Below, piece by piece: positions 1 to 64,000 of a DNA stretch of 64,000 nt (the first letter of the stretch is position 1; every line of letters starts with the position of its first letter). The notes beneath the pieces are model-generated. The model did no database searches. It was not told the DNA's origin and was given only the letters and a program-made list of their open reading frames with translations. The position numbers and the translations under genes were made by a program. The stretch comes from Thermoanaerobaculia bacterium (GTDB lineage Bacteria > Acidobacteriota > Thermoanaerobaculia > UBA5066), in contig CAVRAY010000001.1 in NCBI GenBank assembly GCA_963719225.1, forward strand, positions 3,552,001 through 3,616,000, in the 5' to 3' direction.

Positions 1-1
1 C

Positions 2-1189
2 CTGCGCCTCAGGAAAGAGCGCGCGAACCGGATCTTCTGCGTCTGTCTCCTCACGTTCCTGTCGATGGCGACCGCGATCACCGTGGCGCAGCACCTGGCG
101 GTCGTCTGGGTCGCGGTGGAAGGGGCGACCCTTTCGACGGCGGTCCTCATCTACTTCAACCACAACGCCCGCTCGCTCGAGGCGGCGTGGAAATACCTCG
201 TGATCGGGTCGGTCGGGATCGCGCTCGCGCTCCTCGGGTCGCTCTTCGTGGCGTACGCCGCGCTCCACGGCGCCTCGGGGGACGAGAGCCTCCTCTTCGG
301 GGCGCTCCTCGAGCACGCGGGCGGCCTGTCGAGGCCGTGGCTGAGGGCCGGCTTCGTCCTGCTTCTCGTCGGCTACGGGACGAAGATGGGCCTCGCGCCG
401 ATGCACACCTGGAAGCCGGATGCCTACGGCGAGGCTCCGGGCATCATCGGAGCGCTCCTCGCCGGCGGCATGACGAACTGCGCGTTCCTCGCCCTCCTCA
501 GGGTCTACCGGGTCATGCAGGCGGCCGGGGAAGGAGCGTTCGCCCGCGAGCTCTTTCTCGCCCTCGGCCTTCTTTCCATGGGCGTGGCGGCGGCGTTCAT
601 GGTCGGGCAGCGCGACTTCAAGAGGATGCTCGCGTACTCGAGCGTCGAGCACATGGGGATCCTGGTCATCGGCATCGGCGCCGGCGGCGTCGCGGTCCCC
701 GGAGCACTGTTGCACGTCATCAACAATTCCCTCACGAAGGTCGTCCTCTTCCTCTCCGCGGGCAACATCCACCGCGCCTACGGGAGCAAGACGATCGACG
801 CCGTGAGCGGGGCTCTCCGCCGGGTCCCGCTGTCGTCCGTCCTCTTCCTCGCCGGGTTCCTTGCGATCACGGGGTCGCCTCCGTTCGGGCCGTTCGTCAG
901 CGAGTTCACGATCCTGGTGGGAGCCATGACCGGCCACCTCTTCGTCACGTCGGCCCTCTTTCTCTTCTTCCTCGTCGTCATCTTCATCGGCATGGGTTCT
1001 ACTGTTCTCGCCGTCGTCCAGGGTCCGGTTTCCCCGGCGGGCGGGACGACCGACTTTCGCGACAGCTTCTGGAAGACCGCGCCGCTGCTGGCGGCTCTCG
1101 CGATGGTCGTGGTCATGGGCGTCTGGATCCCCGGCGCTGTCCGCGAGCTCGTCCTCGAGGCCGCGAAATCTCTGGAGGGCGCGTCGTGA
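2..1189 (+). CDS. hyfF: Hydrogenase-4 component F-like proton-translocating membrane subunit (5' partial)
   Basis: Frame is open from the window start. Highly hydrophobic, with NuoL/M/N-type motifs EAAWKY, GYGTKMGLAPMHTWKPDAY and KRMLAYSSVEHMG. Confidence 0.85.
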   Translation: MRLRKERANRIFCVCLLTFLSMATAITVAQHLAVVWVAVEGATLSTAVLIYFNHNARSLEAAWKYLVIGSVGIALALLGSLFVAYAALHGASGDESLLFGALLEHAGGLSRPWLRAGFVLLLVGYGTKMGLAPMHTWKPDAYGEAPGIIGALLAGGMTNCAFLALLRVYRVMQAAGEGAFARELFLALGLLSMGVAAAFMVGQRDFKRMLAYSSVEHMGILVIGIGAGGVAVPGALLHVINNSLTKVVLFLSAGNIHRAYGSKTIDAVSGALRRVPLSSVLFLAGFLAITGSPPFGPFVSEFTILVGAMTGHLFVTSALFLFFLVVIFIGMGSTVLAVVQGPVSPAGGTTDFRDSFWKTAPLLAALAMVVVMGVWIPGAVRELVLEAAKSLEGAS

Positions 1190-2724
1190 CGGGGACCGCA
1201 GAAGTCGCGGCCACGGCGCGAAATTCCCGCGTCCTGGCTCTCGAGGACGTGCCGTGGCTCCTCCCCTCGCGGTTCCGCGAGTGGCTCGTCCACGGCGTGC
1301 GGAGCAAGGGGCGCCGCGTCGCGGCCTATTTCGGCTCGGCCGACGAAGCCATCGCGGATGTCGCGCTCACGGCGGTGCTCGCGGACGACGCGAACGGGCG
1401 TCTCTTCGTCGCGCGCACGGCCTCGGACGGCACGTCGTTCGAGTCGGTCGTGCCGGAAGTTCCCCAGGCTCATCTCTTCGAGCGCGAAATCGCCGAGCAG
1501 TACGGCGTGAGGTTCCTGGGACATCCGTGGCTGAAGCCCGTGAGGTTCCGCAAGTCGTATCGCGAGGGCCACGACGCGTGGGGCCGAGCAGCGGACTCGC
1601 CGATCCTGCCCGGGGTCGTCGATTTCTTCAGAGTGGACGGGGACGAGGTCCACGAGGTCGCGGTCGGCCCGGTCCACGCCGGCGTGATCGAGCCTGGACA
1701 TTTCCGGTTCCAGTGCCACGGCGAAGAGGTCTTTCACCTCGAGATCGCGCTCGGCTATCAGCATCGCGGAGTCGAGAGGGCTCTCATGGGCGGGCCGACG
1801 AAACGGACCCTGCCGTACGTGGAGACCGCCGCGGGCGACACCACGATCGGCCACGCGCTGGCATACGCCCAGGCCGTCGACGCCCTCTCCGGCGCCGTCG
1901 TCTCCGCGCACGCGCACGCCGTCCGCGGGATCGCGCTCGAGCTCGAGCGCCTCGCGAACCACGTCGGCGACCTCGGAGCGCTCGCCGGCGACATCGCCTA
2001 TCTCCCCACGGCGTCGTACTGCGGACGGCTCCGCGGAGACTTCCTGAACATGACGGCGGAGCTCTGCGGCTCGCGTTTCGGGCGCGGGCTCGTCCGGCCC
2101 GGCGGTGTCGGGTTCGAGCTCTCGCCCGGCCTGGTGACGTCGCTGGGATCGCGCCTCGCCGCCGCGCGGACCGACGTGACGGAAGCGGTGGAGCTCCTCT
2201 GGGAGACGCCCAGCGTGCGCGAGCGGTTCGAAGGCACGGGCGCCGTCAGCCCCGAGGACGCCGCGGTCCTCGGTCTCGTCGGTCCGGCGGCCCGCGCGTG
2301 CGGGATCCAGCGCGACGTGCGGCACGACTTTCCGGCCGGCATCTACCGCTTCGTCCACCTGCCCGTGATGACGGCGCATTACGGCGACGTCAACTCCCGC
2401 GCGTTCGTGAGGTGGCTCGAGATCCAGCAGTCGATCGCGTTCATCCTGAGCCAGCTCGACAGCCTGCCGGCGAGCGGGAAGCGCGGCGCCGTCGGGGCGC
2501 TGAAGGCGAAGTCGGTCGTCGTCTCTCTCACGGAAGGCTGGCGCGGGGAGATCTGCCACGTCGCGATGACGGACGCGGCGGGACGGTTCTCGCGCTACAA
2601 GATCATCGACCCGTCTTTCCACAACTGGTTCGCTCTCACGCTCGCCATGAGGGACGGCCGGATCTCGGACTTTCCGCTCTCGAACAAGAGCTTCAACCTG
2701 TCCTATTGCGGGCACGACCTGTGA
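1186..2724 (+). CDS. HyfG/HycE-like large subunit (NuoC+NuoD fusion), Ehr type without NiFe-binding cysteines
   Basis: GTG overlaps the hyfF stop (GTGA). Motifs EREIAEQYG, VGPVHAGVIEPGHFRF, ELERLANH, EGWRGE and DPSFHNW; C-terminus NKSFNLSYCGHDL. Confidence 0.85.
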   Translation: MTGTAEVAATARNSRVLALEDVPWLLPSRFREWLVHGVRSKGRRVAAYFGSADEAIADVALTAVLADDANGRLFVARTASDGTSFESVVPEVPQAHLFEREIAEQYGVRFLGHPWLKPVRFRKSYREGHDAWGRAADSPILPGVVDFFRVDGDEVHEVAVGPVHAGVIEPGHFRFQCHGEEVFHLEIALGYQHRGVERALMGGPTKRTLPYVETAAGDTTIGHALAYAQAVDALSGAVVSAHAHAVRGIALELERLANHVGDLGALAGDIAYLPTASYCGRLRGDFLNMTAELCGSRFGRGLVRPGGVGFELSPGLVTSLGSRLAAARTDVTEAVELLWETPSVRERFEGTGAVSPEDAAVLGLVGPAARACGIQRDVRHDFPAGIYRFVHLPVMTAHYGDVNSRAFVRWLEIQQSIAFILSQLDSLPASGKRGAVGALKAKSVVVSLTEGWRGEICHVAMTDAAGRFSRYKIIDPSFHNWFALTLAMRDGRISDFPLSNKSFNLSYCGHDL

Positions 2725-2734
2725 GAGGGAACCC

Positions 2735-3517
2735 ATGCTGAAAGCCCTGCTCGCGCGCGCGCATCAGGGGCACCGCACGATGGCCTACCCGGCCGGCGAT
2801 CCGCCCCCGATGCCCGAGCGGTTTCGCGGGCTGCCCGTCCTCGATCCAACGAAGTGTCCGGAGGGGTGCCGGTCGTGCGCCGACGTCTGTCCGACCGACG
2901 CCATCCCGAAGGACGGCCCGCTGGCCGTCGACCTCGGGCGGTGTCTCTTCTGCGTCGAGTGCGTCACCGCCTGCCCGGAGGGCGCGATCGCGTTCACGGG
3001 CGATTCGCGCCTCGCGACCCGAAGGCGCGAAGACCTCGTCCTCGGCGGCCAGCCGCTGCCGCTCGCGAACGCGCTCGACGGGAAGCTCCGCCGGCTGTTC
3101 GGGCGCTCCCTGAAGCTGCGGGTCGTGAGCGCCGGCGATTGCAACGCCTGCAGCTCGGACGTGAACGTCCTCGGAACCCTCGGCTGGGATATCGGCCGGT
3201 TCGGAATCCAGATCGTCGCGTCTCCGCGCCACGCCGACGGGCTCCTCGTCACCGGCCCCGTGACCTCCAACATGCGGCTCGCACTCGAAAAGACGTACGA
3301 GGCGGTGGCGCCGCCGAAGATCGTGATCGCAGTCGGGGCGTGCGCGATCAGCGGGGGGCCGTATGCCGGCCATCCCGAGCAGCACGACGGCGTGACGTCC
3401 GTCCTGCCGGTCGATCTCTTCATTCCCGGCTGCCCGCCGCATCCCCTCACGATCCTGGACGGGCTGCTCCGGCTCCTGGGCCGGCTCGAAGAGCAGCGGA
3501 GAACGCCGCGAAGCTGA
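2735..3517 (+). CDS. Fused 2x[4Fe-4S] ferredoxin (NuoI-like) and small subunit (HyfI/NuoB-like)
   Basis: CPEGCRSCADVCP and CLFCVECVTACP clusters, followed by GDCNAC, SPRHAD, GACAISGG and IPGCPP. Confidence 0.85.
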   Translation: MLKALLARAHQGHRTMAYPAGDPPPMPERFRGLPVLDPTKCPEGCRSCADVCPTDAIPKDGPLAVDLGRCLFCVECVTACPEGAIAFTGDSRLATRRREDLVLGGQPLPLANALDGKLRRLFGRSLKLRVVSAGDCNACSSDVNVLGTLGWDIGRFGIQIVASPRHADGLLVTGPVTSNMRLALEKTYEAVAPPKIVIAVGACAISGGPYAGHPEQHDGVTSVLPVDLFIPGCPPHPLTILDGLLRLLGRLEEQRRTPRS

Positions 3518-3538
3518 ACGGTCGAGCCCTAGAATCGG

Positions 3539-3820
3539 GTGATGGTAAAGACAGTCGCCTGCGCGCTCACCCCCGAACAGGTCGAACACGGAACCCTCGC
3601 GGAAACCCTCGACCAGGCCGTGACTCTGAATCGGAACGCCGTGCTCCAGGTGGGACAGCTCGTCGGACGCCCGGTCCACGACAAGGCCGGGGGCACGATC
3701 GAGGTCTCGTTCCGGCAGGACCTCGAGCCGCCGCGGGGCAAGGTGCTCAGAGCGGTTCACCGGACACGGGACGACGGGTCGCTCGAGATCCACGGTTTCA
3801 CCTTCGAATCGCCCGGTTAA
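3539..3820 (+). CDS. Hypothetical protein (93 aa)
   Basis: Fills the gap between operonic genes with host-like codon use; family not recognised. Confidence 0.55.
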
Positions 3821-3824
3821 GCGC

Positions 3825-4841
3825 GTGCGCGCCGTCAGGCTCCGCGCGCCGGCTCCGGTCGAGACGCGGCCGCTCGTCCTCGAAGACGTGCCCGACCCGA
3901 CTCCGGGCCCCGGCCAGGTTCTCGTGAAGGTCACGGCCTGCGGCATCTGCCGGACGGATCTCCACGTCGTCGAGGGCGACCTTCCGGTCGTGAAGCCTCG
4001 AGTGATCCCCGGGCACCAGATCGCGGGGACGGTCGCCGCCGTGGGACCGGGTGCCGAAGCGCTCCTCGGCCGGCGCGTCGGGATCGGCTGGCTGCACAAG
4101 ACCTGCGGCGTCTGCCGGTTCTGCACGGGGGGCCGCGAGAACCTGTGCGACGTTCCGGAGTTCACGGGATGGACCGTCGACGGCGGCTTCGCAACGGCGG
4201 TGCTGGCCGAGGCGGCCTTCACCTACGAGCTCCCCGGCGGTTTCTCCGACGTCGTCGCGGCGCCCCTCCTCTGCGCGGGGATCATCGGCTATCGCGCTTT
4301 GCGCCTGACGGGCCTCGGTGAGCGCCCTTCCGGCTTCCGCGGCGCGCGGCTGGGGCTGTATGGCTTCGGCGCCGCGGGCCACATCGCGATCCAGATCGCG
4401 CGCGCGCGAGGTGCCGACGTCTACGTGATGACGCGGGACCGCGAGCGCCACCAGGCTCTCGCGGAAGAGCTCGGAGCCGCATGGGTCGGCGGCGCGCGCG
4501 ACCTCCCCCCGTCGAAGCTCGACGCGGCCATCATCTTCGCGCCCGCAGGCGAGCTGATCCCCGCCGGCCTCGCCGCGCTCGACAAGGGAGGAACGCTCGT
4601 CCTCGGCGGAATTCACATGAGCGACACTCCGCCGATCCCGTACGAGCTCCTCTACAAGGAGCGCGTCGTCCGCAGCGTCGCGAACAACACCCGCGAGGAC
4701 GGGCGCGCGTTCCTGGCCGAAGCCGCGAGCATCCCCGTCGCGACGCATATCCGGACGTTTCCCCTCGAGGAGGCGAACGACGCGTTGATCGCTCTGAAGA
4801 CGGACGCCATTCGCGGCGCAGGCGTGCTCGTCGTGGCGTGA
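3825..4841 (+). CDS. Zinc-dependent alcohol dehydrogenase family protein
   Basis: [13 protein letters not shown], structural-Zn CGVCRFC..C and NAD-binding GLYGFGAAG. Confidence 0.92.
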
Positions 4842-4882
4842 AATGATCCGTCGCCCGGAATGCGTCCTTCAGAGGAGACCTC

Positions 4883-5260
4883 ATGGAGAAAGTGAACGGC
4901 ATCGGCGGCGTCTTTTTCGTCGCGAAGAGTCCCGACGCCCTGAGCACCTGGTACCGCGAGAACCTCGGCGTGGAGTCCGCGCCCCCGACCTACGACGCGG
5001 CGCCCTGGCGGCAGGACGCGGGGCCGACCGTCTTCGCGCCGTTTCCGGAGTCGACCACGTACTTCGGCGGGGCGCGGCGGACGTGGATGATCAACTTCCG
5101 CGTGCGCGATCTCGACGCGATGATCGCGCAGCTCCGCGCGGCCGGCGTCGACGTCGAGCTCGATCCCGACCCGTACCCGAACGGCCGCTTCGCGCGGATC
5201 CACGACCCCGAGGGAAATCCGATCGAGCTGTGGCAGCCGATGGGACCGGACGCGGGATAG
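4883..5260 (+). CDS. VOC/glyoxalase family protein
   Basis: GIGGVFF, WYRENLG, MINFRVRDLDA and GRFARIHDPEGNPIELW; GAGGAG RBS. Confidence 0.9.
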   Translation: MEKVNGIGGVFFVAKSPDALSTWYRENLGVESAPPTYDAAPWRQDAGPTVFAPFPESTTYFGGARRTWMINFRVRDLDAMIAQLRAAGVDVELDPDPYPNGRFARIHDPEGNPIELWQPMGPDAG

Positions 5261-5270
5261 AGAGACGGAG

Positions 5271-7088
5271 TCAGGCAGCCCCGTGCCCGGAGGTCCGGAA
5301 GCACCCGGCGCAGCAGGCCGGAGAGGGGCTCTCGAACATCGCCTCGCGGACGAGTCGGACTCTTCGGCCGTTCCAGATCTCTTCGTGAGGGTCGTGCGGC
5401 ACCCGACCGAGAAGGATTTCATTCGTCTTCTGGATGCAGCAGACGAACGCGTCTCCGTGCACGTTGAAGAGGAGCCTCTTCCACGGCTCGACGCACACCG
5501 GCGACGGAGTACCCGTCGTGGGACTCTCGGCCGCCCGGGGAGCCGCTGACGACTCGCTCGAGCGTGCCGTTCCGTAGACGATCTCGCAGTTGAACTCGAG
5601 GCCCAGCGAGCGGGCGCGCTCTCGGGCAAGGCCCAGGAGCTCGTCTCGCCGGCTCTCGCCCGCGAGCTCCTGCTCGCGGTAGTCGAAGACGAAACCGTCG
5701 GGCGCCACGACGCGTTGGGAGCCGCCCGGCTGGATCTCCTGGAACATCACCCGGTCCACGCCGAGCTTCGCCGCCAGCTCGACGAAGGCCGGGGCCTCCG
5801 GCAGGTTCAGCCTCATGAGCGTCATGTTGATTTCGATCGCGGGAGACGGGCTTCCCGCGGCGTCCCGGATCTCGCGAAGGTTCCGAATCCTCGAGAGGAG
5901 AGTCTCGAAATCCCGGCGCCGCCTGATCCTCAGATAAGTCTGGGCGGTCGCCGCGTCCAGTGAGATCGAGATCCAGCCGAGCTTCTGCTCGACGAGCCGC
6001 CGGCTCATGGCCGTCGTCAGAAGATGTCCGTTCGAGTTGAAGCCGAGGAGAGCGGGTGAGGAGCGGAGTGCCTCTATGAGGTCGGCGAGGAAGGGATAGA
6101 GAAGTGGCTCGCCGGCCCCGTGGAGGCCGACGATGCGAGCCTGGCGAAGGAGAGGAAGGAGAGAGCGCCACGTCTCGGGGTCCATGTCATGACGAGGTGC
6201 GGCCCCTTCGACTCCCGCGTATCCACACATCGCGCACGCCGGAACGATGTTGCAGCGGGTCGTGAGCTCCAGCCAGATCTCCTCGGGAGAAGAGGCGGCG
6301 AGACTTCGGCCCGTGGCCGGGGTCCCCGCATGCCTGAGCCAGCTCTTGCGTTCCCGAACGATCGTCACGGCCTCGTACTCGGAGGACGAGGCGATCTCCT
6401 CGCGGAGGTGGTTGCGGCGAAGGAAACCATGGCCGAGCTTCCAGGTTCCAACGGCGAGCGCGCCGACGTCGGGAGGGCGGCAAAGCATCTCCTCGTAAAT
6501 GCGGGCCATGAACGCGTCCTCGCCCTCCCCGGTCGCGAATCGCCTGATCGCGGAATCCAGCCGGTTCACGGTGCGCCGCCAGGGAGGCGTCAGGGCTCGA
6601 TACTCGGGGGACGAGGCGATCTCCTTGCGGAGGCGGTTGCGGCGAACGAATCCCAGGCTGAGGTTTCCCGTTCCGGCGGCGAGCGCGCCTGCGTCGGGAG
6701 GGCGGCAGAGCATCCTCTCGTAGAGGCGGGTCATGAACGCTTCGTCGCTCTCGCCGGACGCGAATCGCCTGATCGCGGAATCGAGCCGGTTCAGGGAGCA
6801 CTTCCAGGCGAGCCGGGTCACGATGCGCTGCCAGAGAGTCAGGGCTCGATACTCGGAGGACGAGGCGATCTCCTTGCGGAGGCGGCTGCGACGAAGGAAA
6901 CCACGGCTGAGTTTCCAGGTTCCCGCGGCGCGCGCGCCCCCGTCGGGAGGGCGGCGGAGCATCCTCTCGTAGAGGCGGGTCATGAACGCGTCGTCGCTCT
7001 TTTCGGACGCGAAGCGTCTGATCGCGGAATCCAGCCGGTTCAGTGAGCGCTTCCAGAGAGGCACAGGCACGTGGCGTCGCGCCTCCAA
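5271..7088 (-). CDS. Radical SAM/SPASM-twitch protein with three N-terminal DUF4214-like repeats
   Basis: ELTTRCNIVPACAMC, GAGEP and ISLDAAT; C-terminal CVEPW..VCC..CCAGC; repeated F-x-R-LY-x-x-ML-x-RPPD units. Start codon uncertain. Confidence 0.85.
   Translation of the reverse strand: MEARRHVPVPLWKRSLNRLDSAIRRFASEKSDDAFMTRLYERMLRRPPDGGARAAGTWKLSRGFLRRSRLRKEIASSSEYRALTLWQRIVTRLAWKCSLNRLDSAIRRFASGESDEAFMTRLYERMLCRPPDAGALAAGTGNLSLGFVRRNRLRKEIASSPEYRALTPPWRRTVNRLDSAIRRFATGEGEDAFMARIYEEMLCRPPDVGALAVGTWKLGHGFLRRNHLREEIASSSEYEAVTIVRERKSWLRHAGTPATGRSLAASSPEEIWLELTTRCNIVPACAMCGYAGVEGAAPRHDMDPETWRSLLPLLRQARIVGLHGAGEPLLYPFLADLIEALRSSPALLGFNSNGHLLTTAMSRRLVEQKLGWISISLDAATAQTYLRIRRRRDFETLLSRIRNLREIRDAAGSPSPAIEINMTLMRLNLPEAPAFVELAAKLGVDRVMFQEIQPGGSQRVVAPDGFVFDYREQELAGESRRDELLGLARERARSLGLEFNCEIVYGTARSSESSAAPRAAESPTTGTPSPVCVEPWKRLLFNVHGDAFVCCIQKTNEILLGRVPHDPHEEIWNGRRVRLVREAMFESPSPACCAGCFRTSGHGAA
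6370..7060 (-). repeat. Three near-identical coding tandem repeats (periods 249 and 225 nt)
   Basis: catcctctcgtagaggcgggtcatgaacgc recurs at 6960 and 6711, with a variant at 6486; protein unit NRLDSAIRRFA..FM.R.YE.ML.RPPD..EIASS.EY. Confidence 0.9.
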
Positions 7089-7191
7089 ATTTCCTACGAT
7101 ACAAAGAACCGACCCGAAAGAGAGGATCGGTGATGCATCTGCGTCATGAAGTCGCGGGGGCCCCGCGCCGCACCGGACCTATATTCAACGG

Positions 7192-7782
7192 ATGAAACAC
7201 ACGCCGCTGATTCTCACCGTGGTTCTCGCCCTGCCCGCAACGGCGCAGGAACGGATTCCGGGCGCCGACCAGCACGTGACGGTGCCGGGGGCGCCCGGCC
7301 AGGCCAACAAGGAGGTCCTCGTGCGGCCGAGCGACACGATGACGCAGGCGAGCTGCGGGCGGATCCTGCAGGGGCAGCGGGCGACCGCCTCGAGAGCCCC
7401 GCGGGTGAGCGTGCGGGCGGGAGGCGCCTACGCCCCGCCGGACCCCGGAGCGTCCGGGGACGCCGCTTACGCGGCTCCGGCCCCGAGCGGCCCGTTGGGC
7501 CCCGCCGTGGTCGGCGCGGCCTACGTGACCCTGCGGGGAACCGTGAAGACCTATGGGAAGAACACGATCACGATTCTCGAGAAGAGCGGCCGCGAGCGTC
7601 AGGTCGCGCTCTCGCCACGCGCTCTCGTGTGCAAGGGCCTCAAGCCGGGAGACGAGGTGACCTTGCGGGTCCCGTTCGACGAGGGCAGCGACTGCCGCAC
7701 CGCCGACCGCGTGGAGCGCCCGCCCGCGCCCGGTGCGGTACCGAAGTCGAAGTTCTCGCAGGCACAGTCGCCGGGGATCTGA
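7192..7782 (+). CDS. Exported hypothetical protein with DUF5666-like small beta domain
   Basis: Signal peptide MKHTPLILTVVLALPATA-Q; GTVKTY..ITI..GLKPGDEVTL pattern. Confidence 0.65.
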   Translation: MKHTPLILTVVLALPATAQERIPGADQHVTVPGAPGQANKEVLVRPSDTMTQASCGRILQGQRATASRAPRVSVRAGGAYAPPDPGASGDAAYAAPAPSGPLGPAVVGAAYVTLRGTVKTYGKNTITILEKSGRERQVALSPRALVCKGLKPGDEVTLRVPFDEGSDCRTADRVERPPAPGAVPKSKFSQAQSPGI

Positions 7783-7874
7783 CCCGCAGCAACCCTTCAC
7801 GAAGGAGAATCCAGAAAATGGACTGCGTGTTCGTCGAGCTCAAGGAGCCGAGCTCCTGAACGGAAGGGTTGTGG

Positions 7875-8945
7875 TCAGGGGCACTTCGTCTGCCCGGTGA
7901 TCCGCAGGATCACGAATTCCGCCGGCCGAACGGCAGCGACTCCCACGATCACCACGAACCGCCCCAGGTCGACGTCGGCTTGCGTCATCGTCGTCTTGTC
8001 GCAGCGGACGAAGAATGCCTCTTCCGCCGTTCGGCCCACGAGCGCGCCCGACTTCCAGACATTCAGCAAGAAGTCGTCGATGCGCAGGCGCACGGTCGCC
8101 CAGAGCGTCGGACCATTCGGCTCGAATACGGCCCACTGCAAACCCTGGCTGAGTGAGCGCTCGATGAAAATTGCCAGGCGGCGGACACTGACGTACTTCC
8201 ATTCCGGATCCTGACTGGTGGTGCGCGCGCCCCAGACCTCGTACCCCTGGCCGGGAAGGAACCTCAGCACGTTGATCCCGCGAGCCGACAGAACATCCGA
8301 CTCGGCCGAACTGACTTGCCGCGAAAGGCCCGTCACTCCGATCAGCGGTACACCAGCCGGCGCCGCCCAGACGCCTTTTTGTGAATCCACGCGCGCGTAG
8401 ACCCCGGCGACGTGACCACCCGGAGGGACCGTGACGCTCGTGACTCCGTCCGGCCCTACGACGGTCACCCACGGGTAACAGTACGCCGCATACGAGGAGT
8501 GCACCGGAACATCGTGGCTCGCGGCCGGCATCACGGGCTGCGGAGACTGCAGGATGCAGATGCGGTCTTTGCGCAGCTCACAGTGCGCAGCCATCACGGC
8601 CGCTGAGTTCGGAAGACGACTCTCGTCGGGACAGCACAGGATCGAGATCCCTTCTGGCGCCAGAGCGTCGAGTCCAGCCTGCAACGTGTCAGTGGGAGAG
8701 ATGAGAGCGACGTAGCAGCGGGTTCCGCCGTTTTCGAAGAAGCCTCTCACGGCGATGGGAAGATTTCCGGTTGCGCTGCTCCCAATCGCGCGCTCGAATT
8801 CCGCAACACTCGTAAGAGCCACGGCTAAAGACGCCTGTTTTCCAACTCCGACGAACCCCGCGATGCTCGTGGAAACTCCCTGGATGGGGTGAGGCTGCGC
8901 CGGCAATTCGTCGATATAGACACCTGGTGCAAGATATTCAGGCAT
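7875..8945 (-). CDS. Contractile tail sheath protein (phage/eCIS type), solitary
   Basis: MPEYLAPGVYIDE, YAAYCYPW, PPGGHVAGVYARVD..GVWAAPA, GINVLR, VWGART, WKYVSVRRL, WAVFEPN and RPAEFVILRI. Confidence 0.93.
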   Translation of the reverse strand: MPEYLAPGVYIDELPAQPHPIQGVSTSIAGFVGVGKQASLAVALTSVAEFERAIGSSATGNLPIAVRGFFENGGTRCYVALISPTDTLQAGLDALAPEGISILCCPDESRLPNSAAVMAAHCELRKDRICILQSPQPVMPAASHDVPVHSSYAAYCYPWVTVVGPDGVTSVTVPPGGHVAGVYARVDSQKGVWAAPAGVPLIGVTGLSRQVSSAESDVLSARGINVLRFLPGQGYEVWGARTTSQDPEWKYVSVRRLAIFIERSLSQGLQWAVFEPNGPTLWATVRLRIDDFLLNVWKSGALVGRTAEEAFFVRCDKTTMTQADVDLGRFVVIVGVAAVRPAEFVILRITGQTKCP

Positions 8946-8956
8946 GGATCCTCAAC

Positions 8957-9169
8957 CTAAACGTCTTCGGGCTTGAGGCCGGTCGCGCGGCCGATACGGG
9001 CGAGCGCTTCGGGCGGGAGTGTTCGCCTGTCGTGGAAGGCGAACGTGTAGTCCGGTCAGCCGGGGCGTGAGAGGACACGGTGCGAGCCTGCCGTGCGCTT
9101 GATGTCCCAGCCGGTGCGGAGAAGGGCGGCGAGGACCTTCTTAGCCTTGGCCGAAGGCCAACGGCTCAC
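8957..9169 (-). pseudogene. hicA: HicA-family toxin interrupted by an in-frame TGA at codon 38
   Basis: Manual translation MSRWPSAKAKKVLAALLRTGWDIKRTAGSHRVLSRPG*PDYTFAFHDRRTLPPEALARIGRATGLKPEDV; GSH motif; GTG overlaps the hicB stop; TGA at 9058-9056. Confidence 0.8.
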
Positions 9170-9384
9170 GCAGCGGCGCGCCTGACGAACGAGACCGTCA
9201 TCTCGTCGGCCTTGGCTTCGCCGTGCTCTAGCCGGTCGGCGAGGATGCGGAAAGCTAGGGCCTCTACCTTGGCGAGCGCCCTACCCTTCGTCCGCTCCAC
9301 GGCCATGCAGCCGGGCAGCTCCAGGACTTCCGCGACCCATTCGCCGGACGACGCGGACTTCTCGATCTCCACCGTAAGCGTCAT
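9166..9384 (-). CDS. hicB: HicB-family antitoxin
   Basis: LTVEIE..GEWVAEVLELPGCMA..ALAKVEALAFRILADRLEHGE; coupled to hicA. Confidence 0.8.
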   Translation of the reverse strand: MTLTVEIEKSASSGEWVAEVLELPGCMAVERTKGRALAKVEALAFRILADRLEHGEAKADEMTVSFVRRAAA

Positions 9385-9426
9385 TCGACGGCGATTCTAC
9401 CCTCGGTCGCGCTGAGCCAGGATGTA

Positions 9427-9502
<76 letters not shown>

Positions 9503-9577
9503 TCTTTTCCGAAGGGAACGGCAGTGTAGAGAGGGGCGCGACCGGCGTCAAACGCGGCCGAAACGAGAGGCCGGGGT

Positions 9578-10816
9578 TCAGCGCGTGGAGATCTCGACGT
9601 CGATCTCCGCCGAAGGTGCGGCGGCATGCTCCTGGAACGCGTCCGCGCGCTGGTCCTTGGCCTTCTCGTCGCGCAGGACGCCGTCGGCGACGGATACGAC
9701 CGGAGCGAAGACGAGGCCGCGCACGAACTCGAGGAGCGCGGGCTGCACGGGACGCGCGTCGAGCGCGCGCACCGACGTCACCCGGCCTTCGGCGTCGAGC
9801 GTGATGCGGAACGCGGACACCTGCGTCGAGGCGACCGAGGGTCGGCCCTCGGGGGCGCGGCGCAGCATCCAGCGCCGCGCGCCCTCGCCGCGCACGACGA
9901 CGGACCAGGCGCGGGCGGGCTCGGCCTTACCTCCGACCGCACCCACGGCTTTGGCAGCAGGAGCCGGGGCGTTCGCAACCTGGCTCGCGTCGGCATCGAC
10001 AGCCGGCGCGGCCGCCGCCGCGGCCTGTCGCCGCGGCTGAGCGGCTCCGGCATCGCTTTCGGTCTTCGAGAGCTTCTGCCGCAGCTTGTCCTGAGTGTCC
10101 TGCTTGTATCCCCTCTCCTCGGAAGCTGCCTCGTTCGCAGCGATGACGGAAGCGGCCGGCTGCTCGTTCAGCTTCTTCTTCGACTCGACCTTCTCCGCGT
10201 CCGCCGGCTGGTCCTCTCGCCTCGTTTGCAGCTTCCCTTCCAGCCTGTTATTCGGCGCGCTCGCGACGACGGAATCCGGCGTGCGCTCGGCAGGCGGTGC
10301 GGGCGCAGCCGGCGCGGCGAGGCTCCGGCTTCGCGCGGACTCCTTCAGCGCTTCTTTCGGAGCCTCCGGCTCAGGACGCTTCGCGGGGCTTTGTCCCTCT
10401 CGGCCTTCCGTCAGGAAGACGGAGACCGGCCCTTCCACGCGGCGCTGGGGCGCCGGCCTGAGGACGGCGATCCCGACGGCCACGATCCCGAGAAGCGCCA
10501 TCGCCCCGATGGCCATCCCGGGCGGCGGATAGAAACCGAATCGATGGAAGACGGAGCCGCCGCGCCCGCCCTTTTCGGCCACGTTCGAGTTCACGCGCGT
10601 CGCCAGAGCGAAAGGCGGCGCGGGAACGGGCAGATCGCGCGTCTCGGTGACGATGCGCTGGAGCTCCTCCTTGCGGCGCGCGGCGGCCGGGTCGTGCGCA
10701 AGGAGGGTCTCGAGATCGTGCTCCTCTTCCGGCGAGAGGTCGCCGTCCAGGGATCGCGACAGCAGGAGGTCGAGGTCCTCGTCGGAAAGCCGCGGAACGA
10801 ACGGACGGGCGCTCAC
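9578..10816 (-). CDS. Putative anti-sigma factor (N-terminal ASD, TM helix, low-complexity linker, TonB-C-like end)
   Basis: GTG overlaps the sigma factor stop; LLSRSLDGDLSPEEEHDLETLLAHDP; TM segment AMALLGIVAVGIAVL. Confidence 0.75.
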   Translation of the reverse strand: MSARPFVPRLSDEDLDLLLSRSLDGDLSPEEEHDLETLLAHDPAAARRKEELQRIVTETRDLPVPAPPFALATRVNSNVAEKGGRGGSVFHRFGFYPPPGMAIGAMALLGIVAVGIAVLRPAPQRRVEGPVSVFLTEGREGQSPAKRPEPEAPKEALKESARSRSLAAPAAPAPPAERTPDSVVASAPNNRLEGKLQTRREDQPADAEKVESKKKLNEQPAASVIAANEAASEERGYKQDTQDKLRQKLSKTESDAGAAQPRRQAAAAAAPAVDADASQVANAPAPAAKAVGAVGGKAEPARAWSVVVRGEGARRWMLRRAPEGRPSVASTQVSAFRITLDAEGRVTSVRALDARPVQPALLEFVRGLVFAPVVSVADGVLRDEKAKDQRADAFQEHAAAPSAEIDVEISTR

Positions 10817-11418
10817 GAGAGCTTCTCCCTCAGGATCGCGCGGCCGCGCGCGAGGCGGCTGCGCACGGTTCCGATCGGAACGGAAAGCACCTCGGCGACC
10901 TCGTCGTACGAGAGCCCCTCGAGGTCGCGCAGGAGGACGGCCATGCGGAACTCCTCCGGGAGCTCGCGGATCGCGGCGCGCAGGCGCGTGCGGCGCTCCT
11001 TGAGAACGGCGTTTTCCTCGGGCGTCGAGGAGGGGTCGGCGGCGTCGTCGAGGCTCGCGAAAGGATCGTCCTCCCGCGCGCGGCCCGAGATGAAGACTGC
11101 CCTGAGCCGGCCGAGCGTGCCGTGGCGGGCGCGGGCGCGGTTGAGCGCGATCGCATAGAGCCACGTCTTCAGGCTCGAGTCGCCGCGAAAGTTCCCGAGT
11201 CCGTGATAGGCGCGCAGGAACGTCTCCTGGACGACGTCCTCGGCTTCCGTCGGGCCCACGACCCGCGCGGCGAGCGAGAACACCATCGTGGAGTAATGGC
11301 GGACGATCTGCTCGAACCCGAGGATGTCGCCGGCAAGGAATCGGCTCAGGGCCCGCTCGTCGCCGGGCCAGTCGCGTTCTCCCGTGTACGGATACGCGGA
11401 GGCCGTCACGGTCGCCAT
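10813..11418 (-). CDS. ECF sigma-70 family factor (SigW/RpoE-like)
   Basis: AEDVVQETFLRAY, SSLKTWLYAIALN and GLSYDEVAEVLSVPIGTVRSRLARGR. Start may be 11418 or 11475. Confidence 0.92.
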   Translation of the reverse strand: MATVTASAYPYTGERDWPGDERALSRFLAGDILGFEQIVRHYSTMVFSLAARVVGPTEAEDVVQETFLRAYHGLGNFRGDSSLKTWLYAIALNRARARHGTLGRLRAVFISGRAREDDPFASLDDAADPSSTPEENAVLKERRTRLRAAIRELPEEFRMAVLLRDLEGLSYDEVAEVLSVPIGTVRSRLARGRAILREKLS

Positions 11419-11512
11419 TCTCCCATGCGGATCTTCTCCCCGAGGCACGGCGAAGGCGAGAATGCGGGCGGCCATCGCACGTTGGACCCCGCGGCCGGCC
11501 GGAAGTTCCCGG

Positions 11513-11959
11513 CTACGGACGGCCGCGAAGCGCGGCAGCGGTCACCCGGTGCCGGTACGCGAACATCCGCTCGACGTCGGGCCTCACGAGGGCCTTTTCG
11601 GCGAGCCCTCCTCCGATGGCGGCCAGGGGCACCCGGTACGCCACGCGGTCGAGGAGGCGGCCCTCGAAGAACAGATGCTCGTGCCGCCACGAGGCGAACG
11701 GCCCCTTCTCCTGCACGTCCACGAACCGCGTCTCGGGCTCCCACGCCTCGATCACGGAGATCCACGTGAGCCAGACGCCGAACTGCCTGATCTCGAGGAC
11801 GACCCGCGCGCCGGCGAGCATCTCCTTCGGCCGCGTCACGACCCGGATCTTCTTCTCGGGCGGCGTCAGGCGCTCCAGCACCGAGGGATCGCGGTGAAAC
11901 TCCCAGAGGGCGCTGCGGGTCACTCCGGGAAGATCGAGCGGAAACTCGAGGATCGGCAT
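11513..11959 (-). CDS. SRPBCC/START-like family protein
   Basis: LWEFH..LERLTPP, FVDVQEKGPFASWRHEHLF and MFAYRH. Confidence 0.85.
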   Translation of the reverse strand: MPILEFPLDLPGVTRSALWEFHRDPSVLERLTPPEKKIRVVTRPKEMLAGARVVLEIRQFGVWLTWISVIEAWEPETRFVDVQEKGPFASWRHEHLFFEGRLLDRVAYRVPLAAIGGGLAEKALVRPDVERMFAYRHRVTAAALRGRP

Positions 11960-12201
11960 GCCGTGCAGGCTACCTCCGGGCTGTCCCGGGGATTTGACTT
12001 GCGCCTCGCGAGCGTGGTGTCATATCGGCGTTCGCTACTCCCTCTCTCCCTTTCTCGACTTGAAGAAATCGGCGGAGCGGGCCGTGAACCCATAAGGTCC
12101 CCGTCGTCGCGTGTTTCGTTCCCACCATCTCCCGAACCCGCTTTCCGCCTTGTAAGCGGTCAGCCCTACAGATCGCAAATGCTGCGAAGGATTCTCATTC
12201 C

Positions 12202-12519
12202 ATGAAGCTTTACGTCGGAAACCTTTCCTACTCCGTCAACGACAACACGCTCCGCTCCATCTTCGAGGCGTACGGCGCCGTCGAGTCGGCCCGCGTCATC
12301 TCGGACCGCGACACCGGCCAGTCCAAAGGCTTCGGCTTCGTCGAGATGTCCGACGCCGACGGCCAGAAGGCCATGGGCGCCCTGAACGGCCAGGAGCTCG
12401 AAGGCCGCGCCCTCCGGGTGAACGAAGCGCGTCCCCAGGAGCCCCGCACGGGTGGCGGCGGCGGCGGCCGGGGCGGATACGGCGGCGGGGGCGGCGGCGG
12501 ATACGGCCGCGGCCGCTAA
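12202..12519 (+). CDS. RRM RNA-binding protein with Gly-rich tail
   Basis: RNP2 LYVGNL, RNP1 KGFGFVEM, LRVNEARP and RGGYGGG tail. Confidence 0.95.
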   Translation: MKLYVGNLSYSVNDNTLRSIFEAYGAVESARVISDRDTGQSKGFGFVEMSDADGQKAMGALNGQELEGRALRVNEARPQEPRTGGGGGGRGGYGGGGGGGYGRGR

Positions 12520-12562
12520 CCGAGCCGAACCGTTCTCGCGCTCCACTCCGCCTTCATTTTGC

Positions 12563-12591
12563 TTGACTCTCCGAGTCACGAGCTTTAGCGT
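12563..12591 (+). promoter_or_regulatory. Sigma-70 promoter for the met leader and operon
   Basis: TTGACT (12563-68), 17 nt spacer, TAGCGT (12586-91); predicted TSS about 3 nt before the ATG at 12601. Confidence 0.7.
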
Positions 12592-12600
12592 CCGTCGAAC

Positions 12601-12735
12601 ATGCTGAACCGCCTCTCGCCCGCTTTCCCTGGCGCGACCGACGTCGCGGCGGTTCGAATTTGCATGTGCATGTGCTCGATGTCCGGCGCTCCTTCGCGGG
12701 AGACGGACGGAGGCTTCGCGAGGTCCGGCACGTAA
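12601..12735 (+). CDS. Putative Cys/Met-rich leader peptide (44 aa), attenuator uORF
   Basis: MLNRLSPAFPGATDVAAVRICMCMCSMSGAPSRETDGGFARSGT*; lies between the promoter and a terminator upstream of metY. Confidence 0.75.
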   Translation: MLNRLSPAFPGATDVAAVRICMCMCSMSGAPSRETDGGFARSGT

Positions 12736-15230
<2,495 letters not shown>

Positions 15231-15834
15231 TGAGAAGGCCCGTTCCCGACATGCCGGTCCTGCCGGCGCTCGCGAGATCGCCGCTCTCCACGGCCGGCCC
15301 CAGATTGAACGGTGCGGGCTCGCCGATGGTGAGGATCTCGTCGTCGTCGAGCTTCAGGACGGGCCGCGCCCGCGGCTCCGGCTTTTCACCGCCGACCGGA
15401 CGCGGGTCCGAGTAGCCGAAGACGTCGATCGCCTCCTTGAGGCCGATGAGCTTCGGGGGTGTCGCGAGCGACGCGCCCGTGATGATGAACGGCACGGCGC
15501 TCTTCGCGATCGTCTTGCCGCCGCTCACGATTTCGAGGAAGGCGCTGCCCGAAATGCCCGGCGGCACGACGAAGACCGACACGCCCTCCGCCTCCTTGAT
15601 GACGCCCACGGTTCTTCCGCCGAAGCGGAGCTGTGCTCCAGCGGGGACGCCCGACTTCACGATGATGCGTCCGCCCACGGGTCCCACTTTCGGCTCGAAC
15701 TCGAGCCGCCCTTCGGCGCCGACGACGGCGGCGGCGAAGAGGACCGCGACGAGGGACAGGAGCACGCGCCTCACCCAACGACTCTACGCTCCGGCGTCGT
15801 GAGCTGCAAACGCGTCGTGAGAGGATAGGGGCGC

Positions 15835-16515
15835 GTGGCGGCCTTTCCGCTGGCCCTCGTCTTGGGCTTTCTCGCCGGATTCCTCGGGGCCATTCCGCCG
15901 GGACCTCTCGGCGTCACGTGCCTGAGGAAGAGCCTCCACGGCGAGCACCGCGACGCCTATCGCGTGGCGCTCGGAGGGGCGAGTATCGATGCGTTCATCT
16001 GCGCTCTCATCGGGCTCGGCCTCGGCTGGATCCTCGAGAAGGTCGTGACGAACCCCTGGGTGCGCGGCACGCTCGCCCTGTTTCTCGTGGGCTACGGCGC
16101 GAAGCTGCTTTTCATCGACGCGCGCCGCGACGCCGAGCGCCTGGAGCCGGTACGTTCGCGTCTCGACTTCATCCCGCCGCCGGTCTCCGAGCCGCCGCGG
16201 CCGGGGCGGCTGCGGCTGCCGGTCCTCACCGGTCTCCTCCAGGGCGCCGCGAACCCCGCGCTCTTCGTGAACTGGACTCTCTTCATCTCCTTCCTCGTCG
16301 GCCACCGGCTCCTCGTTCCGACCGCGGCCGGCGCCGGCGGCTTCGCCCTCGGCGTCGGCCTCGGCGTCTTCACGTGGTTCGCGACCCTCATCCAGCTCGT
16401 GGACCGCTGGCGGAGTCGCGCGGGAAAATGGGTCTCCCGCTCGACGCTCGCGGCAGGCGCGCTGCTCTTCCTTTTCGGTGTCTATTTCACGTGGCGGACC
16501 TTCACCACGTCATGA
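15835..16515 (+). CDS. LysE family translocator
   Basis: GFLGAIPPGPLGV, ANPALFVNW and multiple TM helices. Confidence 0.8.
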   Translation: MAAFPLALVLGFLAGFLGAIPPGPLGVTCLRKSLHGEHRDAYRVALGGASIDAFICALIGLGLGWILEKVVTNPWVRGTLALFLVGYGAKLLFIDARRDAERLEPVRSRLDFIPPPVSEPPRPGRLRLPVLTGLLQGAANPALFVNWTLFISFLVGHRLLVPTAAGAGGFALGVGLGVFTWFATLIQLVDRWRSRAGKWVSRSTLAAGALLFLFGVYFTWRTFTTS

Positions 16516-16522
16516 GGCGACG

Positions 16523-17977
16523 ATGATCGGCGAGCGCGTCCGGGGACTCCGGCTTTCCACACGCCTCGGCGTCACGTGGGCGGGGATCCTCGCTCTGGCC
16601 GCGGCCGCGCAGACGCTCGTCTACCTCCAGACGCGCAACGAGACCGTGGAGGAGGCGGACGCCTCGTACCAGATGATCGCGAAGGCGATCGAGGTCGGTC
16701 AGACCCAGATCGGGCCCGAAGGCTGGAAGGACCCGAAGGTGCTCGCCGACTACACGGCGGCGCTCGGCGTGCGCGGGCTCAGGGACATCAAGGTCGTGGA
16801 CGAGAGCGGCAAGCCCGTCTTCCCTGAGATGCCGCCGGCGGTGACCGCGAAGAAGAGACCCAGGAAGCCCGAGATGCCCAGGGACGTCGTCATCTCCGGC
16901 TTCATCGGCTCGGGTCCCACGAACCGCAGCCTCGTCGTGCCGATCGTCATCGACGGCAAGCTGCGCGGACACGTCGAGATCGCCTACAACCTCGAGAACA
17001 TCCGGGCGCAGCTCGCCGACAACTTCCGGCGCAGGCTCTTCGCCCTCCTGGGCGTGTTCGCGCTCGGCCTCGCCGTGATGCTCGTCCTCACGCGCAACGC
17101 GACGCGGCCTCTCGACGAGCTCGCCGACGGCGCCGCGCGGGTCGCCGAGGGGCGGCTGGACGTGACGGTGCCCGTCGACCGCGACGACGAGGTGGGCCGC
17201 CTCGCCTCCACCTTCAACTACATGACCGAGCGGCTGCGCGAGAGACAGGAGCTCGAGGTGCGGCTCGCGGGCGCCGAAAAGCGCGCCGAGATCGGACATC
17301 TCGCGTCCGGCCTCGCGCACGAGATCAAGAACCCTCTGAACGCGCTCTCGCTCGGCCTCGACGTCCTGCGCCGCCGGCACCGGCCGGTCGACGAGGCGGC
17401 CGCCGCGGAATACGCCGCGCGCATCGAGGCGCTCCGGGAGGAGATCAACCGGCTCGCGGCGCTCATCAACAACTTCCTCGCGTACGGCCGGCCGCTCGCG
17501 CTGTCTCTCGCGCCGGCGGACTTCAGCGGCATCGTCCATCACACCGTCGCGGATCTCGCGGAGACGGCCGCCCAGGCTCACGTCACGATCGACGAGCAGG
17601 TCCCCGCTTCCGGCCCGTCGCTTTCGGGCGACGCGAACCTCCTGAAGTCCGCGGTCTGGAACCTCGTGCAGAACGGCATCCAGTCCATGGAGCGCAACGG
17701 CGGGAGCCTCACGGTGAGCCTCTCCACGGAGAACCCGCCCGAGGAGCCCGGCCCGCGCCTCGTTCTCTCGTGCCAGGACGAAGGACCGGGCATTCCGGAG
17801 GCCGACCTCCCCCGTCTCTTCGATCCCTACTTCTCCAAGAAGGAAGGGGGGGTGGGACTCGGCCTGGCCATGGTCAAGCGCATCATCGAGGAGCACGGCG
17901 GGAAGGTGACCGCGAAGAACAGGGCCGACGGCCGCACGGGAGCGATCTTCCGCATCTCGCTGCCCGTGAGCGCCTGA
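16523..17977 (+). CDS. HAMP-domain sensor histidine kinase
   Basis: Two TM segments, HAMP (DEVGRLASTFN), H-box AHEIKNPL, N-box NLVQNG and G-boxes DEGPGI/GVGLGL. Confidence 0.93.
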   Translation: MIGERVRGLRLSTRLGVTWAGILALAAAAQTLVYLQTRNETVEEADASYQMIAKAIEVGQTQIGPEGWKDPKVLADYTAALGVRGLRDIKVVDESGKPVFPEMPPAVTAKKRPRKPEMPRDVVISGFIGSGPTNRSLVVPIVIDGKLRGHVEIAYNLENIRAQLADNFRRRLFALLGVFALGLAVMLVLTRNATRPLDELADGAARVAEGRLDVTVPVDRDDEVGRLASTFNYMTERLRERQELEVRLAGAEKRAEIGHLASGLAHEIKNPLNALSLGLDVLRRRHRPVDEAAAAEYAARIEALREEINRLAALINNFLAYGRPLALSLAPADFSGIVHHTVADLAETAAQAHVTIDEQVPASGPSLSGDANLLKSAVWNLVQNGIQSMERNGGSLTVSLSTENPPEEPGPRLVLSCQDEGPGIPEADLPRLFDPYFSKKEGGVGLGLAMVKRIIEEHGGKVTAKNRADGRTGAIFRISLPVSA

Positions 17978-17994
17978 GAGGTAATCTCCAGCCG

Positions 17995-19386
17995 ATGAGC
18001 GCGAAGGAGCCGAAGGCCTCTCTCCTCGTCGTCGACGACGAGAAGCACCAGAGGGAGTCGCTCGCGATGATCCTCGAGGACGAGGGCTATCGCGTGACGG
18101 CCGCGGCCGACGGCCGCGAAGCCCTCGCGAAAGCCGCGGAGATCCGGCCCGAGGTCGTCCTCACGGATCTCAAGATGCCGGGCCTCACCGGCATGGACGT
18201 CGTGAAGAGCCTGAGCTCCCTCTCGGACGGGCCGCTCGCGCCGAAGGTGATTCTCGTGACGGCGCACGGCTCGGTCGAGCGCGCGCGCGAGGCCCACCAC
18301 CTCGGCGCCTTCGACTACATGTCGAAGCCCGTCGTCGCCGACGAGCTCCTCTTCCGCGTGGAGCGCGCCGTGGAGGCGTTCCGTCTCGCGGAGAAGGCGA
18401 TCCGCCTCGAGCGTCGCCTGAAGCACGACGGGCTCGAGGCCATCGTCGGCGAGAGCTCGGCGATGCGCGACGTCTTCCGGCTCGTCGAGAAGATCGCGCC
18501 CACGAACTCCACGGTCCTCATCCGCGGCGAGTCGGGCACGGGCAAGGAGCTCGTCGCGCGCGCGATTCACGCGCGCTCGCACCGCTCCGCGAAGCCCTTC
18601 TTCGCCCTGAATTGCGCGGCCATCCCCGAGAACCTCCTCGAGAGCGAGCTCTTCGGCCACGAGAGGGGCTCTTTCACGGGAGCCGACGCGCGGAAGATCG
18701 GGCTCTTCGAGACGGCGAGCGGCTCGACGCTCTTCCTCGACGAGATCGGCGATCTCTCCCTGCCCCTCCAGGGAAAGATCCTGCGCGTGCTGCAGGAAAA
18801 GGAGGTCAAGCGCGTGGGCGGAACGGACACGATAAGCGTGGACGTGCGCGTCGTGGCGGCCACGAACCGCGACCTCGAGGGCATGATGAAGACCGGGCAG
18901 TTCCGCGAGGACCTCTTCTACCGGCTCAACGTGATCCCCGTCGACCTCCCGCCTCTTCGCGAGCGCGCGTCGGACATCAAGGCGCTCGTGGTGCGCTTCC
19001 TCGAGAAGGCGAACGCCTCGCACGGCACGGCGGTGAACAGCGTCTCCCCCGAAGCCATGGACCTCCTCGTCCGCCATCCGTGGCCGGGAAACGTGCGCCA
19101 GCTCGAGAGCCTCGTCGAGCGTGCCGTTCTCCTGTGCGAAGGTAACGTCATCCGCCCGCAGGACCTCCCCGCCGACGTGCGGCTGCGCACGGCGCCCTCC
19201 GCGCGCCCCTACGGCTTCGACATCCCCGTCGACGGCATCGACATCGAGGAATTCGAGCGCCAGCTCATCGTCCAGGCGATGGAGAAATCCGGCTGGGTCA
19301 TCGCGAAAGCGTCGCGCCTCCTCGGCCTGACGTATCGAACGCTCCAGTACCGCCTCGAGAAGTTCGGACTCAAGAAACCCGCCTGA
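17995..19386 (+). CDS. Sigma-54-dependent response regulator (NtrC family)
   Basis: Receiver domain (VVDDE, DLKMPG), GESGTGKE, GSFTGA, WPGNVRQL and Fis-type HTH. Confidence 0.95.
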   Translation: MSAKEPKASLLVVDDEKHQRESLAMILEDEGYRVTAAADGREALAKAAEIRPEVVLTDLKMPGLTGMDVVKSLSSLSDGPLAPKVILVTAHGSVERAREAHHLGAFDYMSKPVVADELLFRVERAVEAFRLAEKAIRLERRLKHDGLEAIVGESSAMRDVFRLVEKIAPTNSTVLIRGESGTGKELVARAIHARSHRSAKPFFALNCAAIPENLLESELFGHERGSFTGADARKIGLFETASGSTLFLDEIGDLSLPLQGKILRVLQEKEVKRVGGTDTISVDVRVVAATNRDLEGMMKTGQFREDLFYRLNVIPVDLPPLRERASDIKALVVRFLEKANASHGTAVNSVSPEAMDLLVRHPWPGNVRQLESLVERAVLLCEGNVIRPQDLPADVRLRTAPSARPYGFDIPVDGIDIEEFERQLIVQAMEKSGWVIAKASRLLGLTYRTLQYRLEKFGLKKPA

Positions 19387-19545
19387 CCCCAGGGCCGCAG
19401 GATTCGTCCATTTGGACGTACTCCCTCGACCGAAATGGTGCGACGCTTTTTTCAGGTCTTCGGAAAATCGGCGGAACGAGGCCTTCGGGCACCTAAACGA
19501 CAGGTTTTTCGTCCCGAACCCGCCGGGTGGCGCCGGACACGTGAC

Positions 19546-19561
19546 AGGCACGTCTCGTGCA
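19546..19561 (+). promoter_or_regulatory. Sigma-54 (-24/-12) promoter
   Basis: AGGCACGTCTCGTGCA with GG-N10-GC spacing, just downstream of the NtrC-family gene and 14 nt before the next ATG. Confidence 0.7.
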
Positions 19562-19574
19562 CGCAAAGCAGCCC

Positions 19575-20006
19575 ATGTCGGTCCTCGTCCTCATTCTGGC
19601 ACTCCTGGTCGCACCCGAGGACGCTCCGAAATCCCCGGCCGCCACCTCCGCGAGCCTGTCGAAGACGGCGGCGGCGAGCACCTCGAAGACGATCGTCGGT
19701 GAGATCGTGTGGGTCGACCTCGCGTCGCGTCTCGTCCTCGTGCGCGAGTCGGTGAAGTCCACGTCGGTCAAAGGCAAGCCTTCCGTCCGCGAGACCGTCG
19801 CCATCACGATCGCGTCCGACGTTCCCGTCGTGAAGGGAAAGAAGGCCTCCACGCTCGCCGAGCTCAAACCTAACGATCACGTCGTCGCGCGTTACCTGCC
19901 CACCGCCGAGGGGGCGAGGGCAGTTTCGGTGCGCGTGGCGGACGCCACGCCCCGCACGCCGGACTCTCCCGCGGGCGCCACGCCCGACGGCGGCGAGACG
20001 AACTGA
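19575..20006 (+). CDS. Exported hypothetical protein (DUF5666-like)
   Basis: Hydrophobic N-terminus; GEIVWVD..ITIASD..LAELKPNDHVVARY pattern. Confidence 0.65.
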   Translation: MSVLVLILALLVAPEDAPKSPAATSASLSKTAAASTSKTIVGEIVWVDLASRLVLVRESVKSTSVKGKPSVRETVAITIASDVPVVKGKKASTLAELKPNDHVVARYLPTAEGARAVSVRVADATPRTPDSPAGATPDGGETN

Positions 20007-20030
20007 TCCTTCCCCGCTAGACTCCCCGGC

Positions 20031-20543
20031 ATGAAATCAACCGCCGCGCCTAACGTCCGTTTTCGGACGACGGAAGGGGCAGCCCTTTCCACGGCCGACG
20101 TCGTCGCGAGAGGACACGGCCTGCCCGTCCTTCTCGCGTTCTTCAAGACGAGCTGCCCCATCTGCCAGCTCACCTGGCCTTATCTCGAACGCCTTCATCG
20201 GACCTACGGAGGAAAGACCGTGCACGTGGCGGGCGTCTCGCAGAACGACGCGAAGTCGAGCCGCGCGTACTACGCCCAGCACGGCGGCGCGACGTTCGAC
20301 CTCCTGCTCGACCCGGAGCCGACGTTCGCCGCGTCGAACGCGTTCGGCATCGAATCGGTTCCGCACCTCGTGCTCCTGTCGCCCGACGGCCGGGTCGAGG
20401 ACGTCTTCGAAGGCTGGTCGAAGGCGCGCATGGAGGCTCTCGGCGCGCGGTTCGCTTCCAAGGAAGTCCCGCTCGTCCCGGTGGTCCCGCCGGGCGATCC
20501 GATCCGGGACTTCTCGCCCGGGTGAATGGGCCGCAACCGGTGA
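20031..20543 (+). CDS. TlpA/peroxiredoxin-like redoxin, probable C-terminal selenocysteine (UGA 20523-25)
   Basis: FFKTSCPIC active site and cis-Pro SVP; ends FSPG-TGA-MGRNR-TGA with a SECIS-like hairpin. Without readthrough it ends at 20525. Confidence 0.8.
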
Positions 20544-20544
20544 C

Positions 20545-20561
20545 CCGTGCGGTCGCCACGG
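20545..20561 (+). promoter_or_regulatory. Putative bacterial SECIS element
   Basis: CCGTGC-GGTC-GC(C)ACGG stem-loop with a GGUC apical loop about 26 nt after the UGA, resembling the E. coli fdhF SECIS loop. Confidence 0.6.
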
Positions 20562-20612
20562 AAAGAGACACGGACGAAGGGCCCGCGACGTTAACCTTCT
20601 CCGAGGAGCAAC

Positions 20613-22190
20613 ATGCCGGAACTTCCCACGACTCTCGGTGAACTGATCTCGGCAGGGTACGGGCCGAAGACCGTCAAGGACGAGGTGCGTGACAACCTCA
20701 TCGCCAAGCTCAGGAAGGGGGAGAACGTCTTCCCCGGCATCCTGGGCTACGAGAAGACCGTCATCCCGGCCCTCCAGAACGCGATCCTCGCGCGGCACGA
20801 CATCATCCTGCTCGGGTTGCGCGGCCAGGCGAAGACGCGGATCCTGCGCTCGCTCGTGAACCTCCTCGACGACGAGATCCCCGTCATCGTGGGCTCGGAG
20901 CTCAACGAGTCGCCGTTCGCGCCCTTCTCCGCGTTCGGCCGCCGCATGGCGGCCAGTGCGGGAAAGGACCTGCCCGTCGCCTGGCTCCCGCGCGGGGCGC
21001 GCTATCGCGAGAAGCTCGCCACTCCGGACGTCACGATCGCCGACCTCATCGGCGACGTCGACCCCGTGAAGGCCGCCACCCTGAGGAAGACGTTCGCCGA
21101 CGAGGACGTCATTCACTACGGAATCATCCCGCGCACGAACCGCGGCATCTTCGCCATCAACGAGCTGCCGGACCTGCAGCCGCGCATCCAGGTCGGGCTC
21201 CTGAACATCCTCGAGGAGCGCGACCTGCAGATCCGCGGCTTCCCGCTGCGCATCCCGCTCGACATCCTCATGGTCTTCTCGGCGAATCCCGAGGACTACA
21301 CGAACCGCGGCAACATCATCACGCCGCTCAAGGACCGCATCGCCTCGCAGATCCTCACGCATTACCCCCCAGACGCGAAGATCGCCTCGGCCATCACGGA
21401 CCAGGAATCGTGGATCGATCGCGAGACCCACGGCGTCACGGTGCTCCTCGGAGACGAGGTCAAGCTCCTCGTCGAGGAGATCGCGTTCGTTGCGCGACGG
21501 AGCGAGCTCGTGGACCAGTCCTCGGGCGTTTCGGCGCGTCTCGCGATCGCCGCGCGCGAGCTCCTCGTCTCGAACCTCGAGCGACGCGCGCTGAAGACGG
21601 GCGAGAGCGTCGTCGCGCCGCGCCTCGTGGATTTCTTCGCGACGCTGCCCGCGATCACGGGCAAGGTCGAGATGGTGTTCGAGGGAGAGCAACAGGGCGC
21701 GGAGATCGTCGCCAAGAAGCTCATCGGCGACGCCGTGAAGGCGCTCTTCGAGGCGAAGTTCCCCGCCGTGGAAGGCCCGCGCGCGCGCGCCGAGAGCCGG
21801 CGCCGGCCGCGCAGCGGCGAGCTGGACGAGGACGACCTGAGCGGTCCCACGACTCTCGAACGCGCCGAGGCCCGCCGGGGCACGGCGGCCGCGGCGGCGC
21901 CCCCCGGCCCCTACGACGACATCGTCGGAGCCTTCTCCGGCGACAAGAAGATCATCCTCTCGGACGACACGCCGTTCTCCGAGCACCTGAAGACGCTCGA
22001 ATCGGTGAAGGGCCTCTCGGACTTCGTCCTCAAGCACGCGAAGCCGCGGGACCACTACGAGCGCGCGTTCCTCATGGAGCTCGTCCTCGAGGGCCTCGTC
22101 CAGAACCTCCGCATCGCGCGCGAGGACCTCGACTCGACGGTCACGTACGCCGAGCTCGCGAAGTTCAACCTGATGAGAAGCCGGGGGTAG
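20613..22190 (+). CDS. Magnesium chelatase ChlI-like AAA+ ATPase
   Basis: GLRGQAKTR, EKLATPDVTIADLIGDVDP, INELPDL and SANPEDYTNRGNIITPLKDR. Confidence 0.88.
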   Translation: MPELPTTLGELISAGYGPKTVKDEVRDNLIAKLRKGENVFPGILGYEKTVIPALQNAILARHDIILLGLRGQAKTRILRSLVNLLDDEIPVIVGSELNESPFAPFSAFGRRMAASAGKDLPVAWLPRGARYREKLATPDVTIADLIGDVDPVKAATLRKTFADEDVIHYGIIPRTNRGIFAINELPDLQPRIQVGLLNILEERDLQIRGFPLRIPLDILMVFSANPEDYTNRGNIITPLKDRIASQILTHYPPDAKIASAITDQESWIDRETHGVTVLLGDEVKLLVEEIAFVARRSELVDQSSGVSARLAIAARELLVSNLERRALKTGESVVAPRLVDFFATLPAITGKVEMVFEGEQQGAEIVAKKLIGDAVKALFEAKFPAVEGPRARAESRRRPRSGELDEDDLSGPTTLERAEARRGTAAAAAPPGPYDDIVGAFSGDKKIILSDDTPFSEHLKTLESVKGLSDFVLKHAKPRDHYERAFLMELVLEGLVQNLRIAREDLDSTVTYAELAKFNLMRSRG

Positions 22191-22235
22191 GATCCCTGCG
22201 GCGCAGCGTGGCATCTACGCCACGAGCTGGAGCCA

Positions 22236-22469
22236 ATGAGAAAGCATTACGACTTTTCGCACGCGAGGCGCAACCCGTATGCGAAGCAACTCAAGCGGCA
22301 GGTGACGATTCGACTCGACGAGGACACCTTGACCTATTTTCGTGCCCTCGCGGGTGAGACGGCTATCCCCTACCAGACTCTGATCAATCTCTATCTGCGT
22401 GAGTGCGCGCGCTCGGGCCGACAACTTCGGCTCGAGTGGCGCGGCCCGAACGCCAAGCACGCGGCTTGA
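22236..22469 (+). CDS. BrnA/CopG-family antitoxin (no intact toxin adjacent)
   Basis: MRKHYDFS..RNPYAKQLKRQVTIRLD..YF..IPYQTLINLYLREC. Confidence 0.85.
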   Translation: MRKHYDFSHARRNPYAKQLKRQVTIRLDEDTLTYFRALAGETAIPYQTLINLYLRECARSGRQLRLEWRGPNAKHAA

Positions 22470-22491
22470 GGCGCAGGGCCTGGCCCGCTTC

Positions 22492-24324
22492 ATGCCTCAG
22501 TCTCGAGTCGCGGACGATCCAGGTCTCTTCGGGAGGCTCTTCGTCCCTTTCGCGCTCGTCTCCATTCTCCTCGCGGCCGCTCCGCTCGTCCCCCGCCTGA
22601 CGCCCGGCTGGCCGCGCGGATGGACCACCCTTCTTCCCCTCGTTCTGGCAGGAGTTTTCCTCTCCATCGCTCTCGTGCACGTCGCGCTGGGAGCGCGCCC
22701 ACGGATGCGCGACCTCCTCGTCGTGGGCGCCTTTCCGCTCTACGCCCTCTACACGGGGAACGGCCTTTCCCTCGCCTCGGCGGACAACGTGGCGACGCGC
22801 CGAATCGCGAGCCAGCTCGTGACGCGAGGAACGCTCGACCTTGCGCGCGACCCGCCCTACGAGGAATCGTTCTACTGGGCGACGGTGACGGTCCGCGGCC
22901 GGGTTCTCCCGGCGTTCCCCGTCGGGATCGGGCTCCTTCAGGTTCCCTACGCCGCCGTGGCTCTCGCGGCATCCCACGGCTCGATCACTCCTTCTCTCAT
23001 CGGCCGCTGGGAGAAACATTTCTCGGCGCTCCTCACCGTGGCCTCGGTCGCGATCTTCTTCCTTGCCGTCTCACGCTCCCTCGGCAGACGCGCGGCGTGG
23101 GGAACCACCGCCGTCCTCGCGCTCGCGACGAGCCTTCCAAGCTGCGCCGCGCAATCCATGTGGTCGTCGACCGGCGAGCTCTTCTGCACGTCGCTCGCGC
23201 TCCTCTTTCTGATGCCGGGAGAAGCCGCGCTCCGGAGACCCGCCGCGGCGGGGGCCGCGATGGCGGCGGCGTTTCTCTGCCGCCCGACGGCGCTCGTCTC
23301 TCTCTCCGTCCTCGGCGTTCTCGCATGGCGCGAGGGCCGTCGCGAAGCGGCGCGCTACGGTTTCGCGGCAGCGGCTGGAATGGCCGTGATTCTCCTCTGG
23401 CAGGTCCAGGTCTTCGGAAATCCGCTCGGAGGCTACGGCATCCTGGGTTCGCTGGAAGGGGCGTGGGGTAGAACGATTCCGACGAGCTTCGCCGGGACGC
23501 TGCTGAGCCCGAGCCGGGGAATCCTCGTCTGGCATCCTTGGCTGCTCTTGTTGCCCGTTGCGGCGATGAGCCCCCGGCCCGAATGGCTTCGAGAATGGTG
23601 GCGCGGTTCTTTCGCCGTTCTCCTCCTGACGTGGCTCGTGGTCTCCCTCTTCACGAAATGGTGGGGGGGCGGCTGCCTGGGACCCAGGTATTTCACGGGA
23701 GTCGCACCTTTTCTCGCCCTGCTCACCGTCCCCCTCTGGACGGCGGCTTCGAAACGAACGCGCGCCGCGCTCGTCGGCACCTTCGCGATCGCTTCGGCGA
23801 CGCAGCTCCTCGCGGCGTACAACCCGAAAGTCTCCGATTGGAGCCACCTCGTGAACGTCGACGACTATCCGCGCGTTCTCTGGTCGGTTCGCGACAGCCA
23901 GCTCGCGGCCGCCTGGTGGCCACGCTGGAAGCTCAGTGACGCGTTCCTGTCCACGCTCCCGAGAGTCTCCGGGCGAGAAGACGGGTCGTTGCTCGGATCC
24001 ATGGACGAACCAAGGGATGGAGCGACCGTCATTGGGTCCCTTCGTGTGAAGGGATGGGCGCGCGCACCTGGCGAGGATCTCGACGTGAAGCTCTTTCTCG
24101 ACGGCGCGATCATGGCGGCGCCGATCCGCCGCGTCCCGAGGCCCGGGCTTGAGGCGGCAATTCCGTCGCTTGGCGACTGCTCGCGGGCCGGCTGGGAATC
24201 CGTCATCGAGTATCCGCGCGAAGGCTCGCCGAACGCGCACGAGCTGACCGCCGTCTTCCTCACGCGCGACGGGCGTTTTCGTTCCTACCCGGTCCGGCGC
24301 TTCACGTGGAGGCCATCACCGTAA
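22492..24324 (+). CDS. Multi-TM GT-C-like glycosyltransferase with C-terminal Ig-like domain
   Basis: Many TM helices, FGNPLGGY, LLSPSRG and WWGG..GPRY; C-terminal GSMDEP..V.GWAR..GEDL domain. Confidence 0.7.
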   Translation: MPQSRVADDPGLFGRLFVPFALVSILLAAAPLVPRLTPGWPRGWTTLLPLVLAGVFLSIALVHVALGARPRMRDLLVVGAFPLYALYTGNGLSLASADNVATRRIASQLVTRGTLDLARDPPYEESFYWATVTVRGRVLPAFPVGIGLLQVPYAAVALAASHGSITPSLIGRWEKHFSALLTVASVAIFFLAVSRSLGRRAAWGTTAVLALATSLPSCAAQSMWSSTGELFCTSLALLFLMPGEAALRRPAAAGAAMAAAFLCRPTALVSLSVLGVLAWREGRREAARYGFAAAAGMAVILLWQVQVFGNPLGGYGILGSLEGAWGRTIPTSFAGTLLSPSRGILVWHPWLLLLPVAAMSPRPEWLREWWRGSFAVLLLTWLVVSLFTKWWGGGCLGPRYFTGVAPFLALLTVPLWTAASKRTRAALVGTFAIASATQLLAAYNPKVSDWSHLVNVDDYPRVLWSVRDSQLAAAWWPRWKLSDAFLSTLPRVSGREDGSLLGSMDEPRDGATVIGSLRVKGWARAPGEDLDVKLFLDGAIMAAPIRRVPRPGLEAAIPSLGDCSRAGWESVIEYPREGSPNAHELTAVFLTRDGRFRSYPVRRFTWRPSP

Positions 24325-24369
24325 CGCGTCGCGAACGGGCTCGAGCCGGCGAGCGGTAGACTTCGCGCC

Positions 24370-25875
24370 ATGCCGATCACACGCCGTGACGTCCTCGGCG
24401 CCGCCGCCACCTCCGCGGCCGCGCTCGCCCTCCCGCGCTTCCTTTCCGCCGCCGACGACCTTTCCGCGATCTACGCCGAGATCTCTCGCCGCCACGCCGA
24501 GTCCGTCAAACGCCTGCAGGACTGGATCAAGGTCCCCTCGATCGCCGCCGAGAACAAGGGGACGAACGAGGGATGCGATCTCATGATCCAGCTCCTGAAG
24601 GACGCCGGCTTCCAGAAGGCCGTGCGCGCCGACACGAGCGGCAAGCCGGGCGTCTTCGCGACGCTCGACGCGGGCGCGCCGCGAACGGTCGGCCTCTACT
24701 TCATGTACGACGTGAAGCAGGTCGATCCCGCCGAGTGGTCGTCTCCTCCGTTCGACGCGGCGATCGTGGACAAGCCGGGCTTCGGCAAGGTGGTCATGGG
24801 CCGCGGCGCCGTGAACCAGAAGGGCCCCGAGTCCGCCTGCCTGGCCGCGCTCCACGCCATTCGCGGCGCGGGGAAGAAGGTTCCCGTCAACCTCGTCCTC
24901 GTCGCGGAGGGCGAAGAGGAGATCGGCTCGCCGCACTTCGCCGAGGTCGTGCGGCGGCCGGACGTCAGCGCGGCTCTCGCGAAGACGACGGGCGTCTTCA
25001 TGCCGTCCGCTTCGCAGGATCCGGACGGTGCCGTCACCGTCTCGCTCGGCGCCAAGGGCGTCGTGGAGCTCGAGCTCGTCGCGAGCGGCGAGAAGTGGGG
25101 ACGCGGCCCGTCGAAGGACGTCCACTCGAGCAACCGGGCGCGGCTCGACAGCCCCGCGTTCCACCTCGTACAGGCGCTCGCCACGCTCGTGAACGCCGAT
25201 GGCGACCCGGCCATCGACGGCTTCGCCGAGAAGGTGCGTCCGCCTTCCGCGAAAGAGCGCGAGATCCTCGATCGGGCCGCCTCCCGCCTCGACGAGGCGA
25301 CCGCCAAGAAAGCGCTCGCGACGAAACGCTGGGCGCACGACCTGCCGTGGCGCGCCACGCTCGAGCGGTATCTCTACACTCCCACCGTGAACATCGAGGG
25401 GCTCGTCGGCGGCTACACAGGGCCCGGCGGAAAGACCGTCCTCCCCCACCGAGTGGTCGCGAAGCTGGACCTGCGTCTCGTGCCCGACATGACGTTCGAC
25501 GCCGCGGTCGCGGCGCTGAAGGCGCATCTCGCCAGGCGCGGCTTCGGCGACATCGAGGTGAACCCGAGCGGCGGCTACGACCCGACCGATTCGCCCGCGG
25601 ACGCGCCCCTCATCCGGGCCCAGATGGCGACCTACCGGCGCAGCGGCCTCGATCCGATCCTCTGGCCACGCAACGCCGGCTCGTATCCCGGCTGGGTGTT
25701 CACGACACCCCCCCTCGGCCTTGCCGCGGGCCACTTCGGCCTCGGCCATGGCAGCGGCGCGCACGCCCCCGACGAGTACTACGTGATCGAGTCCTCGAAC
25801 CCGAAGGTGTCGGGATACGACGGCGCCGTGCGCTCGTTCGTGGACTACCTCTACGAGCTCGCCACCATCGCCTGA
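24370..25875 (+). CDS. M20/M25/M40 family metallopeptidase with Tat signal
   Basis: TRRDVL twin-arginine motif; MYDVKQ, GRGAVNQKG, EGEEEIGS and AHAPDEY. Confidence 0.9.
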   Translation: MPITRRDVLGAAATSAAALALPRFLSAADDLSAIYAEISRRHAESVKRLQDWIKVPSIAAENKGTNEGCDLMIQLLKDAGFQKAVRADTSGKPGVFATLDAGAPRTVGLYFMYDVKQVDPAEWSSPPFDAAIVDKPGFGKVVMGRGAVNQKGPESACLAALHAIRGAGKKVPVNLVLVAEGEEEIGSPHFAEVVRRPDVSAALAKTTGVFMPSASQDPDGAVTVSLGAKGVVELELVASGEKWGRGPSKDVHSSNRARLDSPAFHLVQALATLVNADGDPAIDGFAEKVRPPSAKEREILDRAASRLDEATAKKALATKRWAHDLPWRATLERYLYTPTVNIEGLVGGYTGPGGKTVLPHRVVAKLDLRLVPDMTFDAAVAALKAHLARRGFGDIEVNPSGGYDPTDSPADAPLIRAQMATYRRSGLDPILWPRNAGSYPGWVFTTPPLGLAAGHFGLGHGSGAHAPDEYYVIESSNPKVSGYDGAVRSFVDYLYELATIA

Positions 25876-25882
25876 AGAGCGC

Positions 25883-28132
25883 TCACGGACCGGCCTTCAC
25901 GATGATCCGCCGTCCCGGATAGTGCCGCTCCCTTCCGTCACGGGAGCCGAAGACGACCGCCAGCTCGTGAAAGCCGGCGTCCTCGGGTCCGAGCGCCACG
26001 CGCGCCTCGTAGCCGGCCGTCTCGCACGATCCGAGCCGCGGAACGGCGGCCGCCACCTCCGGGCGGGCCGTGCGCCGGATTTCGACGGGGGCGCGCACGA
26101 CGCCGTCGAGCGCCACCTGGACGTCCAGGTCCTCTCCCGGGACGCGCGCCCAGCCGCGCACGACGAGCGGGCCCTGAATCTCCGCCCCCTCGGCAGGCTC
26201 GTCGATGCTTCCGAGGAGCCCGATGTCTTCCCGCCGGCCGTCGCGCGGCCTCGGCGGCCGCCGTAGGAGAAGCTTCCGGGCCGACAGTGCACCGGCTTCT
26301 TGTTCGTTTGTCGCGAAGCGCGGGGGCGGCGCTTCGAGCTCGAGGACCACGACATCGAAGCGCGTGGAGCTGGAGAAGAACGGGAGCTCGTACCGACTCT
26401 CCCGCCGGACCGCGAAACCGCGGCGTTCAAGTCTCTTTTTCGTCAGCTCGAGATCCTTCCCGAGGGAAAGGCTCGCGATCGAGCGGCCCCTCGTGGCCTG
26501 GAGCGCTTCGTAGAAGCGGACCTGATTGGCCGGCAGCTCGAAGTACGTGTCGACGTTCAATCCGATCACCGGCAGGCGCGGCGCGAGGAGCGCCATCAGC
26601 CCGTTCGTCCTCGGCGAAGCGTCGACCCATCCCACGAACGTCGAGAGCGCGTTCCGAAAATCTGCCGGCGCGTCGTTCTTCAGGTCACGGTCGAACCCGA
26701 CGCGGCGAAGCTCCTGCCAGGCGGCACGAGGCTCGTGAAACACCGTCGGCCGGCCCCTCCAGTCGCTGCGCGAAACGTACGTGAGAGCCACGCAGGACTG
26801 AGCTCCGAGGAGCGCGACGGGAAACCAGGCAACGAGTCGCAGGGCGGGACTTCCCTCCGAAGCAGCGGCGATGCCGCGCGCCGCAAGGAGGACGAGGACG
26901 AGCCCGCCCGAGAGCTCCGCGAACAGGCCGTACCGGTGGTTGCCCGATCCGAAGCTCCAGAGAACCGACCCCAGGATCACGATGACGGCGAGACCGATGA
27001 GCCGCCGGTCTCGCTGGTCGCGCGGACGGATCAGGAGCGTCGCGACCGCACCGAGAAAGCCGAGCGCGAGCCTGCCCGAGGTGACGCCCAGCTCGCTGAG
27101 CCTCTCGGGATGGAGCACGGAGACGACCGGCCAGACGAATGCCTGAAGCCGCGAGGTCGGGCCGAACCGGTCATCGCCGGTGTTGAACGGCGGGAAGAGC
27201 GGCGAGCGGAAGAGGGCGTTGAAGTACGGGAAAACGGGGTTCCCCGTCGTCCACCAGAGGAGCAGCGTGTGGGAGGCCATCGGAAGGAGGAAGGCGACCG
27301 CGGCCAGCGCCCAGGCACGTGCTCTCTTCCGCGTTTCGCGGCGGCCTGAAGGGACGAGGAGGAGGCGGCCCACGGCGACGACCCCGATGGCAGCGGCGAA
27401 CACGAGGTTCGTCAGCTTGAAGGCGACGGCCGACCCGAGGAGGAGGCCGACGAGCGGCAAGTCGTCGAGCGGGTCACGCTCCTCCTCCTCGCGCGGGACG
27501 ACGAGGACCGCCGCCTCGAGAAGCAGCGGCAAGCCGAAGAGATCGACCATGTAGTTGCCGACTTCCCACAGGATCCCCTCCGAGCAGACGATCCACAGAA
27601 CCGCCAGCGCGCGGACGAATCGCGAGGCGATCGCCGGCTCGAGGACGCGGAAGAGGATCGCGGCGGTCCAGAGAAGGACGAGGCAGCTCCCGATCGTTCC
27701 GAGCCGACACCCGAGGATGGTTCTCAGCAAGGCCGCGACCATGTCGGGAGCCGGGTTCAGAAACGGGAAATTGTTCGGGTAGAAATCACCGGGAATCGCG
27801 AGGAGGCCGCGGAGGGCCCGCTCACCGTGGAGGATGTGGTAATTCAGGTTGTCGAAGGCGAGGTCCGGAGAGGCCAGGTGGAGCGCCCAGAAGAGCGCGA
27901 GCGGCGCGGCCGTGACCAGCCAGAACGCCGCCGGGAGGGGCGGCTGAGGCCGACGGGAGCGCAGACGAAGGAAGGCGAGGAGCGCCGCCACGCCGATCGA
28001 CGCGGCCCAGGCGACCTTCTCGGGAAGAAGCCAGAAAGCCTGCCTGACCAGGACGAGCGCGTAGAGAAACGCGAGGAGGTCGCCAGCGTCGAGCCGGCCT
28101 CTCGCGCGGCGGGACGCGGGGCTCTCGGGCAT
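25883..28132 (-). CDS. Multi-TM GT-C-like membrane protein with C-terminal Ig-like domain
   Basis: FDNLNYH, YMVDL, KLTN and TGNPVFPYFNALF; C-terminal GSIDEP..VRGWARVPGEDL domain. Confidence 0.7.
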   Translation of the reverse strand: MPESPASRRARGRLDAGDLLAFLYALVLVRQAFWLLPEKVAWAASIGVAALLAFLRLRSRRPQPPLPAAFWLVTAAPLALFWALHLASPDLAFDNLNYHILHGERALRGLLAIPGDFYPNNFPFLNPAPDMVAALLRTILGCRLGTIGSCLVLLWTAAILFRVLEPAIASRFVRALAVLWIVCSEGILWEVGNYMVDLFGLPLLLEAAVLVVPREEEERDPLDDLPLVGLLLGSAVAFKLTNLVFAAAIGVVAVGRLLLVPSGRRETRKRARAWALAAVAFLLPMASHTLLLWWTTGNPVFPYFNALFRSPLFPPFNTGDDRFGPTSRLQAFVWPVVSVLHPERLSELGVTSGRLALGFLGAVATLLIRPRDQRDRRLIGLAVIVILGSVLWSFGSGNHRYGLFAELSGGLVLVLLAARGIAAASEGSPALRLVAWFPVALLGAQSCVALTYVSRSDWRGRPTVFHEPRAAWQELRRVGFDRDLKNDAPADFRNALSTFVGWVDASPRTNGLMALLAPRLPVIGLNVDTYFELPANQVRFYEALQATRGRSIASLSLGKDLELTKKRLERRGFAVRRESRYELPFFSSSTRFDVVVLELEAPPPRFATNEQEAGALSARKLLLRRPPRPRDGRREDIGLLGSIDEPAEGAEIQGPLVVRGWARVPGEDLDVQVALDGVVRAPVEIRRTARPEVAAAVPRLGSCETAGYEARVALGPEDAGFHELAVVFGSRDGRERHYPGRRIIVKAGP

Positions 28133-28184
28133 GAGGACGTCCGGAGCATACGCATTCCGTGCCGCGCCGAATATCATCGCGTCC

Positions 28185-30569
28185 GTGCCGGCCGAATCCA
28201 GAGTCCGGGTGCGCGCTTTTGGGCGCGAGGTTCTCGTGTTCCTCGCCTTCCTCGGCCTGACCGCCGTCATGACGTGGCCGTGGGTCCTCCATCTGCGCGA
28301 CCACTGCTCGGACACCGGAGACCCTTATCTCGTGTCGTGGACGCTGTGGTGGGATTTTCACCAGACGTTCCACGACCCCTTCCACCTCTTCGACGGAAAC
28401 GTGTTCTTTCCGATGAAGTACAGTCTCGCCTTCAGCGAGCACAACTACGGCATCGCGATGCTTTTTTTCCCGTTTTTTCCCCTCGGCCTGCGTCCGCTCA
28501 CCGCGCACGGCCTCGCGATGCTCCTCGGGTTCGCGTTCTCGGGTTACGGCGCGTTCCGTCTCGCGCGCACGCTCACCGGCTCGACAGGCGCGGCGTGGGT
28601 GGCCGGCATCGCGTTCGCGTTCGTGCCGTACCGCTTCGGCCAGATGCCGCACCTCCCGTACATGTTCTGCGGCTGGATTCCGATTCTCCTCGAGGCGCTC
28701 GTCCTTTTCGTGCGAGAAAGAACGCCGAAAAGGGCGGCCTGGCTCGGGGCCGCCTTCTTTCTGAACGGCCTCTCGGTCATCCACTGGATGGTTCTGACGC
28801 TCATTCCCCTCGCCGCCACGAGCTTCGCTCTTGGGTTCCGGAATGGCGCCGTGCGGGACCGGGAAGGACTGAAACGAGGGGCTCTCGCTCTCGGAATCGC
28901 CGGATTCGCGCTCCTTCCCTTCCTCGTCCCCTACCAGAGGGCCGCGAAGCTCTACGGCTTCACGCGGCATGCCGGCGATGCGATGCACTACTCGGCCATG
29001 CCGAAGCACTGGCTCAGCATGGATCCTCTTAATCGGACTTGGCGAGGCTTTGCCGAAAACCCCTGGCCGGTCGAGCGCCTTCTGTTTCCGGGACTGCTGC
29101 TGCTCCTGCTTCCGCTCGCCGCTGTTCTACTTTCGGCGGCCGAACCGGGCGATGCTCTGAGGAGCGACCCCGCCCCACCATTCGATCCGCGCCGTCGCCG
29201 TCTTCTCGGCTGGCTGGACGGGATCTCGGTCGTCGCGGGAACGCTCGCGCTCTTCGCCGCGAGCCCGACCGGCATCCACGTTCGTCTCGGAGGAAAGGAA
29301 GTCTTCAGCGCCACGGAGTCGTCCCGCGCACTCGCCGTTCTTGCGGCCGCGCTCCTCACGCGTTGGTGGATCGCCTACCCGAAGGCGTTGTCCTTCATGC
29401 GCGGCCGAAACATCCCCGAAAGCCTGAGTCTCCTCCGCCGGCCCGACGCGATCCTCGTCGGCGGCAGCTGGGCGATCCTCGGCTTCTTCGGCTCGCTCGG
29501 GATGAACTTCCCGTTTCACCGCGTGCTCTTCGAGGCGGTCTTCCTCTTTCGCAGCATCCGCGTTCCCGCGCGCTGGGCCATGATCGCGTACCTCGGCCTC
29601 GCGATCCTCGCGGGCGCCGGGGCGCAGGCTCTCGCGGAGGCGTGGCGGCGTCGCGGCGGCGCACGCATGGCGAGTCTCGTCTTCGTCCTAGCCGGCCTCG
29701 GCCTCCTCTTCGAGGACCGGGCCGCGCCGCTCGACCTCATTCGCGGCGAGGCGGATCCCGACGAGGTCACGCGCTTCCTCGCGCAAACGCCGATGAAGGG
29801 CGGCCTCGTCGAGCTTCCGGCGGGCACCGAGGACCACGGCAACTACCGCGCCGTGCTCCGCGCCGCCGACCACCGCAAGCCACTCGTCACGGCCGTCTCG
29901 GGCTTCGGGTCTCCCATCGTGAGCCGTATCGAGGAGGACGAGCGGAAAGCGCCGATTCCCGACGACCTCCTCGACTTCCTCGAGAAGATCCCGACGTCGT
30001 ACGTCCTCGTGCGCGACTCCTGGCTTTCGGCCGAGCTGCGCGGCCCGCACCGCGAGTGGCTCGCACGGGGGATGGCCTCGGGACGGCTCCGCTTCGTGAA
30101 GCGCTTCGATCGCCGCCTCCGAAACGAGCTGTATGCCATCGTCAGGAACGAACCGGAGGCGAAGGCGCTCGAGCCGCTGCCGTGGACTCTTTCGGGGGGG
30201 CCCCTGCCTCCTCCGGCGCTCTACCGCGAGGACCCAACCCTCCTCGGCTCCATCGACGAGCCCGGCGAGGGCGCCGTCGTGACCGGACCGCTCACGGTGC
30301 GCGGCTGGGCCCGCACGAACGGCGAAGACCTCCACGTCACCGTCACGATCGACGGAGAGGAGCGCAGGTTTATCAAGGGCGCGCGCGTGCCGCGACCCGA
30401 GGTTCAGGCCGTTCTTCCTTCTCTCGGCGACTGCCGGACCGCCGGCTACGAGGCGACGTACGCGTTCGAGGCTGGGGACGAGGGCCCCCATGAGATCCAG
30501 GCGCTGTTCCGGGCGTCCGACGGCCGGCAGCGCCATTACCCGCCTCGGAGATTCACCTGGAAACGGTGA
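28185..30569 (+). CDS. YfhO/GT-C-like membrane protein with C-terminal Ig-like domain
   Basis: MTWP, GDPYL.SW.L.WD, DGNVFFP..SLAFSE, AFAFVPYR and IRVPARW; same C-terminal domain. Start uncertain (28131 or 28185). Confidence 0.75.
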   Translation: MPAESRVRVRAFGREVLVFLAFLGLTAVMTWPWVLHLRDHCSDTGDPYLVSWTLWWDFHQTFHDPFHLFDGNVFFPMKYSLAFSEHNYGIAMLFFPFFPLGLRPLTAHGLAMLLGFAFSGYGAFRLARTLTGSTGAAWVAGIAFAFVPYRFGQMPHLPYMFCGWIPILLEALVLFVRERTPKRAAWLGAAFFLNGLSVIHWMVLTLIPLAATSFALGFRNGAVRDREGLKRGALALGIAGFALLPFLVPYQRAAKLYGFTRHAGDAMHYSAMPKHWLSMDPLNRTWRGFAENPWPVERLLFPGLLLLLLPLAAVLLSAAEPGDALRSDPAPPFDPRRRRLLGWLDGISVVAGTLALFAASPTGIHVRLGGKEVFSATESSRALAVLAAALLTRWWIAYPKALSFMRGRNIPESLSLLRRPDAILVGGSWAILGFFGSLGMNFPFHRVLFEAVFLFRSIRVPARWAMIAYLGLAILAGAGAQALAEAWRRRGGARMASLVFVLAGLGLLFEDRAAPLDLIRGEADPDEVTRFLAQTPMKGGLVELPAGTEDHGNYRAVLRAADHRKPLVTAVSGFGSPIVSRIEEDERKAPIPDDLLDFLEKIPTSYVLVRDSWLSAELRGPHREWLARGMASGRLRFVKRFDRRLRNELYAIVRNEPEAKALEPLPWTLSGGPLPPPALYREDPTLLGSIDEPGEGAVVTGPLTVRGWARTNGEDLHVTVTIDGEERRFIKGARVPRPEVQAVLPSLGDCRTAGYEATYAFEAGDEGPHEIQALFRASDGRQRHYPPRRFTWKR

Positions 30570-32602
30570 AGCGCACGGCGAAGGACGCCGGCGTCCTCCT
30601 AGTCTTCGTCGCCCTGACCATCATCATGACGTGGCCCTGGGCGGCTCACATTCGCGACACGTCTTTCGACAACGGCGATTCGTACCTGATGTCCTGGGCT
30701 CTCGCGTGGGATTTCCATCAGACGTTCCGCGATCCGTTACACCTCTTCGACTCGAACAACTTCTTCCCGTACCGGTACACGCTCGCGCTCTCCGAGCACG
30801 TGTGGGGCATCGCGCTCCTCTTCTTCCCGGCGTACGCCGCCGGCCTTTCACCGCTCACCGTGCACGGCCTCGCGATGCTCTTCGGGTTCGCGTTAAGCGG
30901 TTACGGCGCGTTCCGGCTCGCGCGCACCTTGACGGGCTCGACGACCGCCGGCTGGGTCGCCGGCGTGGCGTTCGCGTTCGTCCCGTATCGCTTCCATCAC
31001 ATCGTTCACCTTCCCTATGTCTTCGCGGGCTGGATGCCGCTCCTGGCCGAGGCCGTCGTCCGCTTCGCGCGCAGACGCTCGTGGCCACGCGCGGCCTGGC
31101 TCGGCCTCGCGTTCTTCATGAGCGGCGTCTCGAGCATCCACTGGTTCCTCCTCGGATCGGTTCCCACGGCCGTCATGGCGGCGTTCCTGTTCCTCAGGGA
31201 TGAGCCCGCCGCGCGGCGCGGGTGGACCAGGGCCGCGGTGTCCATCGGGGCCGCGTCGCTCCTCCTCGTACCTTTCTTCCTGCCGTACCAGCGCGCTCGA
31301 TCGCTCTATGGGCTCGAGCGTGGGTCTGGCGAAGCGGCGTTCTACTCCGCCCGGCCGATCCACTGGCTCACGCCGGATTTCAACATGAGGCTCTGGCGCG
31401 GCATGGGGCAGAGCCCCGGGCGCCCCGAGTTCTGCCTGTTCCCCGGGTTTCTCCTGCTAGCCCTGGCAACCCTCGGGATGGTTCTCTATTTCCGGAAGCG
31501 TTCGGAGGCAGGCACCGCCGGCCTTCTTTTCGCGGGGCTCGGCTTCGTGGGGTCCTTCGGCATGTCGACGCCTTTTCACTGGCTGCTCTTCCACCTCTTT
31601 CCGCCTTTTCACGCGATCCGGGTGCCGGTTCGCTGGGCGATGGTGGCCGACCTGGGTCTCGCCGTTCTCGCGGGCGTCGCTACCGCCGAGCTCGTCGCGA
31701 CGTGGTCCGAGCGCAGGTCGAAGATCTTCGGCTTCGGGATCGCAGCGTGTCTCTGCGGAACCCTTCTCTTCGAAGACCGCATGGCGCCGCTTTATCTCAA
31801 TCGCGGAGAGCCCGATCCGGATCCGCTCACCCGGTTCCTCGAGGAGACGCCGATGGCGGGCGGACTCTACGAATTGCCCGACGCATTCAACGAGACGAAT
31901 GCTCTCCACGTCCTGCGTGCGGCCGACCACTGGAAGCCGCTCGTGAATGGCTATTCGGGCTTCTGGCCGCCGATCGCGCAGAACCTGCACGACCTGATGG
32001 TGGATGGAAAGCCGACCGAGCTCCTCGACGCGCTCGAGGCCGTGCCCGTTTCTTACGTGACGGTGAGGCCGCGGCACATGTCGGAGGAACAGAGGGCGGC
32101 GGCGGCGAAGCTCGTCGATGCCGGGCTCGCATCGCGGCGCCTCCTCTTCGTCCGGCGTTTCCTGCCAGACGACGAGCTGTACGCGGTCGTCAAGACCGAG
32201 CCGTCCGCGAGGCCGCTCGAAAGCGCTCCCGTTCCAAGCGCGCCGGCGGGGACGGAATGGCCCGATCTCACGGGCTCGATCGACGAGCCCGCGGCGGACG
32301 CGCGCGTGATCGGAAATCTCACGGTGCGGGGCTGGGCTCGCATCTCCGGCCGCGATCTCGAGGTGACCGTACTCATCGACAAGGCGCCGCGCATCCCGCT
32401 CCGCGAGACGCGTTTTCGGCGGGCGGACGTGCAGGCCGTGCTCCCGTCACTCGGAGACTGCTCGACGGCAGGCTACGAGCAGGTCTTCGCCTTCCAGCCG
32501 GGTGACGAGGGCGAACACGAGCTTTCGGTCGTCTTCCACGGCCCCGTAGATCGCGTGCGCCACTATCCGTGGCGGAAGTTCACGTGGAAGAAGGGTCCGT
32601 GA
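30566..32602 (+). CDS. YfhO/GT-C-like membrane protein, paralogue of the upstream gene
   Basis: Shares WDFHQTF.DP.HLFD, GLAMLxGFAxSGYGAFRLARTLTGST and the C-terminal domain. Confidence 0.75.
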   Translation: MKRTAKDAGVLLVFVALTIIMTWPWAAHIRDTSFDNGDSYLMSWALAWDFHQTFRDPLHLFDSNNFFPYRYTLALSEHVWGIALLFFPAYAAGLSPLTVHGLAMLFGFALSGYGAFRLARTLTGSTTAGWVAGVAFAFVPYRFHHIVHLPYVFAGWMPLLAEAVVRFARRRSWPRAAWLGLAFFMSGVSSIHWFLLGSVPTAVMAAFLFLRDEPAARRGWTRAAVSIGAASLLLVPFFLPYQRARSLYGLERGSGEAAFYSARPIHWLTPDFNMRLWRGMGQSPGRPEFCLFPGFLLLALATLGMVLYFRKRSEAGTAGLLFAGLGFVGSFGMSTPFHWLLFHLFPPFHAIRVPVRWAMVADLGLAVLAGVATAELVATWSERRSKIFGFGIAACLCGTLLFEDRMAPLYLNRGEPDPDPLTRFLEETPMAGGLYELPDAFNETNALHVLRAADHWKPLVNGYSGFWPPIAQNLHDLMVDGKPTELLDALEAVPVSYVTVRPRHMSEEQRAAAAKLVDAGLASRRLLFVRRFLPDDELYAVVKTEPSARPLESAPVPSAPAGTEWPDLTGSIDEPAADARVIGNLTVRGWARISGRDLEVTVLIDKAPRIPLRETRFRRADVQAVLPSLGDCSTAGYEQVFAFQPGDEGEHELSVVFHGPVDRVRHYPWRKFTWKKGP

Positions 32603-33054
32603 GCACGATGTTTCGCCGCGCCGCGGCCGTCCTCGCCGCGCTCTCTCTCGCGGGATTCTGCGTGGCGGGAGCCGCGCGTCAATGGAAGCTCGCCCGCTCG
32701 AGGCTCAAGTTCGGCTTCGAGCACGTCGCCGACCCGCTCCCCGTCGCGCGGCGCGTGATCTACGGCCCGCGCTTCATGCGCGGCATCGACGCGATCGCGG
32801 CCGTCATCGCGCCCGACGGCTCGTACTGGCTCGTGGACGGGGGCGAGGACCCATCCGAAGGCTTTTTCGTCCGCACGGCGCTCGCGCCGCGCCGCGCCCA
32901 CTATCTCGGACGCGTGTCGGCGATCGACGCGGGCGCGTTGCAGCGCGCTCTCTCCGAGAAGCCGCGTCCGTTTGTCGTCCTCGCCTGGCAGCCCGACGGG
33001 CCGCCTGCCCTCGTGAATCCCAGGCGTTTTCTGAAGGTCCCGGCCGCACCGTGA
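32599..33054 (+). CDS. Hypothetical membrane-anchored protein
   Basis: GTGA overlaps on both sides; N-terminal hydrophobic segment. Confidence 0.6.
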   Translation: MSTMFRRAAAVLAALSLAGFCVAGAARQWKLARSRLKFGFEHVADPLPVARRVIYGPRFMRGIDAIAAVIAPDGSYWLVDGGEDPSEGFFVRTALAPRRAHYLGRVSAIDAGALQRALSEKPRPFVVLAWQPDGPPALVNPRRFLKVPAAP

Positions 33055-34475
33055 GCACAGCCGCCCGTATCGTCGCGTCGCTGGGGTCGGTCGCAATGTT
33101 CGCGGCCTGCGGATTCGCGCTGACAGCGTTCGTGCCCACTCTGCGCAAGAAACCTCTTGCCCCTCGGCTCGCATGGGCGTATCTCCTCGGTCTCGCGTAC
33201 GTCGGCGTCACGCTCTACTCCCTCAGCCATTGGGTCGGTCTCGATCTCCGACGCGGAATTGTCCTGACCGTCTGCGCCGTGCCAATCGTCCTCGCGCTCT
33301 GGAGAAGGAGAAGCGCAGCCGGCGAGAGAGCGCGCACACGGGCTCCTCTGTCTCCGATTCCGCGGGCGGCGTGCGTCGCCGCCGCGATCGCCGGGACCTT
33401 CGTATCCCTGGCCGTTCTCGCGCATGCGCTTTCGAGCGTGGAGTCCGGTTTCGATCCGCGGATGACCTGGAATGCCGCGGCGGTCTATGTGCGCGCCGCG
33501 CGCACGGTGGACCCGCCGGCCCTTCTAGATGTGAGCGTCTACCTGCAGAACCCCCGATATCCGCTCCTCCTCCCCGTCCTGCAGGTTGCCGGCCAGGAGG
33601 TCTTCGACACGGACGACGACGAGCGACTCCCTCGGCCGCTTTACGCCTTGCTTCTGCCGGTGCTCCTCCTGCTCGTCTTCGACGTCGCCCAGCCTCTCGC
33701 CGGAACACTTGCCGCCGCGCTCACCGTCTTCGCCGTCAGCTTTCTCCCTGGTATCGCGTTCGACGTGGACAGCGGCGCGATCACGTCATACAGCGATTTT
33801 CCGATGGGGCTTCTCTGGGGAGGCGGGCTCGCCCTGGTCTTTCGCGCTCCCTGGGGGCTCGCCGAAGGACTCGCCGGCGGGCTCCTCCTGGGAGGAGCGG
33901 CGCTCGCCAAGACCGAGGGGCTGCTGCTCGGCACCGTCGTGGTGGGGATCGCCTCGTTGCGCGTGGCCCGACGGCTCGTCGTGCGGCATCGCCGCAAGCT
34001 TCTGTGGCGGCCGGAGATCGTGCTTGCTGCCGGCGGCACCCTCGCCGTCTTCCTCTTCGCCGCGGCCCTGTACATGTCGTGGCGGGCCGGCATTCCGAAT
34101 CGAAACTCCGACGTCTTCAACCTACGTGGACTCATCCCGAGCATGACCGCACGGCTCCCGGTCGCTTTCCCTCTCATCGGTCGCCAGATGGCGAGACCCG
34201 AGGTCTGGAGCGGCTTCTGGTGGCTCGCTCCAGCGGTTTTCATCCTCGGAGCCCGGGCCTTCAGACACCCCCTGGCGCGACTGCTCGCGTACGCGATCGG
34301 GGGTGCGCTCTGCATCTATTTCGCGGCCTATGGCGCGAGCGCGTGGGTACCGGCGGACCTCGTCCGCCCGACGTGGAACCGATTCCTGTGCCAGCTCTCG
34401 CTGCCGGTCTTCGTCCTCTTCGCGATGGCCCTCGGGCGGGCGCTTCGAGGGTTCGACCGTCCTGCCGTAGCATGA
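33051..34475 (+). CDS. Multi-TM GT-C-like (PMT/ArnT-like) membrane protein
   Basis: GFDPRMTW, YPLLLP, YSDFP and KTEG motifs; about 12 TM helices. Confidence 0.7.
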   Translation: MSTAARIVASLGSVAMFAACGFALTAFVPTLRKKPLAPRLAWAYLLGLAYVGVTLYSLSHWVGLDLRRGIVLTVCAVPIVLALWRRRSAAGERARTRAPLSPIPRAACVAAAIAGTFVSLAVLAHALSSVESGFDPRMTWNAAAVYVRAARTVDPPALLDVSVYLQNPRYPLLLPVLQVAGQEVFDTDDDERLPRPLYALLLPVLLLLVFDVAQPLAGTLAAALTVFAVSFLPGIAFDVDSGAITSYSDFPMGLLWGGGLALVFRAPWGLAEGLAGGLLLGGAALAKTEGLLLGTVVVGIASLRVARRLVVRHRRKLLWRPEIVLAAGGTLAVFLFAAALYMSWRAGIPNRNSDVFNLRGLIPSMTARLPVAFPLIGRQMARPEVWSGFWWLAPAVFILGARAFRHPLARLLAYAIGGALCIYFAAYGASAWVPADLVRPTWNRFLCQLSLPVFVLFAMALGRALRGFDRPAVA

Positions 34476-34479
34476 GCGC

Positions 34480-35568
34480 GTGGATTACCGGTACGGCGAG
34501 CTGCCGCTCGATCTCCTCCAGTCGCTCCTGACGTACGAAGAGCTCCTGAAGCTCTTCCTCGACCTCGTTTCGCGTCTCGGCGGCGACGTCGAGCAGGCGA
34601 TGCAGTGGATGAAGGAGCTGCAGCGCCGCGGGATCATCGGCGAGAACATCGATCTCGAGGCTTTTCGGGCCGCGCTCGAGAAACAGGGGATCGTCGGCCG
34701 CAACAGCGAGGGAAACCTCGTGCTCCTCGGCTCCGGCGAGCGCCGCATCCGCCGCAACGCGCTCGAAGAGATCTTCAGCTCTCTCCAGAAGGCGGGTCCG
34801 GGCCTCCACTCGATCCCGCGCGCCGGCACCGGCGCCGAGGCGCTGCCCGAGACGCGCCCATACGAGTTCGGGGACGACGTCGCGCGCCTCGACGGCATCC
34901 GCACCGTGGCGAACGCCGCGCGGCGCGACCCGGAGGATCTCGCGCTCAGGCCGGACGACTTCGAGGTCTTCGACGTCGAGCACCAGAGCGCCTGCGCGAC
35001 GGCGATCGCGATCGACGTCTCGCACTCGATGATCCTGTACGGCGAGGACCGCTTCACGCCCGCGAAGAAGGTCGCGCTCGCGCTGACGGAGCTGATCCTC
35101 CAGAAATACCCCAAGGACACGATCGACATCGTGCTGTTCGGCGACGAGGCGAAGCCCGTTCCCCTCGAGGAGCTCAGCAAGGCGCAGGTCGGGCCTTTCC
35201 ACACGAACACGAAGGCCGGGCTCGGCGTCTCGCGGCAGCTCCTCATGCGCCGCCGCTCGCGCAACCGCCAGATCTTCATGATCACGGACGGCAAGCCCTC
35301 GTGCATCAACGAGGGCGGGCGGCTCTACAAGAACCCGTTCGGTCTCGACCTGAAGATCGTGAACCGCACGCTCGAGGAGGCCGAGAAGCTGCGGCGCGAC
35401 GGCATCCAGCTCACGACGTTCATGATCGCCACGGACCCCGCTCTCGTGGATTTCGTCGACACGCTCACGAAGGTCGCTCGGGGCCGGGCGTATTACGCCT
35501 CCCCCACCGATCTCGCCTCGTTCGTGTTCCGGGACTACATCCGCAACAGGAAGAAACTCTTCAAGTGA
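34480..35568 (+). CDS. VWA domain protein (partner of the chelatase-like ATPase)
   Basis: MIDAS DVSHSM, DRFTPAKKVALAL, HTNT and MITDGKPS. Confidence 0.9.
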   Translation: MDYRYGELPLDLLQSLLTYEELLKLFLDLVSRLGGDVEQAMQWMKELQRRGIIGENIDLEAFRAALEKQGIVGRNSEGNLVLLGSGERRIRRNALEEIFSSLQKAGPGLHSIPRAGTGAEALPETRPYEFGDDVARLDGIRTVANAARRDPEDLALRPDDFEVFDVEHQSACATAIAIDVSHSMILYGEDRFTPAKKVALALTELILQKYPKDTIDIVLFGDEAKPVPLEELSKAQVGPFHTNTKAGLGVSRQLLMRRRSRNRQIFMITDGKPSCINEGGRLYKNPFGLDLKIVNRTLEEAEKLRRDGIQLTTFMIATDPALVDFVDTLTKVARGRAYYASPTDLASFVFRDYIRNRKKLFK

Positions 35569-36038
35569 ATGCGCCGAGTCTGGTGATCACGGCGGGAATT
35601 GCAGTCGGGATTTTTTTGCTGGCAACCGGGGGCTTCGTTCTCGCGACACGACTCGTTGCCAGGCGGAAAGGGCGTATTTTCTTAGAAGGGTTAGGAGGGG
35701 TCGTGCGGATCGGGACGCCGTGCCTTCTGACCTCCGCAGCGCGCGGACGCGCGCTCATCCCCGGGACCGTCGCCCTCACTCCGGCCGGTCTCGCGTGGGA
35801 AGCGCTGTGGGGCCGCACGGGCTCTTACTCATTCGAAGAAATACAGCGTCTCGAAACCGACGACCGGACACAGGCCCGGAGAAGGTTCCTCCGAAGCAAG
35901 GTCCTTCGCGTCACGTCCGTCCGCGGCGAGGTCGTGGAGTTCGTGCTCTCCCCCGGCCACGCGTGGGAGTGGCGGCAGGCCCTCGGGGAATGGACGGCAG
36001 GCCGGGGCCGCATCGCCGGCGCCGTTGAAGGGAATTGA
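35565..36038 (+). CDS. Hypothetical protein (TM plus PH-like domain)
   Basis: GTG overlaps the VWA gene stop; N-terminal TM and beta-rich body. Confidence 0.55.
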   Translation: MNAPSLVITAGIAVGIFLLATGGFVLATRLVARRKGRIFLEGLGGVVRIGTPCLLTSAARGRALIPGTVALTPAGLAWEALWGRTGSYSFEEIQRLETDDRTQARRRFLRSKVLRVTSVRGEVVEFVLSPGHAWEWRQALGEWTAGRGRIAGAVEGN

Positions 36039-36104
36039 ACAGGTCGCCGTCATTCTGCGCCGCAATATGACGGCTTGGTTCTCACTTCGCTTTGACAATC
36101 CCCG

Positions 36105-36959
36105 TTACGGTTCCGGCAGGAACGGCACGGTCCGCGCCGCGAGGCGCGGCGGAAGGCGGCGGGCGACGGTCCTTCGTATCTCGTCCGGGGTCGTGCGCAG
36201 CGTCAGGTGCGTGAGGACGAGGACTTCGTTCTCGAAGAGGTCCGCCCGCTCGGCGATCTCGTCGAGGTGGAGGTGCTTCCATGCCTCGGACCGCCCGCGG
36301 TCGCTTTCCTCCACGAACGAGCACTCGAGGAGGAGCACCTTCGCCGTGAAGAACGAGCGCGGCGCTCTCGCGAAAATACCGGCGCCCGTGTCGCCCGAAT
36401 AGGCGACGAGCGGAATCGACACCTTTCCCGCGACGGCCTCGCCGCGCGCGGCCGCGTCCCGGATCTCTTCCGGGGAGTGCCCCGCGAGGTCGTCGCGCAG
36501 GCGGTTGCGGATCTCGGAGGCGACGAAACCCAGGGTCGGGACGCGGTGGTCGGCCTCGAAGGCCTCGACCTCGAGGTCCTTCCGGAGGCTCACGCGCGCC
36601 CCGCTCTCCATCGCCTCGACGCGCGCGTCGTACCGCACGGCCTCGAGGGTCTCGTGGAGCGCGAGGAGCTCCGTCCATGCGGGGACCGCGGCGGGATGCG
36701 TTCGCACCGTCCCGCCCGGGAGGCGCAGGAGCCTTCGCTGCGAGCACCAGTAGGCGAGGCCGGCCCCGTGGTCGAGGTGCGCATGCGAGAGGAAGACGTT
36801 CGGCACCGGAACGAGGGCGGTGGGCGCGCGGCCGAGATCGAATGCGAGATGCAGCGTGGGCAGGTGAAACCACGTCTCGCGCCCCGCCACCGAGACGCCC
36901 CGGACGGGCAGACCCGCCCACGTGGCCTCGATCCGCCGCTCCCGAGCCTCGGGACTCAC
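36105..36959 (-). CDS. MBL-fold metallohydrolase (RNase Z-like)
   Basis: SVAGRET, SHAHLDH, HRVPTLGF, YSGDT, LECSF and HLHL. Confidence 0.85.
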   Translation of the reverse strand: MSPEARERRIEATWAGLPVRGVSVAGRETWFHLPTLHLAFDLGRAPTALVPVPNVFLSHAHLDHGAGLAYWCSQRRLLRLPGGTVRTHPAAVPAWTELLALHETLEAVRYDARVEAMESGARVSLRKDLEVEAFEADHRVPTLGFVASEIRNRLRDDLAGHSPEEIRDAAARGEAVAGKVSIPLVAYSGDTGAGIFARAPRSFFTAKVLLLECSFVEESDRGRSEAWKHLHLDEIAERADLFENEVLVLTHLTLRTTPDEIRRTVARRLPPRLAARTVPFLPEP

Positions 36960-37022
36960 GGGCGCAGGATACGCTGCCGTCTTATACTTGCTTCTTCCAG
37001 GGGAAAGCGCGGAGGGGGACCC

Positions 37023-38399
37023 ATGGCCCTGTTCAACCACGCGACGAAGGAGTTGACGGCCAAGATCGTCTACTACGGTCCCGGACTGTGCGGAAAAACG
37101 AGCAATCTCAAGATGCTTCACCAGCGTCTCGAGCGCGGAGCCGGCAAGCTGCTCTCGCTTTCCACGGCTCAGGACCGGACGATCTACTTCGACCTCCTTC
37201 CGATCGAGCTGGGAAACATCAAGGGCTACACGGTGCGCTTTCAGGTGTGCACCGTTCCCGGACAGGTCTTCTACAACGAGACCCGCAAGATCGTCCTGCG
37301 GGGCGTGGACGGCCTCGTCTTCGTCGTCGACTCGCAGTGGTCGATGCTGTCCCACAACCTCGAGTGCTTCCAGAACCTCAAGGAGAACCTCCACGAGGAG
37401 AAGATCCTGCTGGAGACTCTGCCGGTCGTCATCCAGTACAACAAGCGCGACCTGCCGAGCGCGCTCTCGGTCGAGGCGCTGCAGGATTCACTCGGCTTCC
37501 ATTCGTATCCGTTCGTGGAGACCGTGGCCTCCGAAGGCTCGGGCGTCATCGAGACGTTCAAGCTCGTCAGCAAGCTCACGTTCGTCGATCTCCTTCGCCG
37601 CCTGCAGCGGGGATGGCAGCCGCCGGCCGAACCCGCCGCGGATCTCGTCGAGGCCCCGGCCGCCGTCGCCGCCGAGGCGCCGCCCGCGCCGCCCCTCGAA
37701 GTCGTCGCGCCGGCGCTCGAGGTCGCCGCCGACGAGGAGCACATCCTCGCCGTCGCGTCGAGCGCGACCGAGGCCGAGAGCCGCGAGGAGCTGCGGGACG
37801 GGGAAGCGGAAGTCTGGGTGGTCCCGTCCGCCGAAGGGGCCTTCCCCGATCTCACGGACGACTCGCCGGGTTCGTCCACGGAGCCCGCGGCCGAGCCCGA
37901 GTCGGCCGCCGAGCCTCCGCCATCCACACCGGAAGAGGTTGCGGAACCCGCGACTCTCGCGCCCGCGGTCCTCCTGGCGGCGCTCACGACACCGCCTTCC
38001 CCGACCGCAGCGCCCCCGCCGCCGCTTCCCGCCGCGTCGACCTCGTCGCCCGGAATCCCCTCCTTCGCGAGGTCGGCCTCGGTCGACGACAAGCTCAACG
38101 CCGTGCTCGCGGAAGCGCGCAAGTCTGCCGGAAGGGTGTCCGGCGTCTACCGCCGCCTCGAGTCACACGAAGGAAGCACGCAGGAGATCCCCGCGCGGGA
38201 CCTGACGGAACGCCGCCTCGAGGAATTGATCGCGGGGCTCCGCGCGGAGATGAGCGCCGAGATCGCCCGCCTGCGCGAGGACCTCGCCGCCGCGCAAAAG
38301 GCCGCTTCGGCCGCCGAGAGCGCCGCGTCCGAGGCCTCGGAACGCGCCCGCCGCCTGGAGGACGCTCTGCGGCAGGCCCTGCGCGGGCTCTCGGGCTGA
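37023..38399 (+). CDS. MglA-like small GTPase with long acidic/Pro-rich linker and coiled coil
   Basis: KIVYYGPGLCGKTSNL, DRTIYFD, TVPGQVFYN and YNKRDL. Confidence 0.85.
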   Translation: MALFNHATKELTAKIVYYGPGLCGKTSNLKMLHQRLERGAGKLLSLSTAQDRTIYFDLLPIELGNIKGYTVRFQVCTVPGQVFYNETRKIVLRGVDGLVFVVDSQWSMLSHNLECFQNLKENLHEEKILLETLPVVIQYNKRDLPSALSVEALQDSLGFHSYPFVETVASEGSGVIETFKLVSKLTFVDLLRRLQRGWQPPAEPAADLVEAPAAVAAEAPPAPPLEVVAPALEVAADEEHILAVASSATEAESREELRDGEAEVWVVPSAEGAFPDLTDDSPGSSTEPAAEPESAAEPPPSTPEEVAEPATLAPAVLLAALTTPPSPTAAPPPPLPAASTSSPGIPSFARSASVDDKLNAVLAEARKSAGRVSGVYRRLESHEGSTQEIPARDLTERRLEELIAGLRAEMSAEIARLREDLAAAQKAASAAESAASEASERARRLEDALRQALRGLSG

Positions 38400-38406
38400 C
38401 GGCCTC

Positions 38407-38778
38407 CTACGTCAGCCGCTTCAGCGAAGCGCCGGACGCGAGCCTTCGGGAAAGAGCGAGGTGCAGCGTCTCGAGCTGCCTTTCCGAGAGCCCGACGAAC
38501 TCGCCGCCCGCCCTGTACATGAGCACGCGGTCGCCATTGTCGTCGGCGGCGAACCCGCCCGCGCGGCAGCGCGTGATCCTCACGAGGCCCGAGAAGGGGA
38601 CGCCGCCGAAGATCGCGTTGAGGTCGTACGTCGAGCCCGGACGCAGCGTCGAGGCGAGCTCGACGAGAAGGCCCGTCTCCGAGAGATTCAGGATCTCGAT
38701 CGCGAGCGTCGACTTGATGTGCCCGCGCGTTCCCTTCGCCAGCGATGTGCGAGGCGTGCGCCTCTTTTCTGTGACCAC
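38407..38778 (-). CDS. PilZ domain protein
   Basis: EKRRTPR (RxxxR) and NLSETG motifs. Confidence 0.8.
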   Translation of the reverse strand: MVTEKRRTPRTSLAKGTRGHIKSTLAIEILNLSETGLLVELASTLRPGSTYDLNAIFGGVPFSGLVRITRCRAGGFAADDNGDRVLMYRAGGEFVGLSERQLETLHLALSRRLASGASLKRLT

Positions 38779-38834
38779 CGTGCCGTGCGCTCCGGACGGG
38801 GGAGTCTACGAGACTGGGGGCCCGCGTCAACGCC

Positions 38835-39728
38835 TCAGCTCGTCAACGCCTCCAGAAAACGGGGATCTTCGCGCCAGCCGGGCCGGGCGGCGACGACGAG
38901 GTCGAGAAAGAACCGCCCGCCGAGCGTCTTTTCGAGCTCGAGGCGGGCCGCGGTGCCTGCTTCCTTCAGGAGCCGGCCGCCCGCGCCGAGCACGATGCCC
39001 TTGTGCCCGTCGCGGTCCACGACGATCGTCGCCTTGACGACCGTGAGGTCCCCGGCTTCGTCGCGCTTCCACTCCTCCACGAGGACGCCGAGACCGTAGG
39101 GGATCTCCTGGCGGGTTCTTTCGAGAAACTTCTCGCGGATGAGCTCGGCGGCACGCGTCCTGGGATCCGCGGTCGTGACGGTCTCTGAGGGGAAGAGGTC
39201 GTCGCCCTCGGGGAGGTGGCGCCTCAGGACTTCGAGGAGCGCATCGAGCCCTTGGCCCGTGCGCGCCGAAACGGGGACGATCTCCTCGAAGATCCCGGGT
39301 TCTCCGAGCGCTCCCATCCGCGGAAGAAGAGAGGCGTTCGTGACGAGGTCGATCTTGTTCAGGACGGCGATGCGAGGCGCCGGCGCGTGTGCGAGGAGGT
39401 CCAGCGCGAAGCGGTCGCCCCCGCCGGACGGCACGGAGACGTCCACCACGAGAAGCCTCACGTCTTCCTCGCGGAGAGCCTCGAGAGCCTCCCCCATCAT
39501 CGCCTTGTTCAGGCGGTGAAGCGGCTTGTGGAGGCCCGGGGTGTCGACGAACACGATCTGGCCCTCGGGGTCCGTGCGGACGCCGAGGAGCCGTCGTCGG
39601 GTCGTCTGCGGCTTGTCGGACACGATCGCGACCTTCGTCCCGACGAGAGCGTTCAACAGCGTGGACTTCCCGGCGTTCGGCCGCCCGACGACCGCCACCG
39701 TGCCGGATCGCCGGTTCGGAAGGCTCAT
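38835..39728 (-). CDS. era: GTPase Era
   Basis: GRPNAGKST, KPQTTR, DTPG, NKID and KH domain (KGIVLG.GG). Confidence 0.96.
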   Translation of the reverse strand: MSLPNRRSGTVAVVGRPNAGKSTLLNALVGTKVAIVSDKPQTTRRRLLGVRTDPEGQIVFVDTPGLHKPLHRLNKAMMGEALEALREEDVRLLVVDVSVPSGGGDRFALDLLAHAPAPRIAVLNKIDLVTNASLLPRMGALGEPGIFEEIVPVSARTGQGLDALLEVLRRHLPEGDDLFPSETVTTADPRTRAAELIREKFLERTRQEIPYGLGVLVEEWKRDEAGDLTVVKATIVVDRDGHKGIVLGAGGRLLKEAGTAARLELEKTLGGRFFLDLVVAARPGWREDPRFLEALTS

Positions 39729-41023
39729 GGCCTGGTCTCGTGCTCCGGGACGCCGGCGTCCGCGCGACTCACGCGCAGGCGGTGGATCCTCCGGCGGTCG
39801 GCCTCCTCGACGAGGAACTGAAGTCCCGCCTCGTAGGCGGTCTCGCCGGCCTTCGGGATGCGTCCGAGGCGCTCCGAGACGAGACCGGCCACGGTCTCGT
39901 ACTCGCCCGCGGGAAACGTCACCCCGAAAAGGCTCGCGATCTCCGGAACCCTCACGCGCCCCGCAACCGAGTACGAGCCGTCGTCCTGCGCGACGACCGG
40001 AGGCTGCTCCTCCTCGTGCTCGTCCGCGATCTCGCCGACGAGCTCCTCCACGAGGTCCTCGAGAGTCGCGAGGCCGGTGACGGCCCCGTACTCGTCGACG
40101 ACGATGGCGAGGGGCTGCCGCCGCCGGCGGAAGTCCGACAGAAGCGTCGCGACCGTCTGCGTCTCCGGGGCGAAGAAGACCTGGCGCGCGACGGGGCGCG
40201 CCGTCGCCGGCGGGTCGGGTCTGCGAAGCACGGTGAAAACGTCCTTGACGTGGACGACGCCCACGGGCTTGTCGATCGAGCCTTCGACGAGCGGCAGCCG
40301 CGTGAACTTCGTCTTCACGAAGAGATCCGCGACTTCGTCGAGCGGCGCGTCGGCCTCGGCGAACACGATGTCGGGCCGCGGCGTCATGACCTCGCCGACG
40401 GTGCGGTCACCGAAATCCACGGCACGCGTGATGAGCTCCTCCTCGTGTTTTTCGAGCAGGCCTTCCTCGCGCGCGACGTCCAGGAGCGCTCGCACCTCGG
40501 CGTCCTTCGTCGCGTCTTCCTTCTCCGGCGCAGGAACGGCGTTCGCCTCGGTCTCGTCCGTCTCCTTCTCCACGAGGCGCGACAGAACCGGGTAGAGCGG
40601 CGCCGCGAGAAAGTCCACCGCGGGAATCACCCAGGCGAAGGACTGCAGGAGCGCGTCTCCGCCGCGGCGGGCGACCCATCGGATGACGAGACTCTCGGCG
40701 AGGATCCACCCGAGCAGGATCACGACGGCGGAGAGGAGCCACGGCTCGCCGACCCCGAGGGCTGCGAGCGCCGATCCGAGGCACAGGAGGCCTCCGAGGA
40801 CGGCGCCCTGCGCGGTCAGGCGCACGGCGATGCGCGAGACCCGCACGTGCTCGGAGGCGAGAAGCGTTCCGAAACGGGACGGGTTCGCCTCGAGAAGGGC
40901 TTTTCGGCGGAGAACCGAGAGACTCTCGAGGGCCTGGGCGAAGCCCGAGAACAGGACGTAGACGATCGCGAAGAACGCGGCGAAGAGGAGCGCGACGCCG
41001 GCGCCGACGGCGAACCCGATCAC
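39725..41023 (-). CDS. HlyC/CorC family CNNM-CBS transporter
   Basis: N-terminal TMs, EVMTPR, RLPL and VVDEYG..GLATLEDLVEELVGEI. Confidence 0.92.
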   Translation of the reverse strand: MIGFAVGAGVALLFAAFFAIVYVLFSGFAQALESLSVLRRKALLEANPSRFGTLLASEHVRVSRIAVRLTAQGAVLGGLLCLGSALAALGVGEPWLLSAVVILLGWILAESLVIRWVARRGGDALLQSFAWVIPAVDFLAAPLYPVLSRLVEKETDETEANAVPAPEKEDATKDAEVRALLDVAREEGLLEKHEEELITRAVDFGDRTVGEVMTPRPDIVFAEADAPLDEVADLFVKTKFTRLPLVEGSIDKPVGVVHVKDVFTVLRRPDPPATARPVARQVFFAPETQTVATLLSDFRRRRQPLAIVVDEYGAVTGLATLEDLVEELVGEIADEHEEEQPPVVAQDDGSYSVAGRVRVPEIASLFGVTFPAGEYETVAGLVSERLGRIPKAGETAYEAGLQFLVEEADRRRIHRLRVSRADAGVPEHETRP

Positions 41024-41517
41024 GGCACGCCGTCCGGGCCCTCACCGAAGGCCGAGAGGAGGATTCGCCGCTGCATCCGGAACATCGTGCCGCCGTCCGT
41101 CTCGTGATCGTAGCCGAGAAGGTGGAGAAGGCCGTGGGCCAGGAGGATCTGGACCTCGCGCCCCAGGCCGTGCCCCCGGTGCCGGGCCTGCCGGGCCGCG
41201 TACGGCACGTCGATGACGAGGTCGCCGAGAAAGGAAGACGAAAGAGAAGAAAGAGAAGATTCTTCGAATGGAAAAGAGAGAACGTCCGTCGGGCGGTCGA
41301 TGCGACGGAAGCGGCGATTGAGCGTTCTCATCCGCGCGTCGCCGCAGAGGAGCACCGAGAGAGAAAGAGGGCGCCTCGCGCCCGCCTTCGAAAGGAGGCT
41401 GAGGGTCCAGGCACGCACGCGGGCGGCCGGCGGCGCTCCTTTCACCGAGACGACGACATCGACGCCGACATCTCTCGCGCGCTTCGTCGGTGCGGCGTGC
41501 CGCAATGCCCTATTCAC
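41020..41517 (-). CDS. ybeY: rRNA maturation RNase YbeY
   Basis: [13 protein letters not shown] and [11 protein letters not shown]. Confidence 0.95.
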
Positions 41518-41554
41518 CTTCTAAGAAAATACGCCTTGACGAAAACCGGAGGCG

Positions 41555-42619
41555 CTACTCGCGAGCCGGGGCGGAAGGCTTGCCGTTCCCGTTGCCGTTC
41601 CCGTTCCCCTGACCGTTTCCGTTCGCGGCGGCCGCGTCGTCGGCCTTCTGCTTCTCGAAGATCTCGTAGGCGTTCACGACCGACTGCACGATGCGGTGGC
41701 GCACGACGTCGCGGTGGTCGAAGCGTACGAACTTCACGCCGTCGACACCCGTGAGAACGCGGTCGGCCTCCTTGAGGCCCGAGATCTTCCCCTGCGGGAG
41801 GTCGATCTGCGTCACGTCGCCCGTGACGACGGCCTTGCTCCCGAACCCCATGCGCGTGAGGAACATCTTCATCTGCTCGGAGGTGGTGTTCTGCGCCTCG
41901 TCCAGGATGACGAACGCGTCGTTGAGCGTGCGGCCGCGCATGAAGGCGAGCGGCGCGACCTCGATGATGTTGCGCTCGAGCATGCGCCCGACCTTGTCGT
42001 ATCCCAGGATGTCGTAGAGCGCGTCATGAAGGGGTCGGAGATAAGGGTTCACCTTCTCGGCCAGGTCTCCCGGCAGGAAGCCCAGCTTCTCGCCCGCCTC
42101 GACGGCCGGCCGGCAGAGCACGATGCGCTTCACCTTCTTCTCGATCAGGGCAGCCGCGGCCATGGCGACGGCGAGATAGGTCTTGCCGGTGCCTGCCGGC
42201 CCGATCGCGAACACGATGTCGTGCTCGAGAATGGCCTGCAGGTACTCCTGCTGACGCACGTTCCGCGGGGAGACGACCTGCCGGAGGGCCGGTCCGACGG
42301 AGCGGTTCTCGAAGAAATCGACGAGAGACGTCGATGGCTCTTCCTTCAGGATGCGGATCGCCGCCTCGAGGTCCGGTTTCTTCGGCGTGTACCCGCGCTC
42401 GATGAGCTTCGAGAAGTCCGAAAGGAGCCGCGTCGCGAGCGCCGTGCTCTCCGGGTCGCCCGAGACGGAGACCTCGCGCCCGCGCGCGGCGATCTCGACG
42501 CCGAAAGCGTCCTCGAGGAGCCGAAGGTTTTCGTCGTGAACACCGAAGAGCGCGCCGAGCCCCGCCTCGGGGAGGGTGAGCGGTATGGAGTCGGGTCGGA
42601 TGTGAGTGCGCGCCTCCAG
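41555..42619 (-). CDS. phoH: PhoH family ATPase
   Basis: [29 protein letters not shown] and DEAQN. Start uncertain (ORF extends to 42712). Confidence 0.93.
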
Positions 42620-42735
42620 AAGGCATCTTAGCAGTCGCGTTCTCGGAGGGTCAATGGCCGGTGGCGTAGACCGCGGAGTTGCCTCTACAATCGCCCGGCC
42701 AGCGCACGACAACCATCACGAGGAGGATGTTCACC

Positions 42736-43326
42736 ATGTATACGATGACCCGCCGCTACGCCCTGCTGTCACTCGCCTCCCTCTTCGCGCTCGCCGTCAG
42801 CATTCCCGCCGCCGCCAGCTCCAAGAAGTTCACGGAGTCGGACGATGCGAAGCAGAACGACGAGCCCCAGGAGTACTTGAAGAACTACGACAAGCTGACG
42901 AAGGGGAAGGAGGCCGACTGGGTCTACTTCGCCGAAGGCGTCGACCTCAAGTCATTCAAGACCGTCTCGCTGAAGACATGGGGCACCACGAACAAGCACT
43001 CGCGCAGCAAGCACGCGGCCGAGTCGGGCCCCGAGTACCTGGAGCAGTGGATCAAGAGGTCCAAGAAGCTCGGCTGGACGGTCGTGAAGGACGGCGGCGA
43101 CCTGCGGATCGAGGGGAATGTCTTCAATGCCTGGGAGCCGAGCGGCGCCGCTCGCGTGTGGGGCGGCTGGGCGGCGAATCCCGGCGTGGGGATGGAGCTC
43201 GTCGCCAAGGACAAGTCGGGCAAGACGATCTTCGAGATCCGCCACAAGGCGAAGGGCTCCACGATGGAGGATGCCGTCGAGAACGGCCTCGAGAACATCG
43301 TCAAGACGCTCGAAGTCGGGAAGTAG
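42736..43326 (+). CDS. Exported hypothetical protein (DUF4410/DUF3313-like)
   Basis: AGGAGG RBS, signal peptide and host-like codon use; family assignment tentative. Confidence 0.65.
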   Translation: MYTMTRRYALLSLASLFALAVSIPAAASSKKFTESDDAKQNDEPQEYLKNYDKLTKGKEADWVYFAEGVDLKSFKTVSLKTWGTTNKHSRSKHAAESGPEYLEQWIKRSKKLGWTVVKDGGDLRIEGNVFNAWEPSGAARVWGGWAANPGVGMELVAKDKSGKTIFEIRHKAKGSTMEDAVENGLENIVKTLEVGK

Positions 43327-43390
43327 CGCAGCCGGCGTTTTGAGATTTCGTCGCAGGGCGATATAGGATCTCGCCATAGGAGGAGATCCC

Positions 43391-43957
43391 ATGAAAACCG
43401 CGTGCCGCCTGCTCACCCTCGCCGCGCTCGCCGCGGCGCCCCTGTTCGCCGAAGACAAGCCCATGGGCCCCCCGAAGCCCGCGCCCGAGATGTCGCAGCT
43501 TTCCTACATGGTCGGCACCTGGAACTGCGCCGGGAAGGCCTTCGCCTCCCCGTTCGGCCCCGAACATGCGAGCAAAGGTGTCGCCCACGCCCAGATGGCG
43601 TTGGGCGGATTCCGGCTCGTGATCCACTACGACGAGACGAAGACGGCCGCGAACCCGATGCCCTTCCACGTCCTGCAGGTCGTCGGCTGGGACCACGCCC
43701 AAAAGGCGTTCGACTCGCACTGCTTCGACTCCTTCGGCGGGGCGTGCACGCAGACCACGTCCGGCTGGAAGGGAGACGCACTCGTCTTCGAAGGCACCGG
43801 TCTCATGGGGGGGCAGAAGATGGGCGCGCGCGACACGTTCACGAAGGTGAGCGCGACCGAGATGAAGCACAAGGGCGAGATGCAGGGCGCGGACGGCACG
43901 TGGATGACGGGCGACGAAGAGACCTGCCGCAAGGCCGCCAAGACACCCGCGAAGTGA
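43391..43957 (+). CDS. DUF1579-like exported beta-barrel protein
   Basis: GGAGGAG RBS, signal peptide, PKPAPEM..L..MVGTW, LGGF and FDSFG. Confidence 0.75.
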   Translation: MKTACRLLTLAALAAAPLFAEDKPMGPPKPAPEMSQLSYMVGTWNCAGKAFASPFGPEHASKGVAHAQMALGGFRLVIHYDETKTAANPMPFHVLQVVGWDHAQKAFDSHCFDSFGGACTQTTSGWKGDALVFEGTGLMGGQKMGARDTFTKVSATEMKHKGEMQGADGTWMTGDEETCRKAAKTPAK

Positions 43958-43961
43958 TCGT

Positions 43962-44657
43962 CTAGGCCGCTTCGCTCGCCGAATCCTTCAGGATCCGCCC
44001 GTCGTGCACCTCGATGACGCGGCTCGCCCTTCGCGCGAGGCTCATGTCGTGCGTGATGACGATGACCGTGCCCCCGGCGCTCCACAGCTCCGTGAAGAGA
44101 CCCATGATGTCGCCGCCCGAGGCCGAGTCGAGGTTCCCCGTGGGCTCGTCGGCGAGGAGCATGTCGGGGGTCATCGCGAGAGCCCGCGCGACCGCGACGC
44201 GCTGCATCTGACCGCCCGAGAGCTCCGTGGGCTTGTGATCGAGCCGGTCCCCGAGGCCGACCTTCGCGAGCAGCTCCGCCGCCCGCGCGCGGCGCGCCTT
44301 CGGGGGGACGCCGCCGAAGAGCATCGGCATCTCGACGTTCTCCTGGGCGGAGATCTGCGGGAGGAGATTGAAGTTCTGGAACACGAACCCCACGCGGCGG
44401 TTCCTCACGTCGGCGAGCGCATCGCGCGAGAGCCCCGCCACCTTCTCGCCGCCGAGCTCGTAGGAGCCGCTCGTGGGCGTGTCGAGGCAGCCCAGGAGGT
44501 TCATGAGCGTCGACTTGCCGGATCCCGACGGACCCACGATCGCGACGAACTCGCCTTTCTTCACCGTGAAGCTCACGCCCTTCAGGGCCTCGACCTTCAC
44601 TTTCCCGGTGTCGTAGACCTTGCGAATCCCGTCCATCACGATGATGTCGTCCGCCAT
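43962..44657 (-). CDS. ABC transporter ATP-binding protein (MacB/LolD type)
   Basis: GPSGSGKST, FVFQNFNL, LSGGQ, ADEPTGNLD and ITHD. Confidence 0.95.
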   Translation of the reverse strand: MADDIIVMDGIRKVYDTGKVKVEALKGVSFTVKKGEFVAIVGPSGSGKSTLMNLLGCLDTPTSGSYELGGEKVAGLSRDALADVRNRRVGFVFQNFNLLPQISAQENVEMPMLFGGVPPKARRARAAELLAKVGLGDRLDHKPTELSGGQMQRVAVARALAMTPDMLLADEPTGNLDSASGGDIMGLFTELWSAGGTVIVITHDMSLARRASRVIEVHDGRILKDSASEAA

Positions 44658-44674
44658 GCCGTCTCCTTTTCTTT

Positions 44675-45937
44675 TCACTCGTAACGCAGCGTGGCCGCGG
44701 GGTCGATCGCGGCGGCGCGCCGCGCGGGGAAATAGCCGGCGAGAAGGCCGATCGCGCCGAGGATCGCCGCCGTCCCGACCGCGATGAGCGGCGACAGGGT
44801 GGGCCGCCCGAGGAACGCGAGCACGCGATTCGAACCGTCCGGGATGAGGCCGAGGCCGGTCACGATGAGAACGGCGATGACGAGGCCCGCCGCGCCCCCG
44901 ACGAGCGTGTAGACGAGCCCCTCGAGGACGAAGGGCCACGTGATCCACCGCGCCTTCGCCCCGAGCGCCATCTTCACGCCGATCTCGCGCGTGCGCTCCT
45001 TGACCACGGCGTACATGATGTTCGCGACGCCGATCCCGCCCACGAAGAGGGTCAGGACGCCGATGATCCCGAGGAAGATCTCGATGCCCAGAGAGACCCG
45101 CTGCCCGTTTCGCGACGTCTTGACGATGTTCCAGGTCGCGAGCGCCCGCTCGTCCGCCGGGTCGTAGCCGTACTTCGCGCCGAGGATCTCGTTCAGGCGC
45201 TTGAGCGCGCCCGCCATGTCGTCCGGCGTCCGCGACTGGATGAGGAGCACGTTGAGCCGGTCCCGGCCGAAGATCGCCTTGAACGTCGTCCATGGAATGA
45301 CGGCGTGGCTCTGGTCCGGCCCGCCGTAGACGCCCATCTGGGTCTTGTGCTGCATCACGCCGATGACGGTGAACGGCGAGCTGTTCACGAGGAGCGTCTT
45401 CCCGACGGGATCCTCCTTGCCGAAGATGTCCTTCGCCATCTCGTCGCCGAGGAAGAGGACCCGGCGCTTCTCGGCCTCGTCGGCCTCGGTGAAGAAGCGC
45501 CCGCCCGCCTGCGGATAGTGCTTGCGCGTCTCGCCGTAGATCGTGTTCGTGCCGAGGACGCGGCCGTTCACGGTCTTGCGCCCGTACGTGATGGCGGTGC
45601 GCCACGACACGCTCTCGCCGATGACGGCCGGGAGCTCCGGCATCCGGTCTGCCACGAACGACACGTCGTCCATCGTGAGGCGAATCGGGCGGCCCGGGGG
45701 CATTCCCTTCCAGGGCTTCGACGTCTCGTTCGGCCACATGACGGCGAGGTTCTCCCCCGTGGATCTCCGGTTCCGGTCCATCTGCCTCTTCAGCCCCTCG
45801 CCGAACGACAGCAGGAGGAGGATCGCGACCGTGCCCCACGCGATCGCCGCGATCGTAAGGGTCGCGCGCTTCTTCGCGAGCCGGGACGACTGCGTGAAGA
45901 GCGTCAGGACGACCGGAAGGGTCCGGCCGCCCCTCAC
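44675..45937 (-). CDS. ABC transporter permease (MacB/FtsX type)
   Basis: IAWG, GGIGVANIM and ERTREIGVKMALGA. Confidence 0.92.
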   Translation of the reverse strand: MRGGRTLPVVLTLFTQSSRLAKKRATLTIAAIAWGTVAILLLLSFGEGLKRQMDRNRRSTGENLAVMWPNETSKPWKGMPPGRPIRLTMDDVSFVADRMPELPAVIGESVSWRTAITYGRKTVNGRVLGTNTIYGETRKHYPQAGGRFFTEADEAEKRRVLFLGDEMAKDIFGKEDPVGKTLLVNSSPFTVIGVMQHKTQMGVYGGPDQSHAVIPWTTFKAIFGRDRLNVLLIQSRTPDDMAGALKRLNEILGAKYGYDPADERALATWNIVKTSRNGQRVSLGIEIFLGIIGVLTLFVGGIGVANIMYAVVKERTREIGVKMALGAKARWITWPFVLEGLVYTLVGGAAGLVIAVLIVTGLGLIPDGSNRVLAFLGRPTLSPLIAVGTAAILGAIGLLAGYFPARRAAAIDPAATLRYE

Positions 45938-47166
45938 AGCTTCATCGCCACGACCGGATCCAGCCGTGACGCCTCGCGCGCCGGGAACCATCCGGCGAGC
46001 AGGCCGATGAGCCCCAGGATCCCGATCGTGATCGCCGCGACGAGCGGCGACACCTCGGGGATCCCGACGGATTCGGTGAAGCCGAGCTTCGGGAAGGCCG
46101 CGCAGATGCCGAACGAGATCGCGAACCCGACGAGGCCTCCCACCGCGGTGACGAGCAGCGTCTCGAGGAGGAACTGGGTGAGGATGAAGCGCTGCCTCGC
46201 CCCGAGCGCCATCTTGATCCCGATCTCCTTCGTTCGCTCCTCGACGACGACGTTCATGATGTTCGAGACGCCGATACCGCCCACGACGAGCGTGAGGGAG
46301 CCGACGATGCCGAGAAAGCCGGTGAACGCGAGCATGAACGTGTCGAAGAACTTGAACTGTCCCGTCGTGTCCCAGACCGAGAGCGCTTCCTTGTCCTTCG
46401 GGTCGAACTTCTTGCGCTTGCCGAGGATTTCCAGGATGCGGGCCGTGAGGGGCTCCGTGTCGAACGTCGACTTCGCCTGGTAGATGACGTTGTTGACGTA
46501 CTTCTCGCCCGTGAGGGCCCTGTACGTCGTGCCCGGGATCGACGCCTTGTCGTTGTCGCGCCCGCTGTAGCTCGAGTCCTGCGTCTTGGTCTTGAGGACG
46601 CCGATGACGAGGAACGGAGAGTTTCCGAGCATGACGGTCTTCCCGAGCGGGTTTTCCTTGCCGAAGACGTTCTCGGCGAGCTTGTCGCCGAGGAAGAGGA
46701 CGCGCCGTTGCTCCTGCATGTCCGTCGGGTCGATGAAGCGGCCGCCTTCCTGCGGGATGAGGTTGCGCATGCGGCCGAACTCGGGCGACACGCCGGAGAC
46801 GTCCACGGGCCACGTCTTGAGGTCGAGGTGAAGCTTCATCGAGGTGTCGTACTCGCTCGAGACGCCGCCGAGCCCCTCAGCCTCGCGGCGGATCGCCTCG
46901 ATGTCCTCCTCCATGAGACGGATCTTCCGGCCCTTGCCGAGCCCCTGATAGGGGATGGAGGTGAGGCCGGGCCAGGCGATGCAGATGCGGTCTCCGAGGC
47001 CGGCCGTGTTCTTGATCATCTGCTTCTTGAGGCCGGTGCCGAAGGCCAGGAGCAGCGTCACGGCGACGGTTCCCCACACGATCCCGAACACGGTCAGGAA
47101 CGTCCGCAGCTTCTGGCTGCGCACGTCGCGGATCAGCTGGCGGAAGACTTCCTTGAGGGTCGTCAC
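45934..47166 (-). CDS. ABC transporter permease (MacB/FtsX type)
   Basis: RTFLTVFGIVWG, GGIGVSNIM and ERTKEIGIKMALGA. Confidence 0.92.
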   Translation of the reverse strand: MTTLKEVFRQLIRDVRSQKLRTFLTVFGIVWGTVAVTLLLAFGTGLKKQMIKNTAGLGDRICIAWPGLTSIPYQGLGKGRKIRLMEEDIEAIRREAEGLGGVSSEYDTSMKLHLDLKTWPVDVSGVSPEFGRMRNLIPQEGGRFIDPTDMQEQRRVLFLGDKLAENVFGKENPLGKTVMLGNSPFLVIGVLKTKTQDSSYSGRDNDKASIPGTTYRALTGEKYVNNVIYQAKSTFDTEPLTARILEILGKRKKFDPKDKEALSVWDTTGQFKFFDTFMLAFTGFLGIVGSLTLVVGGIGVSNIMNVVVEERTKEIGIKMALGARQRFILTQFLLETLLVTAVGGLVGFAISFGICAAFPKLGFTESVGIPEVSPLVAAITIGILGLIGLLAGWFPAREASRLDPVVAMKL

Positions 47167-47170
47167 GTGT

Positions 47171-48292
47171 CTAGGAGATTTCCTTGGGCGGTCTCTGAAC
47201 GACCCTGTCGCCCTTCTTCAAGCCGCTCACGACCTCCACGTTCATGCCATCCGAGATCCCGAGCTTCACCTCGATCTTCTTCGGCTCGACCTTGGTGCCT
47301 TTCGCCTTTTCGTCCGGGATCTCGACGAAGGTCTTCTTGCCGCCGTCCTCGAAGACGACGAGGCGCTCGGGAACCGTGAGGATGTCCTTCTTCTCGCGGA
47401 TGATGAGGTCCGCGTTCGCGGAGTACCCGGCGCGGAGCGTGGGGCCGCCGTCCTTGCGCACGAGCTCGATCTCCACGTCGAAGAGCGTCGCGCCCTCCTT
47501 TTGCTGCGCCTGAGGCGCGATGCGGGAGACCTTGCCCGTCACGACGTCCGTGGGAAGCGCACCGACCTTGATCCTCGCCGGGAGGTCGACGCGGAGCTTG
47601 CCGACGTCGATCTCGTCCACGGTGCCCTTGAAGATGAGGTCTCCCATGTCGGCGACCGTCGCCATCTCGGTCCCGGGCTGGTAGGACGTGAGCGGCACGA
47701 CCGGGTCGCCGGGATTCACGGCGCGGGTCAGGATCGTCCCGGCGGCCGGTGCCCGGATGATCGACTCGAAGCCGGTCGTCTCGGTCTTCGCGAGCCGCCC
47801 TTTCCTCGTCAGGTCTCGGCCCTGCTCCGCCTTGTTGAGGGCGACCTTCGCGAGTTCGAAGCTCTCGCGCTTCTGGTCGACGTCGGATTTCGGGAGGATG
47901 CCCTGCCGGGACATCTCCTCGGACCGGGCGAAGTCGAGCTGCGCGCGCTGGAACGTCGCTCGAGCCGAATCGACGGCGCGGTCCACCTCGGAGAGCTCGA
48001 GGGGCGTGGGGTCGGGCGCGATCTCGAACAGGGGGTCCCCGGCCTTCACCCGGTCGCCGACCTCGACCCGGCAGACCTTCACGATGCCTGAAATCTTGGA
48101 TTTGACCGAGAACTTCTGGCGAGGCTGGATCTGGCCGACCGCGACTGCTTTTTCCGTGATCGAGCCGAGCTGGGCGTCGACGAGCTTCATGCCGCCGTCG
48201 GCCTTCTTCCCGCCGCGGGTGAAGGCGTAAACGCCCGTGGCGGCTCCGGCGAGGACGACGAGAGCGAGAAGGGTTTTCAACAGCTTGCCCAT
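47171..48292 (-). CDS. Efflux periplasmic adaptor subunit (MacA type)
   Basis: N-terminal anchor, VKSKISG, IRAPAAG, VDEIDVG and LGISDG. Confidence 0.9.
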   Translation of the reverse strand: MGKLLKTLLALVVLAGAATGVYAFTRGGKKADGGMKLVDAQLGSITEKAVAVGQIQPRQKFSVKSKISGIVKVCRVEVGDRVKAGDPLFEIAPDPTPLELSEVDRAVDSARATFQRAQLDFARSEEMSRQGILPKSDVDQKRESFELAKVALNKAEQGRDLTRKGRLAKTETTGFESIIRAPAAGTILTRAVNPGDPVVPLTSYQPGTEMATVADMGDLIFKGTVDEIDVGKLRVDLPARIKVGALPTDVVTGKVSRIAPQAQQKEGATLFDVEIELVRKDGGPTLRAGYSANADLIIREKKDILTVPERLVVFEDGGKKTFVEIPDEKAKGTKVEPKKIEVKLGISDGMNVEVVSGLKKGDRVVQRPPKEIS

Positions 48293-48426
48293 ATCCGAAG
48301 CCTCCCGGGCGGAGCCCGATTTCCATAGGAATACGCCACTCGGCCGGGAAGGTTCCTCGCCTGAGAACGTGCCCAGAACATGAAAGGGGTTTTCCACGTA
48401 ATGTGGCCATGAGGAGGCCTCTTTTC

Positions 48427-50400
48427 ATGTCAAGGATTCGACTTTCGACGTTCGCGCGGGCGTCATTCGTCCTCGCGTTCGTCCTTCCCGTCTTCCCCCT
48501 TCCGGCGGAGCTTCCGCCCCTCATCTCCCGCGACGTCCTGTTCGGAAACCCCGAGCGGGCGAACCCGAAGCTCTCGCCCGACGGCCAGCGCCTCGCGTGG
48601 ATCGCGCCCGACAAGAAGAACGTCCTGCAGGTCTGGGTCAAGACCGTCGGCAAGGACGACGACAAGATGGTTACGGCCGACAAGAAGCGCGGCATCCGCC
48701 AGTTCTTCTGGGCCGAGAACAGCAAGATGCTGCTCTACCAGCAGGACAACGACGGGGACGAGAACTTCCACGTCTTCGGCGTCGATCTCGCTTCGGGCAA
48801 CGTGCGCGATTTCACGCCGTTCCAGGGCGTTCGAGCAGGCGTCGCGGACCTCAACCGCGACTTTCCCGACGAGGTTCTCGTCGAGGCGAACATCCGCGAC
48901 CGCCACTTCATGGACGTGCACCGGCTGAACCTGAAGACCGGCGCCCTGACGCTCGACACCGAGAACCCCGGCGACGTCGCGGGCTGGGGAGCGGACGCGA
49001 AGTTCCAGGTGCGCGCCGCGCAAATTCAGACGCCGGACGGTGGCACCGAGATTCGCCTCCGCGAGGACGTCAAGGCGCCGTGGAAGACGCTCCTCAAGGT
49101 CGGGCCCGATGAGCTCCTCGACTTCGAGGACTTTTCGCTCGACGGCAAGTCGGTAATCCTCAAGATCTCCATCGGCAGCGACACGGCGCGTCTCGTCGAG
49201 CGCAATCTCGCAACGGGCGCCGAAAAGGTGCTGGCCGTCTCGTCCGACGTGGACGCGGGCCCCGTCGTGATTCATCCGAAGACGCACGTCGTGCAGGCGG
49301 TCTCCTTCGCCCCGGGACGGGCCTCGTGGAAGGTGCTCGACCCCTCCGTTCAGGCGGACTTCGACGGCATCCCGAAGCTTCATGCCGGCGACTTCGCGCT
49401 CGTCAACCGCACCACCGCCGACGACGCCTGGCTCGTCGCCTTCACGTCGGACCGCGGGCCCGTGACCTGGTACAAGTGGGATCGCGCGACGAAGAAGGGA
49501 ACTCTTCTCTTCTCCGCACAGCCGAAGCTCGAGGGCCTCGCCCTCGCCGAGATGAAGCCGGTGGTCATCAGGTCTCGCGACGGGCTGAACCTGAATTCGT
49601 ATCTGACGCTGCCCGCGGGGGTGCCTGCGAAGAACCTGCCCATGGTCCTCTTCGTCCATGGCGGGCCGTGGGGGCGCGATGCCTGGGGTTACGACCCTTA
49701 CGCGCAGTGGCTCGCGAACCGCGGCTACGCCGTCCTCCAGACGAACTTCCGCGCCTCCACGGGCTACGGCAAGAAGTTCCTGAACGCGGGCAACCGCCAG
49801 TGGGGCCTGAAGATGCACGACGATCTCCTGGATACCGTGGACTGGGCGGTCAAGCAGGGTATCGCCGATCCGAAGAAGGTCGCCATCATCGGAGGCTCCT
49901 ACGGCGGATATGCGGCCCTCGCGGGCGTCACGTTCACTCCCGAGAAGTTCGCGTGCTCGGTCGACATCGTCGGGCCGTCGAACATCAAGACGCTCATCGC
50001 CGCCATTCCTCCCTACTGGAAGCCGATTCGCGCCATGTTCGACGTCCGCATGGGAAACGTCGACGACCCGAAGGACGCGGAGCTCATCAAGAACGCCTCG
50101 CCGCTCTTCAAGGCCGACAAGATCGTCCGGCCGCTCCTGATCGGACAGGGCGCGAACGACCCGCGCGTGAACGTCAAGGAATCCGAGCAGATCGTCGACG
50201 CGATCGAGAAGAACAAGGGCAACGTGACGTACGTCGTCTACTCGGACGAGGGGCACGGCTTCGCGCGCCCGGAGAACCGCATCGACTTCAACGCCCGTGC
50301 CGAGAAGTTCCTCGCCGGCTGCCTCGGCGGCCGCGTCGAGCCCATGCAGGGAGACAGGATTCCCGGCTCGACGGCGGTCGTGAAGGTCGTCGGAAAGTAA
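48427..50400 (+). CDS. S9 family peptidase (dipeptidyl/acylaminoacyl)
   Basis: Signal peptide, VHGGPW, GGSYGG, GANDPRV and DEGHG; GAGGAGG RBS before 48427. Confidence 0.94.
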   Translation: MSRIRLSTFARASFVLAFVLPVFPLPAELPPLISRDVLFGNPERANPKLSPDGQRLAWIAPDKKNVLQVWVKTVGKDDDKMVTADKKRGIRQFFWAENSKMLLYQQDNDGDENFHVFGVDLASGNVRDFTPFQGVRAGVADLNRDFPDEVLVEANIRDRHFMDVHRLNLKTGALTLDTENPGDVAGWGADAKFQVRAAQIQTPDGGTEIRLREDVKAPWKTLLKVGPDELLDFEDFSLDGKSVILKISIGSDTARLVERNLATGAEKVLAVSSDVDAGPVVIHPKTHVVQAVSFAPGRASWKVLDPSVQADFDGIPKLHAGDFALVNRTTADDAWLVAFTSDRGPVTWYKWDRATKKGTLLFSAQPKLEGLALAEMKPVVIRSRDGLNLNSYLTLPAGVPAKNLPMVLFVHGGPWGRDAWGYDPYAQWLANRGYAVLQTNFRASTGYGKKFLNAGNRQWGLKMHDDLLDTVDWAVKQGIADPKKVAIIGGSYGGYAALAGVTFTPEKFACSVDIVGPSNIKTLIAAIPPYWKPIRAMFDVRMGNVDDPKDAELIKNASPLFKADKIVRPLLIGQGANDPRVNVKESEQIVDAIEKNKGNVTYVVYSDEGHGFARPENRIDFNARAEKFLAGCLGGRVEPMQGDRIPGSTAVVKVVGK

Positions 50401-50406
50401 GCCAGG

Positions 50407-50433
50407 AGGCCCCCGGGCGACCGGGGGCCTTTC
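50407..50433. terminator. Hairpin terminator between convergent genes
   Basis: AGGCCCCCGG-gcga-CCGGGGGCCT followed by a short T run. Confidence 0.7.
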
Positions 50434-50436
50434 CCG

Positions 50437-50934
50437 TCAGTTCGTGATCGGGGACGCGGCGGAGCCGACCGCGCCGTCCTGCGTGTACGAAACCTGCAGG
50501 CACGCGCTGCCGGACGTCGGGTGCTGATAGAGGTACACGTAGTCGAACCCGCCGCCGTCCCGGAGCTTCAGCTCGGCCGGGCGGAAGGAGCCGGACCGGA
50601 ACGCGCGCACGAACCCGGTGTCGTACGGGGGCGTCTGGGAGCACCCGCCGCGGAACTCGCGGACGTTCTCCGTCGGCGCCAGGACGCGCAGCTTCAGGCC
50701 CTGCACGATCCGGGTCGTCTCGTCGGCCGTGAGGGGAAAGGTGCAGGCCCCCGCGCGCAACGTACCGAACATGTGGCATTTCACGCTCGCAAGGGCGACA
50801 TCCTGGCGGGCCATGAGGCTCTTCACGTCGCGCGCGAGGTCTCCGCGCGCCCACAGGTTCCACGCGGCGCGGCATCCGGTCGCGAGCACGACGGCGACGA
50901 GGAGAGCCAGCGGCCTCAGGCGCCGGGATGCCAT
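50437..50934 (-). CDS. Hypothetical lipoprotein
   Basis: MASRRLRPLALLVAVVLATG-C lipobox-like N-terminus. Confidence 0.6.
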   Translation of the reverse strand: MASRRLRPLALLVAVVLATGCRAAWNLWARGDLARDVKSLMARQDVALASVKCHMFGTLRAGACTFPLTADETTRIVQGLKLRVLAPTENVREFRGGCSQTPPYDTGFVRAFRSGSFRPAELKLRDGGGFDYVYLYQHPTSGSACLQVSYTQDGAVGSAASPITN

Positions 50935-52868
50935 GCGGCGATTCTGCCCGCCAGGGCGGAGGCGGCGACGACGTACGGACTCCCGAGGTACACGTGTCCG
51001 GGTCCGCTTCGCCCGGGGAAATTGCGGTTGATGGCGCTCACCGTGACTTCCCCGTCCCGCGTCGAGACGCCCGGCCCCGCGTTGATGCAGGCGCCGCAGC
51101 CGGGCTCGACGAGGCGGGCGCCCGCGCGCGTGAAGAGCTCGAGGTAGCCCTTCTCGCGGCACCACTCCTTCACGTGGCGGCTCCCGAACTGGATGTAGAA
51201 GGCGACGCCCGGCGCGACACGCCGTCCCCGGGCGACGCCCTCGGCGAGGACAGCCGCGAGCATTTCCATGTCTTCGCGCTTGCCGGCCGTACAGGAACCG
51301 GCATAGGCGATGTCGATGGAAATCGGGAGTGGGAGGTCGGAGATCGCGACGCCGTTTCCCGGATCGCCGGGCAGCGCCACGATGGGAGCGAGCGCGCCGA
51401 CGTCCAGGACGAGCTCCGAATCGAACACCGCGTCCTCGTCGGACGCGAGACCTTCGCAGGCGCGCCGTGCCTCGTCGAGCGACGTTTCCCGCCGCTCGAC
51501 GAGGAAACGCGCCGTCGTCTCGTCGGGGGCAACGATGCCCGAGAACGCTCCCGCTTCGGCCGCCATGTTCGTGAGCGTGGCCCGCTCGTCGACGGAAAAG
51601 GCCGTGACCGCTTCGCCCGAGTACTCGAGCACTTTTCCGATCGCGCCGCCGCCTTTCACGTAGGGGTGCGCGAGAAGCGCGAGCATGACGTCCTTGGCGG
51701 CGATGCCGTGCGGCCGCGCGCCCTCGAGGACGACGCGGATCGTGGCCGGGACCTTCACGCGCACGTCCCCCGAGAGCCACGCACACGCGACTTCCGTCGT
51801 GCCGATCCCGAAAGCCAGGCAGCCGAGCGCGCCCGCGTGTGTCGTGTGCGAGTCGGACCCGACCACGACCTGCCCGGGAAGGGCGTGGCGCTCGAGGACG
51901 AGGGAATGGCAGATGCCCTCGCCAGCCCCGTAGAGCCGGACGCCCTGCGCGGCCGCGAACTTCTCCTGCCGCGTCGCGAGCGAATCCGCGAGTGCGAGGA
52001 GGCCGCGCGCTTTCCGTTCCTCGGGCATGACCTCGCCCAGGAGGGAAAGGTGATCGCGAAAGAGAAGGACGGAGCCGGGATCCTCGACGCGCGCGCCCGT
52101 CCCCAGCTCTCCCTCGAAGCACGCAGCCGCCATGGGCGTGACGTACTCGTGCGAGAAGCGCAGGTCGGCCCGCACGAAGCACGCGTCGCCCGGCTCGACG
52201 GCGGGGACTCCCGTACCCGCCGCAGCCGGGTCCCTGACGACGTGACGCGCGAGGATCTTCTCGACGAGCGTCATCGCGCGGGGCGGAGTCGTGACGGGCG
52301 CGGGCGACTCGCGGCCCGACAGACGCGCGCGCGTGTAGGGAAGGAGTCCGCCCGCTTCGATCACGTCCCGTGTGATCGGGTCCTCCCCTTCCGTGAAGAA
52401 GGAGAGCGGAATTTCCCGGCCTTCCCGGACGCGCTCGAGAATCGAGAAATCCGTCGTCAGGAGCATTCCGAGGTTGATCGCGTTCTGCCGATAGATGCGC
52501 TCGAAGCTCTCGGCCACGAGGAGGCGGATGCCGGCGGCTCGCTCCGCGTAGGGCGCCTGCTCGCGGGACGAGCCCTTGCCGCGCCTGCGCCCGGCCACGG
52601 AGACCGCGAACCCCCCACGCCGCACGGCGTCTTCTCCGACCGGCCGCACGCCGTCACGGCAGGTCAGGCCGAGGTAGGCGAACCTGCCGAGCGCGGCGTC
52701 GTGGTGAAAGCACGTCCAGCCCGGCGTGATCTCGTCGGTCGAGACGTCGTCGCGCAGCTTCTGCGCCGGGTCGTTCGCGTCCCACGCGAGGTCCTCCCCT
52801 GCGAACTGGCGCGCGAGGAGACCGGCGTCCTCGGTCAGAAAGAGGATTCGGCCCGAAATGAGCACCAC
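50916..52868 (-). CDS. Aconitase-family hydro-lyase, fused small (swivel) and large subunit (LeuD-LeuC order)
   Basis: VSTDEITP and GKGSSREQA (swivel domain); GICH, GSDSHT, GSCT, PGCGAC and NRNFPGR. Confidence 0.88.
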   Translation of the reverse strand: MVLISGRILFLTEDAGLLARQFAGEDLAWDANDPAQKLRDDVSTDEITPGWTCFHHDAALGRFAYLGLTCRDGVRPVGEDAVRRGGFAVSVAGRRRGKGSSREQAPYAERAAGIRLLVAESFERIYRQNAINLGMLLTTDFSILERVREGREIPLSFFTEGEDPITRDVIEAGGLLPYTRARLSGRESPAPVTTPPRAMTLVEKILARHVVRDPAAAGTGVPAVEPGDACFVRADLRFSHEYVTPMAAACFEGELGTGARVEDPGSVLLFRDHLSLLGEVMPEERKARGLLALADSLATRQEKFAAAQGVRLYGAGEGICHSLVLERHALPGQVVVGSDSHTTHAGALGCLAFGIGTTEVACAWLSGDVRVKVPATIRVVLEGARPHGIAAKDVMLALLAHPYVKGGGAIGKVLEYSGEAVTAFSVDERATLTNMAAEAGAFSGIVAPDETTARFLVERRETSLDEARRACEGLASDEDAVFDSELVLDVGALAPIVALPGDPGNGVAISDLPLPISIDIAYAGSCTAGKREDMEMLAAVLAEGVARGRRVAPGVAFYIQFGSRHVKEWCREKGYLELFTRAGARLVEPGCGACINAGPGVSTRDGEVTVSAINRNFPGRSGPGHVYLGSPYVVAASALAGRIAAWHPGA

Positions 52869-52933
52869 GCCGGGATTCTACGGTGCCCCCCCGACGTGAA
52901 CCTGCATCTCCGGGCGAATGCGCGGCCGAGCGG

Positions 52934-53374
52934 TCACCGCCGCGGCGCCGTCGGCGAAGGGCTCGGCGTCTGGCAGGGCGCGGAAGCAGGAGTCAGCACC
53001 TCGACGGGGATGCGGTCGTAACCCGCGACCTCGACGGGATAACGCAGCCGCAGCTCGCCCTTGCCGACGGGCGCCTCGGCGTCGATCTTCAGCGCGAGCG
53101 TCAGCTGCGGCACGGGAAAGGAACGGCGGCTGGCGAGGTGAACGCTGACGCCGGGCAGGGAAACCGGCTCGACGCGGTCCGCGTTGTCGACGCCGAAACC
53201 GGTCACGACGAGGTCGAGCGACGTGCCCTGCACGAGCGGCAGGGTCCGGCCGGGCCCGAAGCGGCGCCCCCCGCAAAGCGACGCCGCCCCGAAGGATTCC
53301 ACGGCGCCCGTCACATCCGACATGGACAGGAGAAGCAGGACGAGGCAGGTGCCCGCCGCGAGAAGGCGCTTCAC
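52934..53374 (-). CDS. Exported Ig-like hypothetical protein
   Basis: GTG overlaps the upstream stop; signal peptide; beta-rich; Pro/Thr tail. Confidence 0.6.
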   Translation of the reverse strand: MKRLLAAGTCLVLLLLSMSDVTGAVESFGAASLCGGRRFGPGRTLPLVQGTSLDLVVTGFGVDNADRVEPVSLPGVSVHLASRRSFPVPQLTLALKIDAEAPVGKGELRLRYPVEVAGYDRIPVEVLTPASAPCQTPSPSPTAPRR

Positions 53375-54639
53375 GGAGTTCCCTTCGGCGGCGCGGTGAA
53401 GCGCAGCTCGGCGGCTCCGCTCGCGGCCAGCGTCTGGCCGTCCGTTCCGACGGCTTCCACCGTCCAGGTCAGAACCGAGTCCTTGGCGCGGTCCTGGAGA
53501 AAAGGCGGCGCCGCGTACGAGTCGGTCCCGGGAGCGAGAAGCGCCTCGAGGAGAACGGCTCCATCCGGACCCCGCACGACGAGCCGGTAGCCCGCGGCCG
53601 ATCCGACGCGCGTGAAGCGGAAGACCACTCCTTCGCCGGCCGGAAGCAGCGACCGATGGGCGGGCGCGAGGAGGATCAGGCCGCCCGTGGCTCCCGGGAG
53701 GAGCGCGGCGGGCGCGACTCCCACGAAGTAGCGGAGCGTCGGAAGAGGGAAACCCGCGACGGAGGCGGAGTGGATCACCCCGGCGCCCGCGCCGATCGCC
53801 GCAAGGCTCGAGTCCCCTTCCTTGTCGTCGGACGCCTCGATGCGCAGCAGGATCTGGTGCAGCCCTTCGGCGGCCGTGGGAATCCTCTTCGGGTCCGGGC
53901 CCGGCAGCGTCACGCGGCCCGTCGGCGGCAGGAACACGTCGAACCGGTCGAGCTCGGTGTAGCGGCGCTGGAGCGGACGCTCGGCCGGAGGGAGCGTCGC
54001 CTCGGTCAGGAGATCGCGGTCCGTCGGCGGCTCGTCCTGCGGGAACACGACTTCCCATCGGCCCTTGAGGCGTCCCGTCCCCGTGTAACGGATGTCGGCC
54101 TTCAGCTTCGGGGCGATCTCCCCGCGCTGTACGGAGAGAACCGGGCGGTCGATGTCGAAGGACAGCGTGACGTCGGTGAGCGAGAGCGGCGTCCCCGCGC
54201 CGCCGAACGACGGCCGGCACGTGACGAAGACGTACTCGTCCGGGCCGCCCGCCATGGAAGCGAACCGGCGGACGTAGAAGAACGGCGAGAGCGCCCCGCG
54301 CTCGGCGGCCTGATAGGCGCGCCGCGCCACGTTCGCGGGGATCGTCATGATGTCGGTGTACACCCCGCCCGCGAGGCGGGACTGGTCGTAACGCAGCGGA
54401 AGCCGTCCGTAGACCGTGTTCGGGTCGCACCGAAAACCGATGTCGGGCGTCGCCGGGATGATCTCTCCGCACCACGTGGCCTCGACCGGGGTCTGGTTCA
54501 CGAGGCCCGCGAACGTGATGAAGACGGTTGTGGAGCTCTGGCTGCTGACGTTCACGCCCGTGGGATTGCGCTGGATCGCGCCCTGCGCGGAAGTCCCCGC
54601 CAACAGGATCGGAAGGAGGAGGTGGAGGCGGTATCGCAT
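53371..54639 (-). CDS. Exported multi-beta-domain hypothetical protein
   Basis: Signal peptide MRYRLHLLLPILLAGTSAQG-A; three Cys in the N-terminal domain; host-like codon use. Confidence 0.75.
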   Translation of the reverse strand: MRYRLHLLLPILLAGTSAQGAIQRNPTGVNVSSQSSTTVFITFAGLVNQTPVEATWCGEIIPATPDIGFRCDPNTVYGRLPLRYDQSRLAGGVYTDIMTIPANVARRAYQAAERGALSPFFYVRRFASMAGGPDEYVFVTCRPSFGGAGTPLSLTDVTLSFDIDRPVLSVQRGEIAPKLKADIRYTGTGRLKGRWEVVFPQDEPPTDRDLLTEATLPPAERPLQRRYTELDRFDVFLPPTGRVTLPGPDPKRIPTAAEGLHQILLRIEASDDKEGDSSLAAIGAGAGVIHSASVAGFPLPTLRYFVGVAPAALLPGATGGLILLAPAHRSLLPAGEGVVFRFTRVGSAAGYRLVVRGPDGAVLLEALLAPGTDSYAAPPFLQDRAKDSVLTWTVEAVGTDGQTLAASGAAELRFTAPPKGTP

Positions 54640-54648
54640 CGTTTCGTC

Positions 54649-56736
54649 CTAGAAGGCGCTCAGGCTGATCCCCGAGGAGACCACCCACGTCTTACGAAAA
54701 GTGACGACGCCGAGCACGACGTCGCGCGTCCGCGTCTCCTGGAAGGCGTAGCGCAGCAGGATCTGTCCCGTGATCCCGCGCTTGCCGCGCCGGGGCGGCT
54801 CGAACCGCCAGGCCGTCTGCGCATCCACGGTCCAGGTACGGGAAGACGCCGTGTCCGCGTCGTTTCCGCCGTCCGTCCGCGAGGCATTCGTCGCGAACGA
54901 CAGCGGCGGGAGGGGCCGGAGTCCGAACGTCACCTGATAGCGCTTCGTGCGGTCGACGTTGCCCGTCTCCTTCGCGGCTGCGCGTTCCCACCCGTACTGG
55001 AGAGCGAGGTCGACGGCCGGGGAAGGCGTCAGGTTGAACGAGGCGACGTTCGCCGTGTTGAGGAAGTCCGCCGTCTCGCGTCCGACCTGCCGGTTGTCCT
55101 GATCGGAGTAATTGAAATGCCAGCCGAATCGGGCGGGGCCGGCGGTCCAATCCACTCCGGCCGTCTGGCCGAGGCTCACCTGATCGGGCAGTTGAGTCGG
55201 CGAGAAGCCTCCTCCTTGCGGATCGTTCCCCGCGAACTGGTGGGTCTCGTTCACGCTCCAGCTCAGCTGGGGCAGCCACCAGGCAGGCGCCGGGCTTCCT
55301 CCCAGCGCTCCGAGCGGAACGGCGAACTGCCCCGCGGCTCGCCGCGTCCTGGTCTTGAGGATCGAGGTGAGATCCGCCAGGTTGTCCTCGAGCCACGCGT
55401 ACGAAAGCTGAAGGGCTGCCGGTCCGAAGGCGGCGTTCGCCTCGAGGACGTCCTGCTGCTGGTCGGACTGTAGGGTGGCGGCCACGCTCCGGTACTGGGG
55501 ATCGATCCGCTCCCGTCGGTACCCGAGCGTGAACGTCACCGGGGTCGACGGACCGAGCGTGACTCCCTTCAGGACGTCGACGTTCGCCGTGGCGAAGTAG
55601 GCCGAGCGCCACGTCGGCGCGAGGGGAACGACCTTCGCTCCCTGCTCGAGCAGCGGATCCGGCGGCGCCTCGAAGCGATTCCGGGAATATCCGCCCTCGA
55701 CGCGGAATCGGCCCGAAAAAAGGCTCGACGCGAGCGAGACACCGCCGCCGCGGCTCGTCTCGGCATCCGACACGGAGCCGCGGTTCACGCTCGTGCGCGG
55801 CAGGAGGGACCCGTCGACGAGCGTCGTGTCGACGTGCAGCGTGCCCGGAGCCGACGGAACGAGCTCGAGCCCGAGCGTCCCGGAGTAGACGCGATGCTCC
55901 GCCGTCTCGAGGCCCAGGAAATTGTCCCATCCGACGATCGACGTTCCGTTCAGGGCCGCCAGGGACAGCGTCACCGGGCCCAGGGAAAAGGCGGCCCTCC
56001 CTCCCCGGCTGTTGAAACCGTTGATGAGGTGCCGGGAAGCGCCGACGCTGAGGCTGCCCCACTCGAGAGCGGCCCCCGGGACGGCGAGCTTCGTGGCCCA
56101 GCTCGCGAGGTCGACGCGGTCCGCATCCCGTCCGCGCTCTCCGAAGCGCAGCGCATCCTCGGCACGCTGGGCGCCCAGCACGCCCATCTGGAAGGCGAAC
56201 GTCGCCTGCGATCGGGCGAGCTCGACGCCGAGGCTCGCCTGGCCGGTCAGGTCCTGAAATGTCCGCCGGGGCGGGGCGGCGTCCTCGAGCGCGTGACCTT
56301 CCGAGAGCTGCCCTTTCAGCGTCAGGTCGATCTTCGGGGCGATCTCCGCCTTCTCGAAACCTCCCACGGTGAGCACCCGCAGCTTCAGCCGCGCGACTTC
56401 CTTCCATCCGGAGCTCGACACGAGCGTCACGACGATCTCCTGCTCGCCCGACGGAAGGGGGGCGAGCTTCGGCAGGTATCGCCGGCCCCGCGGCGAAACT
56501 TCCAGGAAATCGGAGACGTCCGTTCCGCCGATCAGAACCGCGATCCGCCCTTCCGCGTCCGCCGGCTCACGCGAGAGCACGAGCTCCACCGGATCGCGCC
56601 TCCGGATCCAGTCCTGGCCCCGGCCCCCGAGTGTTACAACGAGGTCGTCGGCCGACGACGACGAACCGAGAAGGCACAGAACGACGAGGCCCATCGCGTA
56701 CCCGGATCGGGAGCCTGACCCGCAATCCCGCCTCAT
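54649..56736 (-). CDS. Putative outer-membrane beta-barrel protein with N-terminal Ig-like domain
   Basis: Signal-like hydrophobic stretch, long run of alternating amphipathic beta strands and terminal Phe (SSGISLSAF). Confidence 0.72.
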   Translation of the reverse strand: MRRDCGSGSRSGYAMGLVVLCLLGSSSSADDLVVTLGGRGQDWIRRRDPVELVLSREPADAEGRIAVLIGGTDVSDFLEVSPRGRRYLPKLAPLPSGEQEIVVTLVSSSGWKEVARLKLRVLTVGGFEKAEIAPKIDLTLKGQLSEGHALEDAAPPRRTFQDLTGQASLGVELARSQATFAFQMGVLGAQRAEDALRFGERGRDADRVDLASWATKLAVPGAALEWGSLSVGASRHLINGFNSRGGRAAFSLGPVTLSLAALNGTSIVGWDNFLGLETAEHRVYSGTLGLELVPSAPGTLHVDTTLVDGSLLPRTSVNRGSVSDAETSRGGGVSLASSLFSGRFRVEGGYSRNRFEAPPDPLLEQGAKVVPLAPTWRSAYFATANVDVLKGVTLGPSTPVTFTLGYRRERIDPQYRSVAATLQSDQQQDVLEANAAFGPAALQLSYAWLEDNLADLTSILKTRTRRAAGQFAVPLGALGGSPAPAWWLPQLSWSVNETHQFAGNDPQGGGFSPTQLPDQVSLGQTAGVDWTAGPARFGWHFNYSDQDNRQVGRETADFLNTANVASFNLTPSPAVDLALQYGWERAAAKETGNVDRTKRYQVTFGLRPLPPLSFATNASRTDGGNDADTASSRTWTVDAQTAWRFEPPRRGKRGITGQILLRYAFQETRTRDVVLGVVTFRKTWVVSSGISLSAF

Positions 56737-56744
56737 CTGACTTC

Positions 56745-56773
56745 AGAGCGCAATTCGGTGCGAAACCGGCTCA
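56745..56773 (-). promoter_or_regulatory. Putative ECF promoter TGAGCC-N16-GCGCT (leftward)
   Basis: Minus strand TGAGCC ggtttcgcaccgaatt GCGCTCT, 8 nt before the ATG at 56736; second copy at 59864. Confidence 0.65.
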
Positions 56774-56798
56774 CCCCCGCGGCTAGAATCTGCGCAAC

Positions 56799-57368
56799 GT
56801 GCCGGAGACAGGAGCCGTGACGCGTCTGCTCTTGCAATGGCGGGCAGGCGAGGAAGCCGCGTTTGGCGAGCTCATGGAGCTCGTCTATCGGGATCTCCGC
56901 CGGCGCGCCGACGCCTACCTCAGGCGCGAGCGCGCGAACCACACGCTCGCGCCGACGGGCCTCGTGCACGAGACGTATCTCAAGCTCGTGGGAGACGCCG
57001 GCATCCCCTGGAGCGATCGCGCGCATTTCTTCGCGGTGGCCGCTCGCGCCATGAGACAGATCCTGGTCGACCACGCCCGAAAGCGGTCCGCGGCGAAGCG
57101 GGGCGGCGAGGCGGAGCGCGTCACGCTGACCAACCTCGCCGCGAGCGGCGGTGAAATGAACGTGGATCTCGTCGCTCTCGACGCCGCCCTCGAGCGCCTC
57201 GCCGCGCTCGACCCGGTCCAGGCCCGGCTCGTGGAGCTGCGGTACTTCGGCGGGCTCACGATCGAGGAAACCGCCGACGTGCTGGGTTCATCGCCGGCGA
57301 CGGTCAAGCGCGCCTGGGCGTCGGCCCGCGCCTTTCTTTTCGCGGAGCTCCGAGGGGAGCTGACATGA
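56799..57368 (+). CDS. ECF sigma factor of the Ser/Thr-kinase-associated type
   Basis: VTRLL..W, HTLAPTGLVHETYLKL, AARAMRQILVDHAR, VELRYFGGLT and TVKRAW. Confidence 0.92.
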   Translation: MPETGAVTRLLLQWRAGEEAAFGELMELVYRDLRRRADAYLRRERANHTLAPTGLVHETYLKLVGDAGIPWSDRAHFFAVAARAMRQILVDHARKRSAAKRGGEAERVTLTNLAASGGEMNVDLVALDAALERLAALDPVQARLVELRYFGGLTIEETADVLGSSPATVKRAWASARAFLFAELRGELT

Positions 57369-59866
57369 GCCTCGATCCGGATCGCTGGAGTGAGGTGCGA
57401 AGGCTTCTCGAGGAAGCGCTCGAGCGGGAGGGGGCGGACCGGGACGCCTTCCTGAACGATCTCGGATCCCGCGACGCCACGTTGCGCGAAGAGGTCGGCC
57501 GCCTCGTGGCTTCGGCCGAAGGGGCGGATGGTTTCCTCGAGGGTCCCGTGCTCCAGCCCCCCGACGACGAAGACACGCTTCCCGCGGGAACCGTCCTCGG
57601 TGCCTGGCGCGTCGAACGTGAGATCGCGCAGGGCGGCATGGGTCGCGTGTTTCTCGCCGTCCGCGCAGACGGCGCGTTCCAGCAGGAAGCGGCCCTCAAG
57701 GTGATCTTCTCCGGGCTCGGAGGCGCCGCCATCGGAAAACGCTTCCGGAACGAGCGCCAGATTCTCGCCGGCCTCGAGCACCCGAACATCGCGCGGCTTC
57801 TCGACGGCGGGACGACGCCCGACGGGCGTCCCTTCTTCGTCATGGAGTACGTCGCGGGCGAGCACCTCCTCGAGTACGCCCGCCGTCAGGCCCTGTCGGT
57901 CGACGAAAAGGTGGCGCTCTTCCGGAAGATCTGCGGGGCCGTCGCCTACGCGCACCGGCACCTCGTCGTTCACCGGGATCTCAAGCCCGGGAACATCCTC
58001 GTGACGAGAGAGGGCGAGCCGAAGTTGCTCGACTTCGGGCTCGCGAAGGTGCTCGATCCGGCCGGATCCGAGCTGACGCCGGGCGCCACGGGGGCTCTCG
58101 GGCGCCTCATGACTCCCGAGTACGCGAGCCCCGAACAGGTACGAGGGGACTCGATCACGACGGCGAGCGACGTCTACTCCCTCGGCGTCGTCCTCTACGA
58201 GCTCCTCGCGGGCCGGCTGCCTTTCGTCTTCAAGGGCCGCTCGGCCGAGATGATCGCCCGGACGATCTCGGAAGCGGAGCCGCCCCGTCTCGGAAGCGGC
58301 ATCCCCGAGGATCTCGAGAGTGTCGTCGCCATGGCGCTCCGGAAAGAGCCCGCGCGAAGGTACGCGACCGTCGAGCAATTCTCGGGCGACCTGGGCCGGG
58401 TGCTCGAAGGCCTTCCCGTGACGGCGCGGAAGGACACGTTCCTCTACCGCGCGAAGAGGTTCGCGGGACGCCATCGGATCGCCATCGTCGCGACGGTCGG
58501 ATCCCTGGTCCTCCTCGCCGCTTTCGCCGCGGTCGCCCTCGTGCAGGCGCACGTGGCCCGGCTCGAGCGCGAGCGCGCCGAGCGGCGGTACGCGGACGTC
58601 CGCGCCCTCGTGAAGTCCTTCCTCTTCGAGCAGTACGACGCCATCCAGAACCTGCCCGGGACGACACAGGCGCGCGCGCTCCTCATCCGCCGCGCTCTTG
58701 AGCAGCTCTCGAACCTCGAGAAGGAGGCCGGCTCGTCCTTTCCGCTCCGCGGCGAGATGGCGGAAGCGTACGAGAAGCTGGGGGACGTGCTCGGAAGCGG
58801 CGTGTGGTCGAGCCTGGGCGACACGGCGGGCGCCCGCGACGCTTACGGGAAAGCCCTCGCTCTCCGCGAAAGGATCGTCGCGGCGTCGGGCTCGACGCCC
58901 CGGGACCGGGACGACCTGGCGCGCGCCGAGATGCGTCTCGCGAGCTTCCTGTCCCGCTCGAACGAAACGTCCGAGTCCCTTCGGCATGCCCGCCGCGCCG
59001 TGGAGATCCGCGAAAAGCTCGACCCCCGCGCGAACGTCGGCGAAGGGAGAGCCGGGCTCGCCGCCGCCCACCATCTCCTCGGCTACACGCTATCGCGAAC
59101 CGGCGACTTCCGGTCTGCCCTGGCGGCGCATCGAAAAGCCGAATCGGTCTTTCGAGAGGCGTTCGTCGCGAATCAGAAGGACGAGGCCGCGCGCAGCGGA
59201 ATCGGCAAGGCTCTCTACGATCAGGCGGCGATGCTCTCGCGGCTGGAGGAGCCGCGAGAGGCTCTCGAGAAAGGAAGGGAGGCGCTCGACTGGCGGCGCC
59301 AGCTCCAGAAGAGCGACCCCTCGAATGCCCGCACGCGGTTCGAGCTCGCCGCCAGCCTCCACGACGTCGGCGAGTTCCTGGCCGACGTCGACGAGATGCC
59401 CGAAGCGCTCGACAAGGTCCGGGAAGCCGCACGGATCGTCGAGGAGCTCGCGGACGCGGACCCGAAGAGCACGTACCTGCAGATCGCGCGCGCGAACTAC
59501 CGCTCTTCGGTGGGCGACGCCGAGCGGAAGGCCGGCGATCCTCTTCGCGCGCTCGAGAGCCAGCGCATCGCGGTCGCCGTGATGGAGCAGGTCGTCGACG
59601 CCGACCCGGATTGCGGCTTCTGCTGGATCTCGCTCGCGAAGATCTACGACGCGGCTGGAGATGCGCGACTAGCGGTCAAAAAGCCGGTCGCCAGCGTCTC
59701 CGCGCAAGCCGTTCCGTGCGACTTCTGGAGGAAGAGCGGCGAGATCTGGGAACGCCTCCAGGCGGCGGGGAAGCTCCCCGGCGAAGACGCTCCGGCGCGC
59801 GACGCCCTTCTCGCGAAGGTCGCGTCCTGCGCCCCCGGCCGGACGGCCGCTGCACGCCCGCGCTGA
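57365..59866 (+). CDS. Membrane Ser/Thr protein kinase with periplasmic TPR-like domain
   Basis: GGMGRV, HPNIARL, HRDLKPGN, DFG and TPEYASPE; TM helix; helical repeats. Confidence 0.95.
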   Translation: MSLDPDRWSEVRRLLEEALEREGADRDAFLNDLGSRDATLREEVGRLVASAEGADGFLEGPVLQPPDDEDTLPAGTVLGAWRVEREIAQGGMGRVFLAVRADGAFQQEAALKVIFSGLGGAAIGKRFRNERQILAGLEHPNIARLLDGGTTPDGRPFFVMEYVAGEHLLEYARRQALSVDEKVALFRKICGAVAYAHRHLVVHRDLKPGNILVTREGEPKLLDFGLAKVLDPAGSELTPGATGALGRLMTPEYASPEQVRGDSITTASDVYSLGVVLYELLAGRLPFVFKGRSAEMIARTISEAEPPRLGSGIPEDLESVVAMALRKEPARRYATVEQFSGDLGRVLEGLPVTARKDTFLYRAKRFAGRHRIAIVATVGSLVLLAAFAAVALVQAHVARLERERAERRYADVRALVKSFLFEQYDAIQNLPGTTQARALLIRRALEQLSNLEKEAGSSFPLRGEMAEAYEKLGDVLGSGVWSSLGDTAGARDAYGKALALRERIVAASGSTPRDRDDLARAEMRLASFLSRSNETSESLRHARRAVEIREKLDPRANVGEGRAGLAAAHHLLGYTLSRTGDFRSALAAHRKAESVFREAFVANQKDEAARSGIGKALYDQAAMLSRLEEPREALEKGREALDWRRQLQKSDPSNARTRFELAASLHDVGEFLADVDEMPEALDKVREAARIVEELADADPKSTYLQIARANYRSSVGDAERKAGDPLRALESQRIAVAVMEQVVDADPDCGFCWISLAKIYDAAGDARLAVKKPVASVSAQAVPCDFWRKSGEIWERLQAAGKLPGEDAPARDALLAKVASCAPGRTAAARPR

Positions 59867-59890
59867 GCCTCTTCCGTTCCGGAATGCGCT
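59864..59890 (+). promoter_or_regulatory. Putative ECF promoter TGAGCC-N16-GCGCT (rightward)
   Basis: TGAGCC tcttccgttccggaat GCGCT, overlapping the kinase stop codon. Confidence 0.65.
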
Positions 59891-59933
59891 TCTCTCCACA
59901 GAAGGCCCCGAAAACGGGGAGAAGGAGAGAACG

Positions 59934-60461
59934 ATGAAGAAGAGCTGTACGACCCTCGCCCTCGCCGCCCTCGTGGGTCTCGCGCTCGCGCGCCCCGCCG
60001 CGGCGCAGCCGAAGCCCCGGACTTTCAACCCGATCGACGTGAAGGCCGCCTTGAAGAAGGCCGTCGACGCCCAGTTGATCGACTTCGGAAAACAGTTCCC
60101 GCATCTGAAGCTCGCGAACCCCTGCACCACGGAGTTCAACAACGCCGTCGCCGCGGCCAAGGCCGAGCAGACGGGGTGCCTCGACAGCAACAACCCGCCC
60201 GCCGGCAGTCCGCTCGCCGCGTTCAACGCGCTCAGTAACGCGCAGCTCGCCCAGAAGTGCGGCAACCAGACGCTCGACGCGTGCGTCGACGCGGTCGTCA
60301 AGGAGCAAGCGAAGTTCTGCGCAAAGGAGCGCGCCAAGGAGGTGGCCAAGGCCAAGAGCGTCCTTTCGAGGTGCTGCGCCCCTCTCGCCAAGCAGAAGGC
60401 GGATCTCGAGAAGCAACTGGCGGACATCACCGCCGATCTGCAGGGCTGCCTCGGACACTGA
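59934..60461 (+). CDS. Secreted Cys-rich alpha-helical protein
   Basis: AAGGAG RBS, signal peptide ending AAA-Q and eight Cys in the mature chain. Confidence 0.75.
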   Translation: MKKSCTTLALAALVGLALARPAAAQPKPRTFNPIDVKAALKKAVDAQLIDFGKQFPHLKLANPCTTEFNNAVAAAKAEQTGCLDSNNPPAGSPLAAFNALSNAQLAQKCGNQTLDACVDAVVKEQAKFCAKERAKEVAKAKSVLSRCCAPLAKQKADLEKQLADITADLQGCLGH

Positions 60462-60476
60462 GAACAGGAGGTTCCC

Positions 60477-61469
60477 ATGAACAGAAGGCTCACGTCCTAC
60501 GGACCCGCGCTTCTCGCCCTCGTGGCGGTTCTCGCCGCCCTTCCGGCCGCGGCCACGATCGACGTCATGTACGTCACTCACACCTCGGGGCCCGCCCTCT
60601 GCAACAACTTCACGACGAACAACATCGACTACGGCCGTTTCATCTCCTCGGGCGACCGGATCACCGTCGCTCGCGACACGACGTTCCGAGTGACCCTCCT
60701 GGGGTTCGGAGCAGACCTCGCGACGGGGACGGACGACAACGTCACGGGCCTTCGTTCGGAAATCGTCGCCCACGGCACGACGGACAAGCCCGGCGGCGGC
60801 GTCCATTTCGGCCAGAAGGACCAGACCGGCTACGTCCGCGTCGAGATCCGCGTGCACACGGCTGAGCTCGGGAACGGCCACGTGACCGTCAAGTGGCTCA
60901 CGGGCACCGAGAAGATCCCTCTGAAGATCGTGTCCTCCTGCAATCCCACCCCGACGCCTGCGCCGACGGTCGCGGCAACGCCGCGGCCGATCTCGCGCAT
61001 TCCCGTCGCGGGCTCTTCCGCGCCTCCGACCCTCCTGCCCGACCTCACGCCGACGGACTTCGTCAACTTCCGGACGTGCAACCCGAGCTCGTTCGGCACG
61101 TGCGTCCCGGGCCCGAACGACTGCAACGGCGCGTTCAAGGGTCAGAGGAAGTTCACGCAGCCCGACTTGCAGTACGGCGTGAGGAACATCTCGGGAGTCC
61201 CGGTCACGACAGCGTTCACCGTCGTCCTCAAGAAGAAGGACGGGTCGACGCTCGCGACGAACCCGGTGCCCAATCTCGCCGCGAACGGGACCGCCACGTT
61301 CACGTTCCACCGGGCCAACTCCAACGTCTGCGTCGAGCAGATCGGGCCGAACAAGGTGTGCACCTACTGCGCCGTCGCCATCGACGACGCAGGCATCGAG
61401 GTCGTCGTCGACTCCAACAACACGGTCGCCGAGGCCAGCGAGACGAACAACAGCCGAAAGATCCAGTAG
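60477..61469 (+). CDS. Secreted protein with Ig-like domain, Pro/Thr linker and CARDB-like domain
   Basis: AGGAGG RBS and signal peptide; LPDL..VRN..VVVDSNNTVAEASETNN CARDB pattern. Confidence 0.8.
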   Translation: MNRRLTSYGPALLALVAVLAALPAAATIDVMYVTHTSGPALCNNFTTNNIDYGRFISSGDRITVARDTTFRVTLLGFGADLATGTDDNVTGLRSEIVAHGTTDKPGGGVHFGQKDQTGYVRVEIRVHTAELGNGHVTVKWLTGTEKIPLKIVSSCNPTPTPAPTVAATPRPISRIPVAGSSAPPTLLPDLTPTDFVNFRTCNPSSFGTCVPGPNDCNGAFKGQRKFTQPDLQYGVRNISGVPVTTAFTVVLKKKDGSTLATNPVPNLAANGTATFTFHRANSNVCVEQIGPNKVCTYCAVAIDDAGIEVVVDSNNTVAEASETNNSRKIQ

Positions 61470-61491
61470 GCGCGGGGCGGACGGGGACGGG

Positions 61492-63597
61492 TCAGTTGAC
61501 GGGCTCGTCCTCGTCCGCGTCCAGCGTCGGGTCGTCCGCTTCGCCGAGCCTCGGGGCGTTCGCGCCCGCCACCGCCGGCAGCGTCGGCCCGGGCTCGAGC
61601 ACCCAGCGCTCGTACACGTCCTGGGGCAGCTCTCGGAGAAAGCGGCTCGGCTCGGTGACGACGACGATGCCGTAGCGGTCGAACGCCGCGAGGGGGTGGA
61701 CGAGCAGGAGCTCGTCCTTCGCGCGCGTGGCGGCGACGTAGAAGAGACGACGCTCCTCCTCGAGGCCCTCGGCCGTCCGCGCGGCCCTCACGTTCGGAAA
61801 GCGGTCCTCGATGAGCCCGAGGACGAACACGGCGCGCCATTCGAGCCCTTTCGCCTGGTGGATCGACGAAAGCACGAGACGCTCGTCGTCCTTCTCGCCC
61901 GCGATGACGGTCTCGCCGGAGGGCTCGCCGAAGAGCGTGACCTCCTCGAGGAAGCTCTCGACGCCGTCGTAGGGCAGCGCGAATTGCGCGAGAGCCTCGA
62001 GGTCGTCGAGGCGCGACTGATGATTCTCGAATCGCGATTTCGCGACGTGAGCGTAGCCGCCTTCGTCGACGACGAAACGGATCGCCTCCGCGGGCGCGGC
62101 AAGCAGAGACGGCCGCCGCAGCGATTCGAGCGTCCTCGCGAGCTCCTGGAGCGCGCGCTGCGCGCCGGCGGGAGCCTTTCGCATGTCGAGGCGCAGGAAC
62201 GAGCCGACCGGGTCGGGCGTTTCGGAGACCGCGGCCCACAGGGTCGCCGCCGTGCGCTCCCCGACTTTCGGCAGGAGCTTGAGGATCCGCTTGAAGGCCG
62301 TCTCCTCTTTCGGGTTCACGAGGAGGCGCAGATACGCGAGGACGTCCTTCACGTGCTGCTGCTCGAAGAAACGCATTCCCGAGCGAATCTCGTACGGGAT
62401 GCCGCGGCGCGTCAGCTCGATCTGGAGCTCGAGCGCCTGGTGGTGCGCGCGATAGAGCACCGCGATCTCGGCCAGCGGCGTTCCCTCGTCGCGCAGCTCG
62501 AGGACGCGCTGGGCCACGAACTCGGCCTGCTGGGAGACGTCGGAAGCGCCGACGACGGCGACCGGAATGCCCGTGGGGCGCGTCGCGCGAAGAGACTTCT
62601 CGAAGCGCCGCGTGTTCTGCGCGATGGAGGCGTCCGCGAGGCGGAGGATTTCGGGCGTCGAGCGGTAGTTCGTCTCGAGCGAGAAGACGCGCGTCCCCGC
62701 GTGCCGCCCCGGAAACCCGAGGAGCGCTTCGAAGTCCGCTCCGCGGAAGGAATAGATGGACTGCGCGTCGTCGCCGACGACCATGACGTTCGGGTTCTCG
62801 ACGTCTTTCACGACGAGGTCGACGAGGTCCGCCTGCAGCCGGTTGACGTCCTGGTACTCGTCGACGAGAACGTGCTTGAAGCGCGTGCCGAAGCTCTTCC
62901 GGATCGCGGGATGCTCGACGAGGAGTCTCTTGAAGTTCAGGAGAAGGTCGTCGTAGTCCATTCCGTTCGCCGCGACCTTTCGCTCGAGGTAGCGATGGAC
63001 GACCGCCCGGATCGCGTCGAGCTGCGGCAGGAAGTGCGGGTGCTCGGCCGTGATCACGTCGTCGAGCGGCCGCCCCGTGTTGACGCAGAGCGAGACGATC
63101 GCCCGGAGGAGATCGCCCTTGGGGAATCGCCGCTCCGTGACGGGAACTCCGAGGTCGGACGTCGCGGACTCCAGGAGGTCCTTCGCGTCTTCGGAATCGA
63201 GGATGCCGAAGTTCTGGCGGTAGCCGAGAAGCTCGGCGTGCGGGCGCAGAAGGCGTGCCGCGACCGAGTGGAAGGTCCCCGACGTCGCGCGGTTCAGGTC
63301 CGCTCCGATGAGCGTCTCGACGCGCCGTTTCATCTCGCGGGCGGCGCGGTTCGTGAACGTGAGGAGAAGAAGCGACGCGGGATCGGCTCCGTCCTCGATG
63401 AGCCGCGAAACGCGGTAGACGAGCGTGCGGGTCTTTCCCGAGCCCGCGCCCGCGACCACGACCGTCGGGCCGTCGGGGGCGAACACGACGGCCTTCTGCT
63501 CCTCGTTCAGCTCGCGGGCGTAGTCGACGCTATAGCTCTTCGGCGCCGCGGCGCGGCGGAGAACGTATCGGCGCAGGACGGGGGCCTCGTCGCTCAT
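61492..63597 (-). CDS. UvrD/PcrA/Rep family ATP-dependent DNA helicase
   Basis: AGAGSGKT, TFTNRAA, VDEYQD, GDDAQSIYSFRGA, NYRS, HQAKGLE and EERRLFYVAATRA. Confidence 0.95.
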   Translation of the reverse strand: MSDEAPVLRRYVLRRAAAPKSYSVDYARELNEEQKAVVFAPDGPTVVVAGAGSGKTRTLVYRVSRLIEDGADPASLLLLTFTNRAAREMKRRVETLIGADLNRATSGTFHSVAARLLRPHAELLGYRQNFGILDSEDAKDLLESATSDLGVPVTERRFPKGDLLRAIVSLCVNTGRPLDDVITAEHPHFLPQLDAIRAVVHRYLERKVAANGMDYDDLLLNFKRLLVEHPAIRKSFGTRFKHVLVDEYQDVNRLQADLVDLVVKDVENPNVMVVGDDAQSIYSFRGADFEALLGFPGRHAGTRVFSLETNYRSTPEILRLADASIAQNTRRFEKSLRATRPTGIPVAVVGASDVSQQAEFVAQRVLELRDEGTPLAEIAVLYRAHHQALELQIELTRRGIPYEIRSGMRFFEQQHVKDVLAYLRLLVNPKEETAFKRILKLLPKVGERTAATLWAAVSETPDPVGSFLRLDMRKAPAGAQRALQELARTLESLRRPSLLAAPAEAIRFVVDEGGYAHVAKSRFENHQSRLDDLEALAQFALPYDGVESFLEEVTLFGEPSGETVIAGEKDDERLVLSSIHQAKGLEWRAVFVLGLIEDRFPNVRAARTAEGLEEERRLFYVAATRAKDELLLVHPLAAFDRYGIVVVTEPSRFLRELPQDVYERWVLEPGPTLPAVAGANAPRLGEADDPTLDADEDEPVN

Positions 63598-63628
63598 CCT
63601 CGGGAGAGATTACCCCGAGGGCAACGTC

Positions 63629-64000
63629 TCAATGCGAAGCGTCCGGGAAGCGTTTTTCCTCGCGCCGCCGAGCGTACGCGTCGCACGGATATCCGAACGT
63701 CGCTTCGAAGTCGCAGCCCGGCTTTCGGACTCCGAGCTGGAGCTTCTGCGTTCCCAGGAACCGCTCGGGCCAGACGAGGCCGAGAAAATCCTTCGAATAG
63801 GAGCCGAACTCCGCGACGGCCGGGAGAATCGGCGCGAGCGCGAAGAGCGCGTCGCGCATCCCGGGAGACAAGACGGCCGCCGCCTTTTCGCGCACCGCCG
63901 CAGCCCGTTCGCCGCCGAAATCCGAAAAGCCCGCCGCGAACGTTCCGCCAGAGCCCTTGAACACGACGCAGGCGTCGGGCGGCCGGACCGAAGAGCACGC
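63629..64000 (-). CDS. Hypothetical protein (5' partial)
   Basis: Frame is open to the window end with host-like codon use; family not recognised. Confidence 0.5.
   Translation of the reverse strand, partial: ACSSVRPPDACVVFKGSGGTFAAGFSDFGGERAAAVREKAAAVLSPGMRDALFALAPILPAVAEFGSYSKDFLGLVWPERFLGTQKLQLGVRKPGCDFEATFGYPCDAYARRREEKRFPDASH

What the first reader, a model, noticed from the sequence alone, without database searches (positions are those of the whole stretch)
56745..59890. Identical TGAGCC-N16-GCGCT motif in front of both arms: predicted promoter of the ECF
Seen: minus strand 56773-56747 TGAGCC-ggtttcgcaccgaatt-GCGCT and plus strand 59864-59890 TGAGCC-tcttccgttccggaat-GCGCT have the same boxes and the same 16-nt spacer. 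The left copy is placed to give a leaderless mRNA at ATG 56736; the right copy uses the kinase stop codon as part of its -35 box. Inference: this defines the sigma factor's recognition sequence and ties both arms into one regulon.
Basis: partly seen in the sequence, partly recalled or inferred. Interest (0 to 1): 0.7.

Follow-up and report, generated by a model that had tools for sequence, protein, structure and literature searches.

The report
Promoter of a kinase-switched sigma factor
A two-part DNA signal (TGAGCC, 17 bases, CGCT) stands in front of the secreted-protein operons on both sides of a sigma factor/membrane kinase gene pair and at two distant sites in this acidobacterial genome; it is very likely the promoter that this sigma factor reads once the kinase has, as predicted, phosphorylated it, which makes the targets of this known but little-studied kind of switch predictable.

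Summary
Both copies are at the stated coordinates, and the right one starts on the kinase stop codon. The exact 11-base pattern alone is weak: 9 hits in the genome against about 6 expected, and a third window hit lies inside a gene. Comparative data make it strong. De novo discovery on 60 distant homologous loci gave TGAgc-N17-CGCnT. In 72 held-out loci it scored 12 bits or more on the divergent strand in 30 and on the sigma's own strand in 0. Its variable -35 bases follow the adjacent sigma's recognition-helix residues at positions known to read them in ECF sigmas. Two distant sites extend the likely regulon; one is conserved in two relatives. The sigma is ECF43-type (TIGR02999, Thr53, kinase-TPR partner). 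Refinements: the -10 box is better read as CGCT; the motif is family-wide, so two of seven paralogues could cross-read it; the leaderless start is plausible but unproven. No transcription data exist here. The switch is known; I found this motif in no paper I could read, but this scan noted it before on other genomes. Interest 0.42.

The parts
56747..56773 (-). Left promoter-like site: -35 TGAGCC (56773-56768), 17 nt, -10 CGCT (56750-56747); predicted start 56738-56736
   Evidence: 14.4 bits on independent matrix; kept in G017, G020, G019, G006
59864..59890 (+). Right promoter-like site: -35 TGAGCC whose TGA is the kinase stop codon, 17 nt, -10 CGCT (59887-59890); predicted start A59900
   Evidence: 14.5 bits; kept in G017 and before the unlinked orthologue in G006
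59900..59933 (+). Predicted 34-nt leader with a 5-bp hairpin and a purine-rich ribosome-binding site; near-identical copy at G000:C1:1913794 in front of an unrelated DUF11 protein
   Evidence: hairpin -9.1 kcal/mol
56784..56789 (+). TAGAAT, a housekeeping-type -10 hexamer 9 nt before the sigma gene's GTG; likely promoter of the sigma-kinase operon, back to back with the left site
   Evidence: sequence; TAnnnT in this zone in 60 of 145 loci against 26 on the reverse strand and 12-22 further upstream; no full sigma-70 promoter match
56799..57368 (+). ECF43-type sigma factor, 189 aa; Thr53 in place of the acidic sigma2.2 motif; recognition helix SPATVKRAW
   Evidence: TIGR02999 216.6 bits over cut-off 126.15; PF07638
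57365..59866 (+). Hanks-type Ser/Thr kinase, 833 aa: kinase domain, one predicted membrane helix at about 372-390, TPR ectodomain
   Evidence: PF00069 and TPR families; HRDLKPGN, DFG, SPE and hydropathy
54649..56736 (-). Left arm gene 1, 695 aa, no Pfam or NCBIfam family; predicted N-terminal beta-sandwich plus a large outer-membrane beta-barrel
   Evidence: model pLDDT 80.5; only generic barrel matches, query TM at most 0.43
53371..54639 (-). Left arm gene 2, 422 aa, signal-peptide-like start, all-beta multi-domain model; lies beside gene 1 in relatives
52934..53374 (-). Left arm gene 3, 146 aa, signal-peptide-like start, no family
   Evidence: homologues after gene 2 in G017, G019, G006
59934..60461 (+). 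Right arm gene 1, 175 aa, signal-peptide-like start, several Cys, no family
   Evidence: found in 3 of 29 genus genomes
60477..61469 (+). Right arm gene 2, 330 aa, signal-peptide-like start, C-terminal CARDB domain; ends against a convergent UvrD helicase gene
   Evidence: PF07705 E 4.5e-5

Best explanation
The two sites are very likely promoters read by the neighbouring ECF43-type sigma factor, with TGAGCC as the -35 box and CGCT, 17 bases on, as the -10 box. Shown: the sites, their conservation, the gene anatomy and the residue-base covariation. Inferred: the sigma and kinase are made from a housekeeping-type promoter (TAGAAT), not from the sigma's own motif; a signal at the TPR ectodomain activates the kinase; the kinase phosphorylates Thr53, as shown for EcfP and EcfK, so the sigma can bind RNA polymerase. 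The holoenzyme then would transcribe the left operon (outer-membrane barrel plus two secreted proteins, with a 0-2 nt leader), the right operon (two secreted proteins, 34-nt leader) and at least two distant secreted-protein genes. The likely output is a cell-surface remodelling programme; the signal is not known.
For: De novo motif in 60 non-redundant metagenome loci: likelihood ratio 242 against 102-116 in 3 shuffles. Held-out set of 72 loci: 12 bits or more in 30 on the divergent strand, 0 on the sigma strand; after the kinase 2 of 56, reverse 0 of 56. Blind set of 27 phylum-wide loci with the variable columns masked: 10 bits or more in 15 against 2. Among 57 non-redundant sigma-site pairs the top covarying residues are A167 for columns 3-4 and K170 for columns 5-6. 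These align with RpoE Gly168 and Arg171, which Todor et al. 2020 assign to -33 and to -32/-31/-30. Lys170 goes with C at column 6 in 28 of 29, other residues in 3 of 28; 11 of 11 against 0 of 4 in the blind set. The layout resembles the ChIP-derived ECF11 promoter TGATCC-N16-CGTA. The right-arm orthologue in G006 lies on another contig than the sigma and keeps the site. The C2:436065 site is kept before orthologues in G017 and G019. The -11 base is C in all 7 sites of G000 and G017 and T in all 6 of G006, G019 and G020. Genes after family sites look secreted in 29 of 40 against 1194 of 4045 genome genes (crude rule).
Against: No start site, binding or expression data. The exact pattern is not enriched genome-wide, and the general matrix gives no excess over shifted-spacer controls before filtering for intergenic position. 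The phylogeny-aware test on well-supported branches had only 4 pairs (p 0.125); significance (13 to 0 of 15 pairs, p 0.0002) comes from my own test on all branches, many unsupported. A167 did not discriminate in the blind set (11 of 13 against 2 of 2). 65 of 153 loci had no site call and were left out of the covariation. The right site is absent after the kinase in G020, G019 and G006. The ECF Hub text gives a different predicted ECF43 motif, GTC and CAG. The -11 split is one clade contrast, and those 13 sites were picked partly by their TGAGCC.
Confidence: 0.8

Rival explanations
1. The sites are ECF43 promoters but are read by several paralogues as a shared pool, or mainly by another paralogue, so the two arms are not one sigma's private regulon.
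For: The genome has 8 such sigmas. Those at C1:2468136 (SPATVKR) and C1:532193 (STATVKR) share A167, K170 and Q87 and have sites TGAGCC-N17-CGCC and TGATCC-N17-CGTT after their own kinases.
Against: Their own sites differ at -10, -11 or -33. All four G000 sites discussed share CGCT. The -11 base of distant sites follows this orthologue's clade. Family sites lie next to their cognate sigma and follow its residues.
Confidence: 0.12
2. The motif works in the other direction as an autoregulatory promoter for the sigma gene, or is an operator for an unrelated transcription factor.
For: Motif discovery is strand-symmetric, the left site lies 26-52 nt before the sigma start, and many ECFs autoregulate. 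Two of 27 blind loci have a strong site on the sigma strand. Earlier scan notes report the motif before sigma genes in other phyla.
Against: At the right, distant and G006 sites only the TGA-to-CGC reading points at a gene start. Covariation with the sigma's own contact residues in the order known for ECFs fits only that reading. The sigma gene has its own TAnnnT hexamer.
Confidence: 0.05
3. The likeness is chance in a 68% GC genome plus a duplicated piece of leader DNA, with no function.
For: 9 exact hits against 6.1 expected; 5 of the 9 lie wholly within called genes at sites I take as chance, and one more also starts on a stop codon with no gene following. The C1:1913794 copy is a plain duplication, 82 nt at 89% identity.
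Against: Left and right sites share no flanking sequence; boxes stay while spacers change across five genomes; the family-wide and held-out results.
Confidence: 0.03

Closest known systems
EcfK / PknS of Xanthomonas citri (ECF43; PMC13147305, passages read)
   Same: ECF43-type sigma with a Thr in the sigma2.2 motif (QTTA consensus; APTG here), followed by a membrane Hanks kinase; output is an envelope-spanning or secreted system.
   Different: Acidobacteriota, not Xanthomonadales; targets are an undescribed barrel and secreted proteins, not a type VI secretion system; the passages I read give no promoter sequence for EcfK.
EcfP / PknT of Vibrio parahaemolyticus (ECF43; Iyer et al. 2020, seen only as summarised in PMC8999054 and PMC13147305)
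   Same: Sigma lacking the acidic DAED motif, activated by Thr phosphorylation by the next gene's kinase.
   Different: Polymyxin-resistance regulon there; I could not read the paper, so I cannot say whether it gives a promoter motif.
ECF11 promoter TGATCC-N16-CGTA (PSPTO_1043 / Rhodobacter RpoE; PMC5507510, passages and Table 3)
   Same: TGA-n-CC -35 box and CG-initial -10 box in the same order.
   Different: Spacer one base shorter, -11 is T, the sigma is controlled by an anti-sigma and autoregulates.
ECF promoter-recognition code of Todor et al. 2020 (PMC7776599, passages and SI Table S1)
   Same: The residues that covary here are the Gly168 and Arg171 equivalents named there for -33 and -32 to -30.
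   Different: ECF43 is not named in the main text or SI text; Datasets S1 and S2 were too large to read and may already hold such motifs, since divergent-gene upstreams were mined.
ECF Hub entry for ECF43 (PMC7826278, passages and supplement part 13)
   Same: Sigma70_ECF domain, kinase at +1 with one membrane helix and TPRs, S/T in sigma2.2.
   Different: Predicted promoter GTC / CAG from 69 proteobacterial proteins; here TGAGCC-N17-CGCT on the divergent strand in Acidobacteriota.

Membership tests
ECF43 sigma factor | Sigma70_ECF domain (PF07638) in place of ordinary sigma2/sigma4 hits | tested here: met
   PF07638 E 2.9e-54; TIGR02999 over cut-off; feature
ECF43 sigma factor | Ser/Thr kinase gene at +1 with one membrane helix and TPR ectodomain | tested here: met
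   the glycine loop reads AQGGMG rather than GxGGMG, catalytic motifs intact
ECF43 sigma factor | Thr in place of the acidic sigma2.2 motif | tested here: met
   A-P-T53-G; Thr in this column in 144 of 153 homologues; feature
ECF43 sigma factor | No co-encoded anti-sigma factor | tested here: inconclusive
   No anti-sigma family among the 8 neighbouring proteins scanned, but four have no family at all
ECF43 sigma factor | Activation by phosphorylation by the cognate kinase | not testable with these tools
   Inferred from EcfP and EcfK
ECF43 sigma factor | Assignment by the ECF Hub group HMM | not testable with these tools
   HMM not on hand. The 2021 group was listed as proteobacterial only, though the same paper says the group was later expanded to over 900 members
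ECF43 promoter as predicted by ECF Hub | GTC in -35 and CAG in -10 | tested here: not met
   Motif here is TGAGCC-N17-CGCT; only a distant paralogue pair has a GTC-containing -35. A prediction, not a defining feature of the protein family
ECF-type promoter | Two boxes at fixed spacing, pointing at a gene start | tested here: met
ECF-type promoter | -35 bases follow the sigma4 recognition-helix residues | tested here: met
   K170 in all three tests, A167 in two of three; the strict supported-branch test was underpowered
ECF-type promoter | Sigma-dependent transcription start about 10 nt after the -10 box | not testable with these tools
   needs 5'-end mapping or in vitro transcription
Autoregulatory ECF promoter | Motif upstream of the sigma gene on the sigma's strand | tested here: not met
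   0 of 72 at 12 bits; 2 of 27 at 10 bits

The most novel reading that the evidence does not exclude
Kinase-switched ECF43 sigmas, often many to a genome in Acidobacteriota, obey a readable residue-to-base code that insulates paralogues, and this one drives a dispersed regulon for an undescribed outer-membrane export or anchoring system: the 695-aa barrel and the 422-aa beta-sandwich partner form the conserved machine, and the variable secreted proteins under the same promoter are its cargo. The active sigma would also damp its own housekeeping promoter, because the two overlap back to back.
Probability: 0.2. Interest if true: 0.65.

Novelty: new member of a known kind. Interest (0 to 1): 0.42.

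Why it matters
Only a few ECF43 systems have been studied, and in the papers I could read none has a mapped promoter. Relatives of this sigma were found in 123 of 301 Acidobacteriota genomes sampled, up to 11 matches in one genome (the tally includes the unpublished G025). A promoter consensus with a residue-to-base rule lets one predict what each kinase-sigma pair switches on in these mostly uncultured soil bacteria, and gives ready parts for a reporter test or an orthogonal phosphorylation-gated switch. It does not change the known mechanism.

Tried and rejected
Counting the exact pattern genome-wide: no enrichment. General family matrix over the whole genome: swamped by T-rich stretches and no better than shifted-spacer controls. 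With a matrix from 18 A167/K170 sites and a crude gene caller, 8 intergenic, correctly oriented hits reached 15 bits against 0, 5, 0, 1 and 2 in five shifted controls; four of the 8 flank ECF43-kinase cassettes; the scan missed C1:1913794 because the caller ran the gene start over it. Third window match 10347: rejected. C2:83253: overlaps a stop codon but no gene follows on that strand; rejected. Supported-branch independent-pairs test: too few pairs. Careful tree did not finish; a quick tree and FastTree were used. Search for the motif before barrel operons lacking an adjacent ECF43: of 15 loci one clear site just before the gene (G013, TGACCC type), one possible, the rest no better than the reverse strand. 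RNA runs: no RNA holder listed. Sigma-70 scan: no full match. Fold searches gave only generic barrels and beta-sandwiches; Atlas hits were unnamed clusters. PDB sequence search gave one weak ECF hit. The DUF11 gene's N-terminal part had no match in G017 and one weak match in 5 genomes. Literature searches that found no description of this motif: (listings only, except the five papers named).
Full report
Observation. A third exact match at 10347-10373 lies in a coding region. In the whole genome (4.75 Mb) the exact pattern occurs 9 times against 6.1 expected, and other spacers give 0-13 hits. The pattern alone therefore proves little.

Anatomy. The central pair is a TIGR02999/PF07638 sigma factor (56799-57368) and a Hanks kinase with one predicted membrane helix and TPRs (57365-59866). 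The sigma has Thr53 where ordinary ECFs have an acidic motif; 144 of 153 homologues have Thr there. These are the marks of group ECF43. Named relatives of the locus are Thermoanaerobaculia and other Acidobacteriota. The left arm encodes a 695-aa protein modelled as a beta-sandwich plus a large outer-membrane barrel, a 422-aa all-beta protein and a 146-aa protein. The right arm encodes a 175-aa protein and a 330-aa CARDB protein. All five start with signal-peptide-like sequences, judged by eye. The genome has 8 such sigma genes, each followed by a kinase match.

Conservation of the sites. The left site is kept in G017 (sigma 90% identical) and in G020, G019 and G006 (63-64%); the right site after the kinase only in G017. 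In G006 the right-arm genes lie on another contig, beside the same helicase gene and with no sigma or kinase match nearby in the stretch read, and still carry TGAGCC-N17-CGTG; a second, back-to-back site points at a divergent secreted-type gene. In G000 a copy of the right site with its leader (82 nt, 89%) stands before an unrelated DUF11 protein at C1:1913794; only G000 has this second copy among 29 genus genomes. A fourth site at C2:436065 was the top intergenic hit of a genome scan and is kept before the orthologues in G017 and G019, the only 2 of 28 other genus genomes with that gene. The G006 divergent gene is a distant homologue of it (30% over 124 residues, E 1e-8).

Family-wide test. 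Of 80 metagenome loci (the best 80 of 569 confirmed), 74 had enough upstream DNA and 60 were non-redundant. An unguided search gave TGAgc..aTT......tTTt.CGCgTt, likelihood ratio 242 against 102-116 in three shuffles. This matrix never saw the window, and scores the left, right and distant sites 14.4, 14.5 and 14.6 bits and the 10347 match -5.0. On 72 held-out loci (60 picked from the list, 5 others, 7 own paralogues; kin, not independent) it reached 12 bits on the divergent strand in 30 and on the sigma strand in 0; after the kinase in 2 of 56 and reversed in 0 of 56. On 27 further phylum-wide loci, with the variable columns masked, 15 against 2 reached 10 bits.

Link to the sigma. Sites were called in 88 of 153 loci and reduced to 57 at under 80% identity; 65 loci were dropped. 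The strongest covarying residues were A167 for columns 3-4, K170 for columns 5-6 and Q87 for column 27 (z values not corrected for kinship). A167 and K170 align without gaps to E. coli RpoE Gly168 and Arg171. Todor et al. list Gly168 for -33 and Arg171 for -32, -31 and -30, and C-13, G-12 for the -10 box. Setting column 1 to -36 puts column 4 at -33, columns 5-6 at -32/-31 and the conserved CG at -13/-12, one continuous numbering. Kinship control: on supported branches only 4 pairs exist, 3.7 going the expected way and none against (p 0.125). On all branches my own pairing gave 13 to 0 of 15 for K170 (p 0.0002), 10.4 to 0 of 14 for A167 (p 0.002) and 6.5 to 0.1 of 10 for position 87 (median p 0.016, worst 0.125); four crossed controls were not significant. 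In the blind set K170 and position 87 each sorted 15 of 15 sites correctly, A167 did not discriminate.

Orientation and starts. At the right, distant and G006 sites only the TGA-to-CGC direction faces a gene start, and the layout matches the ECF11 promoter TGATCC-N16-CGTA. The numbering above predicts a start at A59900, giving a 34-nt leader with a hairpin and ribosome-binding site, and at 56738-56736 on the left, 0-2 nt before ATG 56736. A weak profile alignment places Q87 opposite RpoE Asn84 rather than Asn80; that reading would move starts about 2 nt downstream and still leave no room for a Shine-Dalgarno site. G017 keeps TCAGATGAGGCGG and the frame, which favours ATG 56736, but has GGAGG before the second ATG, equivalent to 56694. 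Leaderless translation is plausible, not shown. The sigma gene itself has TAGAAT at 56784-56789, and TAnnnT is enriched there across the family (60 of 145 loci), so it is probably transcribed by the housekeeping sigma and not by itself.

Limits on specificity. Two paralogues share A167, K170 and Q87 and have similar sites after their own kinases; a third has Ser at 170 and a TGAGGT site, as the rule predicts. Cross-reading cannot be excluded.

Literature. I read passages of PMC13147305, PMC8999054, PMC5507510, PMC7776599 (plus SI Table S1) and PMC7826278 (plus supplement part 13 of a file cut in storage); Iyer et al. 2020 only as summarised. The only ECF43 promoter statement found is the prediction GTC / CAG. 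Nine searches showed no paper with this motif. Todor's Datasets S1-S2 could not be read and may hold it. Earlier notes of this scan, seen after my own analysis, report the same kind of motif, once as TGAnnC-17-CGC, on other genomes; they are not independent evidence. Claims resting on the unpublished G025: only its share in the tallies.

Verdict. A real, very likely functional ECF43 promoter; a new member of a known kind of switch, with a promoter code that I could not find in print and cargo of undescribed families. Confidence 0.8, interest 0.42.

Noticed in passing
G000:C1:1913786-1913867 (L001 about 7787-7868): Copy of the right site and leader before a DUF11 secreted-type protein; the boxes are identical and the leader differs at one base, but 7 of 16 spacer bases differ. 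Suggests a promoter-leader cassette was copied to recruit a new gene.
   Followed up: partly
window 53371-56736; L005, L013-L017, L021-L035: The barrel gene and the 422-aa gene form a conserved adjacent pair in Acidobacteriota and Gemmatimonadota with no Pfam family, often preceded by variable secreted-type genes, with or without an ECF43 pair.
   Followed up: partly
G000:C2:435419-435970 (L220): 183-aa signal-peptide protein with a Cys-rich tail, no Pfam family, under the conserved fourth site.
   Followed up: partly
G000:C1:2280957 and C1:3173048: Two distant ECF43-like paralogues have a different upstream site, TGTCGT-N17-CGAT, containing the GTC of the ECF Hub prediction. The second gene appears to change frame in a long G run near its start.
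   Followed up: no
L158, L160, L168: A subgroup seems to use a spacer one base shorter (TGAaCG or TGAGCG, 16 bases, CGCAT), which my fixed-width matrix scores poorly.
   Followed up: no
L189 about 2150-2235; L200 about 1327: L189 has two strong back-to-back sites; L200 has a strong site on the opposite strand from the usual one, so some members may be self-driven.
   Followed up: no
G000:C1:57600-63400: Several kilobases of G/T-only and poly-T/poly-A low-complexity sequence, probably an assembly artefact.
   Followed up: no
whole genome G000: 68 tblastn matches to the kinase: a kinase-rich genome, with a cluster near C1:2.26-2.32 Mb.
   Followed up: no
window 9578-10818 (-): Membrane protein with an N-terminus like an anti-sigma domain (label recalled, not tested) and an Ala/Pro-rich body; holds the chance third match.
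   Followed up: no
window 50916-52868 (-): 650-aa ORF that looks like an aconitase-family dehydratase with small and large subunits fused (recalled, not tested).
   Followed up: no
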